The notes under the pieces: model-generated | What the model was told of the DNA's origin: nothing | What the model saw: only the letters and a program-made list of their open reading frames with translations | Database searches by the model: none | Translations under genes and position numbers: made by a program | Source of the DNA: an uncultured Nitrospinaceae bacterium | GTDB taxonomy: Bacteria; Nitrospinota; Nitrospinia; Nitrospinales; VA-1 | Length of the DNA stretch: 64,000 bases | NCBI GenBank assembly: GCA_964584125.1 | Contig: CAZOYP010000001.1 | Coordinates: 54,952-118,951 of the forward strand | Reading direction: 5' to 3' | Shown here: positions 1-64,000 of the stretch, in pieces | How the letters are laid out: the number at the start of each line of letters is the position of its first letter | Numbering within the stretch: position 1 is the stretch's first letter

Positions 1-1
1 T

Positions 2-664
2 AGATATGACACTATATTTGTTTTTACCGAAAGTATTTTTAGCATGGAGGGAGACTACCCCGATTTAAAAAACCTAATTCAACTAAAAAAAAAATATCCC
101 TTTATTCTTATACTTGATGAAGCTCATGGTACTGGTGTAATGGGAAAATCTGGAGCTGGGTTAGCTGAAGAAACCGGTACTACAAATGATGTTGACATTA
201 TAATGGGCACTTTTGGGAAGTCCCTTGCAGGAATGGGTGCTTATGTATTGACAAATCTATTACCTACGATTGAATATTTAACAAACAAGGCCGGTGAGTA
301 CATATATTCAACATTTCTACCCCCCTTTCAAACAGGTGTTGCAATAGCAACTATTGATATAATAAGAAGTGCAGATGATAAACGAAAATCACTGAAGACT
401 ATATCCCAGTGGCTTAGAAATACTCTATCAGAATATATAGATGTACAAACTAACTATAATACCCCTATAATTCCAATAATTATTGGAGATAGTGCCTCTA
501 CCCTTAAACTTCAATCATCATTTCTTAGTAAAGGGATAATTGTCGGGGCCGTTCGTCCACCTACTGTTCCCTATGATAGTTCAAGAATTCGTTTGTCACT
601 TAATTCTGAGCTAACAGAAGAAAAATTAGAGCCATTAATTTCGGTCATCAAGGAGTATTCATAA
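2..664 (+). CDS. bioF: 8-amino-7-oxononanoate synthase (BioF/KBL-type PLP enzyme), C-terminal part; 5' end lies outside the window
   Basis: The frame stays open to the window edge (RYDTIFVFTESIFSMEGD). Motifs DEAHGTGVMG and the PLP-lysine block GTFGKSLAGMGAY are present. An esterase and bioC follow. Confidence 0.85.
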   Translation, partial: RYDTIFVFTESIFSMEGDYPDLKNLIQLKKKYPFILILDEAHGTGVMGKSGAGLAEETGTTNDVDIIMGTFGKSLAGMGAYVLTNLLPTIEYLTNKAGEYIYSTFLPPFQTGVAIATIDIIRSADDKRKSLKTISQWLRNTLSEYIDVQTNYNTPIIPIIIGDSASTLKLQSSFLSKGIIVGAVRPPTVPYDSSRIRLSLNSELTEEKLEPLISVIKEYS

Positions 665-666
665 TC

Positions 667-1296
667 ATGAAAATTACTGCAATTTCAGGTTGGGCAATTC
701 CACCTGAATGGTTTTCTGAACAAATAGAAAAATATTTTATAAACTCTGATATTAATGTAATCTATCCAACCAATCCATTTGACACTGAAGAAGCTCGTAT
801 AAAGCTAAATGAAAAGCCTGCCGATTTATACCTAGGGTATTCACTTGGAAGCCTTTGGATGTTTAGGCATCGTGAGCTTTTTCCAAAGAAATCTATTAAA
901 GCAGTTCTTGCACCTATTCTTGCTTTTACAAAGGAACATAATATGGGAGGGAAAACAACTTCCGCACAACTAAACTACCTTATAAAACTACTGAAAAGAA
1001 GTGATGACGAGAACCCACTAATGGACTTTTATGCAAATTGTGATATTCCTTTCCCTAAAATACTCCTAAGGACTTTACCCAGCCGTTCTATTTTAATAAG
1101 AGGATTAGAGTTTCTTCAGTCAGTAATTGCTTCTAAAAATTCAGTATTCGATTTCAAGGTTATTGTAGGAGACAATGATATTTTTCTCGATGCAATTAAG
1201 TTAAAAAACTTAATACCTCAAACACAAATAGTTTCAGGAGCTGGACATGCTCCAGATCAACTTCTTAATAAGTTAGCTAAGATAATCAACCAATAA
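667..1296 (+). CDS. Short alpha/beta-hydrolase, probable pimeloyl-ACP methyl ester esterase (BioH/BioG-type)
   Basis: It has the nucleophile elbow GYSLGS and a C-terminal GAGHAP histidine. It starts 2 nt after the bioF stop and sits between bioF and bioC. At 209 aa it fits BioG-size esterases better than BioH. Confidence 0.6.
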   Translation: MKITAISGWAIPPEWFSEQIEKYFINSDINVIYPTNPFDTEEARIKLNEKPADLYLGYSLGSLWMFRHRELFPKKSIKAVLAPILAFTKEHNMGGKTTSAQLNYLIKLLKRSDDENPLMDFYANCDIPFPKILLRTLPSRSILIRGLEFLQSVIASKNSVFDFKVIVGDNDIFLDAIKLKNLIPQTQIVSGAGHAPDQLLNKLAKIINQ

Positions 1297-1457
1297 TTAG
1301 ACTTCAAACTTTTTATTAATCTTAAGGAAATATATTATTTTTTTTTAAAAAAAAACAATTAAATTTTCTATTTACTAAAGGTTTTTAGAGTTCAAGGTTC
1401 ATTCCCACTTACCTTAAAATTTTGTAATTTAAGACTCCCATTCGATTCCTAGAATCC

Positions 1458-2225
1458 ATGACTAATGATAAATTTATAAATGGAAAAAAACTAAGAATTG
1501 AGTTCAATTTTTCTAAATATGCTCATGCCTATGATAATCATGCTCAATTACAAAAAATGATGGCAGAAAAATTAGCTTCATTTCTTCCAGATGCTATGCC
1601 TGAAAGAGTATTAGAAATTGGATGTGGCACAGGTATGTTTACAAAACATCTACTGGCAAAGCCTGCAGAAAAAATATTTCTTAACGATATTTCAGATGAA
1701 ATGCTTAAGCATATGAAGTTAAAGTTATCACTCCCACCCGATATTCAAATTGTTGCAGGAAATGCTGAATTTCTGCAATTTCAACCTGTTGATATGATCA
1801 CTGCTAATGCAGTATTTCAATGGTTCAGCGATCCTAGAAGTATATTGAATCATTTAAAAACTTATATCAGGCCAAATGGAAGGTTGATTTTTAGCACCTT
1901 TGGACCATCAACTCTTAAAGAACTGAGAATAATAGCCAGATTAAAAAGCCCCATTCCACTCTATTCTGAAACCCAATGGATTAGTTTAATAAATGAATCT
2001 GGTATGACTTTGAGTTCATCAGCAAATGAAAAACATAAAACATTTTTTCCTAGTGCACTGCATTTGCTCAAAAATCTCCAACAAATAGGGGCTGCACCAA
2101 CCAGAATGGCTACTTCAAAAGAAATACGTCGAATATTAAATGAATATGATCAAACATATTTATCAAAACAAGGTGTATATGCAAACTGGGAATTATTATA
2201 TTTTTCAGCTATAAATAAACAATAA
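1458..2225 (+). CDS. bioC: Malonyl-ACP O-methyltransferase
   Basis: The N-terminus FSKYAHAYDNHAQLQ and the SAM motif VLEIGCGTGMFT match BioC, and the biotin-gene context supports it. Confidence 0.8.
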   Translation: MTNDKFINGKKLRIEFNFSKYAHAYDNHAQLQKMMAEKLASFLPDAMPERVLEIGCGTGMFTKHLLAKPAEKIFLNDISDEMLKHMKLKLSLPPDIQIVAGNAEFLQFQPVDMITANAVFQWFSDPRSILNHLKTYIRPNGRLIFSTFGPSTLKELRIIARLKSPIPLYSETQWISLINESGMTLSSSANEKHKTFFPSALHLLKNLQQIGAAPTRMATSKEIRRILNEYDQTYLSKQGVYANWELLYFSAINKQ

Positions 2226-2288
2226 AACGGGTTTCATGATATAGATAGCAATTTTTTTAAAATGCAATAACGATATAATATTCATTTA

Positions 2289-4145
2289 ATGCCAGATTTT
2301 TTAAAAAATAATCTAATAATTTTAAATAATAAATCGCCAGAACTTTATTCCTTAATTAAAAAAAACCAAAATGACGATCAATTTAAGATAAGTAAATCTA
2401 AGTTAGGAGTACCCACATTATCAAAGATTTTGCCGGATGGAAGGAATAAGGCCCTGCACAGTAAATACAATCCATTGCATGAAGCCACACAATTAATAGA
2501 TTCGAATTATTCAAAAGAAATATCTAATTATATATTAATGGGCCTAGGGTTGGGGTATCACTTAATAGATCTTAATAAAAGAATATCCGCGCAAGACCGC
2601 ATTATTATATTCGAAAAAAATTCAGCTGTAGCAAAGTTAGCATTATCCCAAAATGATTTTACTGAAGTCTTAAGTAATCCAGCAGTAAGCTTCTATATTG
2701 GTATTGATCCAAATAAAATTGAACAAATTTTATACAAGGATCGTACTAATTTAGCCATTCATGGATACACTTCAATAACCCTTAAAACTATAGTTGAGCT
2801 TGATAGGGATTATTACCAATTATTAATGACGGAGCTAAATCAAGCTTATCAAAAATATAAGCTTGATATTGACACACAATCTGTTTACTCAAAAAAGTTT
2901 TATAACAATATATTTGCTAACGCTAAATCTATAATAGAAAGCCCTGGGATTTTACAATTAAAAAATATTTTTTCACAACTACCAGCTGTGCTGGTTTCAG
3001 CAGGTCCGTCCCTTGACAAAAATATTGGTTTTATTAAAAGTGCAAGAAACCAAATTCTTGTTATCACAGCAGCAACAGCACTGAAGCCTTTGTTAAAAAA
3101 CAAGATTGAACCCGACTTTGTTATAGCAATTGACCCAAATGAGGAAACCATAGAATCTTTTAATATTGAATTGATACCTGAAAACTTATGGCTGATTTAT
3201 GATCCATGTATTCCTTATTCGGTAAGTTCTCTTTTTAATTCAAGAAAAATAATTATGGGAAGTAGTATAGAACTAGCAAAATGGATAATTGATCATAGTG
3301 AAGGGAAAGGATTTATTGAAAACACATCCTCAGTGGCACACGCATCATTTCATTTAGCTAAACATATGGGTTGTGAGCCGATTATTCTGGTTGGACAAGA
3401 TTTATCTTTTGAAGGACATCGTATGCACTGTACGGATTCTTTTTACAGTCAAGCTAATCAAGATAACATAGGAACTGATCGAACAATAAAGGTTCTTGAT
3501 TATAAAAAGTACACTGAATATAACCCTTCCATGGCATCAACAAAAGATATATTCGAACAAAATTCAAAAACAACAAAAGCCATGGAAACTTACAAAAATC
3601 AATTTAAAAAAGAAATAAATACTAATAGTATTACTGTTAATGCAACTGAGGGAGGAGTTAATATTCCTGGAGCCATAAACGTCTCTTTAAAAGAGGCACT
3701 GAATAAACACTGTAAAGACATTAAATTTTTTAAAGCTAGTGACTTATTACACGCTATTAAAAAACCTAAAAAAAATAGACTTCTTGAAGATTCAATCAAA
3801 CACCAATTAGAAAGGTTTAATGAAGTTAAAAACTCGTTACAAATAATTAACAATAAATATCTATCTGGCAAAGAATTATCAGAAAAAAAATCTCAATTTG
3901 TCTTAGAGATGGAATCCTTTTATTCAGAATTACTAAACGATGAAATAACAGTGGCACTAATGCAAGGTTATGATTACATAACATTCGTAGAGTGGAACCT
4001 GGAAACAAAAAAAATTAACAAGCTATCAGAAAATGAAAAAATAGAAAAAAAAATTGAGCGAGATCATAGGTTTATTAAAAAAACATCAAAAACATTAGAT
4101 TTTTTGTGTAAAAGCTTTAAAAAAATGGAATATCACTTACCCTAA
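2289..4145 (+). CDS. Motility-accessory-factor (Maf)/DUF115 family putative glycosyltransferase
   Basis: At 618 aa it has the central block PAVLVSAGPSLDKN ... AIDPN ... GQDLSF typical of MptE-like/DUF115 Maf proteins. Confidence 0.6.
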   Translation: MPDFLKNNLIILNNKSPELYSLIKKNQNDDQFKISKSKLGVPTLSKILPDGRNKALHSKYNPLHEATQLIDSNYSKEISNYILMGLGLGYHLIDLNKRISAQDRIIIFEKNSAVAKLALSQNDFTEVLSNPAVSFYIGIDPNKIEQILYKDRTNLAIHGYTSITLKTIVELDRDYYQLLMTELNQAYQKYKLDIDTQSVYSKKFYNNIFANAKSIIESPGILQLKNIFSQLPAVLVSAGPSLDKNIGFIKSARNQILVITAATALKPLLKNKIEPDFVIAIDPNEETIESFNIELIPENLWLIYDPCIPYSVSSLFNSRKIIMGSSIELAKWIIDHSEGKGFIENTSSVAHASFHLAKHMGCEPIILVGQDLSFEGHRMHCTDSFYSQANQDNIGTDRTIKVLDYKKYTEYNPSMASTKDIFEQNSKTTKAMETYKNQFKKEINTNSITVNATEGGVNIPGAINVSLKEALNKHCKDIKFFKASDLLHAIKKPKKNRLLEDSIKHQLERFNEVKNSLQIINNKYLSGKELSEKKSQFVLEMESFYSELLNDEITVALMQGYDYITFVEWNLETKKINKLSENEKIEKKIERDHRFIKKTSKTLDFLCKSFKKMEYHLP

Positions 4146-5122
4146 ATTTTCATGGCTTCAATTATAGTTGACCCATGACCAATCTCGATTTTTTTTATAC
4201 GAGCAAAACCGGTTTTTTTAAGCAATGAATTGACCTCGCTATAAGAATATGATTTTCCAGTTTTCGTATATAAAAGCATTGTAACAGCAAACATCGCTGC
4301 ATCATAAGGCTCTGTTCTTGAATCTTTTAAAAAAAGGTCATACAAAATAATTCGCCCACCATATACAAGGGCCTTATTTATTTTTTTTAAAATAACTTTA
4401 TTCTCACTAATATTATATATATGAATTATATTTGATAAAAAAACCGTATCGTATCCAATTCCAAATTCGTCAGAAAATAAATCGCCATTTATAAATTTTA
4501 TACGCTTGTAAAAAGATTTTTTTTTATGTAACTCGCGTGCAACTTTAATTGCAGCTTCCCGATCAATTAATGTTGCTGTAGCATTTTTATCTTTCTTTAA
4601 AATCGCAGCACTATAGGAACCCGGTCCTGCACCTATATCAATTAGATTCCCAATTTTTTGTTTTGTTACCAAACTTGCTATCTTGTCTGCATATAAGTTA
4701 CTCCGCTCATGCATAGCATAGGTAAAAAGAGTTCTAAAACTGGGATCATCTGATTCATCAAATTTTTTAAGATCTCTTCCTTTTTTGATGGTTTTTAAAA
4801 GATAGCTATATTCATCCCTACCATCAAGTTTTAACATAACCGTTCCCCTTTTGAAATCAGGGCTTGATTCGCAGAAATATTTGTAAGTAACAGATGTATT
4901 TTTATAAAAATCTTTATTAACTTTTAAAGCACCCATCGCTGTTAAAGCATTTAAAAGAATCTCTATACCCTCAACTTTGGTTTTAGTAATAAATGCTATT
5001 TGCTTAGCTAACAAAGATTTTTTTTTTAAAACTGAAAAAATCTTCAATTCCAAAGCACAGATTAAAACATTGGATTCTTCAAGTTGTTCAATTTTATTAA
5101 TAATATCCCTATAAGAAAGCAT
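4142..5122 (-). CDS. Class I SAM-dependent O-methyltransferase with an N-terminal dimerisation/wHTH-like domain
   Basis: It carries the SAM motif LIDIGAGPGSYS and a Methyltransf_2-like length (326 aa). Its stop overlaps the maf-like stop, and the two genes are convergent. Confidence 0.7.
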   Translation of the reverse strand: MLSYRDIINKIEQLEESNVLICALELKIFSVLKKKSLLAKQIAFITKTKVEGIEILLNALTAMGALKVNKDFYKNTSVTYKYFCESSPDFKRGTVMLKLDGRDEYSYLLKTIKKGRDLKKFDESDDPSFRTLFTYAMHERSNLYADKIASLVTKQKIGNLIDIGAGPGSYSAAILKKDKNATATLIDREAAIKVARELHKKKSFYKRIKFINGDLFSDEFGIGYDTVFLSNIIHIYNISENKVILKKINKALVYGGRIILYDLFLKDSRTEPYDAAMFAVTMLLYTKTGKSYSYSEVNSLLKKTGFARIKKIEIGHGSTIIEAMKI

Positions 5123-5208
5123 AAAAATATCGTTGAAATACTATATAATTATTTTTAATTTGAAAGTAAGGATCATTTCTTTTAACTAGAATTTTGAGAA
5201 CAATATCA

Positions 5209-6024
5209 TCAGTATGCTATAAAACCTTTCTCAATGAGTTTAGTTAAATTCTTAAACATCAATTGAATAAAATAAGGAGGCTTGTTGTTTAACCCTTTCT
5301 TAATTATATGAAGAGCCTGACTTGATTCTCGTTTCTTATGATGTGCTAAGGCGAGTAGTAAATGCGACATATGCCACTTTTCACTATCAGGATATTGAGA
5401 AATCAAACGAGATAAAGGCCCTGAAACCTTTGAAATATTGCCTAATCGATAGTGTGACATACCTAAACCAAACAGTAAGTTGTCAGTTAACTCGTATGGT
5501 GGATTTGCCAGAAGTAACTGTTTAAATAAGTTTGCACTTTTAAAATACTGACGTTTTTTAAATAAACTAAATGCATTTTTATATTTCTTTGGTGAAAAAA
5601 TGGGATCTGGGGTGATAGTTTGGCTTAGTTTTTCAAGTTCTCTGTCAAATTTTTTATTTTCAAGTTTTATACTATCAATATTTTGCCCTAAACTTTCGAC
5701 ACGTTTTTTTTCCTCACCAATCCTATTGGATACCGTTGTATCCATAGATTTGATGTTGGGAATAAATCTCTTAACTCCTTCGCTTAATCCTATTTCATCC
5801 AAATCAAGTACATCAAGCTTTAGAAATAAATTTTCTATTTGTTCTTCAATTTCGTCAAACTTCGTTTGAAGAATTCGCCTCTGTTCTAACTCGTTTTCGT
5901 CTGCAGGAAGCCAAGAATGAAGATCCGATGGATTTATGGTTGAATCAATAGATTGGGATTCAGAACTAATCGAACAACCATATAAAATTAAAAATAAAAT
6001 TACTGAGATATATTTTTTAGTCAT
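5209..6024 (-). CDS. YbgF/CpoB-like coiled-coil + TPR periplasmic (lipo)protein
   Basis: The N-terminal signal has Cys (LILYGCS). A coiled-coil middle region is followed by a C-terminal TPR-like block (YKNAFSLFKKRQYFKSA...QYPDSEKW). Confidence 0.5.
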   Translation of the reverse strand: MTKKYISVILFLILYGCSISSESQSIDSTINPSDLHSWLPADENELEQRRILQTKFDEIEEQIENLFLKLDVLDLDEIGLSEGVKRFIPNIKSMDTTVSNRIGEEKKRVESLGQNIDSIKLENKKFDRELEKLSQTITPDPIFSPKKYKNAFSLFKKRQYFKSANLFKQLLLANPPYELTDNLLFGLGMSHYRLGNISKVSGPLSRLISQYPDSEKWHMSHLLLALAHHKKRESSQALHIIKKGLNNKPPYFIQLMFKNLTKLIEKGFIAY

Positions 6025-6108
6025 TTTTATTAAAAAATTGTTTTATAATTCAAATATAACGTTTTTTATGGTAATGGAATACATCAATTATTTCAAGTGG
6101 TTAGATAA

Positions 6109-6999
6109 GTGAAAGATTATTATTCAATATTAGGAGTATCTCGTAATGCTTTAGATGCAGATGTTAAAAAAGCATTTCGAAAAAAAGCTATGGATTATCA
6201 TCCTGATAGAAATAAGGACAACCCAAAAGCCGAAGAAAAATTTAAAGAAGTTAATGAAGCATACGCTGTTTTAAGTGATAAAAACAAACGATCTCAATAT
6301 GATCAGTTTGGAAGTGATGGGTTTCATAAACGTTTTTCAAGAGAAGATATCTTCCGAGACTTTGACTTTGGAGATATGTTTAGCTCTTTTGGATCACAAT
6401 CAGGTTCTGGTGGCACTAGGGGCTTTCCTGACCTAGATAGCTTTATGTCTGGTCATGGTTTTGGAGGGCCACGTACACGCAAAGGACAAGATATAAGGCA
6501 GGATTTTTATATTTCTTTTAATGAGGCTGCTCTAGGAACACAACGTAGTATTATTGTTGAATTAAATGGAAAAAAAACAGAGACAACTTTTAAAGTACCT
6601 GGAGGTTCTAAAGACAGATCTCGGTTACGACTAGTAGGAAAAGGCCAACCTGGAACAAATGGCGGGTCACCCGGAGATCTATATCTCAATATTCGTATTA
6701 ATAAACACCCTCACTTCTCAAGGGAAGGCGACGATATAGTAATTAGTAAAGAAATATGCCCAACTGAAGCCTTGCTTGGTACTACTGTTGAAATTCCCAC
6801 ACTAAAAGATTCGAAACAATTAACTATTCCCCCTTGTACCCAAAGCCACACGAAACTTAGGCTTAAAGGAGTAGGTATACCCTACAATCAAGGGAAAATG
6901 ACAGGAGATCAGTTAGTTCGCATTATTGTCAAATACCCAAAAAAATTAACGAATCAACAACTTGAGCTAGTTCACAAGCTAAAAGACTCTGGCTTGTAA
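6109..6999 (+). CDS. cbpA: DnaJ-class co-chaperone without a zinc finger (CbpA-like)
   Basis: It uses a GTG start. The J-domain reads DYYSILGV...YHPDRNKD and is followed by a G/F-rich linker. The Cys-rich zinc-finger region is absent. Length is 296 aa. Confidence 0.75.
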
Positions 7000-7043
7000 T
7001 ATAAGATATACGCCAGGCATCAAATCTCTACTTAAGTAAGGAG

Positions 7044-7349
7044 TTGTTCACTGTGGCTTCAGTAAACTTTATACCCGACAAAGTAGTTCATCACATAGCT
7101 GATGGTAGTCGGTTAATTGAGGTATGTGATGAAACCGGAGTCTCTTTATCTTTTGGTTGTACTGAAGGGAGTTGTGGTGTTTGTGAGCTTACAGTGTTAG
7201 AGGGGAGGGATAATTTATCAAAAATTACGGACGAGGAGAAAAATTATTTACTCCCTGACGATTTAGAAGGAGGAATGCGCTTGGGATGCCAATTAAAAAT
7301 CCGAAAAGGTGATGTAAGCCTGACTTGGAGAAAAAATAAAAAAAATTAA
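7044..7349 (+). CDS. 2Fe-2S ferredoxin-domain protein
   Basis: The pattern C-x4-C-x2-C (CTEGSCGVC) plus a distal Cys (LGCQL) is present. The start codon is uncertain (TTG at 7044 or a downstream GTG). Confidence 0.7.
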   Translation: MFTVASVNFIPDKVVHHIADGSRLIEVCDETGVSLSFGCTEGSCGVCELTVLEGRDNLSKITDEEKNYLLPDDLEGGMRLGCQLKIRKGDVSLTWRKNKKN

Positions 7350-7409
7350 AATTTCCCCCAATTTGTTTACCTATTTTTTTTATTTATTTTATCACCGAAT
7401 GTATTATCT

Positions 7410-7438
7410 ATTGACTTATCTTTAATCAACAAATAGAA
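7410..7438 (+). promoter_or_regulatory. Sigma70-like promoter of the pyr operon (TTGACT-17 nt-TAGAAT)
   Basis: TTGACT lies at 7410-7415, a 17-nt spacer follows, and TAGAAT lies at 7433-7438. This places the transcription start just upstream of the PyrR-binding hairpin. Confidence 0.45.
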
Positions 7439-7459
7439 TATTAAATGCTACTAATATAA

Positions 7460-7495
7460 CTCTTTAAACCGGTCCTGAGAGGCCGATAAGGGATC
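7460..7495 (+). promoter_or_regulatory. PyrR-binding RNA hairpin (anti-antiterminator) in the pyr leader
   Basis: The sequence CUCUUUAAACCGGUCCUGAGAGGCCGAUAAGGGAUC contains the conserved PyrR recognition core UCC(A/U)GAGAGGC. Flanking UCUUUA can pair with UAAGGG. Confidence 0.65.
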
Positions 7496-7523
7496 AATGA
7501 TATACATGACAAGCAAGATTGCT

Positions 7524-7560
7524 CCTTCGTGGAAACAACTTCCGTAGGGGCTATTTTTTT
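7524..7560 (+). terminator. Attenuator (intrinsic) terminator of the pyr leader
   Basis: The stem CCUUCGUGGAA / UUCCGUAGGGG (loop ACAAC, several G-U pairs, one mismatch) is followed by CUAUUUUUUU. The 5' arm CUCCUU can alternatively pair with AAGGG of the PyrR hairpin. Confidence 0.55.
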
Positions 7561-7579
7561 GCCTAAATTTGGTGCCAAA

Positions 7580-8125
7580 TTGAATAACCTAGCTTTTAGT
7601 AACACAGATATTTCCAGAGCAATAAGCCGTATTACCCACGAAATATTGGAAAAAAATAAAGGTGCTGAAAATTTAGCTCTAATTGGGATCCGCACTCGGG
7701 GTGTAACCCTCGCAAATAGAATTCGAAAAAAAATCAGTGATATTGAGGGTATAGAGATAGATCTCGGGGTTTTAGATATAACTTTATACCGTGACGATTT
7801 AGATGCTGGCAAACGCAATCCTATGATAGAAAAAACAACCATTCCTTTTCCTTTGGAAGATAAACAAGTTGTCCTAATTGATGATGTACTTTTTACAGGT
7901 AGAACGATAAGGGCAGCAATTGATGCCCTTATTGACATTGGCAGACCGGCCAATGTTCAACTTGGTGTGCTAATAGATAGAGGACACAGAGAGCTTCCGA
8001 TTAGAGCAGACTATGTAGGTAAAAATATTCCAACAGCTAAAAACAGTCGAGTTCAAGTATTACTAAAAGAAGATGACGGTAAAGATGAAGTTTTCATATT
8101 AGATGATTTAAAAAAAAATAAATGA
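7580..8125 (+). CDS. pyrR: Bifunctional pyr mRNA-binding attenuation protein / uracil phosphoribosyltransferase PyrR
   Basis: It has [12 protein letters not shown], the PRPP-binding loop [17 protein letters not shown], and DITLYRDDL. The ORF-track GTG at 7529 lies inside the terminator stem, so TTG at 7580 (GGTG 5 nt upstream) fits family length better. Confidence 0.85.
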
Positions 8126-9057
8126 TGTTTACTATTAAAAATATTTTAGGAACCCGGTCCTTAAGCCAAGAAGATATAACTACTATATTAGATGCAACTG
8201 ATTCATTCAAAGAAATTTCTACACGCCCGATTAAAAAGGTGCCGACGTTAAGGGGAAAAACTATAATCAATTTATTTTTTGAACCAAGTACTCGAACTCG
8301 TACTTCGTTTGAAATAGCAGGGAAAAGGCTAAGCGCTGATGTAATAAATATTTCAGGATCCTCAAGCAGTACAGTTAAAGGTGAAAATCTAATAGATACG
8401 GCCTTAAACCTTGAAGCTATGCGCCCAGATATTATGGTTGTACGTCATGGACTTTCTGGGGCTGCTGAAATGATTTCTCGTTTTGTTCATTGCCCAATTA
8501 TAAATGCGGGCGATGGATATCATGAACACCCTACTCAAGCTTTACTAGACTTATATACAATTAGAGAAGCAAAAGGTAACTTAAAAGGATTAGACATAGT
8601 AATCGTTGGTGATATAGCACACAGTAGAGTAGTCAGGTCCAATATTTACGCTATGAAAACGATGGGTATGAACGTGAAACTCATCGGACCACCAACTATG
8701 ATTCCGCTGGGAATAGAAAAAATGGGAGTTGATATCAGTTATTGCTTAAAAGGTGCAATATCAAACGCGGACGTAATCATGATGCTTCGCCTGCAAAAAG
8801 AAAGGCAAAGCCAGTTCCTGTTACCCAGTATTCGCGAATACTCTAATCTTTATTGCCTTACTACAAAACTTTTAGAAGAAGCAAAAGAAGATGTGCTTAT
8901 TTTTCACCCTGGTCCAGTCAATCGTGGAATTGAAATCTCTTTAGATGTAATGGAAAGTGATCGATCACTTATATTAAATCAGGTTACTAACGGAGTAGCA
9001 CTTCGCATGGCACTAATGTACCACATTCTTGGGGGTAATAATGACCGTATTAATTAA
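8122..9057 (+). CDS. pyrB: Aspartate carbamoyltransferase catalytic subunit
   Basis: Motifs [21 protein letters not shown] and HPGPVNRG are present. The start overlaps the pyrR stop. Confidence 0.92.
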
Positions 9058-10336
9058 AAATGGATGGATTATAGACCCAGACAATAATATAGATGGGCCA
9101 AAGGATCTATTGATTGATAAAGGAAAAATTAAAACTTTGGGATCTCCGGGAAAAATAAACATTGATGATGGAGAAAAAATAGCCATTATCGATGCAAAAA
9201 ACTGTGTTGTTTGCCCTGGATTAATAGATATGCATGTCCATTTTAGAGAACCTGGGTTTGAATATAAAGAAACTATAGAATCCGGGTGTAATTCTGCAGC
9301 AGCTGGTGGCTTTACTTCTGTAGCAGTCATGCCAAATACCAAACCTGTAAACGACACAAGATCTGTCACAGAGCACATTCTATCCTTAGCGAAGAAAGAA
9401 GGTATTATTAATTTATATGCCATTGCAGCTATCACAAAAAAACTTCAAGGTGAAAGTTTGTCGGAAATGTCTGATCTGAAGGATGCTGGAGCAATAGCGT
9501 TTTCAGATGATGGGCGTCCGGTTATGAATAATGAGCTTATGCGTAGAGCTTTTGAATACAGCAAAATGTTTAATCTCCCTTTGATTCAGCATAGTGAGGT
9601 TTTAGACCTCACTGAAGGCGGTTGTATGAATGAGGGAATGGTATCAACAGAACTTGGGTTAAAAGGTATGCCTTCAGAAGCTGAGGACATAATGGTATAC
9701 CGAGATATTGCCTTACTTGAAAAAACTGGGGGACGACTTCATGTTGCCCATATAAGTAGTAAAAATTCAGTTGAGCTAGTACGACAAGCAAAAGCCAAAG
9801 GATTATCTGTAACATGCGAAGTTGCACCTCATCATTTCACTTTGACTGATGAAGCCGTACGTGGATATGATACAAACACAAAAATGAGTCCTCCACTTCG
9901 CACAATCATAGATGTTGAAGCTATTAAAGAAGGCCTCAGCGATGGAACAATTGATATCATAGCAACAGACCATGCACCCCACGATATTGTGGATAAACAG
10001 GTTGAGTACCAGAATGCGTGCTTTGGTATAGTTGGATTAGAAACTGCCCTCCCTCTTTCTTTAAAACTAGTAGAAGAAAATGTTTTATCTATTTCTGATG
10101 TCATAAAAAAGCTGACTTCTGTCCCTGCTGAAATATTTAATTTGAATGGTGGGAGCCTTTCGCAAGGAAACGATGCAGATATTCTAATTTTTAACCCAAA
10201 TCATGGATACTCAATAGATATTTCAAAATTTCACTCCAAAAGCAAAAATAGTCCTTTTGACGGATGGAAGGTTAAGGGAAAGGTCATACACACTATAGTA
10301 AGAGGAAAAACTGTGTATTCAGGAACTGAGAATTAG
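9041..10336 (+). CDS. pyrC: Dihydroorotase
   Basis: Motifs DMHVHFREPG, ATDHAPH and VAPHH are present. ATG at 9041 follows GGGGG, so the ORF-track TTG at 9029 is probably an over-extension. Confidence 0.9.
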   Translation: MTVLIKNGWIIDPDNNIDGPKDLLIDKGKIKTLGSPGKINIDDGEKIAIIDAKNCVVCPGLIDMHVHFREPGFEYKETIESGCNSAAAGGFTSVAVMPNTKPVNDTRSVTEHILSLAKKEGIINLYAIAAITKKLQGESLSEMSDLKDAGAIAFSDDGRPVMNNELMRRAFEYSKMFNLPLIQHSEVLDLTEGGCMNEGMVSTELGLKGMPSEAEDIMVYRDIALLEKTGGRLHVAHISSKNSVELVRQAKAKGLSVTCEVAPHHFTLTDEAVRGYDTNTKMSPPLRTIIDVEAIKEGLSDGTIDIIATDHAPHDIVDKQVEYQNACFGIVGLETALPLSLKLVEENVLSISDVIKKLTSVPAEIFNLNGGSLSQGNDADILIFNPNHGYSIDISKFHSKSKNSPFDGWKVKGKVIHTIVRGKTVYSGTEN

Positions 10337-10368
10337 TATTCCATTTTAAAAGCCTTGAAAGTAATATT

Positions 10369-11493
10369 ATGAAAGCTGTTTTAGCCTTAGCTGATGGAAG
10401 AGTATTTGAAGGGACAGCCTTTGGTTCAGAAGGTGAGATTAGTGGAGAAGTAGTATTTAACACTAGTATGACGGGTTATCAAGAGGTTCTTACAGATCCA
10501 TCATATTATGGGCAGATGGTAGTTATGACCTATCCACTTATTGGTAACTATGGTGTTAATAACGAAGACTTTGAATCAGACCGACCTCATCTCTCAGCAT
10601 TCATTATAAAAGAATTAAGCTCTATTCCTAGTAGTTGGCGATCCAAAAACACATTGCACGGTTTTCTTAGTAAACATGGCATCATTGGACTACAAGGAAT
10701 TGACACAAGGGCCTTAACTCGTCACATTAGAAATATCGGAGCACAACAAGCAATTATTTCAACTAAATCATACGATCATCGATCATTAGTTTCCAAAGCA
10801 AAATGCTTGCCTTCTTTGAAAGGACAAGATTTAGTAAAAGAAGTAACTTGCAAAACACCCTATGAATGGACTGAGGGGGAGTGGGTATCGACAAATGGGG
10901 AAACCTTCTTCAAAAAAACGTTAAAACATAAATATTTTGTTATTGCTTACGATTTTGGAATAAAAAGAAATATTTTAAGAAAGCTTGCTCAAGAAAAATG
11001 CCTAGTGAAGGTAGTGCCTGCATCAATGCCAGCTAAAGATGTTCTAGAAATGAAACCAGATGGTGTTTTTTTATCAAACGGCCCCGGAGATCCAGCAGCA
11101 GTAAGATATGCCTTCGAAAATGTGAAATACTTAATCGGGAAAGTCCCAATATTTGGAATATGTTTAGGACATCAAATACTTAGCCTTGCATTGGGAGCCA
11201 ACAGTTATAAATTAAAATTTGGTCATCATGGTGGAAATCAACCCATTTTAAATTTAAAAGAAAAAAAAGTGGAAATAACTTCTCAAAATCATGGGTTTGC
11301 TATAGATGCAGACTCTCTAGAAAATGATTGCACAATTACTTCCACTAACCTAAATGACAATACAGTTGAAGGAATTCGACATAAGACTCTCCCAATTATA
11401 TCTGTTCAGTACCATCCGGAAGCATCTCCAGGCCCGCAAGATTCATCATATCTGTTTAAAGAGTTTACCAATCTGTTGGATTTGTATAAATGA
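10369..11493 (+). CDS. carA: Carbamoyl-phosphate synthase small (glutaminase) subunit
   Basis: It has FNTSMTGYQE, the catalytic GICLGHQ, and the HPE tail. Confidence 0.92.
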   Translation: MKAVLALADGRVFEGTAFGSEGEISGEVVFNTSMTGYQEVLTDPSYYGQMVVMTYPLIGNYGVNNEDFESDRPHLSAFIIKELSSIPSSWRSKNTLHGFLSKHGIIGLQGIDTRALTRHIRNIGAQQAIISTKSYDHRSLVSKAKCLPSLKGQDLVKEVTCKTPYEWTEGEWVSTNGETFFKKTLKHKYFVIAYDFGIKRNILRKLAQEKCLVKVVPASMPAKDVLEMKPDGVFLSNGPGDPAAVRYAFENVKYLIGKVPIFGICLGHQILSLALGANSYKLKFGHHGGNQPILNLKEKKVEITSQNHGFAIDADSLENDCTITSTNLNDNTVEGIRHKTLPIISVQYHPEASPGPQDSSYLFKEFTNLLDLYK

Positions 11494-12362
11494 TAAAAGA
11501 TAGCCTTGATTATTTAATCAAAATTGCCATAGACCACCCGTATTCAAATGATCTATTGCTAGCTCGCAAAGAATATCAAAAGTATACCGGTGAAATTTTT
11601 GAAGATGATAAATCTTATGAAGATAGAATGGCCTTATTTCTCGAGTGGTATATTTTTGAACGTATTGAACCTTCTAAAGAAAAAACGGTTCTTGAAGCGA
11701 TAATTAGCAATAGCAAAGAACTACCATCCAACATATTAGTAAATATTAAACAATTTATTAATAATATCCATGGTCTTTTTATCGTTAAAAAAATAAAGGC
11801 TGATTCGGTACGAGTAATAAATTTATTTAACGACAAAAAATATGACGTTTATGAACCATCCAGCAAACTATACTTTAGTAAAGATAATGTTTTTGAGGGA
11901 AGGCTTCTTCCCCACGAAGAATCTTACTTTTTTACAGGTAATTTTTGTTTTCATCCAAATGGGACTAAAAAGTATATTAAAAGTGAGATAAAAAAAATTA
12001 TCTCTGCTCAGAAATCAAATGAAAAAGAATTGGCTTCAAAAAAAACAACGATGAATAAGGAGTTTAAAGTTTTAAATAATACAACCGGCTCTATAAAAAA
12101 ATTACAAGAAAGGCTTATAACATTAAACAATGAAAAAGAAATAACCAAAATTCAAAAAAAAATAGCCGGGCTTGAACCCATAAAGTCAATACAAGAAGAA
12201 AAGTGCCGCCTGCTTGAAAAAGATATTGTGATATTCACTCACACTAAAATACATAGACAAGCCAAATTAGATAAAACTTTACTAATGCAAAAACTTGCTT
12301 ATATGCGATTACTTTTTGAACGTTCTCGTAATATAGAACTTAAGAATATTTATAAAAATTAA
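11490..12362 (+). CDS. Hypothetical protein embedded between carA and carB (globular N-terminal part + Lys-rich coiled-coil C-terminus)
   Basis: An ATGA overlap joins it to the carA stop, and a TAATG overlap joins it to the carB start. At 290 aa it has no motif I recognise. Confidence 0.7.
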
Positions 12363-15300
12363 TGCCTAAAAGGTCTGACATAAAAAGAATTTTACTAATT
12401 GGGGCAGGTCCTATTGTTATAGGACAAGCTTGTGAATTTGATTATTCTGGAACTCAAGCATGCAAAGCTTTAAAGGAAGAAGGCTACGAGGTTATATTGG
12501 TAAATAGCAACCCAGCTACCATTATGACCGATCCAGAATTTGCAGATAAAACCTATGTAGAACCAGTAACCCCAGAAATTGTTGAGATGATAATAAAAAA
12601 GGATCGTCCTGACGCCCTGTTACCAACAATGGGAGGACAGACTGCACTGAATACTGCCTTAGCTCTTGCTGATAAAGGCATTCTTTCATTTTATAATGTT
12701 AAACTAATTGGAGCCGATATTAATTCCATTCGAAAAGCTGAAAACCGTCAGCTTTTTAAAGAGGCAATGAAAAACATAGAGTTAGAAGTTCCTCCCAGTG
12801 GTCATGCCCAAACTCTTGATCAAGCGCGTAAAATTATCAATAATACTGGTTTCCCCGCTATCATCCGTCCGTATTTTACTCTAGGAGGTAGCGGTGGAAG
12901 CATAGCATATGACCACGATGAATTCGATTCTCTAGTAAAAACGGCACTTCACATAAGCCCCACTAGTGAAGTTCTTATAGAAAAGTCTCTCATAGGGTGG
13001 AAAGAATATGAACTCGAGGTGATGCGCGATCATAAAGATAATGTTGTCATAGTGTGTTCGATTGAAAATCTTGACCCAATGGGAATACATACTGGTGATA
13101 GTATTACAGTTGCTCCAGTACAAACATTAACTGACAAAGAATATCAACTAATGCGGAACGCAGCAATCGACATAATTCGAGAGATTGGTGTCGAAACTGG
13201 TGGCTCTAATATTCAATTTGCTCTCGATCCTATAAATGGAGATATGATAGTAATTGAGATGAATCCACGGGTATCAAGAAGTTCAGCCTTGGCTTCAAAA
13301 GCAACCGGATTTCCAATAGCCAAAATTGCAGCGAAACTTGCCGTTGGATATACTTTAAATGAAATTAAAAATGATATTACTCGTGTAACCCCTGTCTCAT
13401 TTGAACCAACAATAGATTATTGCGTTGTAAAAATTCCACGATTTAGTTTTGAAAAATTCTTTACAACCGATCCTATTCTTTCAACACAAATGAAATCGGT
13501 AGGAGAAGTAATGGCAATAGGACGTACCTTTAAAGAATCCCTAAATAAAGCACTACGTTCATTAGAAATTGATGTTTTTGGATTAAGTAAAAATATCAAG
13601 GGTGTATCTAAAAATTCTTCATTAAATCAAAAAAATATTCGAAATAAATTAAGTAATCTATTAAAAAAACCTATTTGGGATCGGTTGTGGTACGTAGCAG
13701 AAGCTATGAGAAACGGGTTTTCTGTTAAAGAAATACATAAAAGTACTTTTATTGACCCATGGTTCCTTCAAAATATTCAAGATCTTCTCAATATTGAAAG
13801 TGAACTTATTTCAGTGAGGCATATTAATGATATTCCTGAAAGTCTCCTTAACCAAGCTAAAGAAAACGGTTACTCAGATATTTTTATTGCGAAAATTCTA
13901 AAATGTAACCCAATGGATGTTACTTTAAAAAGAAATTTAGCCAAAATTAAACCTGTCTATAAAAGAGTGGATACCTGTGGAGCTGAGTTTGAAGCTCACA
14001 CACCTTATCTATATTCGACTTATGAGAAAGAGTGTGAGGCTGAACCCACAAACAAAAAGAAAATAATGATACTTGGAGGAGGTCCTAACCGTATCGGTCA
14101 AGGAATTGAATTTGACTATTGCTGTGTTCATGCATCTTTTGCACTGAAAGAAGCAGGTTACGAAACAATTATGGTTAACTGCAATCCAGAAACCGTAAGC
14201 ACTGATTATGATACTTCTGACCGACTCTATTTTGAACCACTAACTTTTGAGGATGTTTCAAATATTGTAGAAGTCGAAAAACCAGATGGTGTGATTGTTC
14301 AGTTTGGAGGACAAACTCCCTTAAAACTTGCTGTGCCACTGATGAATGCTGGAGTTCCAATCATTGGAACGAGTCCAGAAAATATTGACCGCGCAGAAAA
14401 CAGAAAACTTTTCTCCCAAGTTATGACTAAGCTTAATTTAAAACAACCTGCTAATGGTACTGCAACTACATGTAAAGAGGCTCAGCTCATTGCTGATGAA
14501 ATTGGTTATCCTGTTGTTGTTCGTCCTTCCTACGTTTTGGGTGGGCGCGCAATGGAAATTGTATATGACCAAGAGAGCCTTGAATATTATATGGAACATG
14601 CTGTTGAAGCGTCACCTGAACATCCGGTCTTAATAGATGATTTTCTTAAAAATGCAATAGAAATTGATGTAGATGCTATTTCTGACGGGAAATCAGTTAC
14701 TATTGGCGGTGTTATGGAACACATTGAGGAAGCAGGTATTCATTCTGGGGACAGCGCCTGCTCTCTACCAACCTTTTCTATAAAATCTAAAGTAATAGAA
14801 TCTATAAAAGATCAAACACGTAAGCTTGCTTTAGAGCTAAATGTTATAGGATTGATAAATATCCAATTTGCAGTTAAAGATGAAGAGATATTTATTTTGG
14901 AGGTCAACCCTAGGGCATCTAGGACGATACCATTTGTTAGTAAAACTACAGGAATTCCACTTGCTAAAATGGCTTCTCTTGTCATGGTTGGTAAAACATT
15001 AAGTCAGCTTGGATTAACTCAGGAAGTAAGTGTGTCCCATATTGCTATCAAGGAATCTGTTTTCCCATTCAACAAATTCGATAACGTGGATACGCTTTTA
15101 GGGCCAGAAATGAAGTCTACAGGTGAAGTAATGGGAATTGATAATTCTTTTGGAATGGCATTTGCTAAAGCACAACTAGCAACAGGCATTAAACTTTTAG
15201 ACAAAGGATCTGTGTTTATTAGTGTTAAGGATTCAGATAAACTTAAATCTCTTGAGATAGCTAGAGACTTTTCTAAATATGGCTATAAGATTTTTGCAAC

Positions 15301-15610
15301 TAAAGGAACAGCTCAATTTCTAACCCAAAACAACTTAAATGTTTTTACTATTAACAAGGTTAAGGAAGGATCACCACATATCGTTGAAAAAATAGAAAAT
15401 GGAGATATTCAATTTGTTATCAATACAACATTTGGAGAACAATCAATAAAGGATTCATTTTCTTTGAGGCGGGCTTCTATCAATACAAATACGCCATATT
15501 ATACTACCATTGCAGGGTCGCTTGCTCTTCTTAAAGCGTTGGAAGCCTTGAGGGAAAATAACATGGCCGTCACACCTCTACAGGATTGGAATACAACTCA
15601 GTTAGTATGA
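12362..15610 (+). CDS. carB: Carbamoyl-phosphate synthase large subunit
   Basis: At 1082 aa it has two ATP-grasp halves ([15 protein letters not shown] / [15 protein letters not shown]) and a C-terminal MGS-like domain. Confidence 0.95.
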
Positions 15611-16669
15611 TAAGGACGAAAGCCCCATAAAAGACCCCCAAGTTATATCTTTATGATGTAACTGATTATCTATTTTTTCTTTTTTTGATTCTTTAATTTT
15701 AGGTACAACTAAGTCACCTGGGATAAAATCTATACCGGTAACAATTTGGGCTTTCGAAAATCGGCCTTGAACCTCACGAATCTTTAGTATGCCTTTCCGA
15801 TTGTAATTATCACCTAAATCCACTTTGTCAACCGGATCATTGAATGAAGACTCTACAGAAAATACTGTAAATAAATCCTGCACTTTAACTCCATTTATTT
15901 TTCCTAAATTAATAATAGCGCTATTATTTTTATAATCAACTGCTATTAAATCCCCCTCAAGTGGAAGACTATTCAATATTTTATAAATAAAAGTTGTAAC
16001 TTGGCTATTTAGCAGCCATAAAGCTATACCGCTTGAATGAGATTTAAATTTATTCGATTTATAGTCACTATTCGGCAAGTTTAAATCAAAGGTCTTTCTT
16101 CCAGTATTTGAATTTTGGGTAAATATCTTTTTTGCTAGCAATCTACCTGTATGTAAGTTCACTATCTCTACATTAGCCTGAATATAAGCACTTTCTCTAT
16201 GAAATTTAGCTTGTTTAGTTGTGTGACCTTCCTGAAGGGGGTTAGTATCAGATTCAAATAATAAAATAGCCCCACTAATTTTATATTGGCTCAATGGCTT
16301 ACTTTTGGATGGAGTAAGATTTATGAGTTTTTGCCGAGTATTATTTATATTTTCTTCTTCTCCATCTACTTCATTTGAAACCTGTATTTTTTTATCATCA
16401 GCATCATCTAGTGATTTTAATTGCACTATTTGATATTTACCCAAAACAGCAAGGCTGTTTTTCAACATATCGGTAAAAATCATGCCTGGTTTAAAAGGCT
16501 TCTCCCATTTAACAGGTTCGGAAAATGTTTCAAGGGACAATTTTTTTATATATCTTGCATCTGCATTATTCTCTGAGATTAAAATTAAAGTAATTGCAAT
16601 AAATGGAATTACATAAGCCTTAATAAATATATTTTTAAATAAAATATTCATAACTTTACCTATCGACAC
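15602..16669 (-). CDS. Exported protein, weakly CsgG/LpoB-like N-terminal module with a beta-rich C-terminal domain
   Basis: A hydrophobic N-terminal signal or anchor is present. The block [11 protein letters not shown]...[21 protein letters not shown] resembles the CsgG-type lipoprotein pattern. It overlaps the carB end by 9 nt, convergently. Confidence 0.3.
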
Positions 16670-16797
16670 TTTCTAATAAAAACTTCAAATTAAATTTATT
16701 TATATATGAAAATTATCATGATTTACCATCAGTTTTAGCTTCAACACATCCCCTATCATCTTGACCTGAGACCTATAGGAAAGTACAATCATTCGCT

Positions 16798-17559
16798 ATG
16801 AAAAAGCCATTTTTTTTCCTTATTGCTACCTTATTTTTAATCCCAAGTTATCAAGTGGAGGCTAATTTAGCTCCAGATGGGATGGTTCTCGTTAAAAAGG
16901 GCTGTTTTATGATGGGGACCAACAAACTTCATGATTATTTGGCTTTTGATCCAAATACACGAGAACGTCCTAATGATCGAGAGCGACCTGTTCATAAGGT
17001 TTGTCTTGATTCTTTTTTTTTGGATATTTATGAGACAACTCAAGAAAAATGGGAGAAAATGAAACTACAAAATAATTCTGTATACAAAGCACCAAATATT
17101 GCTGTTAATCAAATCAAATGGGAAGATGCAAATGATTACTGTAAAAAAACTGGGAATCGACTTCCTACTGAAGCAGAATGGGAATATGCAGCTAGAGCGG
17201 GAACTGCTACTGAGTATCCCTGGGGAGAAAAAATAAATAGAGATTATTTATGGTATGGAGGAAATTCTGGCCATACTCACCATCCGGTAGGTACTAGAAA
17301 ACCAAATCCATGGGGACTATACGACATGTTGGGGGGTGTTTGGGAGTGGGTCAGTGACTGGTATGGGGAGTTCTACTACAAGACAAGCCCAAAACAAAAC
17401 CCAAAAGGCCCTAAAAATATTATAAGCTGGCACGTTATTAGAGGGGGCTCTTGGGTGGATGACAAACAATTTGTTCGAACTACTATCCGGTACCCAGGAT
17501 TAGCTGATAATACATATGATTTTTGGGTTGGGTTTCGCTGCGCTAGAGATATAAAGTAA
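16798..17559 (+). CDS. Secreted formylglycine-generating-enzyme (SUMF1/FGE-sulfatase) domain protein
   Basis: It has a signal peptide and the motifs RLPTEAEWEYAARAG, PNPWGLYDMLGGVWEWVSDWY, RGGSW and GFRCA. Confidence 0.8.
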   Translation: MKKPFFFLIATLFLIPSYQVEANLAPDGMVLVKKGCFMMGTNKLHDYLAFDPNTRERPNDRERPVHKVCLDSFFLDIYETTQEKWEKMKLQNNSVYKAPNIAVNQIKWEDANDYCKKTGNRLPTEAEWEYAARAGTATEYPWGEKINRDYLWYGGNSGHTHHPVGTRKPNPWGLYDMLGGVWEWVSDWYGEFYYKTSPKQNPKGPKNIISWHVIRGGSWVDDKQFVRTTIRYPGLADNTYDFWVGFRCARDIK

Positions 17560-17589
17560 AAAGTTGCATAGATCAAAACTCACTCCTAA

Positions 17590-18234
17590 ATGCCTTTAAT
17601 TTTTGATACTCGAAAAGCTAATCGATTATATAAAAAATTGAGCTTAAGTGTACCAATTACTAAAACAGAATTAATCTATACTAATCACTTTGAGTTACTA
17701 ATAGCAGTAATGCTTACTGCTCAAACAACTGATAAAATAGTAAATCAAATAACACCATCCCTTTTTAAAAAATACCCAACCCCAGAAAGCTTGATTCTTT
17801 GTGGTGAAACTAGATTAAAAAATTTAATAAAAAAAATTGGATTAGCACCTACTAAATCAAAAAATATTATTAGAACATGCCATTTGTTATTAAAAAACTA
17901 TCAAGGAAAAATCCCAAACACTAGGGAGGAACTAGAAAAACTTCCAGGTGTTGGTAGAAAAACAGCTAACGTTGTTTTAAATGAGGCATTTGATATTCCC
18001 ACGATAGCTGTTGACACGCATGTTTTTAGAGTTGCTAATCGCACGGGATTAGCCAAAGGAAAAAATGTCCTTGAAACAGAAAAAAAATTACTCGAAATAA
18101 CTCCAAATAAATGGAAAAAAGATGCCCATCACTACCTAATCCTTCATGGTCGATATGTATGCAAAGCAAAAAATTTTCATTGTTCGGATTGTTCAATTAC
18201 GGAAGAATGTCAGTTTCAGGATAAAGTTATATAA
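17590..18234 (+). CDS. nth: Endonuclease III
   Basis: It has the HhH motif LPGVGRKTANVVL and the 4Fe-4S pattern C-x6-C-x2-C-x5-C (CKAKNFHCSDCSITEEC). Confidence 0.9.
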   Translation: MPLIFDTRKANRLYKKLSLSVPITKTELIYTNHFELLIAVMLTAQTTDKIVNQITPSLFKKYPTPESLILCGETRLKNLIKKIGLAPTKSKNIIRTCHLLLKNYQGKIPNTREELEKLPGVGRKTANVVLNEAFDIPTIAVDTHVFRVANRTGLAKGKNVLETEKKLLEITPNKWKKDAHHYLILHGRYVCKAKNFHCSDCSITEECQFQDKVI

Positions 18235-19008
18235 ATGGCTAGACAAAACAAAAATGATTACTTAGAATTTTTAAATCGATTGAGCACAGTACTGAGCGAT
18301 GACGCAATAATTTCTACACTTGGTTATATACAATACTTTAAAAAAAAATATCCATTTCAAAAAATAATAATAGGAGATCAGAATCCCAAACGAGCACTAA
18401 TTTCTGCAGGAATTCATGGTGATGAACAAGCTGGCGTAGAAACAATATATTCTTTTTTTGAAAGTGAAAGATACAAAGCACATTTAGATCAGTGGGAAAT
18501 TACTATTCTCCCATGTGTAAACCCATATGGGTTTGAAAACAACACACGTGAAAATTATGATAATAAAGATTTAAATCGTTTCTTTAAGCATCAGGTTCCA
18601 CCACTTGAAGTGCAGTTAGCAAAATCAAGTATTAAGTTTTCGTATTTTGATATATCAATAGAATTACATGAGGATAAAGATAGTTATGGTTATTATTTAT
18701 TTCAGAAATCAAATCAACCCAATGGCCTTAACGTTGGGTTTAAAGTTATTGAAGCAGTAAAGGGGGTTATGCCGATTAACCTAGATGATACAATTGAGAG
18801 TCTGCCTTCGGAAAACGGGGTAATTCATAAAATAAAAGAATTAGAAGAAATGGAGTGGTGGCCTATGGCTTGCTATTCCCTAGCCATGAAAACAGGCCAC
18901 TGCTTAACACTTGAAACTCCAAGTAAGCTTCCTATCTCTGTTCGGGTAAAAGCACACCTTGAAGCCTTAGACCATGCCCTAGCCTATTGTTCAAAGAAAA
19001 CTGAGTAA
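18235..19008 (+). CDS. M14-type zinc carboxypeptidase / succinylglutamate desuccinylase-aspartoacylase family protein
   Basis: It has the zinc motif SAGIHGDEQAG and a distal ELHED. It starts directly after the nth stop. Confidence 0.6.
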   Translation: MARQNKNDYLEFLNRLSTVLSDDAIISTLGYIQYFKKKYPFQKIIIGDQNPKRALISAGIHGDEQAGVETIYSFFESERYKAHLDQWEITILPCVNPYGFENNTRENYDNKDLNRFFKHQVPPLEVQLAKSSIKFSYFDISIELHEDKDSYGYYLFQKSNQPNGLNVGFKVIEAVKGVMPINLDDTIESLPSENGVIHKIKELEEMEWWPMACYSLAMKTGHCLTLETPSKLPISVRVKAHLEALDHALAYCSKKTE

Positions 19009-19051
19009 CTAAAAGTTAAAAATAAAAAACAATGAAAAGGCTAAGCTGAAA

Positions 19052-21232
19052 TTAACTCGGTCTAAGAGAAGAAATGATGGGGACTACTAAGGGGTCACCA
19101 ACCGGAATAGAATTGATATCTTTTCCTGGGTTATAACTCGCAAGCAACCAAAATGGGATCGTATATATTTCGTTGCATATATGCCATGCAGTTTCACCCT
19201 TAAGCATGTTTCTAACCAAAAGTTTATCAATCTGATAATTATTAAAAAAGTCTTCCTGAATGCCTTTATGGTATTCCTGCCTTTTTTCTTCAAAAATACC
19301 CGGCTTTATATTGTTAAATGGTACTTTTATTTTAGAATGGACATTTAGTCTTGATCGTTTATTCATTCTGTTTAGTTTTAAAAGTGTTTTTACACTTAGC
19401 TGGCTCCAATCCGCGTAGTGACTTAAGGTTTCATCAAAGTCAACAACAATAATCCCAATTTGTGATGAGCTTAGAGATTTCTTTTTATTAACAAAAGAAA
19501 CTGGAAGAAATGCTGGCCTATCCTTATTAGCTTCATCAACAGACTTAAGATGGGCAAGTTTAATCTTAAAATTTTGGCTAATTGATTTAGATGAATTTTT
19601 CGATTTTTGATTAAGTCTATTATTTTTTAATCTATTATTACTTGAATTAGAAGTGGTTATACTTATATTATCATTCGATAAATTTACCCTAGAAGGGACT
19701 CTTAATAACCAACCAGGAATAATTTGATCTGGATATTTAATTTGATTTAGCTTTATTAGTAGACTTACACTCGTATCAAAACGATTAGCAATTTTTGTTA
19801 GATTATCATTACGACGCACTCTGTAATTAGTTGTTACAATACTATCTAATTTTTTATATCGTTTTGTCTTACGAGCAGGAGAATAAAAAGGTTTCGCTTT
19901 ACTAGGTAAACGCAGAACCTGTCCGATATATATTTTATTCCTATGGTTCAGAGAGTTGTAGGAATAAAGCTTGTCAACCGATGTCCTAAATCTGGTAGCA
20001 ACTCCCGATAATGTATCTCCTCTACGAACGGTATACCACTTTGAACGAATCTGCCTTTTGTGGCGCTCTCTTCCTGGAATAATTTGATAAAAATCTTTTG
20101 TTTGAGGTATTTTATTTTGAGGTGCTTGAAAAGTAAAGTTGCGCGGAATTCGTTTCTGACCAGATATAACAGGACGCCTTAGTGCTGGGTTGTATTTGGA
20201 TATTTCATCACGTGTCATATCAAAACGTGTCATAACACTACTAATGTCGACAAAATCTTTAAATATAATAGAAGATAAATTTAAAGGCTTTTCAAAAATA
20301 ACATTTGGAAAGTATTTCTCCTGATTTTGAACTACATGTAGTGCAGCTAAAAACTCCGCGTAGAAATTTTTTGAGGCAAAACCAAAAGTACGGCTTCTAT
20401 ACCCTTTAATCACGTCGACAATACTGGTGCCATGTCTTTTTTTTGCATTCTTCATTCCTTGTGTACCATGGTTATAAGCTGTGATGGCAAGTGGCCAACT
20501 TTGTAATGCTTCAAAGTTTAATTTTAAAAGTTTTGCCGCGGCAACTGTAGATAAAATAGGATCTCGCCTCTCATCTACATCATAACCAACTTGCATAAAT
20601 AAACGCCCTGTTCCACGGGTAAATTGCCAAATTCCAGCTGCTCCAGCGCTTGAGTAAGCATTAACCTGAAAAGAAGACTCAACATGCGGAAGAATCGCGA
20701 GTTCGAAAGGTAATTTTGCTTCATTAAAAATTTTATGAATTTTGTCTTTATATAAGCCAGAAATTTTAAGACCATTCCTGAATCGATCTTTTTGACCTAT
20801 TTGAACCCTAAGGTTACGCGAGGCCTTTCTAAAATTCGACTTCACTAAGTGATAAACTCTTTTAGCATCTTTACTTAATGAAAGAGGGTTTTTAGATCTG
20901 GATATTTTTAGTAATAAGTTTCTATACTTTCGTTTTACTCGCCCTAACCTACGCTCCCTTGCTCTTCTTGATAATTTTGAACCGTTTTTTATGTAAACAA
21001 CTTCATAAATTATTCCAAGGTTATTTGTATCATGTACTACATAATGGTCCGTAGTGTACTCACTGTAGATTTTCTTCCAAAATTCTACTCTCGGCTCAAG
21101 ACCTACCGGAGTGGAAAAGTGGTAACGCTGTAATGTGTGAACATCTCTATTAAGGCTAGCGTGAGCATAGCTATGAGAAAACAGTGTTAATGAAGAAAAT
21201 AAAAAAACTATTATTTTTAATTTAACTAGCAA
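19052..21232 (-). CDS. mltD: Membrane-bound lytic murein transglycosylase D-like protein (SLT domain + LysM repeats)
   Basis: A signal peptide is present. The SLT catalytic block reads PHVESSFQVNAYSSAGAAGIWQF. Two LysM-like repeats are visible (YTVRRGDTLSGVATRF, YRVRRNDNLTKIANRF). A TTG start follows GGTGAG. Confidence 0.75.
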   Translation of the reverse strand: MLVKLKIIVFLFSSLTLFSHSYAHASLNRDVHTLQRYHFSTPVGLEPRVEFWKKIYSEYTTDHYVVHDTNNLGIIYEVVYIKNGSKLSRRARERRLGRVKRKYRNLLLKISRSKNPLSLSKDAKRVYHLVKSNFRKASRNLRVQIGQKDRFRNGLKISGLYKDKIHKIFNEAKLPFELAILPHVESSFQVNAYSSAGAAGIWQFTRGTGRLFMQVGYDVDERRDPILSTVAAAKLLKLNFEALQSWPLAITAYNHGTQGMKNAKKRHGTSIVDVIKGYRSRTFGFASKNFYAEFLAALHVVQNQEKYFPNVIFEKPLNLSSIIFKDFVDISSVMTRFDMTRDEISKYNPALRRPVISGQKRIPRNFTFQAPQNKIPQTKDFYQIIPGRERHKRQIRSKWYTVRRGDTLSGVATRFRTSVDKLYSYNSLNHRNKIYIGQVLRLPSKAKPFYSPARKTKRYKKLDSIVTTNYRVRRNDNLTKIANRFDTSVSLLIKLNQIKYPDQIIPGWLLRVPSRVNLSNDNISITTSNSSNNRLKNNRLNQKSKNSSKSISQNFKIKLAHLKSVDEANKDRPAFLPVSFVNKKKSLSSSQIGIIVVDFDETLSHYADWSQLSVKTLLKLNRMNKRSRLNVHSKIKVPFNNIKPGIFEEKRQEYHKGIQEDFFNNYQIDKLLVRNMLKGETAWHICNEIYTIPFWLLASYNPGKDINSIPVGDPLVVPIISSLRPS

Positions 21233-21454
21233 ATCTCACCTTTCGACAATAACAATTGTTATTCATTTAATAGTAGTAGACCCAAGTAATGAAAGAAGGC
21301 ACAAGTCACAAAAAAAGGAATTTTAGCGTAACTACTTTAATTTTAAGACGTTATCAGAGTCAAGTCGCCCAGTCAAGAAAATACATAAAATATAAAATCA
21401 CTTTTTATATCTTAAGAGGTAAAGTTTTTTCAAAAAAGTTATAACACATTTGAC

Positions 21455-21745
21455 TTATATGTCTTTTGTCGAATATTCTCCGTTTAGCTTATAGACAAAT
21501 GATAATAACTCGGCTACTACTTGGTATAACTCTGCGGGAATTTCTTTATTTAAATCAACTTGCGAAAGAAGGTGAACCAAGTCTGGATCTTCCTTGATAG
21601 GAATATTATTTTCTTTTGCAAGTGCAATAATTTTTTCAGCAATTTCCCCTCTGCCCTTAGCGGTAACCATGGGCGCTTTATTAGTTTGGCTATCGTACCT
21701 GAGTGATACAGCAGACCTCATTGAATTATTGTCTTTTCCAATCAT
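21455..21745 (-). CDS. Free-standing FlhB C-terminal (FlhB-CC/EscU-YscU-type) domain protein
   Basis: The sequence AVSLRYD...APMVTAKGRGEIAEKIIALAKENNIPIKEDPDLVHLL...EIPAELYQVVAELLSFVY matches the post-NPTH part of FlhB. Its start overlaps the upstream gene's stop by ATGA. Confidence 0.75.
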   Translation of the reverse strand: MIGKDNNSMRSAVSLRYDSQTNKAPMVTAKGRGEIAEKIIALAKENNIPIKEDPDLVHLLSQVDLNKEIPAELYQVVAELLSFVYKLNGEYSTKDI

Positions 21746-23313
21746 GTTGTCAAATCTACCAATCTTTTTTTATCAGCAACCAAAAGCTGATTTAGTTTAT
21801 CACCTAAATTATCCTCAATTTTAGAAACGACACGACATGATACGTTAGCACTGAATCCCAAAGATTCTAATTTTGAGCAAAGATCTTTGAGGTTACAGCT
21901 AATAAATTTAGATATATCCGGGTTTTCAACATCAATTTTGATTGAAATTGATTCTTTTTTCATTTTGACATCAACACGAAGACTCCCTAGCGCAGACATA
22001 TCTAAAAAGAATACAAGGAGAACACCATTATTGTCTTTACTATTAGTGTAGCCCTCATCATCAATGCCCCTCAAATAAAGGTTAATAGTTTTTCCAATTA
22101 TAAAAGGATCAGGAATCTGTAATACAATGGGTTGTCCTTCATGGCGAGCAAACTGATTAGTAAGTTGATTTAATTCAATATTATCTACTGCCCGGCGAAC
22201 AATATTAATTACCTTCATTAACTGGTGTCTCTGGTTTGGCACAATATGTTGTTCATCAAGCCTGGCTTCTAATTTATTAACTATCTTTAATAGTTGCCCC
22301 TTTAGATCAGTATTTATATTTTTTAGCACACCGGCGTTTTTTTCAACTTGGAGAAAATTTTTTACTTTAGCCTCGTAATTTATTCCTGACAAATGTATTT
22401 GTTCTTTAAGTTGTGCATGATCTGGAACTGGATGGTTATTGGCTAATTGTTTAAAATTATATAAATCAATTGTTTTGGAAAGTTGTTTAATTAAATTGCT
22501 CTCAATGCCTAGGTTTTTAAAAGAATCAGAGGAATTAAACAGAAAGTTTAATTTTTGAATCATCTCGCTAAAAGCTTGTTTAAAGGGTAACAAGGCTTTA
22601 ACATTAATAAAATTAATTGGCTGAGAAGGTTTTTTAGGTTGGGCGACAAGCCGATATCCATCATCATAGGGAGTGAATACAAAGCTAGCAATTTCCCCCA
22701 CTTTTGGTACTGCAGAAGGGAAATGGGCATTTATCAGCTTATCCATAATTTTGATAACCGCAGTATTTTTTTTAGAATCATCGATTATCGTAGCTTTTAT
22801 CTCTTGCTTTGGCAGAAGATTCATACTCTCAATTTGACTGAGCGAAACTTTATTTAAAATAACATCTTTGGGAATAAAAATATTTGCCGGAAGTTTACTA
22901 TCAAATTTATTGGAATTTTTAATAGACTCTGGGTTGGCTCCTTGCGCAACAACAGGTTTAGATAGTTTTTTACTAGACAAGTAAGTTTTATCCTCAAAAA
23001 TGGATGGCGTTGAAATTGGAGAAGACGATAGCATTTTAAACTCTAAAGCTGAGCCTGTGGAAGTCTTCTTTACTTGAGCAGAAAATGAATGCCCAGGTTT
23101 TAAAGCATGCTGAGTTTCAACTATTATTCGCTTATTAGATATTTTTAGAATAGCTCTATTTTTCTCTGGCAATGACTCTAAAACAGTTGCCTTAAATAGT
23201 ATCCCTGGCCTAAGAAATTTTTCTAAGTTATGCCGAAAATCGGACACTCCATCTACTGAGATCAGTTTTAATAAATTTTCCGGCAAACTATTAGGAACCA
23301 ACTCAACCTCCAT
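21742..23313 (-). CDS. FliK-like (flagellar hook-length control C-terminal domain-like) protein
   Basis: The C-terminal block LLVFFLDMSALGSLRVDVKMKKESISIKIDVENPDISKFISCNLKDLCSKLESLGF follows the Flg_hook pattern. The N-terminus is unrecognisable. Confidence 0.45.
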   Translation of the reverse strand: MEVELVPNSLPENLLKLISVDGVSDFRHNLEKFLRPGILFKATVLESLPEKNRAILKISNKRIIVETQHALKPGHSFSAQVKKTSTGSALEFKMLSSSPISTPSIFEDKTYLSSKKLSKPVVAQGANPESIKNSNKFDSKLPANIFIPKDVILNKVSLSQIESMNLLPKQEIKATIIDDSKKNTAVIKIMDKLINAHFPSAVPKVGEIASFVFTPYDDGYRLVAQPKKPSQPINFINVKALLPFKQAFSEMIQKLNFLFNSSDSFKNLGIESNLIKQLSKTIDLYNFKQLANNHPVPDHAQLKEQIHLSGINYEAKVKNFLQVEKNAGVLKNINTDLKGQLLKIVNKLEARLDEQHIVPNQRHQLMKVINIVRRAVDNIELNQLTNQFARHEGQPIVLQIPDPFIIGKTINLYLRGIDDEGYTNSKDNNGVLLVFFLDMSALGSLRVDVKMKKESISIKIDVENPDISKFISCNLKDLCSKLESLGFSANVSCRVVSKIEDNLGDKLNQLLVADKKRLVDLTT

Positions 23314-23375
23314 TCGATAAATAAAAAGGACTTGAGGTATGAAAAATAAAGCATCTTATAGGGTGCGAATTTTTT

Positions 23376-23717
23376 TTAAACGGTAAGGTTAATTTTCTGT
23401 CCCTGATGAGAAATATTATTAAAAATATTTTCTTGAATAGAAAATGAGTGGGGTGTCTCAAAGTCATTAGTTTGCTCTGGTTTCTTTCTAATCCTTATCT
23501 CGCGTCTTCGTTTGCCTTCAGATTCGGTTTGGTTTGAGTTTTCTAATTTCTCAGGTTCCTGAACTTCAACTTGTTTTAATTCATTGGCAACAATTTGATC
23601 ATCTTGAATTTGTTGAGCAGTAGTTGAAGGAAGATGCTGAACTGTATGTTGTAATTTTTCCGCAACGGTTCCCATTTGAAGGATTTGCTGCGTATTTATA
23701 GTTCCTGTTGTTGGCAT
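23376..23717 (-). CDS. Hypothetical Q/E-rich protein
   Basis: At 113 aa it lies co-directional between the fliL-like and fliK-like genes. It is low-complexity and charged, with no recognised motif. Confidence 0.45.
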   Translation of the reverse strand: MPTTGTINTQQILQMGTVAEKLQHTVQHLPSTTAQQIQDDQIVANELKQVEVQEPEKLENSNQTESEGKRRREIRIRKKPEQTNDFETPHSFSIQENIFNNISHQGQKINLTV

Positions 23718-23833
23718 GGCAGAATGATTAATGGTTGAAAATTAACCATTTAAATATAGCTCAACAACATCCATTGTCAAGGGCCCAAATCATCAATTAA
23801 ATACCTTATTACCTTTACGGCAAAAGAAAAAAG

Positions 23834-24436
23834 CTACTTAATAATAAATTCTGAGAAAAAAACATCTTTAACAACACCCGTACCAACTGGTAAAAGTTCG
23901 TTAACCTTGGTCATAATTCTTTTTTTAACACGTTCCTTAGTAGATTTTGTTTTTGTGGTGAGGTTTATATAGTTTTCATTAAGTAGGATGTTAAAAATTC
24001 TTTTTCGAATACTAGGAAGATTTTTAGAAATTTCAGTGCCCAATGCCCCATTGCTCATGCTAAAACTTGGGGTGGCTAGAAGAAAATGACCCGAATTTTC
24101 TTTATTTTTTAATTTGATTGGAAAAAAAAACGACTTAAGAGGATACATGTGTACTCTTTCAAAATTTGGCTGAAGTGATTCACTAACAGGTTCATTCGCC
24201 GCTATATCTTCTGTACCGGAATCACCCCCATCCTCTTCTACAATATCGACTTTAGCATCGTCACCAGAGAGAAAAAAATATGCTGCTCCACCAACAAGCA
24301 AAAGAAGAACCAAAGCCCCTCCTCCTACCATCATCATCAATTTTTTATCCGATTTGATCCTAGCAATTAGACCGGTATCTTCACCGTCCGTTTTCGTTTT
24401 GTCATTTTCCGCAGTTGCTTGATCTTCTTCAGCCAT
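23834..24436 (-). CDS. fliL: FliL-like flagellar basal-body-associated protein
   Basis: It has a single TM segment (LMMMVGGGALVLLLLVGGAAYFF). The C-terminal FliL pattern is present (YPLKSFFFPIKL...LPSIRKRIFNIL...VKDVFFSEFIIK). Confidence 0.6.
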   Translation of the reverse strand: MAEEDQATAENDKTKTDGEDTGLIARIKSDKKLMMMVGGGALVLLLLVGGAAYFFLSGDDAKVDIVEEDGGDSGTEDIAANEPVSESLQPNFERVHMYPLKSFFFPIKLKNKENSGHFLLATPSFSMSNGALGTEISKNLPSIRKRIFNILLNENYINLTTKTKSTKERVKKRIMTKVNELLPVGTGVVKDVFFSEFIIK

Positions 24437-24453
24437 ATTTTTTAACCCTTAAA

Positions 24454-25071
24454 CTAAACTTTATTCTTAGAAAAGCTCTTTAAATCTAGATACAACTTAT
24501 GAACTTGGTGCTTTAATTGTTCTCTACCAGTTGTGTTATACAAAACATAATCGGCATAATTCAATTTTTGCGCTAGTGGCATTTGTATTTTAAGACGTTT
24601 TTCAACCGAAGTTGAGGATTCTCCGTCACGGCAAATCACCCGTTCAATTTGAAGTTCTTGAGTACTCTGAACAACTATAACTTTATCTACATTTTTATAA
24701 TTATTTGATTCAATCAGTAAGGCAGAATCAATAATGACAACCGCTGTAGGATCATTCTTTTGATGTTCAAAATATATTTTTTTTTCTTCTGCGATTACAC
24801 GGTGATGCAAAATAGCCTCTAAGGTTTTTCTTTTGCTATTACAATGAAAAATCTCAGCTGCCAATTTTGATCTATCCAAAGTATTATCAGAACGCAAATA
24901 CTCAACGCCAAACTGATTAACTATTTCTTCCCAGGCAGGCTCATAAGGAGCAACAAGTCGTCTACAAATTAAATCAGCATGAATCACCTGTGCCCCTAAC
25001 TCGTCAAAGTAAGATGCAGCAAGAGACTTACCTGACCCTATACTTCCTGTCAACCCAACTAAAATAGACAT
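24454..25071 (-). CDS. coaE: Dephospho-CoA kinase
   Basis: It has the P-loop GLTGSIGSGKS and family-typical length and layout. Confidence 0.88.
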   Translation of the reverse strand: MSILVGLTGSIGSGKSLAASYFDELGAQVIHADLICRRLVAPYEPAWEEIVNQFGVEYLRSDNTLDRSKLAAEIFHCNSKRKTLEAILHHRVIAEEKKIYFEHQKNDPTAVVIIDSALLIESNNYKNVDKVIVVQSTQELQIERVICRDGESSTSVEKRLKIQMPLAQKLNYADYVLYNTTGREQLKHQVHKLYLDLKSFSKNKV

Positions 25072-25083
25072 AAAAACTCCTTA

Positions 25084-25941
25084 TCATTCGAAGCGTTCTA
25101 TAAAGTTCTCATATAAGGAAATCAAACCTTGAGTAATCGGGCCAGGTTTTCCGTCACCAATTATTTTTTCATCCAAGCGAGTAACTGGCATAAGGTGTTT
25201 TACAGAACCTGTTAAAAATATTTCATCTACATTGTCTAATATTTCAACTGGCCAGCAACCTTCTTCGATTCTAAGTCCGCTTTCGTGACCTAATCGAATA
25301 ACCACCTTTCTTGTAATTCCGGCTAATATTCCACAATCAAGGGAAGGTGTAAAAAGACCCCCGTCTCGCACAAAAAAGAAATTACTTGTTGTACTTTCAG
25401 TTAGATGGCCAAGAGAATTCAACATCAGTGCATCATGAGCACCAAGTCTCCCTGACTCTATTTTAGCAAGTACATTATTTAGATAATTACCCGTTTTAAT
25501 ACCAGGGTTAAGGGCATTTTTAGAGTTTCTTTGAACGCTTACAATGGCTAGATGAATACCATTTTCATATAATTCAGGGGGATATATATGAGCTGGTGTA
25601 ACATAAATAAGAACGAGTGGCGAGTGACATGTTAATGGGTCAATATTAACATCACCTAGCCCACGTGTAACTACAATGCGAATATAGGATTCTGAATTTT
25701 CTGCATCAGCAAGAGTCAAATTGATCTGCTCCTTAAACCAAGAGGTACTATACGGAATAGTAAGCGCAATTCCCTTCGCAGATTGATGCAATCGGTTTAA
25801 ATGTTCATCAAGAAAACATGGGCGATTTTTTCTAGTATTAATAACTTCATAAATACTATCTCCAAACAAAAAACCATGATCAAAGACTGAAACACTAGCA
25901 TCTTCTTTTATTAACCCGTTAATATTAATGCGTGTATTCAT
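25084..25941 (-). CDS. Class IV (fold type IV) aminotransferase, IlvE/PabC-type
   Basis: At 285 aa it carries FGDSIYEV, TESTTSNFFFV and LAGITR. Sequence alone does not separate IlvE, D-aminotransferase and ADC lyase. Confidence 0.7.
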   Translation of the reverse strand: MNTRININGLIKEDASVSVFDHGFLFGDSIYEVINTRKNRPCFLDEHLNRLHQSAKGIALTIPYSTSWFKEQINLTLADAENSESYIRIVVTRGLGDVNIDPLTCHSPLVLIYVTPAHIYPPELYENGIHLAIVSVQRNSKNALNPGIKTGNYLNNVLAKIESGRLGAHDALMLNSLGHLTESTTSNFFFVRDGGLFTPSLDCGILAGITRKVVIRLGHESGLRIEEGCWPVEILDNVDEIFLTGSVKHLMPVTRLDEKIIGDGKPGPITQGLISLYENFIERFE

Positions 25942-25967
25942 AAAAACTAATCACTAAAAGATAAAAT

Positions 25968-26702
25968 TTATTGATTTGAAAAAGATTCTATAAGGTCATT
26001 TAATTTACTCTTATCTTCTTTTGTATAATTTTCCATAACACCTTCTTTTGGACTTTTATTCTCCCTATTCTGTATCGTATCCAATAATTCATCCTTTTTA
26101 TTTTTTATTTGCTCAGTAATTTCATCAAGGTCACCCATTTTTTTTATTTGTTTTTGAATTTCATTAACTGTTATATCTGGAGAAAGGTCTATAAATTTAT
26201 TTCCATAGGACTCTTGACCAACTAAAGAAATAATTTTCTCTATATAAGGAGTAATAATAGAACCTTGAGTAACCTTTTCATAACCACCACGAAACAAACT
26301 TAGAGGGAACATTATGATAGCTATAATGACAAGCCCCTTAAGTGAACCAAGCAATCCACCTACGATTCGATCGGGAAAAGACATAACAATATTTCCATCC
26401 ACACCTTTCCTAATTAGTCTTCCAATTAAATCAAAAACAATTTTAACTATGAAAAAAATAAACAGTGCTACTAAAATTTTAATAACAATAAAAGCGACTG
26501 TGAATTCGGATAAGCGGGACATGATTTCTTGAGAAATCATCGACTGAAGATTGATTGAAAACTCTTCGTGATAGTCTACAGCTAAAACATAACCAACAAA
26601 ATACCCAAGAAAAGAAAACACTTCCCTAACCATTCCTTTATAGAAAGAAAATAAAAAACAAATACCGACAACAAATATGATGATAAAATCAAAAATACTC
26701 AT
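25968..26702 (-). CDS. cvpA: CvpA-family membrane protein
   Basis: The N-terminus FDFIIIFVVGICFLFSFYKGMVREVFSFLGY matches the family, and multiple TM helices are present. Confidence 0.7.
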   Translation of the reverse strand: MSIFDFIIIFVVGICFLFSFYKGMVREVFSFLGYFVGYVLAVDYHEEFSINLQSMISQEIMSRLSEFTVAFIVIKILVALFIFFIVKIVFDLIGRLIRKGVDGNIVMSFPDRIVGGLLGSLKGLVIIAIIMFPLSLFRGGYEKVTQGSIITPYIEKIISLVGQESYGNKFIDLSPDITVNEIQKQIKKMGDLDEITEQIKNKKDELLDTIQNRENKSPKEGVMENYTKEDKSKLNDLIESFSNQ

Positions 26703-26755
26703 ATTGAATACACCTTCATAATCATTTCTGTATCAGGCTATCGACCAAGACCACC

Positions 26756-27289
26756 TTACATATTTTTAATGATATAATTTTCGTAAATATTGCTAAATGT
26801 TGGTGTGAACATATCGGGGTTATTTAGCATTAATCCCTTTATTTCAAACAAACCAAAATATCTGCCCTCAGAAATCTCAGTTTTGTTAATACAAATTTTT
26901 TTATCGGTAATACATTTATAAACCCGAATATGCTCCCAAAATGTTTTAATTTGTGCTGGAATAGACATAACTTCAATTAACTTGACATCTGAAATATTTA
27001 ATTCTTCATCAACCTCTCGTTTAGCACATTTATGGTAATTTTCTCCTGATTCAACATGCCCTGCAGCAGAAGAATCCCAAAGTCCAGGACTTTCATCCTT
27101 TGTCATAGCTCTCCTTTGCAGAAACAAACTCCCAAAAGTGTTAAAAACCAATACATGACTTGATCTATGCATTAAACCTTTAGAGTGGACTTGAGCACGG
27201 GTAGCTATGCCAATAATTAGGTCGTCTGCATCAACAACATCAAATATTTCATCACTTTGGTTTATACTCACTTGATCAGATTTTGGCAT
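26756..27289 (-). CDS. NUDIX hydrolase
   Basis: It has the Nudix box GHVESGENYHKCAKREVDEELNI. Confidence 0.8.
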   Translation of the reverse strand: MPKSDQVSINQSDEIFDVVDADDLIIGIATRAQVHSKGLMHRSSHVLVFNTFGSLFLQRRAMTKDESPGLWDSSAAGHVESGENYHKCAKREVDEELNISDVKLIEVMSIPAQIKTFWEHIRVYKCITDKKICINKTEISEGRYFGLFEIKGLMLNNPDMFTPTFSNIYENYIIKNM

Positions 27290-27301
27290 AAGGCCTTAAA
27301 A

Positions 27302-28627
27302 CTAAGATTTTTGATATTCACGTAGATAAGAAAGCCTGGGTGGGATTTCACCTTTTTCACAATAGTTATGTTTTGCAAGGAGCTTAAGGTCATCAATAAC
27401 TCTTTTATCTCCCTCAAAAATTATTGTTTGATAGCCTTTATCAGCAATTATTCCTCCTACTTGCAAAAGACTCATAACCGACTTAGCATTAAATTTTTCT
27501 CCATCCACTATCACAGACAATTCTAAGTCTTTAAATTGCCTTCCAATAATAGATATCAGTGTAGAGGGGCGAGCATGAAAACCCAAAGGTTTTGGGACAG
27601 GCAATTCTACCTTAACTATTTTAGTAAAATGTTTTAATATTTCATCTGCCAATATATTTCCTTCATTGATGAAATACTGACTATAATAAAAACCAAAATT
27701 AATGATTTTATCCAAAAGAACATCTTTGTTAACTATCATAGAAATTCTAGTTCTATTTTCACCAGGCCGAATCTCATCTTCATGCCGCTCATAAAAGTGA
27801 GCTAACCACAAAGAGATCTCAAGCAGATGCAAAGGCATAGACACATAACCGCGTAACACTTTCAGGTCTTGGTATGCAACTTCAATTCTTGTGTTTTTAA
27901 TATGTGTGTCAAAATCAGACTGAATGTTATGAATTAAGTTTTTATGCATACGAGCTCGTTTTTCATTATATTTCTTTAACACGGCCAACTTCAATTCATT
28001 CTTATTTTTTAATTGAGAGATCTTAGAATCATTCATTAATCTCGAAATGTGCTTAATTTTTTCACATATTTCGATCACGTGCTCGCCTTCATCCCTAACT
28101 TGATCCTCAGCAATGTTTCTAGGCAACCTCGTATTGGATTCAATCTCAGTAAACTCAATCTGATTATCAATATCAATAGTGATATTTAAGCCGTTTGCAT
28201 CCGCTGTTGAACATAACTCTTTGAGTAAATCAAGGATAGAACTATTGAGAAATCCTAAAACAGCTAAAGAAGAATTTTTAAACTCATCTTGTTTTTGTTC
28301 TGATTCCCTCAAATTATAATAAGGGTATCGATCTAAAATGTGGCGAGTAAAAAAAGCCGCAATTGCCAAGTTCCTTATTGAGGCAAGACATTCAACAAAA
28401 AAACTCCATTTTTTATTTTCCCGCGCTCCATATTGGTCCATGAAGTTTTCTAAACACTCTGCTTCCTGAGTAAGATTCGAGTAAAATTTTCTGGAAATTT
28501 CTTTTTTTTCATCAGCTCTACGTTTAAACAAAAAGAAAACGTTCAAAAATTGCTCGCATGGAGACTTAGCCAAAATAAGAAAATCTTCCTCAGATATAAT
28601 TTGAGTTAAGGATTTAGGTTCAACCAT
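27302..28627 (-). CDS. Fusion protein: ~340-aa unknown helical N-terminal region + C-terminal HPr (PTS phosphocarrier) domain
   Basis: The C-terminal ~90 aa align with HPr: PLGFHARPSTLI (His15 site) and FNAKSVMSLLQVG (Ser46 region). I recognise nothing in the N-terminal region. Confidence 0.65.
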   Translation of the reverse strand: MVEPKSLTQIISEEDFLILAKSPCEQFLNVFFLFKRRADEKKEISRKFYSNLTQEAECLENFMDQYGARENKKWSFFVECLASIRNLAIAAFFTRHILDRYPYYNLRESEQKQDEFKNSSLAVLGFLNSSILDLLKELCSTADANGLNITIDIDNQIEFTEIESNTRLPRNIAEDQVRDEGEHVIEICEKIKHISRLMNDSKISQLKNKNELKLAVLKKYNEKRARMHKNLIHNIQSDFDTHIKNTRIEVAYQDLKVLRGYVSMPLHLLEISLWLAHFYERHEDEIRPGENRTRISMIVNKDVLLDKIINFGFYYSQYFINEGNILADEILKHFTKIVKVELPVPKPLGFHARPSTLISIIGRQFKDLELSVIVDGEKFNAKSVMSLLQVGGIIADKGYQTIIFEGDKRVIDDLKLLAKHNYCEKGEIPPRLSYLREYQKS

Positions 28628-28691
28628 AATATCTATTAATACTATTATTCATAAAGGGATAAGTACTTATAGCAAGAGCTAAAAGAAAAAA

Positions 28692-29234
28692 TTATCCTAA
28701 AGATGACTTGGAAATAATGGATACTGGAAGATATTTTTCCCAGATTTCCAAGTGAGAGGTTGGTCCAGTTGGAACGTTAAAAAAAGGCCAATAAAAATCT
28801 GGTTTTGATGGTATTTTGAGAAGTTTCATTCCTTTTTCCGAAGGTGTTAAGTCACCTTTTTTCAAATTACAGGATTTACAGGCTGCTACTGAATTGACCC
28901 AATCGGACTTCCCCCCACGTGATTTTGGTAGTACGTGATCTACTGTTAATGAATTATTGCTTATTCCGCAATATTGACAAGTAAAGTTATCACGACGTAA
29001 GATATTTTTCTTACTAAAAGAAATTCCTCTACGTTTTGATCTTTTTACAATATTAAGAACACGAATTACTGCTGGAAGTTTGAAAGATGCTGTGGGGGAT
29101 CTTACTACATAACCATTGTTTTCAATGGACTCTGCACGCTCACTGAAAACCATTATGATTGCACGCTTCGCGCTACAAAACTGCAGTGGTTCATAAGAAT
29201 AGTTTAAAACCAAGCTTTTTACGGAATCTAACAT
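28692..29234 (-). CDS. HNH endonuclease-domain protein (small conserved McrA-like type)
   Basis: It has CQYCG...VDHVLPKSRGG...CKSCNLKKG and the N-terminal VLNYSYEPL block. Confidence 0.8.
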   Translation of the reverse strand: MLDSVKSLVLNYSYEPLQFCSAKRAIIMVFSERAESIENNGYVVRSPTASFKLPAVIRVLNIVKRSKRRGISFSKKNILRRDNFTCQYCGISNNSLTVDHVLPKSRGGKSDWVNSVAACKSCNLKKGDLTPSEKGMKLLKIPSKPDFYWPFFNVPTGPTSHLEIWEKYLPVSIISKSSLG

Positions 29235-29362
29235 AATATTAAAAAAAAACCTGTAAAAATTTCAAATTAACCCTGACATTAGAATAATATTAACTATAAG
29301 AATTTTATCTTTAGGACACACCGACTGTCAACTTGCTTGATTTATCTAAGGAAACAACAATA

Positions 29363-30778
29363 TTAAAATATATTACCCTTTCCAAGTAAAAACCTGGGAT
29401 CAAAAACCTCTTTAATCGCCTTTAATTCATTCAAAGAATCATCCCCTACCATTTGTAAAAAATACTTTTTCTTCAGTTTGCCAATACCATGTTCCGCTGA
29501 AACTGTGCCATCCCATTCAAGAACTTGAGAAACAAGCCTTGCATATAATTCATGAGATTTTTCAACTTCACTCTCATTTGGTAATAAATTTATATGCAAA
29601 TGATTATCACCTAAATGGCCAAATATAACATAATCGACATTTGCTTTTTCTAGCTCATATTTATAAAACCGCAACATATCAAAAAAATATTTATCTGGAA
29701 CAGCCATATCAGTTCCAATTTTAGTTCTTCTAATGCGGCTATTTTCTTCATTTAACAATACTGGAATCGCGTGTCTAAAATTATGGAATCGCTTTATATC
29801 AGCATTAGTCTGAGCAAACCAAGAATCACTAAGAACACTAGTATTGCTTATATAATCGAACCATGCTTCCAATGCGGGTTCGTAATCCAATCTATTTGCA
29901 ATATCATTCTCAAAAAAAAGAGCCGATTGTGCTTTAGAGGGGATATTTAAAAATTTTTTTCTCAAGCGACTTAATGAATTATTATCAAAGTATTCAAGCG
30001 AACAAGGGTCCAAAAAATTAATAGCTGATTTTTTAATTGAATCTACCAAACGCCAACATTCTTCTTCTTCTTGAAAAAATAAAATACCACTTATAAAGGA
30101 AAATGGCCTTAAATGAAGTTTTAACCTAATACGGGTAAATATACCCAATGTCCCATCTGAACCAATAAAAAGATCTAACCAGTCCATATTAGGTCTTACA
30201 TAATATCCAGCAGCATTTTTGCATACTGGACTCTTATATTTAATCTCTGGAAACAATACTTTTCTATCACCAGGAAGCTTCAGAGGCTTGTTAACGGTAA
30301 CACCTCTTTTCAAGGTGATTAAGGTTCCATCAGTTAAAACAATATCGGCTTCAATAACATGGTCTCTTGTTACACCAAATTTATAACTTCTGGACCCAGA
30401 GGCATTTGTAGCAAGAGTCCCTCCAATAGATGCAAGACTTTCAGTTGGATTAGGTGGATAAAAATATTTTGTTGTATCTAGTTTTTCATAAATTTTAGCA
30501 AGGGATACAGCTGGGCCGACATCGATAAAACCATTTTCGATAGTACCCATACTATCAAACCGTTCAAGCGATATAATACAACCAGACTCTGGAATACGTG
30601 ATGCAGTCATGCCTGTTCCCGCACCTGCAACTGTGATTAAACCTTTATTAGTTTTTAAGAAAGAGGAAAGTTCGTCAGTAGATTCTGGAATAATAACTTT
30701 TTCTGCAGTTCCACCCAAATAGTTTGAAGCATCCTGAAGATACGGAGAGATTGTTTGAGGATCTGTCTTAAAAATCAT
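29363..30778 (-). CDS. FAD-linked oxidase (GlcD/D-lactate dehydrogenase family)
   Basis: At 471 aa it has an FAD-binding PCMH-type N-terminus (AGAGTGMT, GGTLATNASGSRSYKFG) and a C-terminal SAEHGIG. Confidence 0.8.
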   Translation of the reverse strand: MIFKTDPQTISPYLQDASNYLGGTAEKVIIPESTDELSSFLKTNKGLITVAGAGTGMTASRIPESGCIISLERFDSMGTIENGFIDVGPAVSLAKIYEKLDTTKYFYPPNPTESLASIGGTLATNASGSRSYKFGVTRDHVIEADIVLTDGTLITLKRGVTVNKPLKLPGDRKVLFPEIKYKSPVCKNAAGYYVRPNMDWLDLFIGSDGTLGIFTRIRLKLHLRPFSFISGILFFQEEEECWRLVDSIKKSAINFLDPCSLEYFDNNSLSRLRKKFLNIPSKAQSALFFENDIANRLDYEPALEAWFDYISNTSVLSDSWFAQTNADIKRFHNFRHAIPVLLNEENSRIRRTKIGTDMAVPDKYFFDMLRFYKYELEKANVDYVIFGHLGDNHLHINLLPNESEVEKSHELYARLVSQVLEWDGTVSAEHGIGKLKKKYFLQMVGDDSLNELKAIKEVFDPRFLLGKGNIF

Positions 30779-30783
30779 TTATA

Positions 30784-30954
30784 TTACCAATTAAAATTAT
30801 TTGCCATTTTTTCATTAACTGCAAAGGTTTTGCATTGCTGCGATAGAAGAGCTTCAACTTTTCGGCTCGACTCTTTATTTACACCGACGACAAGAGCACG
30901 TTTTCCTATTAAATTAAGATCAACAAGCTTAGGAAGACTCCACAGTACATAATT
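30784..30954 (-). pseudogene. Start-less remnant resembling the N-terminus of precorrin-2 dehydrogenase/siroheme synthase (SirC/CysG-N)
   Basis: The minus-strand frame reads NYVLWSLPKLVDLNLIGKRALVVGVNKESSRKVEALLSQQCKTFAVNEKMANNFNW*. This matches the pattern LP-x5-L-x-GK-x-LVVGGG-x-VA-x-RK-x3-LL. The glycine motif is degraded and no ATG/GTG/TTG follows the upstream TAG. Confidence 0.35.
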
Positions 30955-31065
30955 CTAACATATATCACTCAGCATAAATTGGTCGGAAAATACGATTGTA
31001 GATTAATCAATACTCCTATAACATTCACAATAAAAGCTACATGTAAATTTGCTCTTGGGGGCTAG

Positions 31066-32010
31066 ATGGATCAACACAGTATTAATAAAAATGCGGTAAT
31101 AGATGGAATTACTTTAGCTTTAAGTAAACCTGACACGACAAAACCTGAATGGATTGGTCAAGGTGAAGTTTTAAGGCAAGTATTAGCATGCTGGATGGTC
31201 ATATCAGATAAAGACCTTCCATTATCTCCTAGAATTATTGGTATGCCAGGAATTGGGAAAACAACCTTAGGAATGGTTGCGGCTTTAGAAAGAAAACAAC
31301 CGCTATATATCTACCAATGCACCAGTGACACTAGACCTGAAGATTTACTTGTTACTCCGGTGTTAGCTGAATCAGGAAAAATTTCTTATCACGCATCGCC
31401 TCTTGTAACTGCAATGATTAACGGTGGAGTCTGTATTCTCGATGAAGGTAATAGAATGAATGAAAAAAGTTGGGCTTCGCTGGCCCCTCTTCTGGACCAT
31501 AGACGCTATGTTGAATCCATTATTGCCGGACTTCGGATACATGCACACAAAAATTTTCGTGCTTGCATAACAATGAATAATGATGAGTCAACATTTGAAA
31601 TTCCTGATTATATCTTATCTAGACTTCAACCAACTCTAACGTTAAATATGCCTAATGAGGAAGATGAAATTGCTATACTAAAATATCATCTCCCCTTTGC
31701 AGAATCAGAATTACTTGAGATGACCGTAAATTTTTTACAAAAATCTCATCAACTCGATCTTGAATTTTCACCAAGAGACGGTCTTCATATATTGCAATAC
31801 GCTATGAAAAGGTTAATTCAAGAAAAAAATCATCCAATATCAAAAGATACTATTTGGCAAGAATCAATCAAAAAAGTTCTTGGAGACGACGCATTAGATT
31901 TGGATGAAATGGCCGAAAAGAAAAACCGTGCTCTAGGAGGAACACACTTACCGAAAGGGCTGGGTGATTTCTTTTTTGATGAAGACAGTCCAATTCATCC
32001 GGACAGATAA
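31066..32010 (+). CDS. AAA_5 / MoxR-CbbQ-type AAA+ ATPase
   Basis: It has Walker [10 protein letters not shown] and Walker [11 protein letters not shown], followed by [10 protein letters not shown]. At 314 aa it is a single AAA+ module. Confidence 0.8.
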
Positions 32011-32015
32011 CAGCA

Positions 32016-33842
32016 ATGGGAATATTTTATCTAAGTAAAAAAATCTGCTTTCTACCTGTAATACATGGGAGCTCCAATTTTACTCATATTATAAGAGATC
32101 GCATATTATCATCTTCAACTGACTGCTTGGCCGTTGGTCTTCCCCCCGAATTTAAAGAAACAGTTGAAGATGGAATTAATCGACTCCCATTAATTACTCT
32201 TTGTTCCCAAAAAGAATCATCAGGATCATTTAATTATGTTCCAATAGACCCCTGCCAACCAATTATCACGGGTCTTCGTATTGCTTCTCAAGAGGGGATC
32301 CCTAGAAAGTTTATTGATTATAGTTGTGATAACTATGAGCCTAGAAAAATAAACTTTCCTGATTCTTATGCATTAAGACATATTTCGTATGAAAAATTTT
32401 GTGCTATGCTTTTATTCTCAATTAAACGACCTAAAGATGGCACCCTTCATGACAAAAGAGCACGGTGGATAGCCTACCAACTTCATCAACTTGAAATGGA
32501 TTTTAAAAATATAACTGTCATCTGCTCAATTCTAGATTGGCCCTGGATAAAAGAAGCTTACAATGAAAGAAAGCCATACGACCAAATAAAAACAACTTTA
32601 GATATTCCCAAAATATATGGAGTAGAAAAACAATCACTGTTTTTTGCTCTTGCTGAATTTCCTTACATTATTTATCTGAACGAATTATATCGACAACAAA
32701 TAAAATCTGATAAAGAGGTTATAGTAGACGGAATAAAAGAAATTCTTCTAAAAGCTAGAAACATTTTCACCAAAAAACATAAGCTACGTTTCCACAATCT
32801 TACATCGCAAACTTTTCAAACATACTTGCAATACGTTAGAAATTTAACATTGATGGAAAACCGTTTAACCCCAGATCTATATACTTTAATAACAGCTGCA
32901 AAACAATTTAGCGGAGACCCTTTCGCAATTGCTGTTCTCGAAGCTGCAAGAGAATATCCTTTTCAAGATATTGAACCCTCTACAATAGAATCTTTAGTCC
33001 TTGGAATCGACAAAGCTATTAGTAGTGATAATAACTCTATCAATATGAAGAATCGCCTATCAGAAATTCAAACGGAATGGCGTGGAGTTAAGCTGAAACC
33101 AGAACCTGACACAAAAAAACAAACTCAATGGAAGTACAACTGGAATCCCTATGGACAATGCTCTTGGCCTCCTGAAGACGATCAAATAGAAAGCTTTAAC
33201 ACTCATGTACGCGAACAAAGTAAGTTACTTTTGAGCAATGACCTCGCCCGGTCTGAAAAGTTTACTTCCTCTTTAAAAGATGGCGTAGATCTGCGAGATA
33301 CCCTTCGCAATTGGCACGAAGGGGGGATATATGTTAAAGAAATACCAGCATCACGTGGACGAGTAGAAATAGTAGTTTTTATTTTTGATATAGAGCCCAA
33401 CCCAAAAAACTACTCGTGGTGCCAAACTTGGTACGCTGAACATAATGAGGAATCAACACTTTGTTTTTTTGCAACAGACTATATGAATGACATGGTCGGA
33501 CCAGGTGTAGGAAGAGCTACATATGGAGGATGCATGATGATTTACCCTCCCAGACCGATACCTGACATCTGGAAGGATCCGAGAATTCACATAGGAAAAA
33601 CTTTAGAAGAAAAACTATTGGAAGCAGCTTTTTTTCATTCACAAGAAAAACATATAACCATTGTTACGCCATGCCTACCAAAGTCACTTTGGAGAAAGAT
33701 TTCTTACAAATATAATAAAAGTATTGTTCATATACCACTAAAACGTTTCTCCAACCAAACCATCGAAAAAATTCGAAGGTTTCATGTTCTCAATGGAAGA
33801 GAAATAAGATCGTTTGCAAACCACTTTATCCAAGATTTGTAA
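32016..33842 (+). CDS. Large uncharacterised partner of the AAA_5 ATPase (possibly YehM/DUF5682-like; unverified)
   Basis: It starts 5 nt after the ATPase stop. At 608 aa it is soluble-looking and Trp/Cys-rich (QCSWPPEDD, WCQTWYAEH). The N-terminal FLPVIHGSS...CLAVGLPPEF is reminiscent of TraB/ChaN-like starts. Confidence 0.6.
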   Translation: MGIFYLSKKICFLPVIHGSSNFTHIIRDRILSSSTDCLAVGLPPEFKETVEDGINRLPLITLCSQKESSGSFNYVPIDPCQPIITGLRIASQEGIPRKFIDYSCDNYEPRKINFPDSYALRHISYEKFCAMLLFSIKRPKDGTLHDKRARWIAYQLHQLEMDFKNITVICSILDWPWIKEAYNERKPYDQIKTTLDIPKIYGVEKQSLFFALAEFPYIIYLNELYRQQIKSDKEVIVDGIKEILLKARNIFTKKHKLRFHNLTSQTFQTYLQYVRNLTLMENRLTPDLYTLITAAKQFSGDPFAIAVLEAAREYPFQDIEPSTIESLVLGIDKAISSDNNSINMKNRLSEIQTEWRGVKLKPEPDTKKQTQWKYNWNPYGQCSWPPEDDQIESFNTHVREQSKLLLSNDLARSEKFTSSLKDGVDLRDTLRNWHEGGIYVKEIPASRGRVEIVVFIFDIEPNPKNYSWCQTWYAEHNEESTLCFFATDYMNDMVGPGVGRATYGGCMMIYPPRPIPDIWKDPRIHIGKTLEEKLLEAAFFHSQEKHITIVTPCLPKSLWRKISYKYNKSIVHIPLKRFSNQTIEKIRRFHVLNGREIRSFANHFIQDL

Positions 33843-34087
33843 TATTTATATTTTAAAATCCAAAAATCTGAGGGCTTACTATTTTTTACATCTAACATTT
33901 AAAACTAACATAAAATTAAACAATTAGGCTTCTGATTAATAATTATGTATAATTTCAAATAGTTACGCAGTATTCATAATTAATCAATTAACTAGTCTAT
34001 TTCCTACTTACCTATACTCAACTTCACATCAACGAATTTTCTTTTTACTCAAATTAAGTCAACATATTTTAGATAATACACATAAAT

Positions 34088-35659
34088 ATGGAAAGTAATC
34101 ATAAGTTAGGTCAGGCTGCTAGCACCGTTGGAGGAATGACGTTTATCTCTCGCCTACTTGGCTTTGCAAGAGACCTTGTAATAGCGATGCAGTTTGGAGC
34201 AACTTTTGCGGCGGATGCTTTTTTTGTTGCATTTAGGATTCCTAATGTTCAGCGAAAGGTCCTTAGTGAAGGGGCAATTTCCGCGGCTTTTATTCCAGTT
34301 TTTACAGAAACCCGAACCCAAAGAGGGGATGAAGAAGCCTGGATAATGACCGGTAATTTATTTAATATTTTGTTAGCTGTGCTAATAACTTCATCTCTGG
34401 CTCTAGCTATATTTGCACCCTATATAATAATTATTTTTGCTCCCGGATTTATACCTAGTCCCGATAAATTTAATTTAACCGTTTTACTTACTCAATGGAT
34501 GGCACCTTATTTTCTTTTTATAGGATTGGCCGTTTTTTGCATGGGCATTCTTAATTCTTATAATATGTTTGCCTTGCCTGCAATTACTCCAGCAATTTTA
34601 AATATTTGCATGATTATAGGTGCATTAATAATTTCTCCTAAACTTGATCAACCGATTCTAGGACTCGCAATTGGAGTAGTTTTCGGAGGAGTACTTCAAT
34701 TTATAATTCAAGTTCCAGCCATTTTTCAATGTGGTTTTAAACTTACTTCCACCATCAATTGGAAAAATGCTGAAACTTTAAAAGTTTGCAAATTGATGCT
34801 CCCTGCTGTATTCGGGTTGGCTGTATACGAACTTAATATGCTAGTGGACACCCTACTTGCTTCTCTGCTACCAGAAGGCTCTATTTCTTATTTGTATTAT
34901 GGCAATCGCCTAGTGCAGTTACCACTTGGTATATTCGGCGTTGCACTAGGGATTGCTATTCTACCGATGCTATCTCGGCAAGTAGCAAATAAAGACTTCT
35001 CCGCAATGATAAAAACAATCTCCTTTGGAACCAGATTAATTTTGTTTGTTACAATACCTGCAACTATTGGTCTTATTATTTTAAGATTTCCAATCATAAA
35101 TACTTTGTGGGAAAGGGGAGAATTCAATAGAGTGACAACTGAAGGAACAGCAATTGCTCTGCTCTATTATTCTGCTGGCTTATGTGCATTTTGCGGACTA
35201 AAGATAATTGTCCCAGCATTTTATTCCTTACAAGATACAAAGACACCAGTAAGAATCGGAATATACTCAATGCTAGTAAATATAATACTTAATTTAATAC
35301 TCATGGGACCTTTAAAGCATGGTGGGTTAGCCTTAGCAACATCAATAGCAGCGCTATTCAATGTAGTTTTATTGATTTATTTACTTAGAAAACGTATAGG
35401 ATTAATGGGTGGACGAAAAATATTATCATCAGTTATTAAACTATTTTTCGTATCTGGAATCATGGGCATTGCGGTATATTATTTTAATATTGTTTTTTTC
35501 AATCCTAATGCCCAATTAATAATCAAACTCTTAATTCTTTCCGCAAACATTTCAATAGGTGTTTTAGTATATTTAGCTCTCTCTCGATTAATCCAAAACC
35601 AAGAACTATCGTTTCTAAGTGGTTTAATAGGCAACCGTAAAAATGAATCCAACATATAA
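34088..35659 (+). CDS. murJ: Lipid II flippase MurJ (MviN)
   Basis: The N-terminus TFISRLLGFARDLVIAMQFGA and AFRIPN match the family, ~14 TM helices are present, and length is 523 aa. Confidence 0.9.
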   Translation: MESNHKLGQAASTVGGMTFISRLLGFARDLVIAMQFGATFAADAFFVAFRIPNVQRKVLSEGAISAAFIPVFTETRTQRGDEEAWIMTGNLFNILLAVLITSSLALAIFAPYIIIIFAPGFIPSPDKFNLTVLLTQWMAPYFLFIGLAVFCMGILNSYNMFALPAITPAILNICMIIGALIISPKLDQPILGLAIGVVFGGVLQFIIQVPAIFQCGFKLTSTINWKNAETLKVCKLMLPAVFGLAVYELNMLVDTLLASLLPEGSISYLYYGNRLVQLPLGIFGVALGIAILPMLSRQVANKDFSAMIKTISFGTRLILFVTIPATIGLIILRFPIINTLWERGEFNRVTTEGTAIALLYYSAGLCAFCGLKIIVPAFYSLQDTKTPVRIGIYSMLVNIILNLILMGPLKHGGLALATSIAALFNVVLLIYLLRKRIGLMGGRKILSSVIKLFFVSGIMGIAVYYFNIVFFNPNAQLIIKLLILSANISIGVLVYLALSRLIQNQELSFLSGLIGNRKNESNI

Positions 35660-35734
35660 CAAACTCTTATTATTCTTTGATAAAAAAATAAAAATTAAGA
35701 AATCAAACATATAATTTAAAAAAGGAATAACCTT

Positions 35735-36346
35735 ATGCTAGCTTGTCTTGACCTTGAAGGGGTATTACTACCAGAAATATGGATTGCTTTTGCAGAACAA
35801 ACTGGTATCGAGGAACTTAAACTAACCACCAGAGATATTCCCGATTATGACGAGCTAATGCAAGGTAGATTAAAAATTCTTGAAGAAAATAATTTAAAAC
35901 TAATTGACATAGAAAATGTTATTAAAACATTATCACCATTAGAAGGGGCAATTGATTTCCTTAATTGGCTGAAATCTGAATTTCAAGTAATAATATTATC
36001 GGACACATTTTACCAATTTGCAGGACCACTAATGAAAAGCCTTGGTTACCCAGCTCTATTTTGCCACGAGCTCACTATTGACAAAAAAGGAAATATAACT
36101 GGGTACAAACTAAGGCAAAAGGACAGCAAAACAAAGGCTGTATCAGCCTTAAAAAAATTAAACTTTAAGGTGATTGCAGCAGGTGACTCATACAATGATA
36201 CCGGAATGCTTCAAGAAGCAGACGCAGGGATTCTATTTTGCCCACCAGAAAACGTAGTAAAAGAATTTCCGCAATTTCCTGTTTCAAAAAATTATGGGGA
36301 ATTTGAAAAGTCATTATTAAATATACGCGAATCTTTAAAAAAATAA
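35735..36346 (+). CDS. thrH: Phosphoserine phosphatase / homoserine phosphotransferase ThrH
   Basis: It is collinear with my recollection of Pseudomonas ThrH: ACLDLEGVLLPEIWIAFAEQTGI, TTRDIPDYD, VIILSDTFYQF, AAGDSYNDTGML and PENVVKEFPQFP. Confidence 0.8.
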   Translation: MLACLDLEGVLLPEIWIAFAEQTGIEELKLTTRDIPDYDELMQGRLKILEENNLKLIDIENVIKTLSPLEGAIDFLNWLKSEFQVIILSDTFYQFAGPLMKSLGYPALFCHELTIDKKGNITGYKLRQKDSKTKAVSALKKLNFKVIAAGDSYNDTGMLQEADAGILFCPPENVVKEFPQFPVSKNYGEFEKSLLNIRESLKK

Positions 36347-36350
36347 CCAC

Positions 36351-36869
36351 TTATTTATTTTTTTGGATTTCTGGTTTTATTAATTTACTTGAGATCCATC
36401 CAGTTTTTTCAAACACGTGAACTTTTGTCCACCCATTTTTTTCTTCTATAACATTCAAAATCATCCCTTCTTCCACTAACGCAATAATTTTTCCATTCAT
36501 TGATGGATTGGCGCGAACATTTGCAGATGATGCAATTACCCTTTGTTTTACTTCGTATGAGGCAGTATCATTATTTTTTAGACCATTACTCGACGGTTGT
36601 ATTTTCAGACCTCTATCAATAGGCGTAGTCATGTTTTCACCTGAGTATTCAAATCTAACTAAGGCAATGACACCAAAAAAAGCGATTAGGCCAGCAATTC
36701 TAAAAACTGCCTGCTCTAGTGTTATACCAGTTTCTTCTGGTTCTTTTGGGGGAAGTTCCGGAGGGCCACATTCAAAGCAAAAAATTGCCTTAGATATAAT
36801 TTTCGCACCACAAACAGAGCAAAAAGAGGTCGATTGTATCTCACTAGAATATTTTCTACCAATGCTCAT
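36351..36869 (-). CDS. Zinc-ribbon / single-TM / SH3b-domain protein
   Basis: It has CSVCG...CFECG, a TM helix, and the C-terminal SH3-like block ANVRANPSMNGKIIALVEEG...GWTKV...GWISSKLI. Confidence 0.65.
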   Translation of the reverse strand: MSIGRKYSSEIQSTSFCSVCGAKIISKAIFCFECGPPELPPKEPEETGITLEQAVFRIAGLIAFFGVIALVRFEYSGENMTTPIDRGLKIQPSSNGLKNNDTASYEVKQRVIASSANVRANPSMNGKIIALVEEGMILNVIEEKNGWTKVHVFEKTGWISSKLIKPEIQKNK

Positions 36870-36922
36870 TTTAAAAAAGGGGGAGTGTCACTTAGTTTAA
36901 CTATTATAATTTATAAATCTGG

Positions 36923-38419
36923 CTATATTTTTTTTAGGTAGTCTATATAAAGGGTAGGATCTAGTTGATTCCCTGTAACTTTTAAAATAAGATTATCCGT
37001 TGAATATAATCTTCCTTTCTGATGAATATTTTCATTAAGCCATTTTTTAACACACAAGAAGTTTCCTTCCTTAATTTTTGTTGAAACGTCGTTTATATCA
37101 TTTAACATTTTAGAATAAAACTGACATGCATACATAGCTCCAAGGGTATATGAAGGAAAGTACCCGAATGCCCCTCCACTCCAATGAACATCTTGCAGCA
37201 ACCCTTCAGAATCAGAGGTTGGCCTTATACCAAAATACTCTTCCATTTTATCATTCCAAATTTCAGGAAGGTTTTTGACATTAATAGTCTCATCAAACAA
37301 CCCTTTTTCAATCTCATAACGAATTATAATATGAATAGGATATGTTACTTCATCCGCTTCTACACGAATAAAAGATGGCTCACACTTATTGATAGCACAG
37401 TAAAAAGTATCTAAAGAAACACCTTTTAATGCTTCTGGGAAGGTTTTCAAAAATAGATCCATATAATGATGACAAAAACATAAACTTTGAGCAATCATTC
37501 GTTCCCAAAATAAAGATTGAGATTCATGGATTGCCATGGTTAATGACTCTGAAACGGGCAAATCCAGAAAATCTAACATTCTGCCTTGTTCATATAAGCC
37601 GTGACCTGTTTCATGTATTACGGCAAAAAGTGATTCAATAAAATTTTTTGATTGATAGCGTGTAGTAATTCTAACATCTGTTGGATGGCCTCCACCACAA
37701 AAGGGATGAAGTGAAACATCCATTCTACCTTTATCATAATCAAATCCAATATCTTTGCTAATAATCATCCCCAAGGTCTTCTGTTTTTCGATAGGAAAAT
37801 TACCTTTCAAAAAATCTGTATTGGGATCGAACGAAGAATTTTTAATTGCAGCGATAAGTGGAATTAATTCCTTTTTCAATTCATCAAATATCGGGGTAAG
37901 AGATTCAATCCTCATCCCTCTTTCAAAAATATCAATATTTGCGTCATAAGGGTCCAAGTTTGGAAAGGCAAATTCTGCCCATTTTTTTTTAAGAAAAATT
38001 AATTGTTCAAGTGTGGGAGAAAAGTCTTCAAACTTATTTTCCTCTCTTGCCTTAGCCCATACTTGATGACCACGTGAGCTCAGTTCTGCTATTTCCTGTA
38101 TCAATTTTTTTGGAATCTTTGTTTCTAATTCATGTACACGTTTAGCCTCATTTATATTGGATCTCTCAATTTCTGTAAAAATGGCTGGGTCAGCATTGAC
38201 TAGCTTATCTATTAATCCACCGAAGTCAGAATCAATAGACTTCTCATGCAAAACTCCAGCAAGTGTAGCCATCTGCTTAGACCTATTATCTGAGGCTCCT
38301 TTAGGCATAATGACTTCCTGGTCCCAATGCATGGTTGCCATTACACCTTCTAAACGACTTCGTTCCTCTAGCTTGCTAACTAACTGCTTGTATGTCTCCC
38401 TTATTGCTTTTGAGTTCAT
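36923..38419 (-). CDS. M32 carboxypeptidase (Taq-type)
   Basis: Motifs HETGHGLYEQG, HESQS, IRVEADE and DVHWS are present. Length is 498 aa. Confidence 0.88.
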   Translation of the reverse strand: MNSKAIRETYKQLVSKLEERSRLEGVMATMHWDQEVIMPKGASDNRSKQMATLAGVLHEKSIDSDFGGLIDKLVNADPAIFTEIERSNINEAKRVHELETKIPKKLIQEIAELSSRGHQVWAKAREENKFEDFSPTLEQLIFLKKKWAEFAFPNLDPYDANIDIFERGMRIESLTPIFDELKKELIPLIAAIKNSSFDPNTDFLKGNFPIEKQKTLGMIISKDIGFDYDKGRMDVSLHPFCGGGHPTDVRITTRYQSKNFIESLFAVIHETGHGLYEQGRMLDFLDLPVSESLTMAIHESQSLFWERMIAQSLCFCHHYMDLFLKTFPEALKGVSLDTFYCAINKCEPSFIRVEADEVTYPIHIIIRYEIEKGLFDETINVKNLPEIWNDKMEEYFGIRPTSDSEGLLQDVHWSGGAFGYFPSYTLGAMYACQFYSKMLNDINDVSTKIKEGNFLCVKKWLNENIHQKGRLYSTDNLILKVTGNQLDPTLYIDYLKKI

Positions 38420-38622
38420 TCAAGTGTGTTTATTAAATCCTGCATTAATAATACAAAATTCACCTGGTGTTATTCCAAAAAAATAGATAAATGTTTTAAT
38501 TTTAAAAACATTATAAAAACAATTACAGAAAGAAGAAATATGGAAGGAATGACTGACGAAGATCTATGTATCCGATATTTGCATACTTATCATTTTAAAA
38601 TAAGAGCTTCATAAAAAATCTC

Positions 38623-38883
38623 TTAATTAACAAGATTTTTGCCATCTACTTTTCTTGGAATTTCAAGACTTGATTCCCTAGATGAGTCTATTTTTTTAAA
38701 CTCTTCCCAGTCATCACGAAAAAAATTAAACCCTACAAAATTAATTGCCTGCATAATTTCAAGGTCTGAAAACTTTCCTTCTCCATCATCAACATCTCTA
38801 ATAGAATCTTCGATTGATTCGCATAATTTTGCAAACCTCTCATCATCGGACATCATTGAATCTTTCATGAAATTAAATGGCAT
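38623..38883 (-). CDS. Small acidic hypothetical protein
   Basis: This 86-aa ORF has a balanced, protein-like composition. The mirrored plus-strand ORF (38639-38902) is Ser-rich and low-complexity, so it is probably an artefact. Confidence 0.45.
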   Translation of the reverse strand: MPFNFMKDSMMSDDERFAKLCESIEDSIRDVDDGEGKFSDLEIMQAINFVGFNFFRDDWEEFKKIDSSRESSLEIPRKVDGKNLVN

Positions 38884-38919
38884 ATTAAGTCCTAAAAATT
38901 AATATCATCAAAAAATATA

Positions 38920-39585
38920 CTAATATATAGATTGAAATTTTTTTACAGTTGAAACAAGATCAGAAATATCAGCTTCAATAGATTCAAACTCTTTATTTTT
39001 CATTCGAGAAACAGTAAATATAGATCCTCCAATTGCTATTGCAGATGCACCTGATCTAAGATACTCAACTGCATTAGTTACATTTATACCACCAACAGCC
39101 ATCAATTGAAACTTTTCAAATGGTCCTTGAATAGTATTAAAATAATTCGGACCCATTTGAGAGGCTGGAAAAACTTTTATCATCGTGGCTCCACTACACC
39201 ATGCCTTTTCAATTTCTGTTGGAGTAAGAGCACCAGGAAAATAAGCTAACCTCTTTTTAATACAATAAGCTGCTATATCAATACTTAGTGTTGGTGACAC
39301 AAAAAACTTGGCACCAGCATTTTCCGCCTCTTTTAAATCTTTTAAGGAAAGAACTGTTCCCGCGCCAACACAGAGCTCATCTGAAAATTGTTGAGATGCT
39401 AGATCAATCAGAGACAGTGCGTTTTCTGTATTAAGAGTCAATTCAACATATTTAAGGCCACCAGAAACACAAGAATCCAGTACTCCATGAACTGAATCTT
39501 GAGTCGCACCACGAATAATTCCTAGAACTGGGTTCTCTTGAAATTGATTTAAGTTGAAAGCTAATTTTTTCACCAAATGCTTCAA
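38920..39585 (-). CDS. KDPG/KHG aldolase family protein (Eda-like)
   Basis: It has GIIRG, VELTLNT, GAGTVL, FFVSP and the Schiff-base lysine context MIKVFPA, plus GGIN...IGGS. Confidence 0.7.
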   Translation of the reverse strand: MKHLVKKLAFNLNQFQENPVLGIIRGATQDSVHGVLDSCVSGGLKYVELTLNTENALSLIDLASQQFSDELCVGAGTVLSLKDLKEAENAGAKFFVSPTLSIDIAAYCIKKRLAYFPGALTPTEIEKAWCSGATMIKVFPASQMGPNYFNTIQGPFEKFQLMAVGGINVTNAVEYLRSGASAIAIGGSIFTVSRMKNKEFESIEADISDLVSTVKKFQSIY

Positions 39586-40532
39586 GCACTGTCGCTTTGA
39601 GCAAGGCTATCAAAAAAACCTAGGTAATCATCTTTATTGTCTGATTTTCTAAGTTTCATGCCTGCCCTTGGATGCAAATCAAGAATCCCCGTAATCATAT
39701 ATGGAATTGTGTAACCCCATTCAATTTCATCTTTCAATTTCACAAAATGACTCTCAAGAATTTCCAAGATCGGCCGCAAATCATATTTAGGATTTTTAAG
39801 AAATCCAAGCAGTAACTCCAAGGGACAGTTACCTGCAGCCCGGCCAATACCAAAAATAGTTCCATCTAAAAAGTTTACATTTTGTATAATTGCTTCAATC
39901 GTATTAGCAAAAGCCAATTGCTGATTATTGTGTGCGTGTATACCTATTTCTTTGGTGGGCATTAGCGACTTATATTTTTTTGCTAAATGTGAAATCTGTT
40001 CAGAATAAAGAGCACCAAAACTATCCACAAGATACAACGCATCTACATTTGACTCTTTTTCTACTTGCATTAACGCCTCATCTAATTCTAGTTCTCTTGC
40101 GTGAGATACGGCCATCAGGTTTATTGTCACCTCATAACCCTTTCCTTGTATCTGGTTTGCTAAGTCAATCGCTTTATCAATATCTTTTACATAACTAGCC
40201 ACGCGCATCATATTAATCAAGCTTTCACTCTTCTGAGGTATTGTGGAAGGATCTACTCGGCCAATATCAACCATTACAGAAATTTTACTTTTAACTTGTT
40301 CTCCATTAATAACCTTTTCAATATCCTTTTCACTACAAAATTTCATCGATCCATATTCACTTCTCGAAAATTGACTTTCGTCAGCTTTATAGCCAAGTTC
40401 TATATAATCAACTCCCGAACTATTAACGGACTTAAAAACAGCAGAGAGAAAATCATCAGTAAATAAGTGATTATTCATAAGACCACCGTCTCGAATGGTA
40501 CAGTCTAAAACCTTGATTTCTTTACGATACAT
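39582..40532 (-). CDS. HMGL-like (DRE-TIM) aldolase / pyruvate carboxyltransferase-domain protein
   Basis: It has VLDCTIRDGG, DSFGA and IHAHNNQQLAFANT. ATG at 40532 follows GAGGA, so the ORF-track TTG at 40562 is probably an over-extension. It overlaps the eda-like start by 4 nt. Confidence 0.7.
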   Translation of the reverse strand: MYRKEIKVLDCTIRDGGLMNNHLFTDDFLSAVFKSVNSSGVDYIELGYKADESQFSRSEYGSMKFCSEKDIEKVINGEQVKSKISVMVDIGRVDPSTIPQKSESLINMMRVASYVKDIDKAIDLANQIQGKGYEVTINLMAVSHARELELDEALMQVEKESNVDALYLVDSFGALYSEQISHLAKKYKSLMPTKEIGIHAHNNQQLAFANTIEAIIQNVNFLDGTIFGIGRAAGNCPLELLLGFLKNPKYDLRPILEILESHFVKLKDEIEWGYTIPYMITGILDLHPRAGMKLRKSDNKDDYLGFFDSLAQSDSA

Positions 40533-40764
40533 ACAAATCCTCTGGAAAAAGCAATTTCTCAAACCAAACTATATGGCATTAAAAAAATATACAATGTTTT
40601 TGTAAGTATTATATTTTGAAGACCCAATAAGGTCAATCTTTAATTAAAATCAATGATTTACTATATTAAAATTATCACATGATTTCAAATTGGAAGAGTT
40701 TGATTAGGTATTATATACTCAGTCCCTCAAGAAACCTTTCAACTATTACTTTTTAGTTAAACTT

Positions 40765-41187
40765 ATGAATTTTTGGCTTGTTAAACAAGAACCATCGCAA
40801 TATAGCTGGGATCAGTTTCTTCTAGATAAAGAAACATACTGGGATGGAGTACGTAATTATCAAGCCCGCAACAATCTCAAAAAAATGAAAAAAGGTGATC
40901 TTGTATTTTTCTACCACAGTGTAATAGGAAAGGAAATTAAGGGAGTGGCAAAAGTTTCCAAAGAATATTTTACTGACCCAACATCAGATAACTCGGACTG
41001 GGTGGTTGTTAACCTAAAACCATACAAATCATTAGCATTAAGCGTTACCCTCAATGATATTAAAAGCGAACAAAAATTAAGTGATATTGCTCTAATTAAA
41101 CAGTCTCGACTATCTGTTATGCCGCTCACTAAAAATGAGTTTAAGATTATTCTAAAAATGGGCAGAACAAAAATAAACGGCCTATAA
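40765..41187 (+). CDS. EVE (PUA-like) domain protein
   Basis: It has MNFWLVKQEP...YWDGVRNYQARNNLKKMKKGDLVFFYHS. Confidence 0.8.
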   Translation: MNFWLVKQEPSQYSWDQFLLDKETYWDGVRNYQARNNLKKMKKGDLVFFYHSVIGKEIKGVAKVSKEYFTDPTSDNSDWVVVNLKPYKSLALSVTLNDIKSEQKLSDIALIKQSRLSVMPLTKNEFKIILKMGRTKINGL

Positions 41188-41192
41188 TTAAA

Positions 41193-41879
41193 ATGCACCG
41201 TAACAAATGTCAAACTCTAAAAATTAAATATTATTACATCTTTTCGCAATGCATTCTTATCACATCATTTGCTTTGCCCGCATTTGCAAATCCACCTTGT
41301 GATGAATTAATTACCCCACTTCTTAAAAGTACTAACAAAATAGAATTAAATGGCGGTCTTTGGGAATACTTCGAAAAAGACCCCTTTTTACAAAAATATT
41401 CTGCAGAAGCTATACAACTTGAATCACGCATTAACAAGGTGTTTTTCGCCCTTAATTATCTATGTGAAACAAAAGATGGCATCCCCTTTAATGATTTAGC
41501 AACATATCTCTCACAAAGCATTTCCGAAAAAGGGGAAACTGCCTTTAAGGCAGAACTTATTACTTTGGGTAAAACTACTCAACAAATTAAAAACTGGTTT
41601 GACTTTTTTAAGTATGCACAAAAACATAGGTTTCGTACTCTTGACTCATCCTTAATCCGATCAACCATCAACAGATTTATCCCATTAATAAAGAATTACA
41701 CCTCTTTGACAATGAAAATCGAACATGCAAAATCATCAGAAAATTTATATGCAAAGACGCGCACTCTAAGAAAGCGAATAGATGCCTTTCTTTCTAGTGA
41801 TCCATATATAACTAAAGCTTTAGATGAAATCTCGCACGTGCCCTACTGGGATATTAATGAAAGTACTGGTGGATCCTGA
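41193..41879 (+). CDS. Hypothetical secreted protein
   Basis: It has an N-terminal hydrophobic signal (ILITSFALPAFA) and no recognised motif. It starts 5 nt after the EVE gene. Confidence 0.55.
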   Translation: MHRNKCQTLKIKYYYIFSQCILITSFALPAFANPPCDELITPLLKSTNKIELNGGLWEYFEKDPFLQKYSAEAIQLESRINKVFFALNYLCETKDGIPFNDLATYLSQSISEKGETAFKAELITLGKTTQQIKNWFDFFKYAQKHRFRTLDSSLIRSTINRFIPLIKNYTSLTMKIEHAKSSENLYAKTRTLRKRIDAFLSSDPYITKALDEISHVPYWDINESTGGS

Positions 41880-41925
41880 TTTAATTAAATCTACCCAACC
41901 AAAACAAAAAAAATGAAAGGACCTA

Positions 41926-42732
41926 ATGAAATTTTTTTTAATTATAGGTGGAACAGGAGTCATGGGAACATCCGCTATAAGAGCGATACGTGAGTATTTT
42001 GATAAAAATATTCAAATTATTGCTAACTGGTACGGAAAAGAAATTCCTGGGTTTGAAGTCGAAGGCGCTGACTGTACAATTTTTGGAGACATAACTGACC
42101 AGAAATGTAGAGAAAAAATTAAGAAATACAATCATGGGAAGTTTGATTATATGTTTTATGCGACAGCTCTTGGAGAAGTTGGCATTCCAATAAAAGATGC
42201 TACCAAGGATCAAATTGATCGCTCAAACAAACTTTCGTTTGATCCAATTCCTCAACTTGAAGATGAACTAGATATAGGGACTACAGTAGCTTATTCGACA
42301 TTTTATACGATACGACATCAACTTAGTACTTATGGAGCAATGGGATACTCAAAGGAGAGCATAGAGAAGTGGACCATCGACTCAGGAGGATCTTCAAAGC
42401 ATGCTTGTATCCGTGCTGGACTTTTTGAGTCTGCTTCCTCGAGAGGAATAAAATTACTTCTTAGAAAAACCTCAAAAAACCTAGATAATTTAAAAGATCC
42501 TCTTCTAAGGTCATATTTCGAAAATACTCCTTCCAGTGAAGGAATTAAAAAGTTTGAAGCAGGTATTTTTACAGAAGAGAAAGAAGCTTTTGGAGATTGC
42601 CGGACCAACAAGGAAGATCTTTTTAGAGCGCATATTGAGCTATTCAAATCGGACAATCCAGTATTTATAAATGTTTGCGGAAAAAAGGTATGGCCAAGCG
42701 AGGCCCCTCTATTACTTAAAGAATATATATAA
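41926..42732 (+). CDS. Divergent NAD(P)-binding Rossmann/SDR-like protein with a FabI-type Y-x6-K motif
   Basis: It has the N-terminal IIGGTGVMGTSA and the motif YGAMGYSKESIE (compare the FabI Y-x6-K block YNVMG-x-AKA-x-LE). The function is an inference. Confidence 0.4.
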   Translation: MKFFLIIGGTGVMGTSAIRAIREYFDKNIQIIANWYGKEIPGFEVEGADCTIFGDITDQKCREKIKKYNHGKFDYMFYATALGEVGIPIKDATKDQIDRSNKLSFDPIPQLEDELDIGTTVAYSTFYTIRHQLSTYGAMGYSKESIEKWTIDSGGSSKHACIRAGLFESASSRGIKLLLRKTSKNLDNLKDPLLRSYFENTPSSEGIKKFEAGIFTEEKEAFGDCRTNKEDLFRAHIELFKSDNPVFINVCGKKVWPSEAPLLLKEYI

Positions 42733-42894
42733 ATTTAGCTGAGTTTTTATAAATCCACACAAGTAGTGATCCCAAACCACAAGAATAAATTGATTTTATA
42801 GAAATTTAAGATAATAATAATTAAAAATCAAATACATATTGCGCCCAGAAAAACAAACTAATAATTATTTTATTTTTTTCCAAAATTATCGGAT

Positions 42895-44685
42895 ATGAAA
42901 ATTGCCTGCACTCATTGCCAGACTGTATATCAAGTAGATATTTCTGAAGTAAACCCTGAGGGAATTGAGTTTAAATGTGCAAAGTGCGGCAATTTTTTTT
43001 TAATAACACCTAAAGATATCGACCAAGATAATCCAGGAATTCAAGACAATATGAAAGCTGAATCGACTCGCTATTCTGAAGATGATAATCTCAATTCACT
43101 CGTTTCAAGCGTTGTTGGTGACCTTAAAAATTATGGTAACAGGCTGAATAATCAGCTAAGCAAATTGTCAGATATTGGGATAGCTCTGTCAGGTGTTACA
43201 GATCTCACAGTTTTATTAGAAATGATTGTTGACCAGGCTAGGGAATTCACCAATGCAGATGCTGGAACTTTATATCTTATTGAAGATAATCAACTCCATT
43301 TTAAAATTGTTCAAAACAATAGCTTAGGGATAAGAATGGGAGGAACTTCAGGTAAGGATATTCCATTTCCTCCAGTTGAATTGAAAGAAAGTAACGTTTC
43401 TGCCTTTGTAGCAATCAAAGGGAATCCGGTAAATATCCCTGATGTCTACAAAACCGACCTCTTTGATTTCACAGGCCCAAAAAAATTTGATAAATCATCT
43501 GGTTATCGATCCCAGTCCATGCTCGTTGTACCAATGAGAAATCATGAAAATGATGTTATAGGCGTCCTTCAGCTCCTTAATGCCCAGAATAGCAAAACAA
43601 GCAAAGTGATTGCATTTTCTAAGGATTATGAAAATCTAACTGAATCTCTTGCTTCTCAAGCTGCGGTTGCTGTTACAAATGCACAACTAGTTAGCGAAAT
43701 GTCAAAATTATTTGATTCATTTGCAGAGGTGATGGCAACAGCAATAGACGAAAAATCTCCTGTTACAGGAGGTCATATTCGACGGGTCGCAAACATGACA
43801 CTAACGTTTGCTGAAATTCTCACCGAGAATCAAGATCAATATAAAGACATTTCTTTTAATTCTGATCAGATGCATGAACTCAAAATAGCAGCTTGGATGC
43901 ATGATATTGGTAAAGTAACAACACCGGTAGAAGTTGTAGAAAAGGCAAAAAAACTTCAAACCATTTTTGATCGCATTGAATACGTTGATTTACGCATTTG
44001 CTTCATCATGGAACAATTAGAAAAAAGTTTTCTAAATGAAAAGATAAAAGAATTACAAAATGGAGCCGATATTGCAAAAATATCAGCCTTAGAAGATCAA
44101 CAGCAAATAAAAAATCAAGAATTGATGGAGATACGAGACTTTATTAAACAATGTAACAATCCTGGTGAATTCCTTGAAGACGAAAAGATATCACGTTTAG
44201 AGGAAATTTCTAAGATGACCTGGATAGATTTTGATGGTAATGAACAAGCATTTCTCAATGACGATGAAGTACTAAACCTATCCATAAGAAGAGGAAGTAT
44301 AACTGAATCTGAAAGAAAAAAAATGCAAAATCATGCTGCAGTAACTTTAAAAATGCTCCAAAAAATCCCTTTCACCAAAAAGTTGAAAAATATACCTCTT
44401 TATGCGGGAGCTCATCACGAATTCATTAATGGCGGCGGTTACCCTTTGGGCTTAAAGGGAGAAGAAATACCATTTGAAGGGAAAATAATGTGTGTAACAG
44501 ACATAGCAGAAGCCCTCACTGCGAGTGATAGACCTTATAAAAAAGCAATGCCGCTAGAAGTCGTTTACCGGATTCTTCGAGAAATGGCCGATAAAGGAGA
44601 GTTAGATAAAGAACTAGTTGAGTTTTTTATTTCAGAAGAAGTTTTTAGTAAATATAAAGAAAAACACGAATTAAACGGAAATTAA
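42895..44685 (+). CDS. Zinc-ribbon + GAF + HD-GYP domain protein (putative c-di-GMP phosphodiesterase/signalling protein)
   Basis: The N-terminus reads CTHCQTVYQV...FKCAKCGNFF (MJ0042-type). A central GAF-like region follows. The HD-GYP motifs are GGHIRRV, WMHDIGK and HHEFINGGGYP. Confidence 0.8.
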   Translation: MKIACTHCQTVYQVDISEVNPEGIEFKCAKCGNFFLITPKDIDQDNPGIQDNMKAESTRYSEDDNLNSLVSSVVGDLKNYGNRLNNQLSKLSDIGIALSGVTDLTVLLEMIVDQAREFTNADAGTLYLIEDNQLHFKIVQNNSLGIRMGGTSGKDIPFPPVELKESNVSAFVAIKGNPVNIPDVYKTDLFDFTGPKKFDKSSGYRSQSMLVVPMRNHENDVIGVLQLLNAQNSKTSKVIAFSKDYENLTESLASQAAVAVTNAQLVSEMSKLFDSFAEVMATAIDEKSPVTGGHIRRVANMTLTFAEILTENQDQYKDISFNSDQMHELKIAAWMHDIGKVTTPVEVVEKAKKLQTIFDRIEYVDLRICFIMEQLEKSFLNEKIKELQNGADIAKISALEDQQQIKNQELMEIRDFIKQCNNPGEFLEDEKISRLEEISKMTWIDFDGNEQAFLNDDEVLNLSIRRGSITESERKKMQNHAAVTLKMLQKIPFTKKLKNIPLYAGAHHEFINGGGYPLGLKGEEIPFEGKIMCVTDIAEALTASDRPYKKAMPLEVVYRILREMADKGELDKELVEFFISEEVFSKYKEKHELNGN

Positions 44686-44801
44686 AGCTGAAATCAAGTA
44701 AGAAGAATACATACACCTAAAGAGCTAATTAAAATTGTAATAAACTCGCAAAAACCCATCCAAGCAATTTCTTAAATCAAGACTATTAGATCCCTGTAAT
44801 G

Positions 44802-45044
44802 TTATTTTTTCTTAGGTTTATAAGGGCCTGTTCTTAAAAAATTATCATTCATTTTAAGGTGTTCATCTATTGTGATATCCTCTTCAACTCCTTTACTTTT
44901 AGGGTCGTCACTAAATTTTTTAAATGCACGAGTTTTCAATTTGCCAGACATTAAAGTCGATCGCCTTGTACGAACCTTAACTTTTTTTGGCTTAAGACTT
45001 TCTTTATATTTCTTTTTATCGTCATGAGATATATTTAAAACCAT
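44802..45044 (-). CDS. Small Lys-rich basic hypothetical protein
   Basis: This is an isolated 80-aa ORF with no recognised motif. Confidence 0.35.
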   Translation of the reverse strand: MVLNISHDDKKKYKESLKPKKVKVRTRRSTLMSGKLKTRAFKKFSDDPKSKGVEEDITIDEHLKMNDNFLRTGPYKPKKK

Positions 45045-45427
45045 AGCATCATAAATTTGAGATATTAAATAATAACAAGTAAATAAATTGGCTCATTAAA
45101 AATCAACTTATCACATAGTTTTATGCACATATCTAGCATAGCAAATTATGCCTATTAAAAAAATAAAACATTTAGTCCAGACTCCCTATAAGTCAACCTC
45201 AATTAATTAGAGAGGTTAATGATATTAATCGCTTTGAATTAGCCCGCTTACTCCATCAATTATCACCTAGAGGAAAAATTCATGTTTTTAATCTATAGAA
45301 TTCAAATTCAAAAAGCCAAGAATTTCTTTATGAAACATATTTAGACAGTCGGATGGAAAATGTTTTTTAGGGATTGTCACCTATCTACCAACAACCTCAT
45401 ATATTTTACTCAACACTATAAACTTTA

Positions 45428-45679
45428 TTACCCATCGGCACTTTCAGATATTGTAATCGACATTAATGGAGCATCAACTTCAACATACTCACCTTCAGAA
45501 ACATAGTATTCTTTTACTCTCCCGTTTACTTCAGAAAGCAAAGTAAAATAGCCTTCTGAAATTATTTCACATACAGCCATCCCTTTAATTACTTTGTCAC
45601 CAGGGTTAACTAGAAACTTATCCACTTTGCCCGAAGTCATTGTTGGATACATGGATGACATTAGAATATAATCTTCCAT
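45428..45679 (-). CDS. Biotinyl/lipoyl-like (barrel-sandwich hybrid) domain protein lacking the modifiable lysine
   Basis: It shows the pattern G-KV-x5-PGDKV-x-KG-x4-EI....L-x5-GRV-x7-GEYVEVDAPL. The E-(A/S)-M-K position reads EIISEG. Confidence 0.5.
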   Translation of the reverse strand: MEDYILMSSMYPTMTSGKVDKFLVNPGDKVIKGMAVCEIISEGYFTLLSEVNGRVKEYYVSEGEYVEVDAPLMSITISESADG

Positions 45680-45809
45680 TTATGCGCCTTTCTGAAGAAA
45701 TAACAAAAATTAATTATCTGCCTCTGTAATCCTTTAAAATGTATAATAAAACTTATAAGTTAAAAGCACTAAATAACTAAGTAATAACATTTTAAAAAAA
45801 AAGTAACAT

Positions 45810-46037
45810 ATGAAACTAAATGTTGGAGATGTGCTATTTGAATCAATGTCAAAAAATATAGGAGCAATTACCAAAATTTTTGACCACCCAGACGGGAAAA
45901 TAATAAAAATTCGATGGCGAATGGAGGGACATCTCCCGCATGACACAGAGCACTCGTACAAAAAAGTACTTCGTTGTGTAAAGAATGGTGAGTATGAGCT
46001 AACACCTAAATTTCCCACAAATAGAAAAATTAAGTAA
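45810..46037 (+). CDS. Small hypothetical protein
   Basis: This 75-aa ORF has a protein-like composition. The overlapping antisense ORF 45734-46018 looks like junk (F/S/I-rich). Confidence 0.4.
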   Translation: MKLNVGDVLFESMSKNIGAITKIFDHPDGKIIKIRWRMEGHLPHDTEHSYKKVLRCVKNGEYELTPKFPTNRKIK

Positions 46038-46061
46038 AAAAATTAATATATAATCCCTCCA

Positions 46062-46346
46062 TTATTGTTTATAAACAGTATGAGAAGGACGACCAGCTAA
46101 TATGCTTTCCTTCCCCCAGTTTGTAACTTGTTTGAATTTATCAGATTGACAAAAGTCATTGAATGCACTTTCAGACCCCCACTCTGATGCAATTAAGTAC
46201 GATTGACCTTCCGTCACATTCTTATACAAAAAAGATTTCTCATGACCATCTATGCCATTCATTGAATCAATAACCCCTAAACAAGCCTTCTCGAAAGTTT
46301 CTTCTTTCCCAGGTAAAACTTTATAATTCATTCCAATAGTAACCAT
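46062..46346 (-). CDS. Antibiotic-biosynthesis-monooxygenase (ABM/Dabb) domain protein
   Basis: At 94 aa it shows a ferredoxin-like ABM pattern (VTIGMNYKVLPGKEETFE...ASEWGSESAFNDF). Confidence 0.6.
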   Translation of the reverse strand: MVTIGMNYKVLPGKEETFEKACLGVIDSMNGIDGHEKSFLYKNVTEGQSYLIASEWGSESAFNDFCQSDKFKQVTNWGKESILAGRPSHTVYKQ

Positions 46347-46376
46347 TCTAAATCCTCAATATATTATGTTATGTTA

Positions 46377-47393
46377 TTAAGTAACTAACTCTATTTCCCT
46401 GCAAAGCTCTTCACCTGCAAGAATCACTTCCTTAAAACCAAAACGAGCCTTAATATAATGAATGTTCTCGCGCTTATTTCCGGTATAAACAGAAAGTAAT
46501 TTTTTTGGAACTCTAAATAAAATCTTTTTAGGTATTTGTGTCAAAGCAATAATTTTTTCAACCATTAAATCAAGACACAATTGGCTATCAACAAGGTAGC
46601 GTAAGGAAGGGTGAAATGGACCAGCTACCAGATTTTCTTCTAAAGACTTATCAGGCTGAACCCCAACCCTAATAACAGGAATGTTGTATTGCTTAAATAA
46701 TTTAATTGCACGTTTTAATGCTTTTAGAGTTCTTTCCATAGACCAAGGTATATATAAACCTTTTTTATACATTGAAAACAAGGCGGTATGACGCAAAACT
46801 AAAGTGGGATACAAGCGTACAAAATCAGGTTTCATATTGATAACATCTCTTACTGACTTTTGGAAAAGGCTCTCATTATCTCCGGGAAGGCCAAGCATTA
46901 ATTGGATACCTAACAAAAAATGTCGTTTTTTAATTAAGTCAATTGATTTAATTATATCTACTTTAGAACATGGTCTTCCAGATTTTTCAAGAACGTGTTC
47001 ACTGGTTGATTGAACGCCCAACTCAACGGTTTTTACACCATTTACTTTTATTAAATCAAGTCGATCTGAGTCTATAAACAAAGGGTGTGTTGACAAACGA
47101 ATGGAGTCCACTCGACCGTTGTTAAGAAATGGCCTTAGCACTGAAAAAAGTATTTTTTGCCTTTCTTTAGGTAACCCGGTAAAGCTTCCTCCGTAAAAGG
47201 CAACTTCACATTTTGTAGTGCGGCTTGCATTTAAATCTGGACCAAGATAGATTTTTAAAGCTTCTAAAATATGCGTTTTATCTGCCTTGTATCGAGTGCC
47301 AGTGATATCAACTTGACTACAAAAAACACAACGGTAAGGACACCCTTCATGCGGGATAAAAATTGGAACAATCAGTTTTTTCTTTTTCCTCAT
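46377..47393 (-). CDS. Radical SAM protein (ELP3/MiaB-like core)
   Basis: It has CPYRCVFCSQ (C-x3-C-x2-C) and a TIM-like core, and lies downstream of rnc. Confidence 0.75.
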   Translation of the reverse strand: MRKKKKLIVPIFIPHEGCPYRCVFCSQVDITGTRYKADKTHILEALKIYLGPDLNASRTTKCEVAFYGGSFTGLPKERQKILFSVLRPFLNNGRVDSIRLSTHPLFIDSDRLDLIKVNGVKTVELGVQSTSEHVLEKSGRPCSKVDIIKSIDLIKKRHFLLGIQLMLGLPGDNESLFQKSVRDVINMKPDFVRLYPTLVLRHTALFSMYKKGLYIPWSMERTLKALKRAIKLFKQYNIPVIRVGVQPDKSLEENLVAGPFHPSLRYLVDSQLCLDLMVEKIIALTQIPKKILFRVPKKLLSVYTGNKRENIHYIKARFGFKEVILAGEELCREIELVT

Positions 47394-47414
47394 ATTTAAA
47401 AAGCAAATCCTTCT

Positions 47415-48122
47415 TTATTTATCAGTCAAAAAATTGTTCAAAGCCTCCTTGGCTGCATTCTGCTCAGCTTCTTTTTTGCTACGACCTTTTCCAGTGCCTC
47501 GCAGCTGACTTTGAACAATAACTTTCACATCAAATTTTTTATCATGACATGGGCCAGACTCTTGTACAATTTTATATGATGGGGTACAAGAAAATCTACT
47601 TTGTGTGTACTCTTGCAAGTCACTCTTAAAATCTGTAGACATGCATGCGTCTCTACAAGAGTCAATTTTTTCAATCAACTGTGGCAAAAATACATTAGCT
47701 GTAGTTTTAAAGTCACTATCGCAGAATATAGCCCCAACGATAGCCTCGTAAGTGTTGGCAAGAATAGATGGTTTTTGTCTACCTCCAGAATAATTTTCAC
47801 CCTTACCAAGCAATAGATAATTTCCTAGATTTATATTTAAAGCCAACCCTGCAAGACAATTCTCGTTAACAGTCGCAGCTCGAATTTTTGATAATGGTCC
47901 TTCAGGCAAGTCTTGATACGTTAGAAACATATAATCGCCTACAATAAGATCAAGAACAGAATCTCCTAAAAACTCAAGTCTCTCATTATTTTTTACAACA
48001 AGAGGGTTTTCATTAGAGTAAGATTTATGGGTAAGGGCTTTATTGAGGAGATCAAGATCCTTAAACTTATAACATAAAGCACCTTGTAGAGGAATCAGTT
48101 CATTAATTCGATCTTCCTGCAT
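47415..48122 (-). CDS. rnc: Ribonuclease III
   Basis: It has the signature ERLEFLGDSVLDL and a C-terminal dsRBD (GRSKKEAEQNAAKEAL). Confidence 0.92.
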   Translation of the reverse strand: MQEDRINELIPLQGALCYKFKDLDLLNKALTHKSYSNENPLVVKNNERLEFLGDSVLDLIVGDYMFLTYQDLPEGPLSKIRAATVNENCLAGLALNINLGNYLLLGKGENYSGGRQKPSILANTYEAIVGAIFCDSDFKTTANVFLPQLIEKIDSCRDACMSTDFKSDLQEYTQSRFSCTPSYKIVQESGPCHDKKFDVKVIVQSQLRGTGKGRSKKEAEQNAAKEALNNFLTDK

Positions 48123-48137
48123 TATTATTTTATAAGT

Positions 48138-49379
48138 TTAATTCGACAGTTTTTTAAACACAAGAACGGCGTTTGTTCCGCCAAAACCAAAAGAATTTGA
48201 AATAGCAGTAGTGATATTTAATTCTCGAGCCTCATTGGGAACATAATCCAAGTCACAATCAGGGTCAGGGTTATTATAATTAATTGTAGGTGGCAAAGTA
48301 CCCCGATTAATTGCAAGCAATGTATAAATAGCTTCTATGCCACCCGCAGCCCCAAGCAAGTGACCAGTCATCGACTTAGTGGAACTAACTGCTACTTTAT
48401 ATGCATGTTCTTTAAAAATAGATTTTATTGATTGTGTCTCTGTAAAATCTGCTCCTGTGGATGTTCCATGCGCATTAATATATTGAACTTCGTCATAATT
48501 AATGTGTGCATTTTTTAATGCCAAACTCATACATCGAGCTGCACCCTCTCCATTTGGTGAGGTAGAAGTTATATGATATGCATCTCCATTTAATGCATAT
48601 CCAACAATCTCACCGTAAACCTTTGCACCACGTCTTTTTGCTGCTTCATATTCTTCTAATATTACGACTCCGCATCCCTCTCCTATAACAAACCCATCTC
48701 TATCTTTATCAAATGGTCGACTAGCACCCCTAGGATCATCATTACGAGTTGATAAAGCTTTAGCAGCATGAAAGCCACCAACACAAAGAGGTGTAATAAC
48801 AGATTCTGTGCCACCGGCAATCATAGCATCAGCATCACCATACTTTATTAAACGTGCTGCATCTCCAATCGAATGGGTTCCCGTAGCGCAAGCCGTTACA
48901 ACGCAAGTATTAGGGCCTTTAGCTCCCGCATGAATAGATACTTGGCCTGAAGCGAGATTGGCAATAACCATGGGTATAAAAAAAGGGGTTATCTTTCGAA
49001 CCCCTTTTTCTTTATATATATTATGATATTTCTCTATGGCTGGTAATCCACCAAGGCCTACTCCTACTTGAACTCCAATTCTATCAGCATTTTTTTCAGT
49101 AACTTCATACCCTGAGTCTTTGAGGGCCTGATCACTTGCAGCGACAGCAAAATGAATAAACCTATCCATTTTTTTTACTTCTTTGTGATGCATGTACTGC
49201 TCGGCATCAAAATCTTTAACTTCACCAGCAAATTTTACAGGGAAAGATCCTGCATCAAATCTTGTAATGGGTCCAATCCCCGATCGTCCGTTAATAATGG
49301 CTGACCAATTCTCTTCAATACCAATCCCGAGTGGAGAAAAAACACCCATTCCTGTGACAACAACTCGCCTACCCATCAA
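48138..49379 (-). CDS. fabF: 3-oxoacyl-ACP synthase II
   Basis: It has the active-site block VVTACATGTHSIGDA, plus HGTST and KSMTGHLLGAAG. Confidence 0.92.
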   Translation of the reverse strand: MMGRRVVVTGMGVFSPLGIGIEENWSAIINGRSGIGPITRFDAGSFPVKFAGEVKDFDAEQYMHHKEVKKMDRFIHFAVAASDQALKDSGYEVTEKNADRIGVQVGVGLGGLPAIEKYHNIYKEKGVRKITPFFIPMVIANLASGQVSIHAGAKGPNTCVVTACATGTHSIGDAARLIKYGDADAMIAGGTESVITPLCVGGFHAAKALSTRNDDPRGASRPFDKDRDGFVIGEGCGVVILEEYEAAKRRGAKVYGEIVGYALNGDAYHITSTSPNGEGAARCMSLALKNAHINYDEVQYINAHGTSTGADFTETQSIKSIFKEHAYKVAVSSTKSMTGHLLGAAGGIEAIYTLLAINRGTLPPTINYNNPDPDCDLDYVPNEARELNITTAISNSFGFGGTNAVLVFKKLSN

Positions 49380-49405
49380 CTCACCCCAGCTTCATCAAAA
49401 ACTAA

Positions 49406-49639
49406 TCAATTAGTGTTGCTGTTGATATAATCAATTGCATCTTGAACTTTAGCAATTTTTTCAGCGTCCTCATCGGAAATCTCAACATCAAACTCCTCTT
49501 CAAGAGCCATGACAAGTTCAACAGTATCAAGAGAATCGGCTCCTAAATCATCGATAAAGGAAGCAGAAGTCGTAACTTGATTTTCATCAACTCCTAATTG
49601 ATCCACAATGATTTCTTTTACTTTTTCTTCAACAGACAT
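49406..49639 (-). CDS. acpP: Acyl carrier protein
   Basis: It has [19 protein letters not shown]. Confidence 0.95.
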
Positions 49640-49658
49640 AAAATACTCCTAAAGGTTA

Positions 49659-50399
49659 TTACATCAACATCCCGCCATTAACATTCAAAACTTGACCAGT
49701 AATATAACTAGACCGGTCAGAAACAAGAAAAGCGACACTATGTGCTATGTCGTCAGGTAAACCTAAACGTGATAGTGGTATTTGTTCAACCAGTTTATCT
49801 TTTACTTTTTCATCAAGGACACGAGTCATTTCGGTATCAATAAACCCTGGGGCAATTGCATTAACTGTGATGTTTCTGGGGGCTAGCTCTCGAGCCATGG
49901 TTTTTGTCAAACCGATCAAACCAGCCTTTGAAGCAGAATAGTTTGCCTGTCCAACGTTTCCTATAATACCAACAATCGATGCAATATTAACTATAGCTCC
50001 TTGACGCTGCTTCATCATTTGTTTTGCTGCTTGTTGACCACAAATAAAACTACCTTTGAGGTTAACATTGAGAACCCTGTCCCAATCATCTTCCTTCATC
50101 CTAACAAATAATCCATCTTTGGTAATCCCAGCATTATTTACTAAAATATTTATCGACTTAAACTCCTTGACTACTAAGTCGAAAGCTTCCTTGACGTTTT
50201 CTAGATCTGCCACATTCAGTAAAATAGCTGAGGCACTACCCCCTTTGGCTAAAATATCTTCAGCAGAGATCTTGGCATTTTCAAGGTTGATGTCCCCAAA
50301 AACAACGTGCGCTCCTAATTTTGCAAGGTCATCTCCTATTATACGGCCAATACCTTGACCTCCTCCGGTGACAAGCGCAACTTTATCTTTAAGTTCCAT
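49659..50399 (-). CDS. fabG: 3-oxoacyl-ACP reductase
   Basis: It has TGGGQGIGR, NNAG and YSASKAG, in a fab cluster context. Confidence 0.9.
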   Translation of the reverse strand: MELKDKVALVTGGGQGIGRIIGDDLAKLGAHVVFGDINLENAKISAEDILAKGGSASAILLNVADLENVKEAFDLVVKEFKSINILVNNAGITKDGLFVRMKEDDWDRVLNVNLKGSFICGQQAAKQMMKQRQGAIVNIASIVGIIGNVGQANYSASKAGLIGLTKTMARELAPRNITVNAIAPGFIDTEMTRVLDEKVKDKLVEQIPLSRLGLPDDIAHSVAFLVSDRSSYITGQVLNVNGGMLM

Positions 50400-51358
50400 T
50401 AGTTATTCCATAATTTTGACAGATCTTTGCAAGCTTCAATTGTTCTTTTTAAAGAATCTGGATCTTCAACTTGAAAACACCTAATATTCTTATCAAAACG
50501 ACGCATAAGACCAGATAATACTTTTCCTGTGCCAATCTCAATGGCAACATTTATCTCTTGATCCGACAAGTATTGCATGGTCTTAGCCCATTGAACAGGC
50601 GAACAGACTTGCCTAACTAGCGCATCGCATGCAGAAGAACCTTTAATAAGCGGACGAGCTTGTATGTTTGATATAACCGGATACTGATGATCCATGAATT
50701 CGGTTTTTTCCAGTTCTTTTTTAAGATTAATTTCAGCCGGCTTCATCAATGGGCAGTGAAAAGGGGCACTAACTGGCAGTAAAAGTGTTTTTTTAGCTCC
50801 GTCCTTTTTCGCTAACTGCGTGACTTCTTCAACCGCCTTAATGTGTCCAGCAATTACTATTTGTTCATGACTATTAATATTGGCAGGCTGAACTAGACAG
50901 TCTTTCTTTGAAACTCTACTGCATAGTAAGCTAATTTCATCCAGATGCATTCCGATTATAGCAGCCATACCTCCGATACCAACAGGAACGGCTTCCTGCA
51001 TGAAACGCCCTCTCAAATGAACTAACCGAACTGCATCCAAAAATTTAATAGACCCTGCGGCCACATTAGCTGAATACTCACCAAGACTATGACCAGCCGC
51101 GAACTCAGCATTGATACCACTTTCCCTCAACATATTCAAGGCTATTGTACTATGAATCAGTAGGGCTGGCTGTGCATTTTCTGTAAGCATTAATTTATCG
51201 CTAGGACCATTAAAACATAGGTCGGCAATATCAAAACCAAGAACAGCTGCTGCTTTAGCAAATAATTCTCTAGCTTCTAAAGAAGAATTAAAAAATTTCT
51301 TAGCCATACCTACAACTTGCGATCCTTGGCCAGGAAAAAGAAAAGCAATTTTTACCAT
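50399..51358 (-). CDS. fabD: Malonyl-CoA:ACP transacylase
   Basis: It has FPGQGSQ and GHSLGEYSA. A TAATG overlap joins it to fabG. Confidence 0.9.
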   Translation of the reverse strand: MVKIAFLFPGQGSQVVGMAKKFFNSSLEARELFAKAAAVLGFDIADLCFNGPSDKLMLTENAQPALLIHSTIALNMLRESGINAEFAAGHSLGEYSANVAAGSIKFLDAVRLVHLRGRFMQEAVPVGIGGMAAIIGMHLDEISLLCSRVSKKDCLVQPANINSHEQIVIAGHIKAVEEVTQLAKKDGAKKTLLLPVSAPFHCPLMKPAEINLKKELEKTEFMDHQYPVISNIQARPLIKGSSACDALVRQVCSPVQWAKTMQYLSDQEINVAIEIGTGKVLSGLMRRFDKNIRCFQVEDPDSLKRTIEACKDLSKLWNN

Positions 51359-52353
51359 CTAATTAACGCCGCTCCCCATGTTAAACCAGCTCCTGCAACA
51401 ACAAGTAACGTAAGGCATCCTGGTGTTATTAAACCTGCTTCGCGGGCCTCATGCATAGCTATGGGAATTGAAGCAGATGATGTATTACCGTATTTTTCAA
51501 TATTCACAAAAACTTTTTCGGTTGGAATGCCCAACTTTTCAGATACTGCATCAAGAATGCGTCGATTTGCTTGATGGGGCAATACTAAATCGATATCTTC
51601 TACTAAAATTTTATTAAAATCCAAAGCCTCTCTAGAAACTTCTGCCATCCGTTTGACTGCAACCTTGAATGTAGCATTACCAGACATGTGAATAAAATAC
51701 TCTTTATTAGAAATGGCTTCTTGAGAAATTGCTTTTTTCCCAATGCCTCCGGGAACGATAATCAAATCAGATTTTTCACCATCCGAATGAATGTGAGTGG
51801 AAAGCAAACCTCTATGTTCTTGCATTTCATTTTTCTTTAAAACTACAGCTCCTGCACCATCACCAAATAATATACAAGTTGACCTATCAGACCAGTCCAC
51901 AATACGTGAATTGGTTTCACTACCAATTACCAAAACGTTACTAAATCTCCCGCTTTTTATGTACTGCTCTGCTATAGATAATCCAAAAACAAAACCAGAA
52001 CACACAGCCGAAATATCATAGGCGGCAGCATTTTCAGCTCCAAGCCCATCTTGAACAAAGCAGGCTGTAGCTGGGAATAGAATATCGGGAGTTGATGTAC
52101 AAACAATAATGAGGTCTAGCTCACTAGGCAAAATTTTTGCAGACCCAAGAGCCATTTTACCGGCTTGAATAGCAAGTGTTGAGGTTGACTCACCCTCATC
52201 AGCAATTCTCCTTTCATGAATTCCTGTGCGTGTACGGATCCACTCATCGGAAGTATTAAGTGTTTTTTCCAAATCTTCATTAGTAATAACTTTATTTGGA
52301 AGAAATATACCTGTCCCAACAATTTCAGCTCTAATTTTATTATCAGTATTCAT
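51352..52353 (-). CDS. fabH: 3-oxoacyl-ACP synthase III
   Basis: It has DISAVCSGF, PHQAN and GNTSSASIP. Confidence 0.9.
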   Translation of the reverse strand: MNTDNKIRAEIVGTGIFLPNKVITNEDLEKTLNTSDEWIRTRTGIHERRIADEGESTSTLAIQAGKMALGSAKILPSELDLIIVCTSTPDILFPATACFVQDGLGAENAAAYDISAVCSGFVFGLSIAEQYIKSGRFSNVLVIGSETNSRIVDWSDRSTCILFGDGAGAVVLKKNEMQEHRGLLSTHIHSDGEKSDLIIVPGGIGKKAISQEAISNKEYFIHMSGNATFKVAVKRMAEVSREALDFNKILVEDIDLVLPHQANRRILDAVSEKLGIPTEKVFVNIEKYGNTSSASIPIAMHEAREAGLITPGCLTLLVVAGAGLTWGAALIRW

Positions 52354-52365
52354 AAAAAAATAGAA

Positions 52366-53475
52366 TTATTTATCTTTTACAGGAGGGTTAGAATCTTCGG
52401 ATAAACCGCTAATATTTTCATCCTTACCCGGTACAAAAGCTATTTTTTTTATCTGTTTCCAAAAGGGCTCTTTGCTCAGCACAAGGTTTGACTCTATATC
52501 ATCACGAATATGCTCATTCATTTTTTTTTCAACTAATTCTTTTGCTCGAATAATAGCATTCTTAATAGCTTTGGGAGATGAACCGCCATGGGCAATTATA
52601 CAAACCCCATTGACCCCTAAAAGAGGCGCGCCTCCTGTCTCAGAGTGGTCAACCATTTTTTTAAAATTGATAAAATGAGGCTTAATAAAATAGTAACCCA
52701 ACTTAGTAACCCAACTAGCCATAAAAACCTGCTTTAAGTTTTCCCCAATCATCTCTGCTAAGCTCTCACTAATTTTTAATGCAACGTTGCCAGTAAATCC
52801 ATCACATACGATGACATCGGCATTCCCTCGATAAACTTCTTTACCTTCTAGGTTCCCAATAAACTTGATATGGCTATTTTTCAACATCTGAAAGGCTTCA
52901 CGAGTAACATCGTTCCCTTTTGAGTCTTCTTCTCCAATACTCAATAAACCTACATCAGGTGCAACTTTACCATGAATATATTTTGAAAATGAATGCCCCA
53001 TAATGCCAAACTGGAATAATTGACTTGATTTACAGTCAACATTTGCTCCAGCATCGAGCAAGATCGAAAAACCTTTTAACGTAGGCAACTGAATAGCAAT
53101 AGCAGGACGGTCCACTCCCTTTAAAAGACGCAGTGTGAAAGTTGCAAAAGCAAGAACAGCGCCGGTATTTCCAGCACTGACAAAAGCTGAAGCATGACCA
53201 CTCTTAACTAGCTCAAGCCCAACTTTAATCGAAGATTTTTTCTTACTTCTCAAAACTTTTGACGGCGATTCATGCATTTCGACTACATCTTCAGCATGCA
53301 CAATTTCAATAGGAAGTTCAGACCAGCCATCAAATTTAGATAGCTCGGCCTCAATAAGGCCAGATAATCCAATTAAAGTAATCTGCACATTACACTCCTT
53401 AACTGCCATCACAACTCCTTCAATGACAGCTTTAGGAGCAAAATCTCCGCCCATAGCATCAACCACAATCTTCAT
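52366..53475 (-). CDS. plsX: Phosphate acyltransferase PlsX
   Basis: It has KIVVDAMGGDFAP and DGFTGN, and sits between rpmF and fabH. Confidence 0.9.
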   Translation of the reverse strand: MKIVVDAMGGDFAPKAVIEGVVMAVKECNVQITLIGLSGLIEAELSKFDGWSELPIEIVHAEDVVEMHESPSKVLRSKKKSSIKVGLELVKSGHASAFVSAGNTGAVLAFATFTLRLLKGVDRPAIAIQLPTLKGFSILLDAGANVDCKSSQLFQFGIMGHSFSKYIHGKVAPDVGLLSIGEEDSKGNDVTREAFQMLKNSHIKFIGNLEGKEVYRGNADVIVCDGFTGNVALKISESLAEMIGENLKQVFMASWVTKLGYYFIKPHFINFKKMVDHSETGGAPLLGVNGVCIIAHGGSSPKAIKNAIIRAKELVEKKMNEHIRDDIESNLVLSKEPFWKQIKKIAFVPGKDENISGLSEDSNPPVKDK

Positions 53476-53650
53476 GTTAAAATATCACTCCCATCAAGAA
53501 AGGATTACTTCGGATCACAATATAAAGGATTAATAAATTCAGGGAAAGTCGGGTGTATCAGTTTTCTCCTTATGCCCCATACAAAAATAAAAATAGCTAG
53601 CGAGTCATCAGAGCAACTTTACACTTGGTTGGCAGCACTATAAACATTGG

Positions 53651-53833
53651 TTATACAACTTCTATCTCCATTACTTCTTTATCTTTATAATACCCGCAAT
53701 GAGAACATACATGATGCGGCTTACGCATCTCATGGCATTGCGGGCATTCACTCATAGTTGGTTGGCTAAGCTTGTCATGAGATCTACGCTGCCCTTGCCT
53801 AGACTTGGACATTTTTTTCTTAGGAACTGGCAT
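53651..53833 (-). CDS. rpmF: 50S ribosomal protein L32
   Basis: It has MPVPKKKMSKSR and a zinc-ribbon CxxC...CxxC. Confidence 0.92.
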   Translation of the reverse strand: MPVPKKKMSKSRQGQRRSHDKLSQPTMSECPQCHEMRKPHHVCSHCGYYKDKEVMEIEVV

Positions 53834-54373
53834 CTACCCTCCTCCAACAAATTTATTTTTAAAAACTTTTAAAACTTCCAACCTTGGATCTGCAAATGAC
53901 TCATTTATACACTTACAATGGCTATGATTTAGGTTATTTCCGCACTGAGAACAAATGCCTTTGCAGGCTTCCTTACACAAACATACAACTGGAACTGCTA
54001 GTAAAATACCGTCTCTGACAGATTGCGTAAGATCAATTTGTTGATTTTCGTAAACCTCTGTATCGATATCGGAGGCATGCAACTCCACATCTCCTGGTAT
54101 AATACAGCTATGGTTCGACGATACAAAATGAGATTTTAAATTACTATCAATTGGATAAGAAAGCTTATCAAGACACCGAGAACAACTAGAAACCACATTT
54201 GTTATTACATTCCCATTAAGGTAAAAGTCGTCACCTAATCGATTTAGAAAACCGTTAATAGTAATATCAACACTTACACTTAAATCTGCATGATCAATTT
54301 CAAGTTGATCTCTATTCAATACAAAGCTAAAGCTTAATCCTTTTTCACCAATCTTCTCAATATCAAAAATCAT
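53834..54373 (-). CDS. yceD: YceD/DUF177 family protein (large-subunit rRNA accumulation protein)
   Basis: It lies immediately upstream of rpmF and has a C-terminal Cys cluster (CKEACKGICSQCGNNLNHSHCKC). ATG at 54373 (MIFDIEK) is preferred over the hydrophobic ORF-track extension to 54448. Confidence 0.75.
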   Translation of the reverse strand: MIFDIEKIGEKGLSFSFVLNRDQLEIDHADLSVSVDITINGFLNRLGDDFYLNGNVITNVVSSCSRCLDKLSYPIDSNLKSHFVSSNHSCIIPGDVELHASDIDTEVYENQQIDLTQSVRDGILLAVPVVCLCKEACKGICSQCGNNLNHSHCKCINESFADPRLEVLKVFKNKFVGGG

Positions 54374-54525
54374 GATATAGAGCCACAATAATAGATTAAG
54401 AATTAATATAAAAAAAACTATAAAAAATCCAATAAATGGTGGAAACAAAAAGGAAGGATTTAAAGTGATGTTATCTTCATTTGATTAGATCGTCAAGAAA
54501 AATATGGGACTATCCCCCTATTCTA

Positions 54526-55407
54526 TCAAGCTCTTGGATGAAATCGCTCGTGAACATCTCGCATTCTTTCTCCTAGAACATGAGTATATATTTGGGTAGA
54601 GGAGATATTTGAGTGACCCAGCATCATTTGAACTGAACGCAAATCTGCTCCGCGCTCTAAAAGATGAGTTGCAAAAGCATGCCTTAATGCATGTGGAGAA
54701 ATACCAGCTTTTATATTAGCTTTAATAGAATATTTTTTTATAATTTTCCAAAAACTCTGCCTAGTCATAGGATTACCACGCCTAGTTAAAAATAAGCCAT
54801 CTGACATTCCTTTTTTTTGAAATAGTGGACGTGCTTTGACAACATAAACCTCAATAGCGTTTTTGGCTATATCGCCAATAGGGACTATTCTTTCTTTAGA
54901 CCCCTTACCTAGTGACCGAAGATAGCCAACATCTAGGTCTACCGCACTTATTTTCATTGAAACTAATTCTGAAACTCTCAACCCTGTGGCATAAATTAAC
55001 TCAAGCATAGCCAAATCTCTAATACCAGCAAGAGAACTCGTATCAGGAGCATCAAAAAGCGCATCAACTTCTTCTATTGATATGACATTTGGAAGTTTTC
55101 GCCAAGGGCGAGGAGAAGAAATAGTTTCGGTAGGATTATTTAATATTAAATTCTCAATAAACATATATTCATAAAAAGATTTTAACGAAGACAAATGCCT
55201 TGCTACCGAAGATGGTGCCAATCCCTCTTCGTTTCTTAGAAAAACAAGAAAAGTCCTAACATCACCTGCCTTAACGTCCACAAGTTCTTTATTTGATATA
55301 TACTTTGCAAAACGAGTAAGATCACTCCTATAAGCGGCAAGTGTATTTACAGATTGCCGTTTCTCAATTTTTAAAAACTCTGTATACTCCAAAAGGTATT
55401 TATTCAT
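54526..55407 (-). CDS. xerD: Tyrosine recombinase XerD-type
   Basis: It has RDLAMLELIYATGLRVSE, HALRHAFATHLLERGADLRSVQMMLGHSNISSTQIYTHV. ATG at 55407 (MNKYLLEY) is preferred over 55431. Confidence 0.75.
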   Translation of the reverse strand: MNKYLLEYTEFLKIEKRQSVNTLAAYRSDLTRFAKYISNKELVDVKAGDVRTFLVFLRNEEGLAPSSVARHLSSLKSFYEYMFIENLILNNPTETISSPRPWRKLPNVISIEEVDALFDAPDTSSLAGIRDLAMLELIYATGLRVSELVSMKISAVDLDVGYLRSLGKGSKERIVPIGDIAKNAIEVYVVKARPLFQKKGMSDGLFLTRRGNPMTRQSFWKIIKKYSIKANIKAGISPHALRHAFATHLLERGADLRSVQMMLGHSNISSTQIYTHVLGERMRDVHERFHPRA

Positions 55408-55547
55408 AATGTTTATAGCTAATAATAACAATAGCTTATGCTACATTATATGACAATTTATAGCTACAGTATTCTCATTGCCGTTGCTCAATATTTAATG
55501 TAGAATCCGCTCGTTCACATTAATGAAAGCTCTTAAAAACAATAACT

Positions 55548-56537
55548 ATGGAACAAACCACTTTAGTTCAACACCTACATCATCAGCAAAAGTTTTTAGG
55601 GGCAACTGGTGAATTCACTAGCTTAATGAACGAGATCCTTGTTGCTGCAAAGATTATCTCACTTGAAGTCAATAAAGCTGGAATTGGTGGGGAAATACTC
55701 GGTGTGACCGGAAGTGTTAATATCCACGGTGAAGAAGTTCAAAAGTTAGATGAATTCGCAAACTCGACCTTTGTTAATATTATGGGGAAGTCTGGGACAG
55801 TATGCGCTATAACTTCCGAAGAAATGGAAAATCCTGTTTTTATCCCCGAGGACAAAGCTGGAAAGTATATATTTATGATGGACCCACTTGATGGTTCTTC
55901 AAACATTGATGTAAATGTCAGCATAGGAACTATTTTTTCTATATACCGCAAAAAAAGCTCGAAAAGTCATGTAACAAACGATGACCTATTACAAAAGGGA
56001 GCAGACCAAGTCGCGGGTGGTTATATTGTTTACGGTTCTAGCACGATGTTTATATATAGTTCTGGTAGTGGTGTTCACGGATTTACATTAGACCCATCCA
56101 TAGGAGAGTTTTTCTTATCACACCCAGATATGAAAATACCAGCTCAGGGCAATATCTATAGTGTTAACGAAGGAAATGAAATTAATTGGGATATTAAACA
56201 AATAAATTTAATAAATTACTTTAAGAAATTTGATGAATTGACCAAGCGTCCCTATAAGGGAAGGTACATTGGTTCTATGGTATCTGATTTCCATAGAACA
56301 CTTCTAAAAGGGGGAATATTTATGTACCCCAAAGATAGTAAAAACCCTAATGGGAAGTTACGGTTTTCGTTTGAAGCTAGTCCTTTAGCCTTTATTGTCG
56401 AAAATGCGGGTGGCCTAGCTTCTACTGGTACACAACGAATTCTAGATATAGTTCCCAGCGATATTCACCAATGCGTTCCCCTATATATTGGAAGTCGCGA
56501 GGATGTCAAAATAGCTGAATCATTTCTAAAAGATTAG
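55548..56537 (+). CDS. fbp: Fructose-1,6-bisphosphatase class I
   Basis: It has DPLDGSSNIDVNVSIGTIFSIY, VNEGN and GRYIGSMVSDFHR. Confidence 0.92.
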   Translation: MEQTTLVQHLHHQQKFLGATGEFTSLMNEILVAAKIISLEVNKAGIGGEILGVTGSVNIHGEEVQKLDEFANSTFVNIMGKSGTVCAITSEEMENPVFIPEDKAGKYIFMMDPLDGSSNIDVNVSIGTIFSIYRKKSSKSHVTNDDLLQKGADQVAGGYIVYGSSTMFIYSSGSGVHGFTLDPSIGEFFLSHPDMKIPAQGNIYSVNEGNEINWDIKQINLINYFKKFDELTKRPYKGRYIGSMVSDFHRTLLKGGIFMYPKDSKNPNGKLRFSFEASPLAFIVENAGGLASTGTQRILDIVPSDIHQCVPLYIGSREDVKIAESFLKD

Positions 56538-56555
56538 AAATCTAATTCAAATACA

Positions 56556-57824
56556 ATGAAAGTTCAAGCAATTCGTGGCGTCAAAGACATTATGCCAAAA
56601 GAAGTTGAAAAATGGCGTTGGGTTGAAAATAAAGCCAATCAGGTATTCACTCGATATGGCTTCAAGGAAATTCGTCTACCAATTTTTGAAAAGACAAAAC
56701 TATTTTCAAGAGGAATTGGAGAAACCACGGATATTGTTGAGAAAGAAATGTATACATTTGAAGACCGAGGAGGTGAAAAAGTTACACTTCGTCCGGAAGG
56801 AACGGCATCTGTGGTTCGAGCATTCATTGAACACAAAATGTATGCCTCCCAGACAATCCACAAACTTTACTACTTAGGCCCGATGTTTCGATACGAGCGT
56901 CCTCAAGCTGGAAGATTTCGTCAGTTTTATCAAATCGGCGTAGAGGCAATGGGATCTCATAATCCATCTATCGATGCTGAGGTAATGATAATGCTTATGG
57001 ACTTTTTCAACATTCTAAGACTCAACCAATTCGAACTCCAAATCAATAGTCTAGGTTGCGAAAAATGTCTCCCAGAATATAGAGAGTTCCTAAAAAAATC
57101 TATCTCCATTTATTTGCCTGATTTATGTGAAAATTGTAATAAGCGCTATGAAAAAAACCCCTTGAGAGTGCTAGACTGCAAGGTCAAAAAAGATATTGAA
57201 ATTGCGTCTGGGCTTCCAAAAATAACTGAACATATTTGTAATGAATGTGAAAATCACTTTAAACAAGTACAGACCTTTCTTAATGGGGCAAAAGTACCAT
57301 ATAACATCAACTCAAAGCTTGTTCGCGGTCTAGATTACTATACTCATACAGCATTTGAGATCACCTCCGGTAAGTTGGGAGCCCAAAATGCAATTTGTGG
57401 TGGAGGTAGATACAATACGTTAGTGGAAGAGTTTGAAGGCCCATCTACACCATGCTTCGGCTTTGCGCTAGGACTTGAAAGGCTAATTCCCCTTGTTCCA
57501 TTTGATGAGGTAAAAGATATAGATATAAAGCCTGATATTTTTGTTGTTTCATTAGGTGACGAGGCACAATCAATGACCTTTAATCTAATTCATCAATTAC
57601 GCTCAGGAGGCTTATCTGTTGAAAGGGATTACGATGGTGGGAGTATGAAAAGCCAAATGCGAAAGGCCAACAAATCTTCATCACGCTTTGCGCTGATTAT
57701 CGGAGAAAATGAAATCAAGAAAGGAAGTTACCAGTTGAAAAACATGGATAATGGAAAGCAATCTAATATAACCGCAGAGTCATGTGTGGAAGATATCCAA
57801 AATTTAATAAACGACAAATTCTAA
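56556..57824 (+). CDS. hisS: Histidine--tRNA ligase
   Basis: It has the class II motifs MFRYERPQAGRFRQFYQ and GGGRYN, plus an anticodon-binding C-terminus. Confidence 0.92.
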   Translation: MKVQAIRGVKDIMPKEVEKWRWVENKANQVFTRYGFKEIRLPIFEKTKLFSRGIGETTDIVEKEMYTFEDRGGEKVTLRPEGTASVVRAFIEHKMYASQTIHKLYYLGPMFRYERPQAGRFRQFYQIGVEAMGSHNPSIDAEVMIMLMDFFNILRLNQFELQINSLGCEKCLPEYREFLKKSISIYLPDLCENCNKRYEKNPLRVLDCKVKKDIEIASGLPKITEHICNECENHFKQVQTFLNGAKVPYNINSKLVRGLDYYTHTAFEITSGKLGAQNAICGGGRYNTLVEEFEGPSTPCFGFALGLERLIPLVPFDEVKDIDIKPDIFVVSLGDEAQSMTFNLIHQLRSGGLSVERDYDGGSMKSQMRKANKSSSRFALIIGENEIKKGSYQLKNMDNGKQSNITAESCVEDIQNLINDKF

Positions 57825-57957
57825 TTAGCAAGGTAGTTGAAGCTTGTTTTAAAAAATAGATAAACTAGTTATTGTTTTTTAATTATAGAACTATATTTTA
57901 GTCTCAGGTTTCTTAGTTATCGTGATAGACTAATTGCATTGACAGAGGGGGAGTGCA

Positions 57958-58386
57958 ATGAGTAATACTGAAATAGATATCCTTGAAAATTATATATCGG
58001 AAAATAACCTAAAGATAACCAAGCAGCGACGAACTGTTTTAAAGGCCTTTCTTGAATGTAATAATCATATTAGTGTTGAAGAGTTGTACAACACTGTTTT
58101 AAAAACTGAACCTAGAGTTGGACTAGCAACTGTTTATCGTACTTTAGCCCTACTGACTAAAAGTGGGTTGGCTTTGGAAATGGACTTTGGTGACGGCCAA
58201 AAAAGGTATGAGAGTACACACAATATTGTCCATCACGATCATATGGTATGTACTGAATGTGGAAAAATTATTGAATTTAATCATCCCTTGATTGAAAAAT
58301 ATCAGGAAGAAGTAGCAAAAAAAAATAGCTTCAAAATTACTTCCCACAAACTTGATCTTTTTGGCTACTGTACAGACTGCAAGTAA
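57958..58386 (+). CDS. Fur-family metalloregulator (Fur/Zur/PerR not distinguishable)
   Basis: It has an N-terminal wHTH (ATVYRTL) and the motifs HHDHMVCTECGKIIEF and GYCTDC. Confidence 0.85.
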   Translation: MSNTEIDILENYISENNLKITKQRRTVLKAFLECNNHISVEELYNTVLKTEPRVGLATVYRTLALLTKSGLALEMDFGDGQKRYESTHNIVHHDHMVCTECGKIIEFNHPLIEKYQEEVAKKNSFKITSHKLDLFGYCTDCK

Positions 58387-58436
58387 AGAATATTATTAAT
58401 AATCCATCTAAAAAACTATTAATGAGGTGTTGTTAC

Positions 58437-59312
58437 TTAAGGGATTGCACTGATTGATTGCGCACAACGAAAACCTACATAATTGTATATTTCATTCACT
58501 ACCTGGCCAAATGTTGTTACCTTTGGGAAAACCTTATTCTTAGGGTGCAACCAAGTTCGATTAGTTATGCGTAAGCCACCTGCAGATGAATCAAAAGCAC
58601 CTCCGCGAACTACCTTAAAGTCTCCTTTTGCAACACCTGTTGGGTTTAACTGCTTGCCCCGGGGATAAGCTGCATCGTACCAATCAGCAACCCATTCCCA
58701 AACATTCCCCATCATGTCATAAGCACCAAATTGATTGGGTTTTTTTTGACCAACAACGTGAGTTTGACCATTTGAATTGTCTTCAAACCAAGCATATTCC
58801 TCATTCATCATATTACCCCAATAGTATCTCGCATCAGCATGGCCCCTTGCGGCATATTCCCATTCGGCTTCGGTAGGTATACGGCATCCTATATTTTCTG
58901 CATATTCTTGAACATCATAAAAAGTAACCTGTTCGACTGGCCGGCTAGATCCAATGAACTTTGATGGGTTAAAGCCCATTACTTTTTCCCAACGATCCTG
59001 GGTAACCTCGTATTTATCCAGATAAAAATCGTCAATACAAACTTCATGCTCTGGAGATTCATCGACCTGAGCAAAATTATTACCTAAAACAAAACAACCT
59101 CCTTTTATAAAAATCATTCCTTTAGGTGCTTTACTTGCGATTATTTCATCCTCTGGAGACACTCTTATTGGTTGAAACTTAAAACTCTCCTGCAAATCAT
59201 CAGAAATGGGTATGTCATCCAGATTACTTGCAGAACCACCTAACTCCTCAGATGAGCAAGCAAGATTTAAAATGAAGAATAGAGAAAGTAATATATTTCT
59301 TAAATTATGCAC
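58437..59312 (-). CDS. Exported (possible lipoprotein) SUMF1/FGE-sulfatase domain protein, paralog of 16798-17559
   Basis: The signal has Cys (LNLACS). Motifs IPTEAEWEYAARG, PNQFGAYDMMGNVWEWVADWY, RGGAF and GFRCA are present. Confidence 0.8.
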   Translation of the reverse strand: MHNLRNILLSLFFILNLACSSEELGGSASNLDDIPISDDLQESFKFQPIRVSPEDEIIASKAPKGMIFIKGGCFVLGNNFAQVDESPEHEVCIDDFYLDKYEVTQDRWEKVMGFNPSKFIGSSRPVEQVTFYDVQEYAENIGCRIPTEAEWEYAARGHADARYYWGNMMNEEYAWFEDNSNGQTHVVGQKKPNQFGAYDMMGNVWEWVADWYDAAYPRGKQLNPTGVAKGDFKVVRGGAFDSSAGGLRITNRTWLHPKNKVFPKVTTFGQVVNEIYNYVGFRCAQSISAIP

Positions 59313-59515
59313 TGTTTTTAGGGATTTTTGAAAAGGTTGATACTATCACTCAGGACCATTTATACACAACCAAAATATAGTATAAACGACTACGCTCAAA
59401 ACTTGGTTATTTCTAGTCCAAATGCTCTAGAAAACCATTAAATTTGCTTTAAAAATATATATTTTTGCCGATAAGCCTTACTAATAGTAGTAATTTTAAT
59501 AAAACTGCGATAATC

Positions 59516-62026
59516 ATGGGTCTATTAAATCGAAAAACTTCAAACTACTGCAATCTCTTTATCTTCTTATCCTTGCAAGTAGCTCTATCCAGTTGCTCTA
59601 ATATAAAAAACATTGCAAGCCCTTTAGATATAACAAAATCTTTAGAAGCAAAAAATAAATTGGTCTCAAACTTAAGTACCAAGTCTTCATCTAACCGTGA
59701 CCTAGAGTTTGCTGTTCAACAATTTAATCAAAATAGATTTGAAGTAGCTGAGTTTTACCTAAAAAAAACACTTTTAAAGTTCCCAGACAATCCAACAGCA
59801 ATAAGGCTTTTACCTTGGACCTACTTTTATCAAAAAAATTATGTCAGAGCCTTAAAAACTTTTAAACGCACTAAAGCACTTCATAAAAAAAGCCCAGAAC
59901 CATTAGTGGGAATGGGTTGGTCCTATTTCGCTTTAAGAAAGTATGAAAAAGCAATAAAACAATTCAAGTATGCCAAAAAACTTAATGGAGATCTTTATCA
60001 AATCAATAAAGGAGAAGGATTTGCTCTTCTAAAACTAAATAAAAAATCTGAAGCAAAAGAGAGTTTTTCTAAAATATATAGTCCTTCCCAGCTTAAAATT
60101 ATTTTTGAACTATGGGTCTCTTGGCATGAAAAAAATACGGATGAATTAATTAATATTCTTCCAACTTCGACACAGCCAATATCATTATTCACTCTTCCAA
60201 CAGAATTTCCAAGATATCAAAGTCTATTAATGGGGTTACCGAGTGATATAAACCCCTTCATTAATATTGCATGGAACGCATTTTCTAAAGGTAAATTCAA
60301 AAAAGCTTTAGGTATATTTGAAGATATATCCATGGATGATAGGTCACCCGATATAAAAAATGGATTAGCCTGGAGTCTTCTTAAAAAAAATGAAATTAAA
60401 GAAGCTTCGTTACTATTTGAGGAAATACTGCAGACGTGGCCAAATTTTATTGGGGCTATTAAAGGAAAAGATGAAATTGAGAAAATAAAAAGAAAGCAGG
60501 CTCTCCATGCAGATCATTATTTTGATATGAAAAAATTAGGTATAGCTGAAAAAAAATATCACGAAATAAAAAATAGATACCAAAATTGGAAGTATCCTTA
60601 TATTCAATTGGGAAAATTAAAGTTGGCTCAGAAAGATTATTTATACTCACGCGAATATTTTTTAGATGCACTAGATCTTGCCCCAAATGACATGGAAGCA
60701 AAAGCAGGAATTGAAGAGGTGAGAAAAGTAATCGATGTAAATCTTTATCAAGCCGACCTGGCATTAAGGTCAGGTAAATATAAAAAAGCGGCGATGCTTT
60801 ACGCTAACTATATTGAAGAATACAAACCAAATGCTACTTCTTTTCTAGACTCCCATAAAACACTAGTTTATTTAGGGTTTATGGACAATCCTTGGAGAGA
60901 ATACTCTATGGATCAGAAACCAAGCGATCCACCTATTTCACTTTTTTCCAAAATTATGAACAAGCTTGGACTAATAGATTCAATCTCAAAAAATACTTCC
61001 CCATTGATACCATCAAGTGATACTTCTCTCGCACATGCATATAATGGACTTGGCTGGAGTCAATACCACAAAAAAAAATATTTTCAGGCAGCTGAAAAAT
61101 TCAGGATCGCACGTTCTGATCGAGAATATTATATAGAGTCTTCTAGAGGCCTAGGCCTCTCATTATATGAAGCAGGTCAATTTAGACATGCAGCAAATAC
61201 TCTTAAACTTGTCGCTAAATTAAACCCAGATCAAAATCTAGTTTATAAATTGGATATGAGTATATTAATGGGGTGGGATGCTGCAAGCGCACGAGAGTAC
61301 TTCTTAAAAAACCTTATTCATTATCCATTGAGAGCTTCCTTGTATATGGGGCTTGGTTGGCTAAACTACAAAGATAGGAATCAGGATTTAGCTATTGAAT
61401 ATTTTCTAAAAGCTATATCACTTGATCCAAGTTTTGCTTTATCTGATGAGTTTAAAACTCTTCTTGCAAAAGAACGTTTTGGTTGGCAGGTATACAATAA
61501 GTTTGGTTGGGCATATTATGAAAAGCTTGATTACACAAATGCGATCTTGATGTTTGAAAATTCATTAAAAAAACAGCCTAATAAATCTGAGTCACGTAAG
61601 GGCATAGGATACGCATTAAACAAAATAGGAAAACTACCACAAGCCGCTAAATACTTAAGTCAGGCACTAGAACTTAACAATGATCCAAATCCGGTAACCG
61701 AAATAATTTCTGGGAACCATACTATTTCACCCTACTCAACTATAACCACCGCTCGTACAACACTAGGCAATATATTTTTAAAGCAAGGCAAACCTTACGA
61801 GGCAATAGAACTATTCCAAGAGGAATTAAAAATTCGACCAAACCTTGCAGTTGCTCAGGATGGACTAGGGTGGTCATACCTTAAGTTAAACCAGCTTACT
61901 CAATCTCGCGCTGCATTTAAAAATGCTTTAAAAAACCAACCCCTTAACTATCTAACTCATAAGGGCTTAAAAGAAGTTAAACAGAAAATTGCTAGCAATA
62001 AATTAAAAATAACTCTTAAACCTTAA
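59516..62026 (+). CDS. Large TPR-repeat lipoprotein
   Basis: ATG at 59516 gives a signal plus a canonical lipobox (LQVALSSCS), whereas the ORF-track TTG at 59465 adds 17 aa upstream. Repeated TPR-like units run throughout (GLGWSYL..., A...F..AL...P). Confidence 0.7.
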   Translation: MGLLNRKTSNYCNLFIFLSLQVALSSCSNIKNIASPLDITKSLEAKNKLVSNLSTKSSSNRDLEFAVQQFNQNRFEVAEFYLKKTLLKFPDNPTAIRLLPWTYFYQKNYVRALKTFKRTKALHKKSPEPLVGMGWSYFALRKYEKAIKQFKYAKKLNGDLYQINKGEGFALLKLNKKSEAKESFSKIYSPSQLKIIFELWVSWHEKNTDELINILPTSTQPISLFTLPTEFPRYQSLLMGLPSDINPFINIAWNAFSKGKFKKALGIFEDISMDDRSPDIKNGLAWSLLKKNEIKEASLLFEEILQTWPNFIGAIKGKDEIEKIKRKQALHADHYFDMKKLGIAEKKYHEIKNRYQNWKYPYIQLGKLKLAQKDYLYSREYFLDALDLAPNDMEAKAGIEEVRKVIDVNLYQADLALRSGKYKKAAMLYANYIEEYKPNATSFLDSHKTLVYLGFMDNPWREYSMDQKPSDPPISLFSKIMNKLGLIDSISKNTSPLIPSSDTSLAHAYNGLGWSQYHKKKYFQAAEKFRIARSDREYYIESSRGLGLSLYEAGQFRHAANTLKLVAKLNPDQNLVYKLDMSILMGWDAASAREYFLKNLIHYPLRASLYMGLGWLNYKDRNQDLAIEYFLKAISLDPSFALSDEFKTLLAKERFGWQVYNKFGWAYYEKLDYTNAILMFENSLKKQPNKSESRKGIGYALNKIGKLPQAAKYLSQALELNNDPNPVTEIISGNHTISPYSTITTARTTLGNIFLKQGKPYEAIELFQEELKIRPNLAVAQDGLGWSYLKLNQLTQSRAAFKNALKNQPLNYLTHKGLKEVKQKIASNKLKITLKP

Positions 62027-62230
62027 CTTAAAAAATAGGCAGAAAAGACAAAACTCTTTTATTGACACCCATATAAAAAAAGGTGATAATAAATGTAATC
62101 AATTGAAATATAAAGCTTTAGTTCTCATGCACTTTTGGGGTGGGGGGTTTGTTGTTCTGTGAGTGGGTGCATTGGCAAATTTACTACTAATCTCTTATTT
62201 TTTCTTCCTATTATAACTTATAAGGAAAAA

Positions 62231-64000
62231 CTAAGTTTTCATCCGATCATATGTAGACTTTAATGACTCTACAACTGAAGGATCTGCAAGCGTAGAAGTG
62301 TCACCCAATTGATCGGATTCATCCGCAGCAATTTTACGTAAAATTCGTCTCATGATTTTTCCAGATCGAGTTTTAGGAAGTCCAGGTGCCCAATGAATTA
62401 TATCGGGAGCCGCGATAGGCCCTATTTCATTTCTAACGAATAATACCAGTTCTTTTCTTAGCCCCTCATTCGATACAACGCCTTCCATTAATGTTACATA
62501 AGCATAAATACCTTGTCCTTTTATCTCATGCGGGAACCCTACAACTGCAGCTTCGGCAACCTTATTATGCAATACTAAAGCCGATTCAACCTCGGCGGTG
62601 CCTATACGATGACCTGAAACATTAATAACATCATCCACTCTACCGGTTATCCAGTAATAACCATCCTCATCTCTGCGACAGCCATCTCCGGTAAAATAAT
62701 AGCCAGGATATAGCTTGAAGTAGGTTTCTTCGAAACGGTCGTGATCTCCGTAAATAGTTCGCATCTGACTAGGCCATGGTTCTTCAATAGCAAGTACGCC
62801 TTCTACACCATTACCCTTTAAAACAGTACCTGTTTCAGCCTCAATAATTACGGGCTTTACTCCAAAAAATGGAAAAGTAGCAGAGCCCGGTTTTGTAGGA
62901 GTGCAACCTGGTAGTGGAGTGATAAGAATCCCCCCTGTTTCTGTTTGCCACCAAGTGTCAACTATAGGGCAACGACCTTTTCCAATATTATTGTGGTACC
63001 ACCGCCATGCTTCCGGATTAATTGGTTCCCCAACAGAACCTAATACTCTAAGCGTAGAAAGACTATAACTTTTAGGTATTTCTATCCCATGGGACATAAG
63101 TGCCCTAATAGCTGTTGGAGCAGTATAAAACTGGGTTACATTTAGGCGGTCAATAATATCCCAAAACCTTCCTGCATCTGGATAAGTAGGAATACCTTCA
63201 AACATTATAGTGGTTGATCCATTTGCTAGAGGGCCATATACAATATACGAATGGCCAGTAACCCAACCAATATCTGCAGTACACCACCAAATATCCCCTT
63301 CTTGATAATCAAAAGTATATTTATGGGTTAATGAAGTAAAAACCATATATCCACCAACATTATGCTGAACACCTTTTGGCTTTCCTGTAGATCCAGATGT
63401 ATAAAGAATGAACAAAGGATCTTCAGCATCCATCTCCTCTGGTTCACACGTAGACGCAACTTTTCTCATTTCTTCATGCCACCAGTAGTCTCGACCTAAA
63501 ATTATTTCCACCGGCATTTTTGATCCAACTCGCTCAACAACTACACAAGTTTTAACCTCCACACCCTTTTTTGAGGCCAATTTAATAGCTTCATCTGCAT
63601 TAGTCTTAACAGGTACTGGCTTTGCCCCGCGAAATGAACCATCCGTTGTAATCAGAAAAGAACAATTAGAATCAACAATCCGGTCTGCTAAAGCAGTTGA
63701 TGAAAACCCACCAAACACAATAGAGTGAATAGCTCCTATTCTTGCGCAAGCCAACATCGCAATAGCTAATTCCGGAACCATAGGCATATAAATAGAGATG
63801 CGATCACCTTTATGAACATCATATTTTTTAAGAACATTAGAAAAACGGCATACCTCAACATATAGTTCGTTATAAGTTAGAGAACGATTTTCTCCCGGTT
63901 CATTGCCTTCCCACAATATAGCTATCTGATCACCTCTGCTTTCAAGATGGCGATCAATACAATTAACAGTTATATTAGTCTTACCACCTTTAAACCACTC
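62231..64000 (-). CDS. acs: Acetyl-CoA synthetase, 5' end outside the window
   Basis: It has [20 protein letters not shown] and [11 protein letters not shown]. The frame continues past the ORF-track start to the window edge ([34 protein letters not shown]). Confidence 0.92.

Follow-up and report, generated by a model that had tools for sequence, protein, structure and literature searches.

Carbamoyl-phosphate synthase (CPSase) and the first enzymes of pyrimidine synthesis are among the best-studied in biochemistry, and bacterial operons for them are not known to encode more than catalytic subunits, PyrI and PyrR. In the stretch of Nitrospinaceae DNA analysed here (64,000 nucleotides; the window in what follows), the gene order is pyrR-pyrB-pyrC-carA-X-carB, where X is a reading frame of 290 codons lying between the genes for the two CPSase subunits. 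Is X a real gene, and if so, does it serve the pathway in whose operon it lies? Nitrospinota are marine nitrite oxidisers, and the question extends to two phyla with predatory members, the Myxococcota and the Bdellovibrionota.

An additional gene in a pyrimidine operon

The features of the locus are as follows.

7411..7439, + strand: promoter-like site TTGACT-17-TAGAAT upstream of the pyr leader (10 of 12 consensus positions; a pattern match only)
7457..7560, + strand: putative PyrR-binding leader/attenuator with the GGUCCUGAGAGGCC loop motif, then a hairpin and U-run (RF00515)
7580..8125, + strand: pyrR, PRTase-type regulator (Pfam PyrR-like PRTase; orthologues of 182 aa)
8122..9057, + strand: pyrB, aspartate carbamoyltransferase (Pfam OTCace_N, OTCace)
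9029..10336, + strand: pyrC, dihydroorotase (Pfam Amidohydro_1, DHOase; orthologues of 431 aa)
10369..11493, + strand: carA, CPSase small/glutaminase subunit (Pfam CPSase_sm_chain and GATase)
11490..11493, + strand: X start/carA stop junction, ATGA (X ATG 11490-11492, carA TGA 11491-11493)
11490..12362, + strand: X, assigned to DUF7986 (PF25948), long form, 290 aa
12360..12364, + strand: X stop/carB start junction, TAATG (X TAA 12360-12362, carB ATG 12362-12364, one base in common)
12362..15610, + strand: carB, CPSase large subunit (Pfam CPSase_L domains)

The leader aligns with RF00515 over the full model length, but its 42.7 bits (E=0.003) fall short of the gathering score, which is 54. Together with the promoter-like site upstream and the hairpin and U-run downstream, this sub-threshold match makes the PyrR-attenuated operon that was originally proposed plausible. 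For pyrR, a start at TTG 7580 is more likely than the GTG at 7529 of the mechanically called frame, since the latter falls within the leader; pyrC probably starts a few codons 3' of its mechanical TTG. In the window, dnaJ and fer2 adjoin the pyr genes.

X is a real gene and no chance reading frame. It starts with ATG, and at the local composition (28.5% GC) the chance of finding 290 sense codons in a row is about 3e-12; the five other frames of the same stretch hold 12-45 stops each, and across 20 shuffles of the window the longest stop-free run was 180 codons. The coordinates and both junctions of the original prediction were reproduced, and all the peptide motifs it cited were found in the translation.

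Family membership of X

X had been said to resemble nothing known, but by sequence it belongs to DUF7986 (PF25948), an uncharacterised family, as the long form found in Nitrospinaceae; its relatives number in the hundreds and come from three phyla. In precomputed annotation, PF25948.1 is assigned to an entry (P0001) sharing 100% identity with the window protein and to 120 of the 120 homologues listed; in three homologue searches, all the homologues listed carried PF25948. Our own hmmscan of X gave no Pfam match and no PF25948 score, the Pfam set scanned being one that does not contain the PF25948 model. The homology search for which the original prediction had called found orthologues: with phmmer, 565 cluster representatives of DUF7986 were retrieved at E<1e-3, and X matched both long and short forms with E-values from 1e-90 to 1e-12. 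The sequences come from Nitrospinota, Bdellovibrionota, Myxococcota (Myxococcus, Corallococcus, Stigmatella and Archangium among them) and unclassified MAGs. Nothing was found in the literature on DUF7986 (PF25948), and no characterised member.

The family comes in two sizes: the long form of Nitrospinaceae/Nitrospinales, and short forms of ~205-225 aa. The short form of Myxococcota and Bdellovibrionota and X are homologous throughout the core, including the helical domain and barrel described below; they share the motifs FL(E/D)W(Y/F)xF(D/E)R, FE(G/A)RL, FCFHP and ER.R....IY, and are usually encoded directly after carA or pyrC. They differ in that X carries a coiled-coil hairpin insertion of ~82 residues, and in that the long form always lies between carA and carB, nearly always with stop/start overlaps.

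In scans with Pfam and NCBIfam, carA and carB scored strongly, while X had no match to CPSase_sm_chain/GATase or to CPSase_L/ATP-grasp/MGS. When X and diverse family members were compared with Pfam, NCBIfam, PHROGs and PADLOC, the result was coiled-coil noise and nothing meaningful. Among PDB sequences, a single-sequence search gave no match to X and a profile search only chance matches to P450 3A4 (E about 0.1).

X is under selection and no selfish insertion

X is under purifying selection. Its dN/dS is 0.09-0.33, compared with 0.03-0.2 for carA and carB (leaving aside a near-identical pair in which substitutions are very few), and there is essentially no frame disruption in relatives, the only cases being an in-frame stop from a MAG and an artefact of an N-run. 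The gene changes far more quickly than those of its presumed partners, with identities of 35-60% where those of carA are 65-79%.

These values bear on the idea that X is a selfish or foreign insertion that has become fixed, or a non-functional frame or spacer that does no more than couple the translation of carA and carB. Its total GC (28.5%) does lie below that of its neighbours (36-38%), and in other lineages (Pseudomonas, Xanthomonas) unrelated genes are found between carA and carB. Its GC3 of 0.23, however, equals that of the neighbours (0.23-0.28), so that the low GC comes from amino-acid composition; there is no match to phage (PHROGs) or defence (PADLOC) families; X occupies the same site in all surveyed Nitrospinota loci; motifs are kept down to 21% identity under the dN/dS given above; the predicted fold is confident; and X also occurs as the final gene of an operon, with nothing downstream to couple. 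We regard this explanation, the first half of which had been offered as an alternative in the original prediction, as effectively refuted already and extremely improbable.

Coupling of X to its neighbours

No noteworthy promoter- or terminator-like signal was found in the carA-carB interval, and similar stop/start overlaps were seen again in about 50 Nitrospinota loci. The carA/X overlap is -4 or -1 in nearly all of them, and the X/carB overlap is -1 in most of the 52 long-form loci. Junctions are also tight in Bdellovibrionales (carA-X -7 to 0 nt, X-carB 3-26 nt) and, by ORF coordinates, where X follows pyrC: one such locus has a 4-nt overlap (L084), and three have gaps of 3-4 nt (L103, L113 and L121). 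In most of the 52 long-form loci carB is without a Shine-Dalgarno sequence of its own while X has one, with median energies of 0 and -5.6 kcal/mol, respectively. Because carB generally lacks this signal, ribosomes that end on X most likely re-initiate on carB. X is co-transcribed within pyrR-pyrB-pyrC-carA-X-carB, its frame joined to carA and carB by the overlaps, which supports the co-transcription and translational coupling first proposed.

Gene neighbourhoods across three phyla

The gene-order survey comprised 147 loci. Loci were scanned with the narrower alignments A3 and A5, the broad A2 and A4 being too diverse for this purpose; the survey thus leans to members with FL[DE]W[YF][ILV]F[DE] and FCFHP-type motifs. 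The long form has carA upstream in 71/71 and carB downstream in 68/68 cases, as would be expected if it always sat between the two in this lineage, and the order carA-X-carB was seen in 59 of 59 genome loci, three of them from Bdellovibrionales. The short forms (n=49) are preceded by carA in 29 loci, by pyrC in 11 and by neither in 9, so that about a fifth have no pyr or car gene nearby. Overall, carA or pyrC adjoins X in 111 of the 120 loci with enough flank.

A role specific to CPSase is too narrow for this distribution. Some DUF7986 genes stand directly after pyrC with neither carA nor carB nearby; in Myxococcus stipitatus the locus reads pyrB-pyrC-carA-X, with X last in the operon and carB elsewhere; and the nine short-form loci just mentioned have no pyr/car neighbour. 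X is tied to the pyrimidine operon in general and not strictly to CPSase. Of the pyrimidine- or arginine-linked role that had been suggested, the adjacency to carA and pyrC speaks for the pyrimidine half, and nothing points to arginine.

Part of this linkage may be inherited gene order, which we consider because X stays by greA-recG where carAB does not adjoin it. Two types of locus share these downstream genes, lptFG-u134-X-greA-recG and pyrB-carA-X-carB-greA-recG, so X persists where its pyr/car neighbours are absent. Similarly, at one locus of a myxobacterial MAG (L063) the pyr genes are missing, and X is still followed by Yip1-PilZ-MamF, as it is at the myxobacterial pyrB-pyrC-carA-X locus. 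Taken to its end, this would make X a positional hitchhiker with a housekeeping role unrelated to pyrimidines, kept in an ancestral Nitrospinota-Bdellovibrionota-Myxococcota gene order by inertia and locked in place in Nitrospinota by the dependence of carB on the X stop; losing X would be costly there, because carB has no Shine-Dalgarno sequence of its own. The dnaJ-fer2-pyr arrangement of the window also echoes the deep synteny dnaJ ... carA ... carB ... greA of Pseudomonas (PMC4619228, PMC9866376). Against a hitchhiker stand the 111 of 120 loci with carA or pyrC adjacent, found across lineages that are only 25-35% identical in X, and the tight coupling of X, by an overlap or a few nt, to the pyr gene before it, whichever that is (pyrC where a lineage has no carA); the order of unrelated genes rarely lasts over such distances. 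We consider simple hitchhiking possible but rather doubtful.

Predicted structure

The AlphaFold (AF2) models have a pLDDT of 96.3 (long form) and 95.6 (short form). In both, five helices are followed by a barrel of 5-6 strands and then by a helical hairpin; in X these elements are placed as follows.

11490..11759, + strand: residues 1-90, acidic five-helix domain (AF2 helices 2-13, 18-33, 43-56, 67-73 and 80-89)
11760..11957, + strand: residues 91-156, predicted six-stranded OB-like beta-barrel with the motifs HGLF, FEGRLLP and FCFHP (AF2 strands; weak Foldseek matches)
11958..12323, + strand: residues 157-278, predicted antiparallel two-helix coiled-coil hairpin, H157-211 and H215-278 (AF2, pLDDT about 98)
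12030..12275, + strand: residues ~181-262, Lys/Glu-rich insertion of ~82 residues, long form only (alignments A2 and A4)
12276..12359, + strand: residues 263-290, family-wide C-terminal motif L.YM.LK.ER.R.I...DIY (R278 81%, Y288 96%)

The Lys/Glu-rich coiled coil had been described as the tail of the protein, which is wrong: it is an insertion between the globular part and the conserved C-terminal motif, and the end of the hairpin is predicted to fold back and pack with that motif. The hairpin arms are about 55 residues each in the long form and only about 17+17 residues in the short form, and the insertion is the fastest-evolving part of X (dN/dS 0.13-0.6). In alignments A1-A4, residues A25, G34, F50, W53, F97, R138, H155, P156 and Y288 are 89-98% conserved, and C153 is the single partly conserved cysteine (68%).

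Foldseek searches with the long and short models against the PDB, and against BFVD, gave nothing at E<1e-3, and no solved structure matching the whole architecture of X was found. The barrel alone gave weak matches (E 0.02-0.1), consistently to OB folds, namely RMI2, CusF, RPA, Stn1-Ten1, S1 and CSD, with TM 0.2-0.3 and TMq about 0.2-0.27, a probability of up to 1.0, about 60-100 residues aligned and 10-20% identity.

These matches raise the possibility that X binds nucleic acids through its OB-like barrel and basic hairpin, either as a regulator of the pyr operon that complements PyrR, or replaces it where no pyrR adjoins the operon, or as a transcription or repair accessory acting with GreA or RecG. 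The helix after the barrel and the hairpin tip are indeed rich in Lys/Arg, greA and recG recur downstream, and in Bdellovibrionota-like and Myxococcota loci no pyrR stands beside pyrB. However, the fold matches are weak and confined to the barrel, and X has no sequence match to nucleic-acid-binding families in Pfam (S1, CSD and tRNA_anti-codon included), NCBIfam or the PDB. Across the family, the median net charge is -8 for the helical domain and +1 for the barrel, and whole-protein pI values run from 4.8 to 9.8 around a median of 7.7; the charge of the helical domain and the median pI argue against a generic nucleic-acid binder. Finally, greA-recG also follows carB where X lies upstream, so that the adjacency is explained by synteny. 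On balance a nucleic-acid-binding role seems unlikely.

A set of polar residues, E44, R46, H94, R138, H155, R278 and Y288, is conserved at 81-98% among 53 sequences with identities of 21-57% to the window protein. The set points to a putative binding site, the grouping of its residues into one pocket being assumed. If this Glu/Arg/His/Arg/His/Arg/Tyr site received a ligand with a phosphate or carboxylate group, for instance a nucleotide, carbamoyl phosphate or carbamoyl aspartate, X could be a small-molecule sensor or an enzyme that senses or processes an intermediate of the pathway, and its operon does cover the steps in which labile carbamoyl phosphate is formed and consumed. X has, however, neither similarity to enzyme or ligand-binding families nor a fold match, and the spatial arrangement on which the site depends is an assumption; we hold this to be improbable.

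A proposed accessory partner of the early pyrimidine enzymes

Based on the position of X directly after carA or pyrC in three phyla, we suggest that it is a non-catalytic accessory partner, with a regulatory, assembly or scaffolding role, of the enzymes that start pyrimidine synthesis, and put the probability of this reading at roughly 40%. Adjacency conserved across phyla is enriched for genes with physically interacting products, as reported by Dandekar and colleagues in 1998. X is a genuine soluble cytoplasmic protein. It would be made in step with its partners by translational coupling; these would be CPSase and/or the ATCase-DHOase pair, with the acidic helical domain and the putative conserved pocket of X as the contact sites. 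The Nitrospinaceae coiled coil, with its ~55 residues per arm, may be a lineage-specific spacer or oligomerisation arm grown from a hairpin that is short elsewhere.

Some observations run counter to an accessory role. The association is not universal, as the 9 of 49 short-form loci without a pyr/car neighbour show, and where car/pyr genes are missing X keeps its other neighbours, which looks more like positional inertia than like selection for co-expression. The adjacency of carB and greA is conserved as well, and we know of no functional link between these two. OB folds such as the predicted barrel are often nucleic-acid-binding, and X diverges much faster than the proteins presumed to be its partners.

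More specifically, DUF7986 could be an unrecognised non-catalytic subunit of pyrimidine synthesis, which we judge distinctly unlikely in this precise form: either a coupler of CPSase to ATCase/DHOase, which would form a non-covalent CAD-like complex channelling labile carbamoyl phosphate, or a means of nucleotide feedback where PyrI is absent. In both versions the Nitrospinaceae coiled coil would be a spacer or oligomerisation arm.

X makes a good candidate for a pyrimidine-pathway helper that has so far gone unrecognised: a third conserved gene locked between carA and carB throughout the phylum Nitrospinota, with a confident predicted fold that has no solved counterpart. Should it prove a true accessory subunit, it would add a new layer of regulation or channelling to a textbook pathway; should it be only a positional hitchhiker, it would be a clean case of gene order frozen by translational coupling. 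Its function is directly testable, because the cultured and genetically tractable Myxococcus, Corallococcus and Stigmatella carry the gene.

Comparison with known systems

The long form of X resembles the Gre/DksA factors in having an antiparallel two-helix coiled coil that projects from a globular domain, and greA is a recurrent neighbour of DUF7986 in Bdellovibrionota-like loci. The hairpin of X, in contrast, is C-terminal to the globular part, with about 55 residues per arm; X has no GreA_GreB_N, GreA/DksA or zinc-finger match in Pfam; and the true greA is a separate gene next to it. A Gre-like role of the coiled coil was rejected as a family property, the long hairpin being absent in most members. 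With the OB-fold domains (S1, cold-shock, RPA/Stn1-Ten1, RMI2, CusF) X shares the topology of the barrel, according to the weak Foldseek matches (E 0.02-0.1), whereas its helical domain and hairpin have no counterpart there and its surface as a whole is not basic.

PyrI, the regulatory chain of class B aspartate carbamoyltransferase, is a functional analogy only. It has no similarity to X in sequence or fold; X has no Pfam match to PyrI domains even at E<=10, and the Zn-binding four-Cys site is absent. PyrI is small and non-catalytic, its gene directly follows a catalytic one of the pyrimidine pathway, and it is produced in stoichiometric amounts; X would resemble it in these respects.

Extra reading frames co-transcribed between the CPSase genes are known from two other systems. 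In the carA-orf-carB-greA locus of P. aeruginosa, the gene PA4757 is annotated as an amino-acid efflux permease of the LysE/YeaS type, a membrane protein (PMC9866376, PMC5767178), and was rejected on that annotation as a homologue of X despite its similar length; Xanthomonas citri has a 444-bp orf (147 aa) in this place, reported to be dissimilar to the Pseudomonas one (PMC4619228). Both are in our judgement unrelated to X, from which annotation and size set them apart. Their presence shows that an inserted gene can be accommodated between carA and carB; they are restricted to their lineages, whereas DUF7986 has been kept across phyla.

X within the pyr operon

X, which had been described as a gene coupled between carA and carB, was confirmed on the sequence with exactly the position, length, start and overlaps originally given. 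The features of the operon are as follows:

7457-7560, +, PyrR-binding-site match (Rfam RF00515)
7580..8125, +, pyrR
8122..9057, +, pyrB
9029..10336, +, pyrC
10369..11493, +, carA (Pfam: CPSase small chain)
11490..12362, +, X (ATG start, 290 codons)
12362..15610, +, carB (Pfam: CPSase large chain)

The carA stop TGA is embedded with the X start in the tetranucleotide ATGA (11490-11493), and the final A of the X stop TAA (12360-12362) is the first base of the carB ATG (12362-12364). In Pfam, the genes around X match PyrR-type PRTase, ATCase, DHOase and the small and large CPSase chains. At the local GC content of 28.5% a stop is expected once per ~11 codons, which puts the probability of 290 open codons at about 3e-12; in the other five frames of the stretch, 12-45 stops occur. 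A terminator-like hairpin with a T-run lies within X on the minus strand (12167-12180); with no gene ending at this place on that strand, it has probably arisen by chance in AT-rich DNA.

Attenuation of the operon by PyrR, as originally assumed, is plausible. The RF00515 match covers the full model length, but its 42.7 bits (E=0.003) fall below the gathering score of 54; 5' of it, a pattern search of the leader region (7411-7580) gives a promoter-like TTGACT-17-TAGAAT, and the leader contains the motif GGUCCUGAGAGGCC, followed by a hairpin and a U-run. The first in-frame pyrR start found mechanically, GTG 7529, falls inside this leader element, and the true start is therefore probably TTG 7580, giving 181-182 aa as in orthologues.

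Upstream of the operon (6109-7349) lie a gene for a CbpA/DnaJ-like protein of 296 aa and one for a 2Fe-2S ferredoxin-like protein of ~100 aa, a pair that precedes the pyr operon in many Nitrospinota (e.g. loci L001, L002 and L004). At the other end, a convergent 355-aa gene (15602-16669, minus strand; weak FlgT_C match, 25.7 bits, below cut-off) runs 9 nt into the 3' end of carB and is kept at the same position in most Nitrospinota loci (24-54% identity).

Family membership and predicted structure

While X was first thought to resemble nothing, it is a member of DUF7986 (PF25948), a catalogued family of uncharacterised function: the precomputed Pfam label, carried by a protein identical to X and by every homologue listed, full-length homology and the fold all agree on this. 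When we scanned X directly, nothing in Pfam, NCBIfam or the PDB sequences matched it, although the Pfam-A copy used lacked the PF25948 model, so that its null result is not proof of absence from Pfam. X lies outside every characterised family, and a literature search for DUF7986/PF25948 found no paper mentioning the family.

Searched exhaustively with phmmer, 1.84 billion cluster representatives yielded 565 relatives (E<1e-3). About 30 are ~290-aa long forms that align end to end with X at 33-57% identity, while most others listed have 205-225 aa. Sources that carry a name are Nitrospinota (Nitrospinaceae, Ca. Nitromaritima, Nitrospina), Bdellovibrionota, Myxococcota (Aggregicoccus, Myxococcus, Corallococcus, Stigmatella, Archangium) and unclassified MAGs. 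Typical Nitrospinota-type pyrR-pyrB-pyrC-carA-X-carB loci also occur in MAGs labelled Neomarinimicrobiota, Nitrospirota or Nitrospirae (L013, DPYO01000131.1; L029, L038, L039); their carA is 65-68% identical to that of the window, which suggests mis-binning or outdated taxonomy.

AlphaFold2 predicts a confident fold for X, so far unmatched (mean pLDDT 96.3, pTM 0.89; 53-sequence alignment), with these parts:

Residues 2-89, five helices
Residues 93-155, six-stranded barrel
Residues 157-211 and 215-278, two long antiparallel helices, then a short terminal helix

Charge differs between these parts throughout the family: the five helices form a strongly acidic domain (median net charge -8), the barrel is close to neutral, and basic residues prevail in the hairpin and C-terminus, the median whole-protein pI being 7.7. 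Residues A25, G34, E44, R46, F50, W53, H94, F97, L112, R138, F148, H155, P156, R278 and Y288 are 81-98% conserved in 53 diverse sequences; they comprise a hydrophobic core and a polar set, the pattern suggesting a defined putative binding site. Such a site would suit a small-molecule sensor or enzyme, which we consider improbable for X. The predicted barrel could likewise belong to an OB-fold nucleic-acid-binding regulator or a transcription/repair accessory; this is unlikely, the surface of X not being uniformly basic.

Short forms align to X residues 1-~175 and to its final ~25 residues. The Lys/Glu-rich coiled coil, originally described as a tail, is therefore an internal insertion of ~82 residues (about 181-262), and the C-terminal motif L.YM.LK.ER.R.I...DIY belongs to the ancestral core. 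Because some Nitrospinota lineages have a 206-aa short form (L052, L053), the insertion arose inside this phylum.

Genomic context and translational coupling

The long-form alignment search gave 59 species-level genome loci (56 Nitrospinota-type, 3 Bdellovibrionales), with carA directly upstream and carB directly downstream of X in 59/59, wherever the contig reaches. Scanning metagenomes with a short-form alignment brought in 80 more loci. Neighbours were classed by tblastn and Pfam.

Context classes of X loci
(a) pyrR-pyrB-pyrC-carA-X-carB: all long forms, some short forms
(b) pyrB-carA-X-carB-greA-recG: Bdellovibrionota-like loci
(c) (lepA-lepB-)pyrB-pyrC-carA-X, then a convergent gene, carB elsewhere: Myxococcaceae, including the complete genome of Myxococcus stipitatus
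(d) pyrR-pyrB-pyrC-X-(radical SAM-unknown-)recG, no carA/carB: unclassified MAGs
(e) no pyr/car gene within 5 kb: e.g. lptFG-u134-X-greA-recG, two myxobacterial arrangements

Among loci whose flank reaches 900 nt or more, the expectation that X always sits between carA and carB in this lineage held for all long forms (carA upstream in 71/71, carB downstream in 68/68). Upstream of short forms we found carA (29), pyrC (11) or neither (9); DUF7986 is thus associated with the pyrimidine operon generally and not just with CPSase, and this association is strong without being absolute.

About 50 Nitrospinota loci show an overlap of -4 (ATGA) or -1 between carA and X and, almost always, one of -1 (TAATG-type) between X and carB. 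Junctions in Bdellovibrionales are tight as well, at -7 to 0 nt (carA/X) and 3-26 nt (X/carB). X of class (d) either overlaps pyrC or lies directly against it. The X Shine-Dalgarno sequence is embedded in the carA 3' end, while carA and carB have none in most loci; median anti-SD pairing in Nitrospinota loci L001-L058 is -5.6 kcal/mol for X and 0 for both carA and carB, from which we infer that carB initiation probably relies on ribosomes ending at the X stop. Between carA and carB there is no noteworthy signal resembling a promoter or terminator. X is co-transcribed and translationally linked with both genes, as had been proposed.

Where pyr/car genes are absent, X tends to retain other neighbours (greA-recG or Yip1-PilZ-MamF), so that part of the context pattern is inherited gene order. 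X as a positional hitchhiker is a possible but less likely reading, to be set against its tight coupling to whichever pyr gene precedes it.

Several further arrangements were seen. greA and recG follow carB in Bdellovibrionota-like L088, L095, L102, L109 and L145, and directly follow X in L096, L097, L100 and L140, which have no carA/carB (lptFG-unknown 134 aa-X-greA-recG). In the pyrR-pyrB-pyrC-X loci L103, L112, L113 and L121 (about 5.6-7.2 kb), X and recG are separated by genes for a radical-SAM protein of ~308 aa and for a conserved protein of 237 aa that matches nothing in Pfam; a gene related to this radical-SAM gene sits upstream of lptFG in the X-greA-recG loci.

Selection on X

Nei-Gojobori dN/dS for X is 0.09-0.33 over eleven pairs (N-domain 0.08-0.23, coiled coil 0.13-0.6), compared with 0.03-0.2 for carA and carB; one near-identical pair with very few substitutions gives 0.76. 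Frame disruption is essentially absent, with one locus containing an N run and one in-frame stop, at codon 269 in L035 (L035:6805-6807; Nitrospina sp. LS_NOB MAG, LFLA01000007.1). The close relative L034 has Arg at this codon, and the LAYMNLKWERSRQIEISDIYKN motif past the stop is perfectly conserved; the stop, which is either a sequencing error or a nonsense mutation of recent origin, would leave carB uncoupled from X by a distance of 68 nt.

With a GC3 of 0.23, X is level with its neighbours; amino-acid composition accounts for its low overall GC. No phage or defence family matches X. The suggestion of a selfish insertion that became fixed is rejected on these grounds, and X as a selfish element, or as nothing more than a spacer, is in effect ruled out.

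Proposed role and comparison with known systems

X is thus a real, constrained gene linked to the pyr operon across phyla. Gene adjacency conserved across phyla generally marks interacting products. Together with the tight coupling of X to the preceding pyr gene, its acidic, protein-interaction-like helical domain and its mixed surface charge, this favours X being an accessory, non-catalytic partner of the first enzymes in pyrimidine synthesis, the best supported reading, to which we give a probability of about 0.4. A strong, CAD-like version of accessory-subunit or channelling function is rather improbable. The finding itself, that a textbook operon encodes a conserved protein of uncharacterised function, is solid and reproducible, and its significance would be high if an accessory-subunit or channelling role were confirmed.

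An extra ORF between carA and carB is known from Pseudomonas aeruginosa (carA-orf-carB-greA) and Xanthomonas citri (PMC4619228). The annotation of the Pseudomonas gene PA4757 is that of a YeaS/LysE-type efflux permease (PMC9866376, PMC5767178), and on this ground it was rejected as a relative of X. The X loci with greA-recG recall the carAB-greA linkage of Gammaproteobacteria, and the DnaJ-like gene before the window's pyr operon recalls the dnaK-dnaJ-dapB-carA neighbourhood of Pseudomonas. Gre/DksA factors resemble X in no more than the general concept of a coiled-coil hairpin, a feature absent from most DUF7986 members. The nearest functional analogy is PyrI, although the two share nothing in sequence. 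The X locus is a variant carAB/pyr operon architecture that carries a long-form variant of a catalogued DUF.
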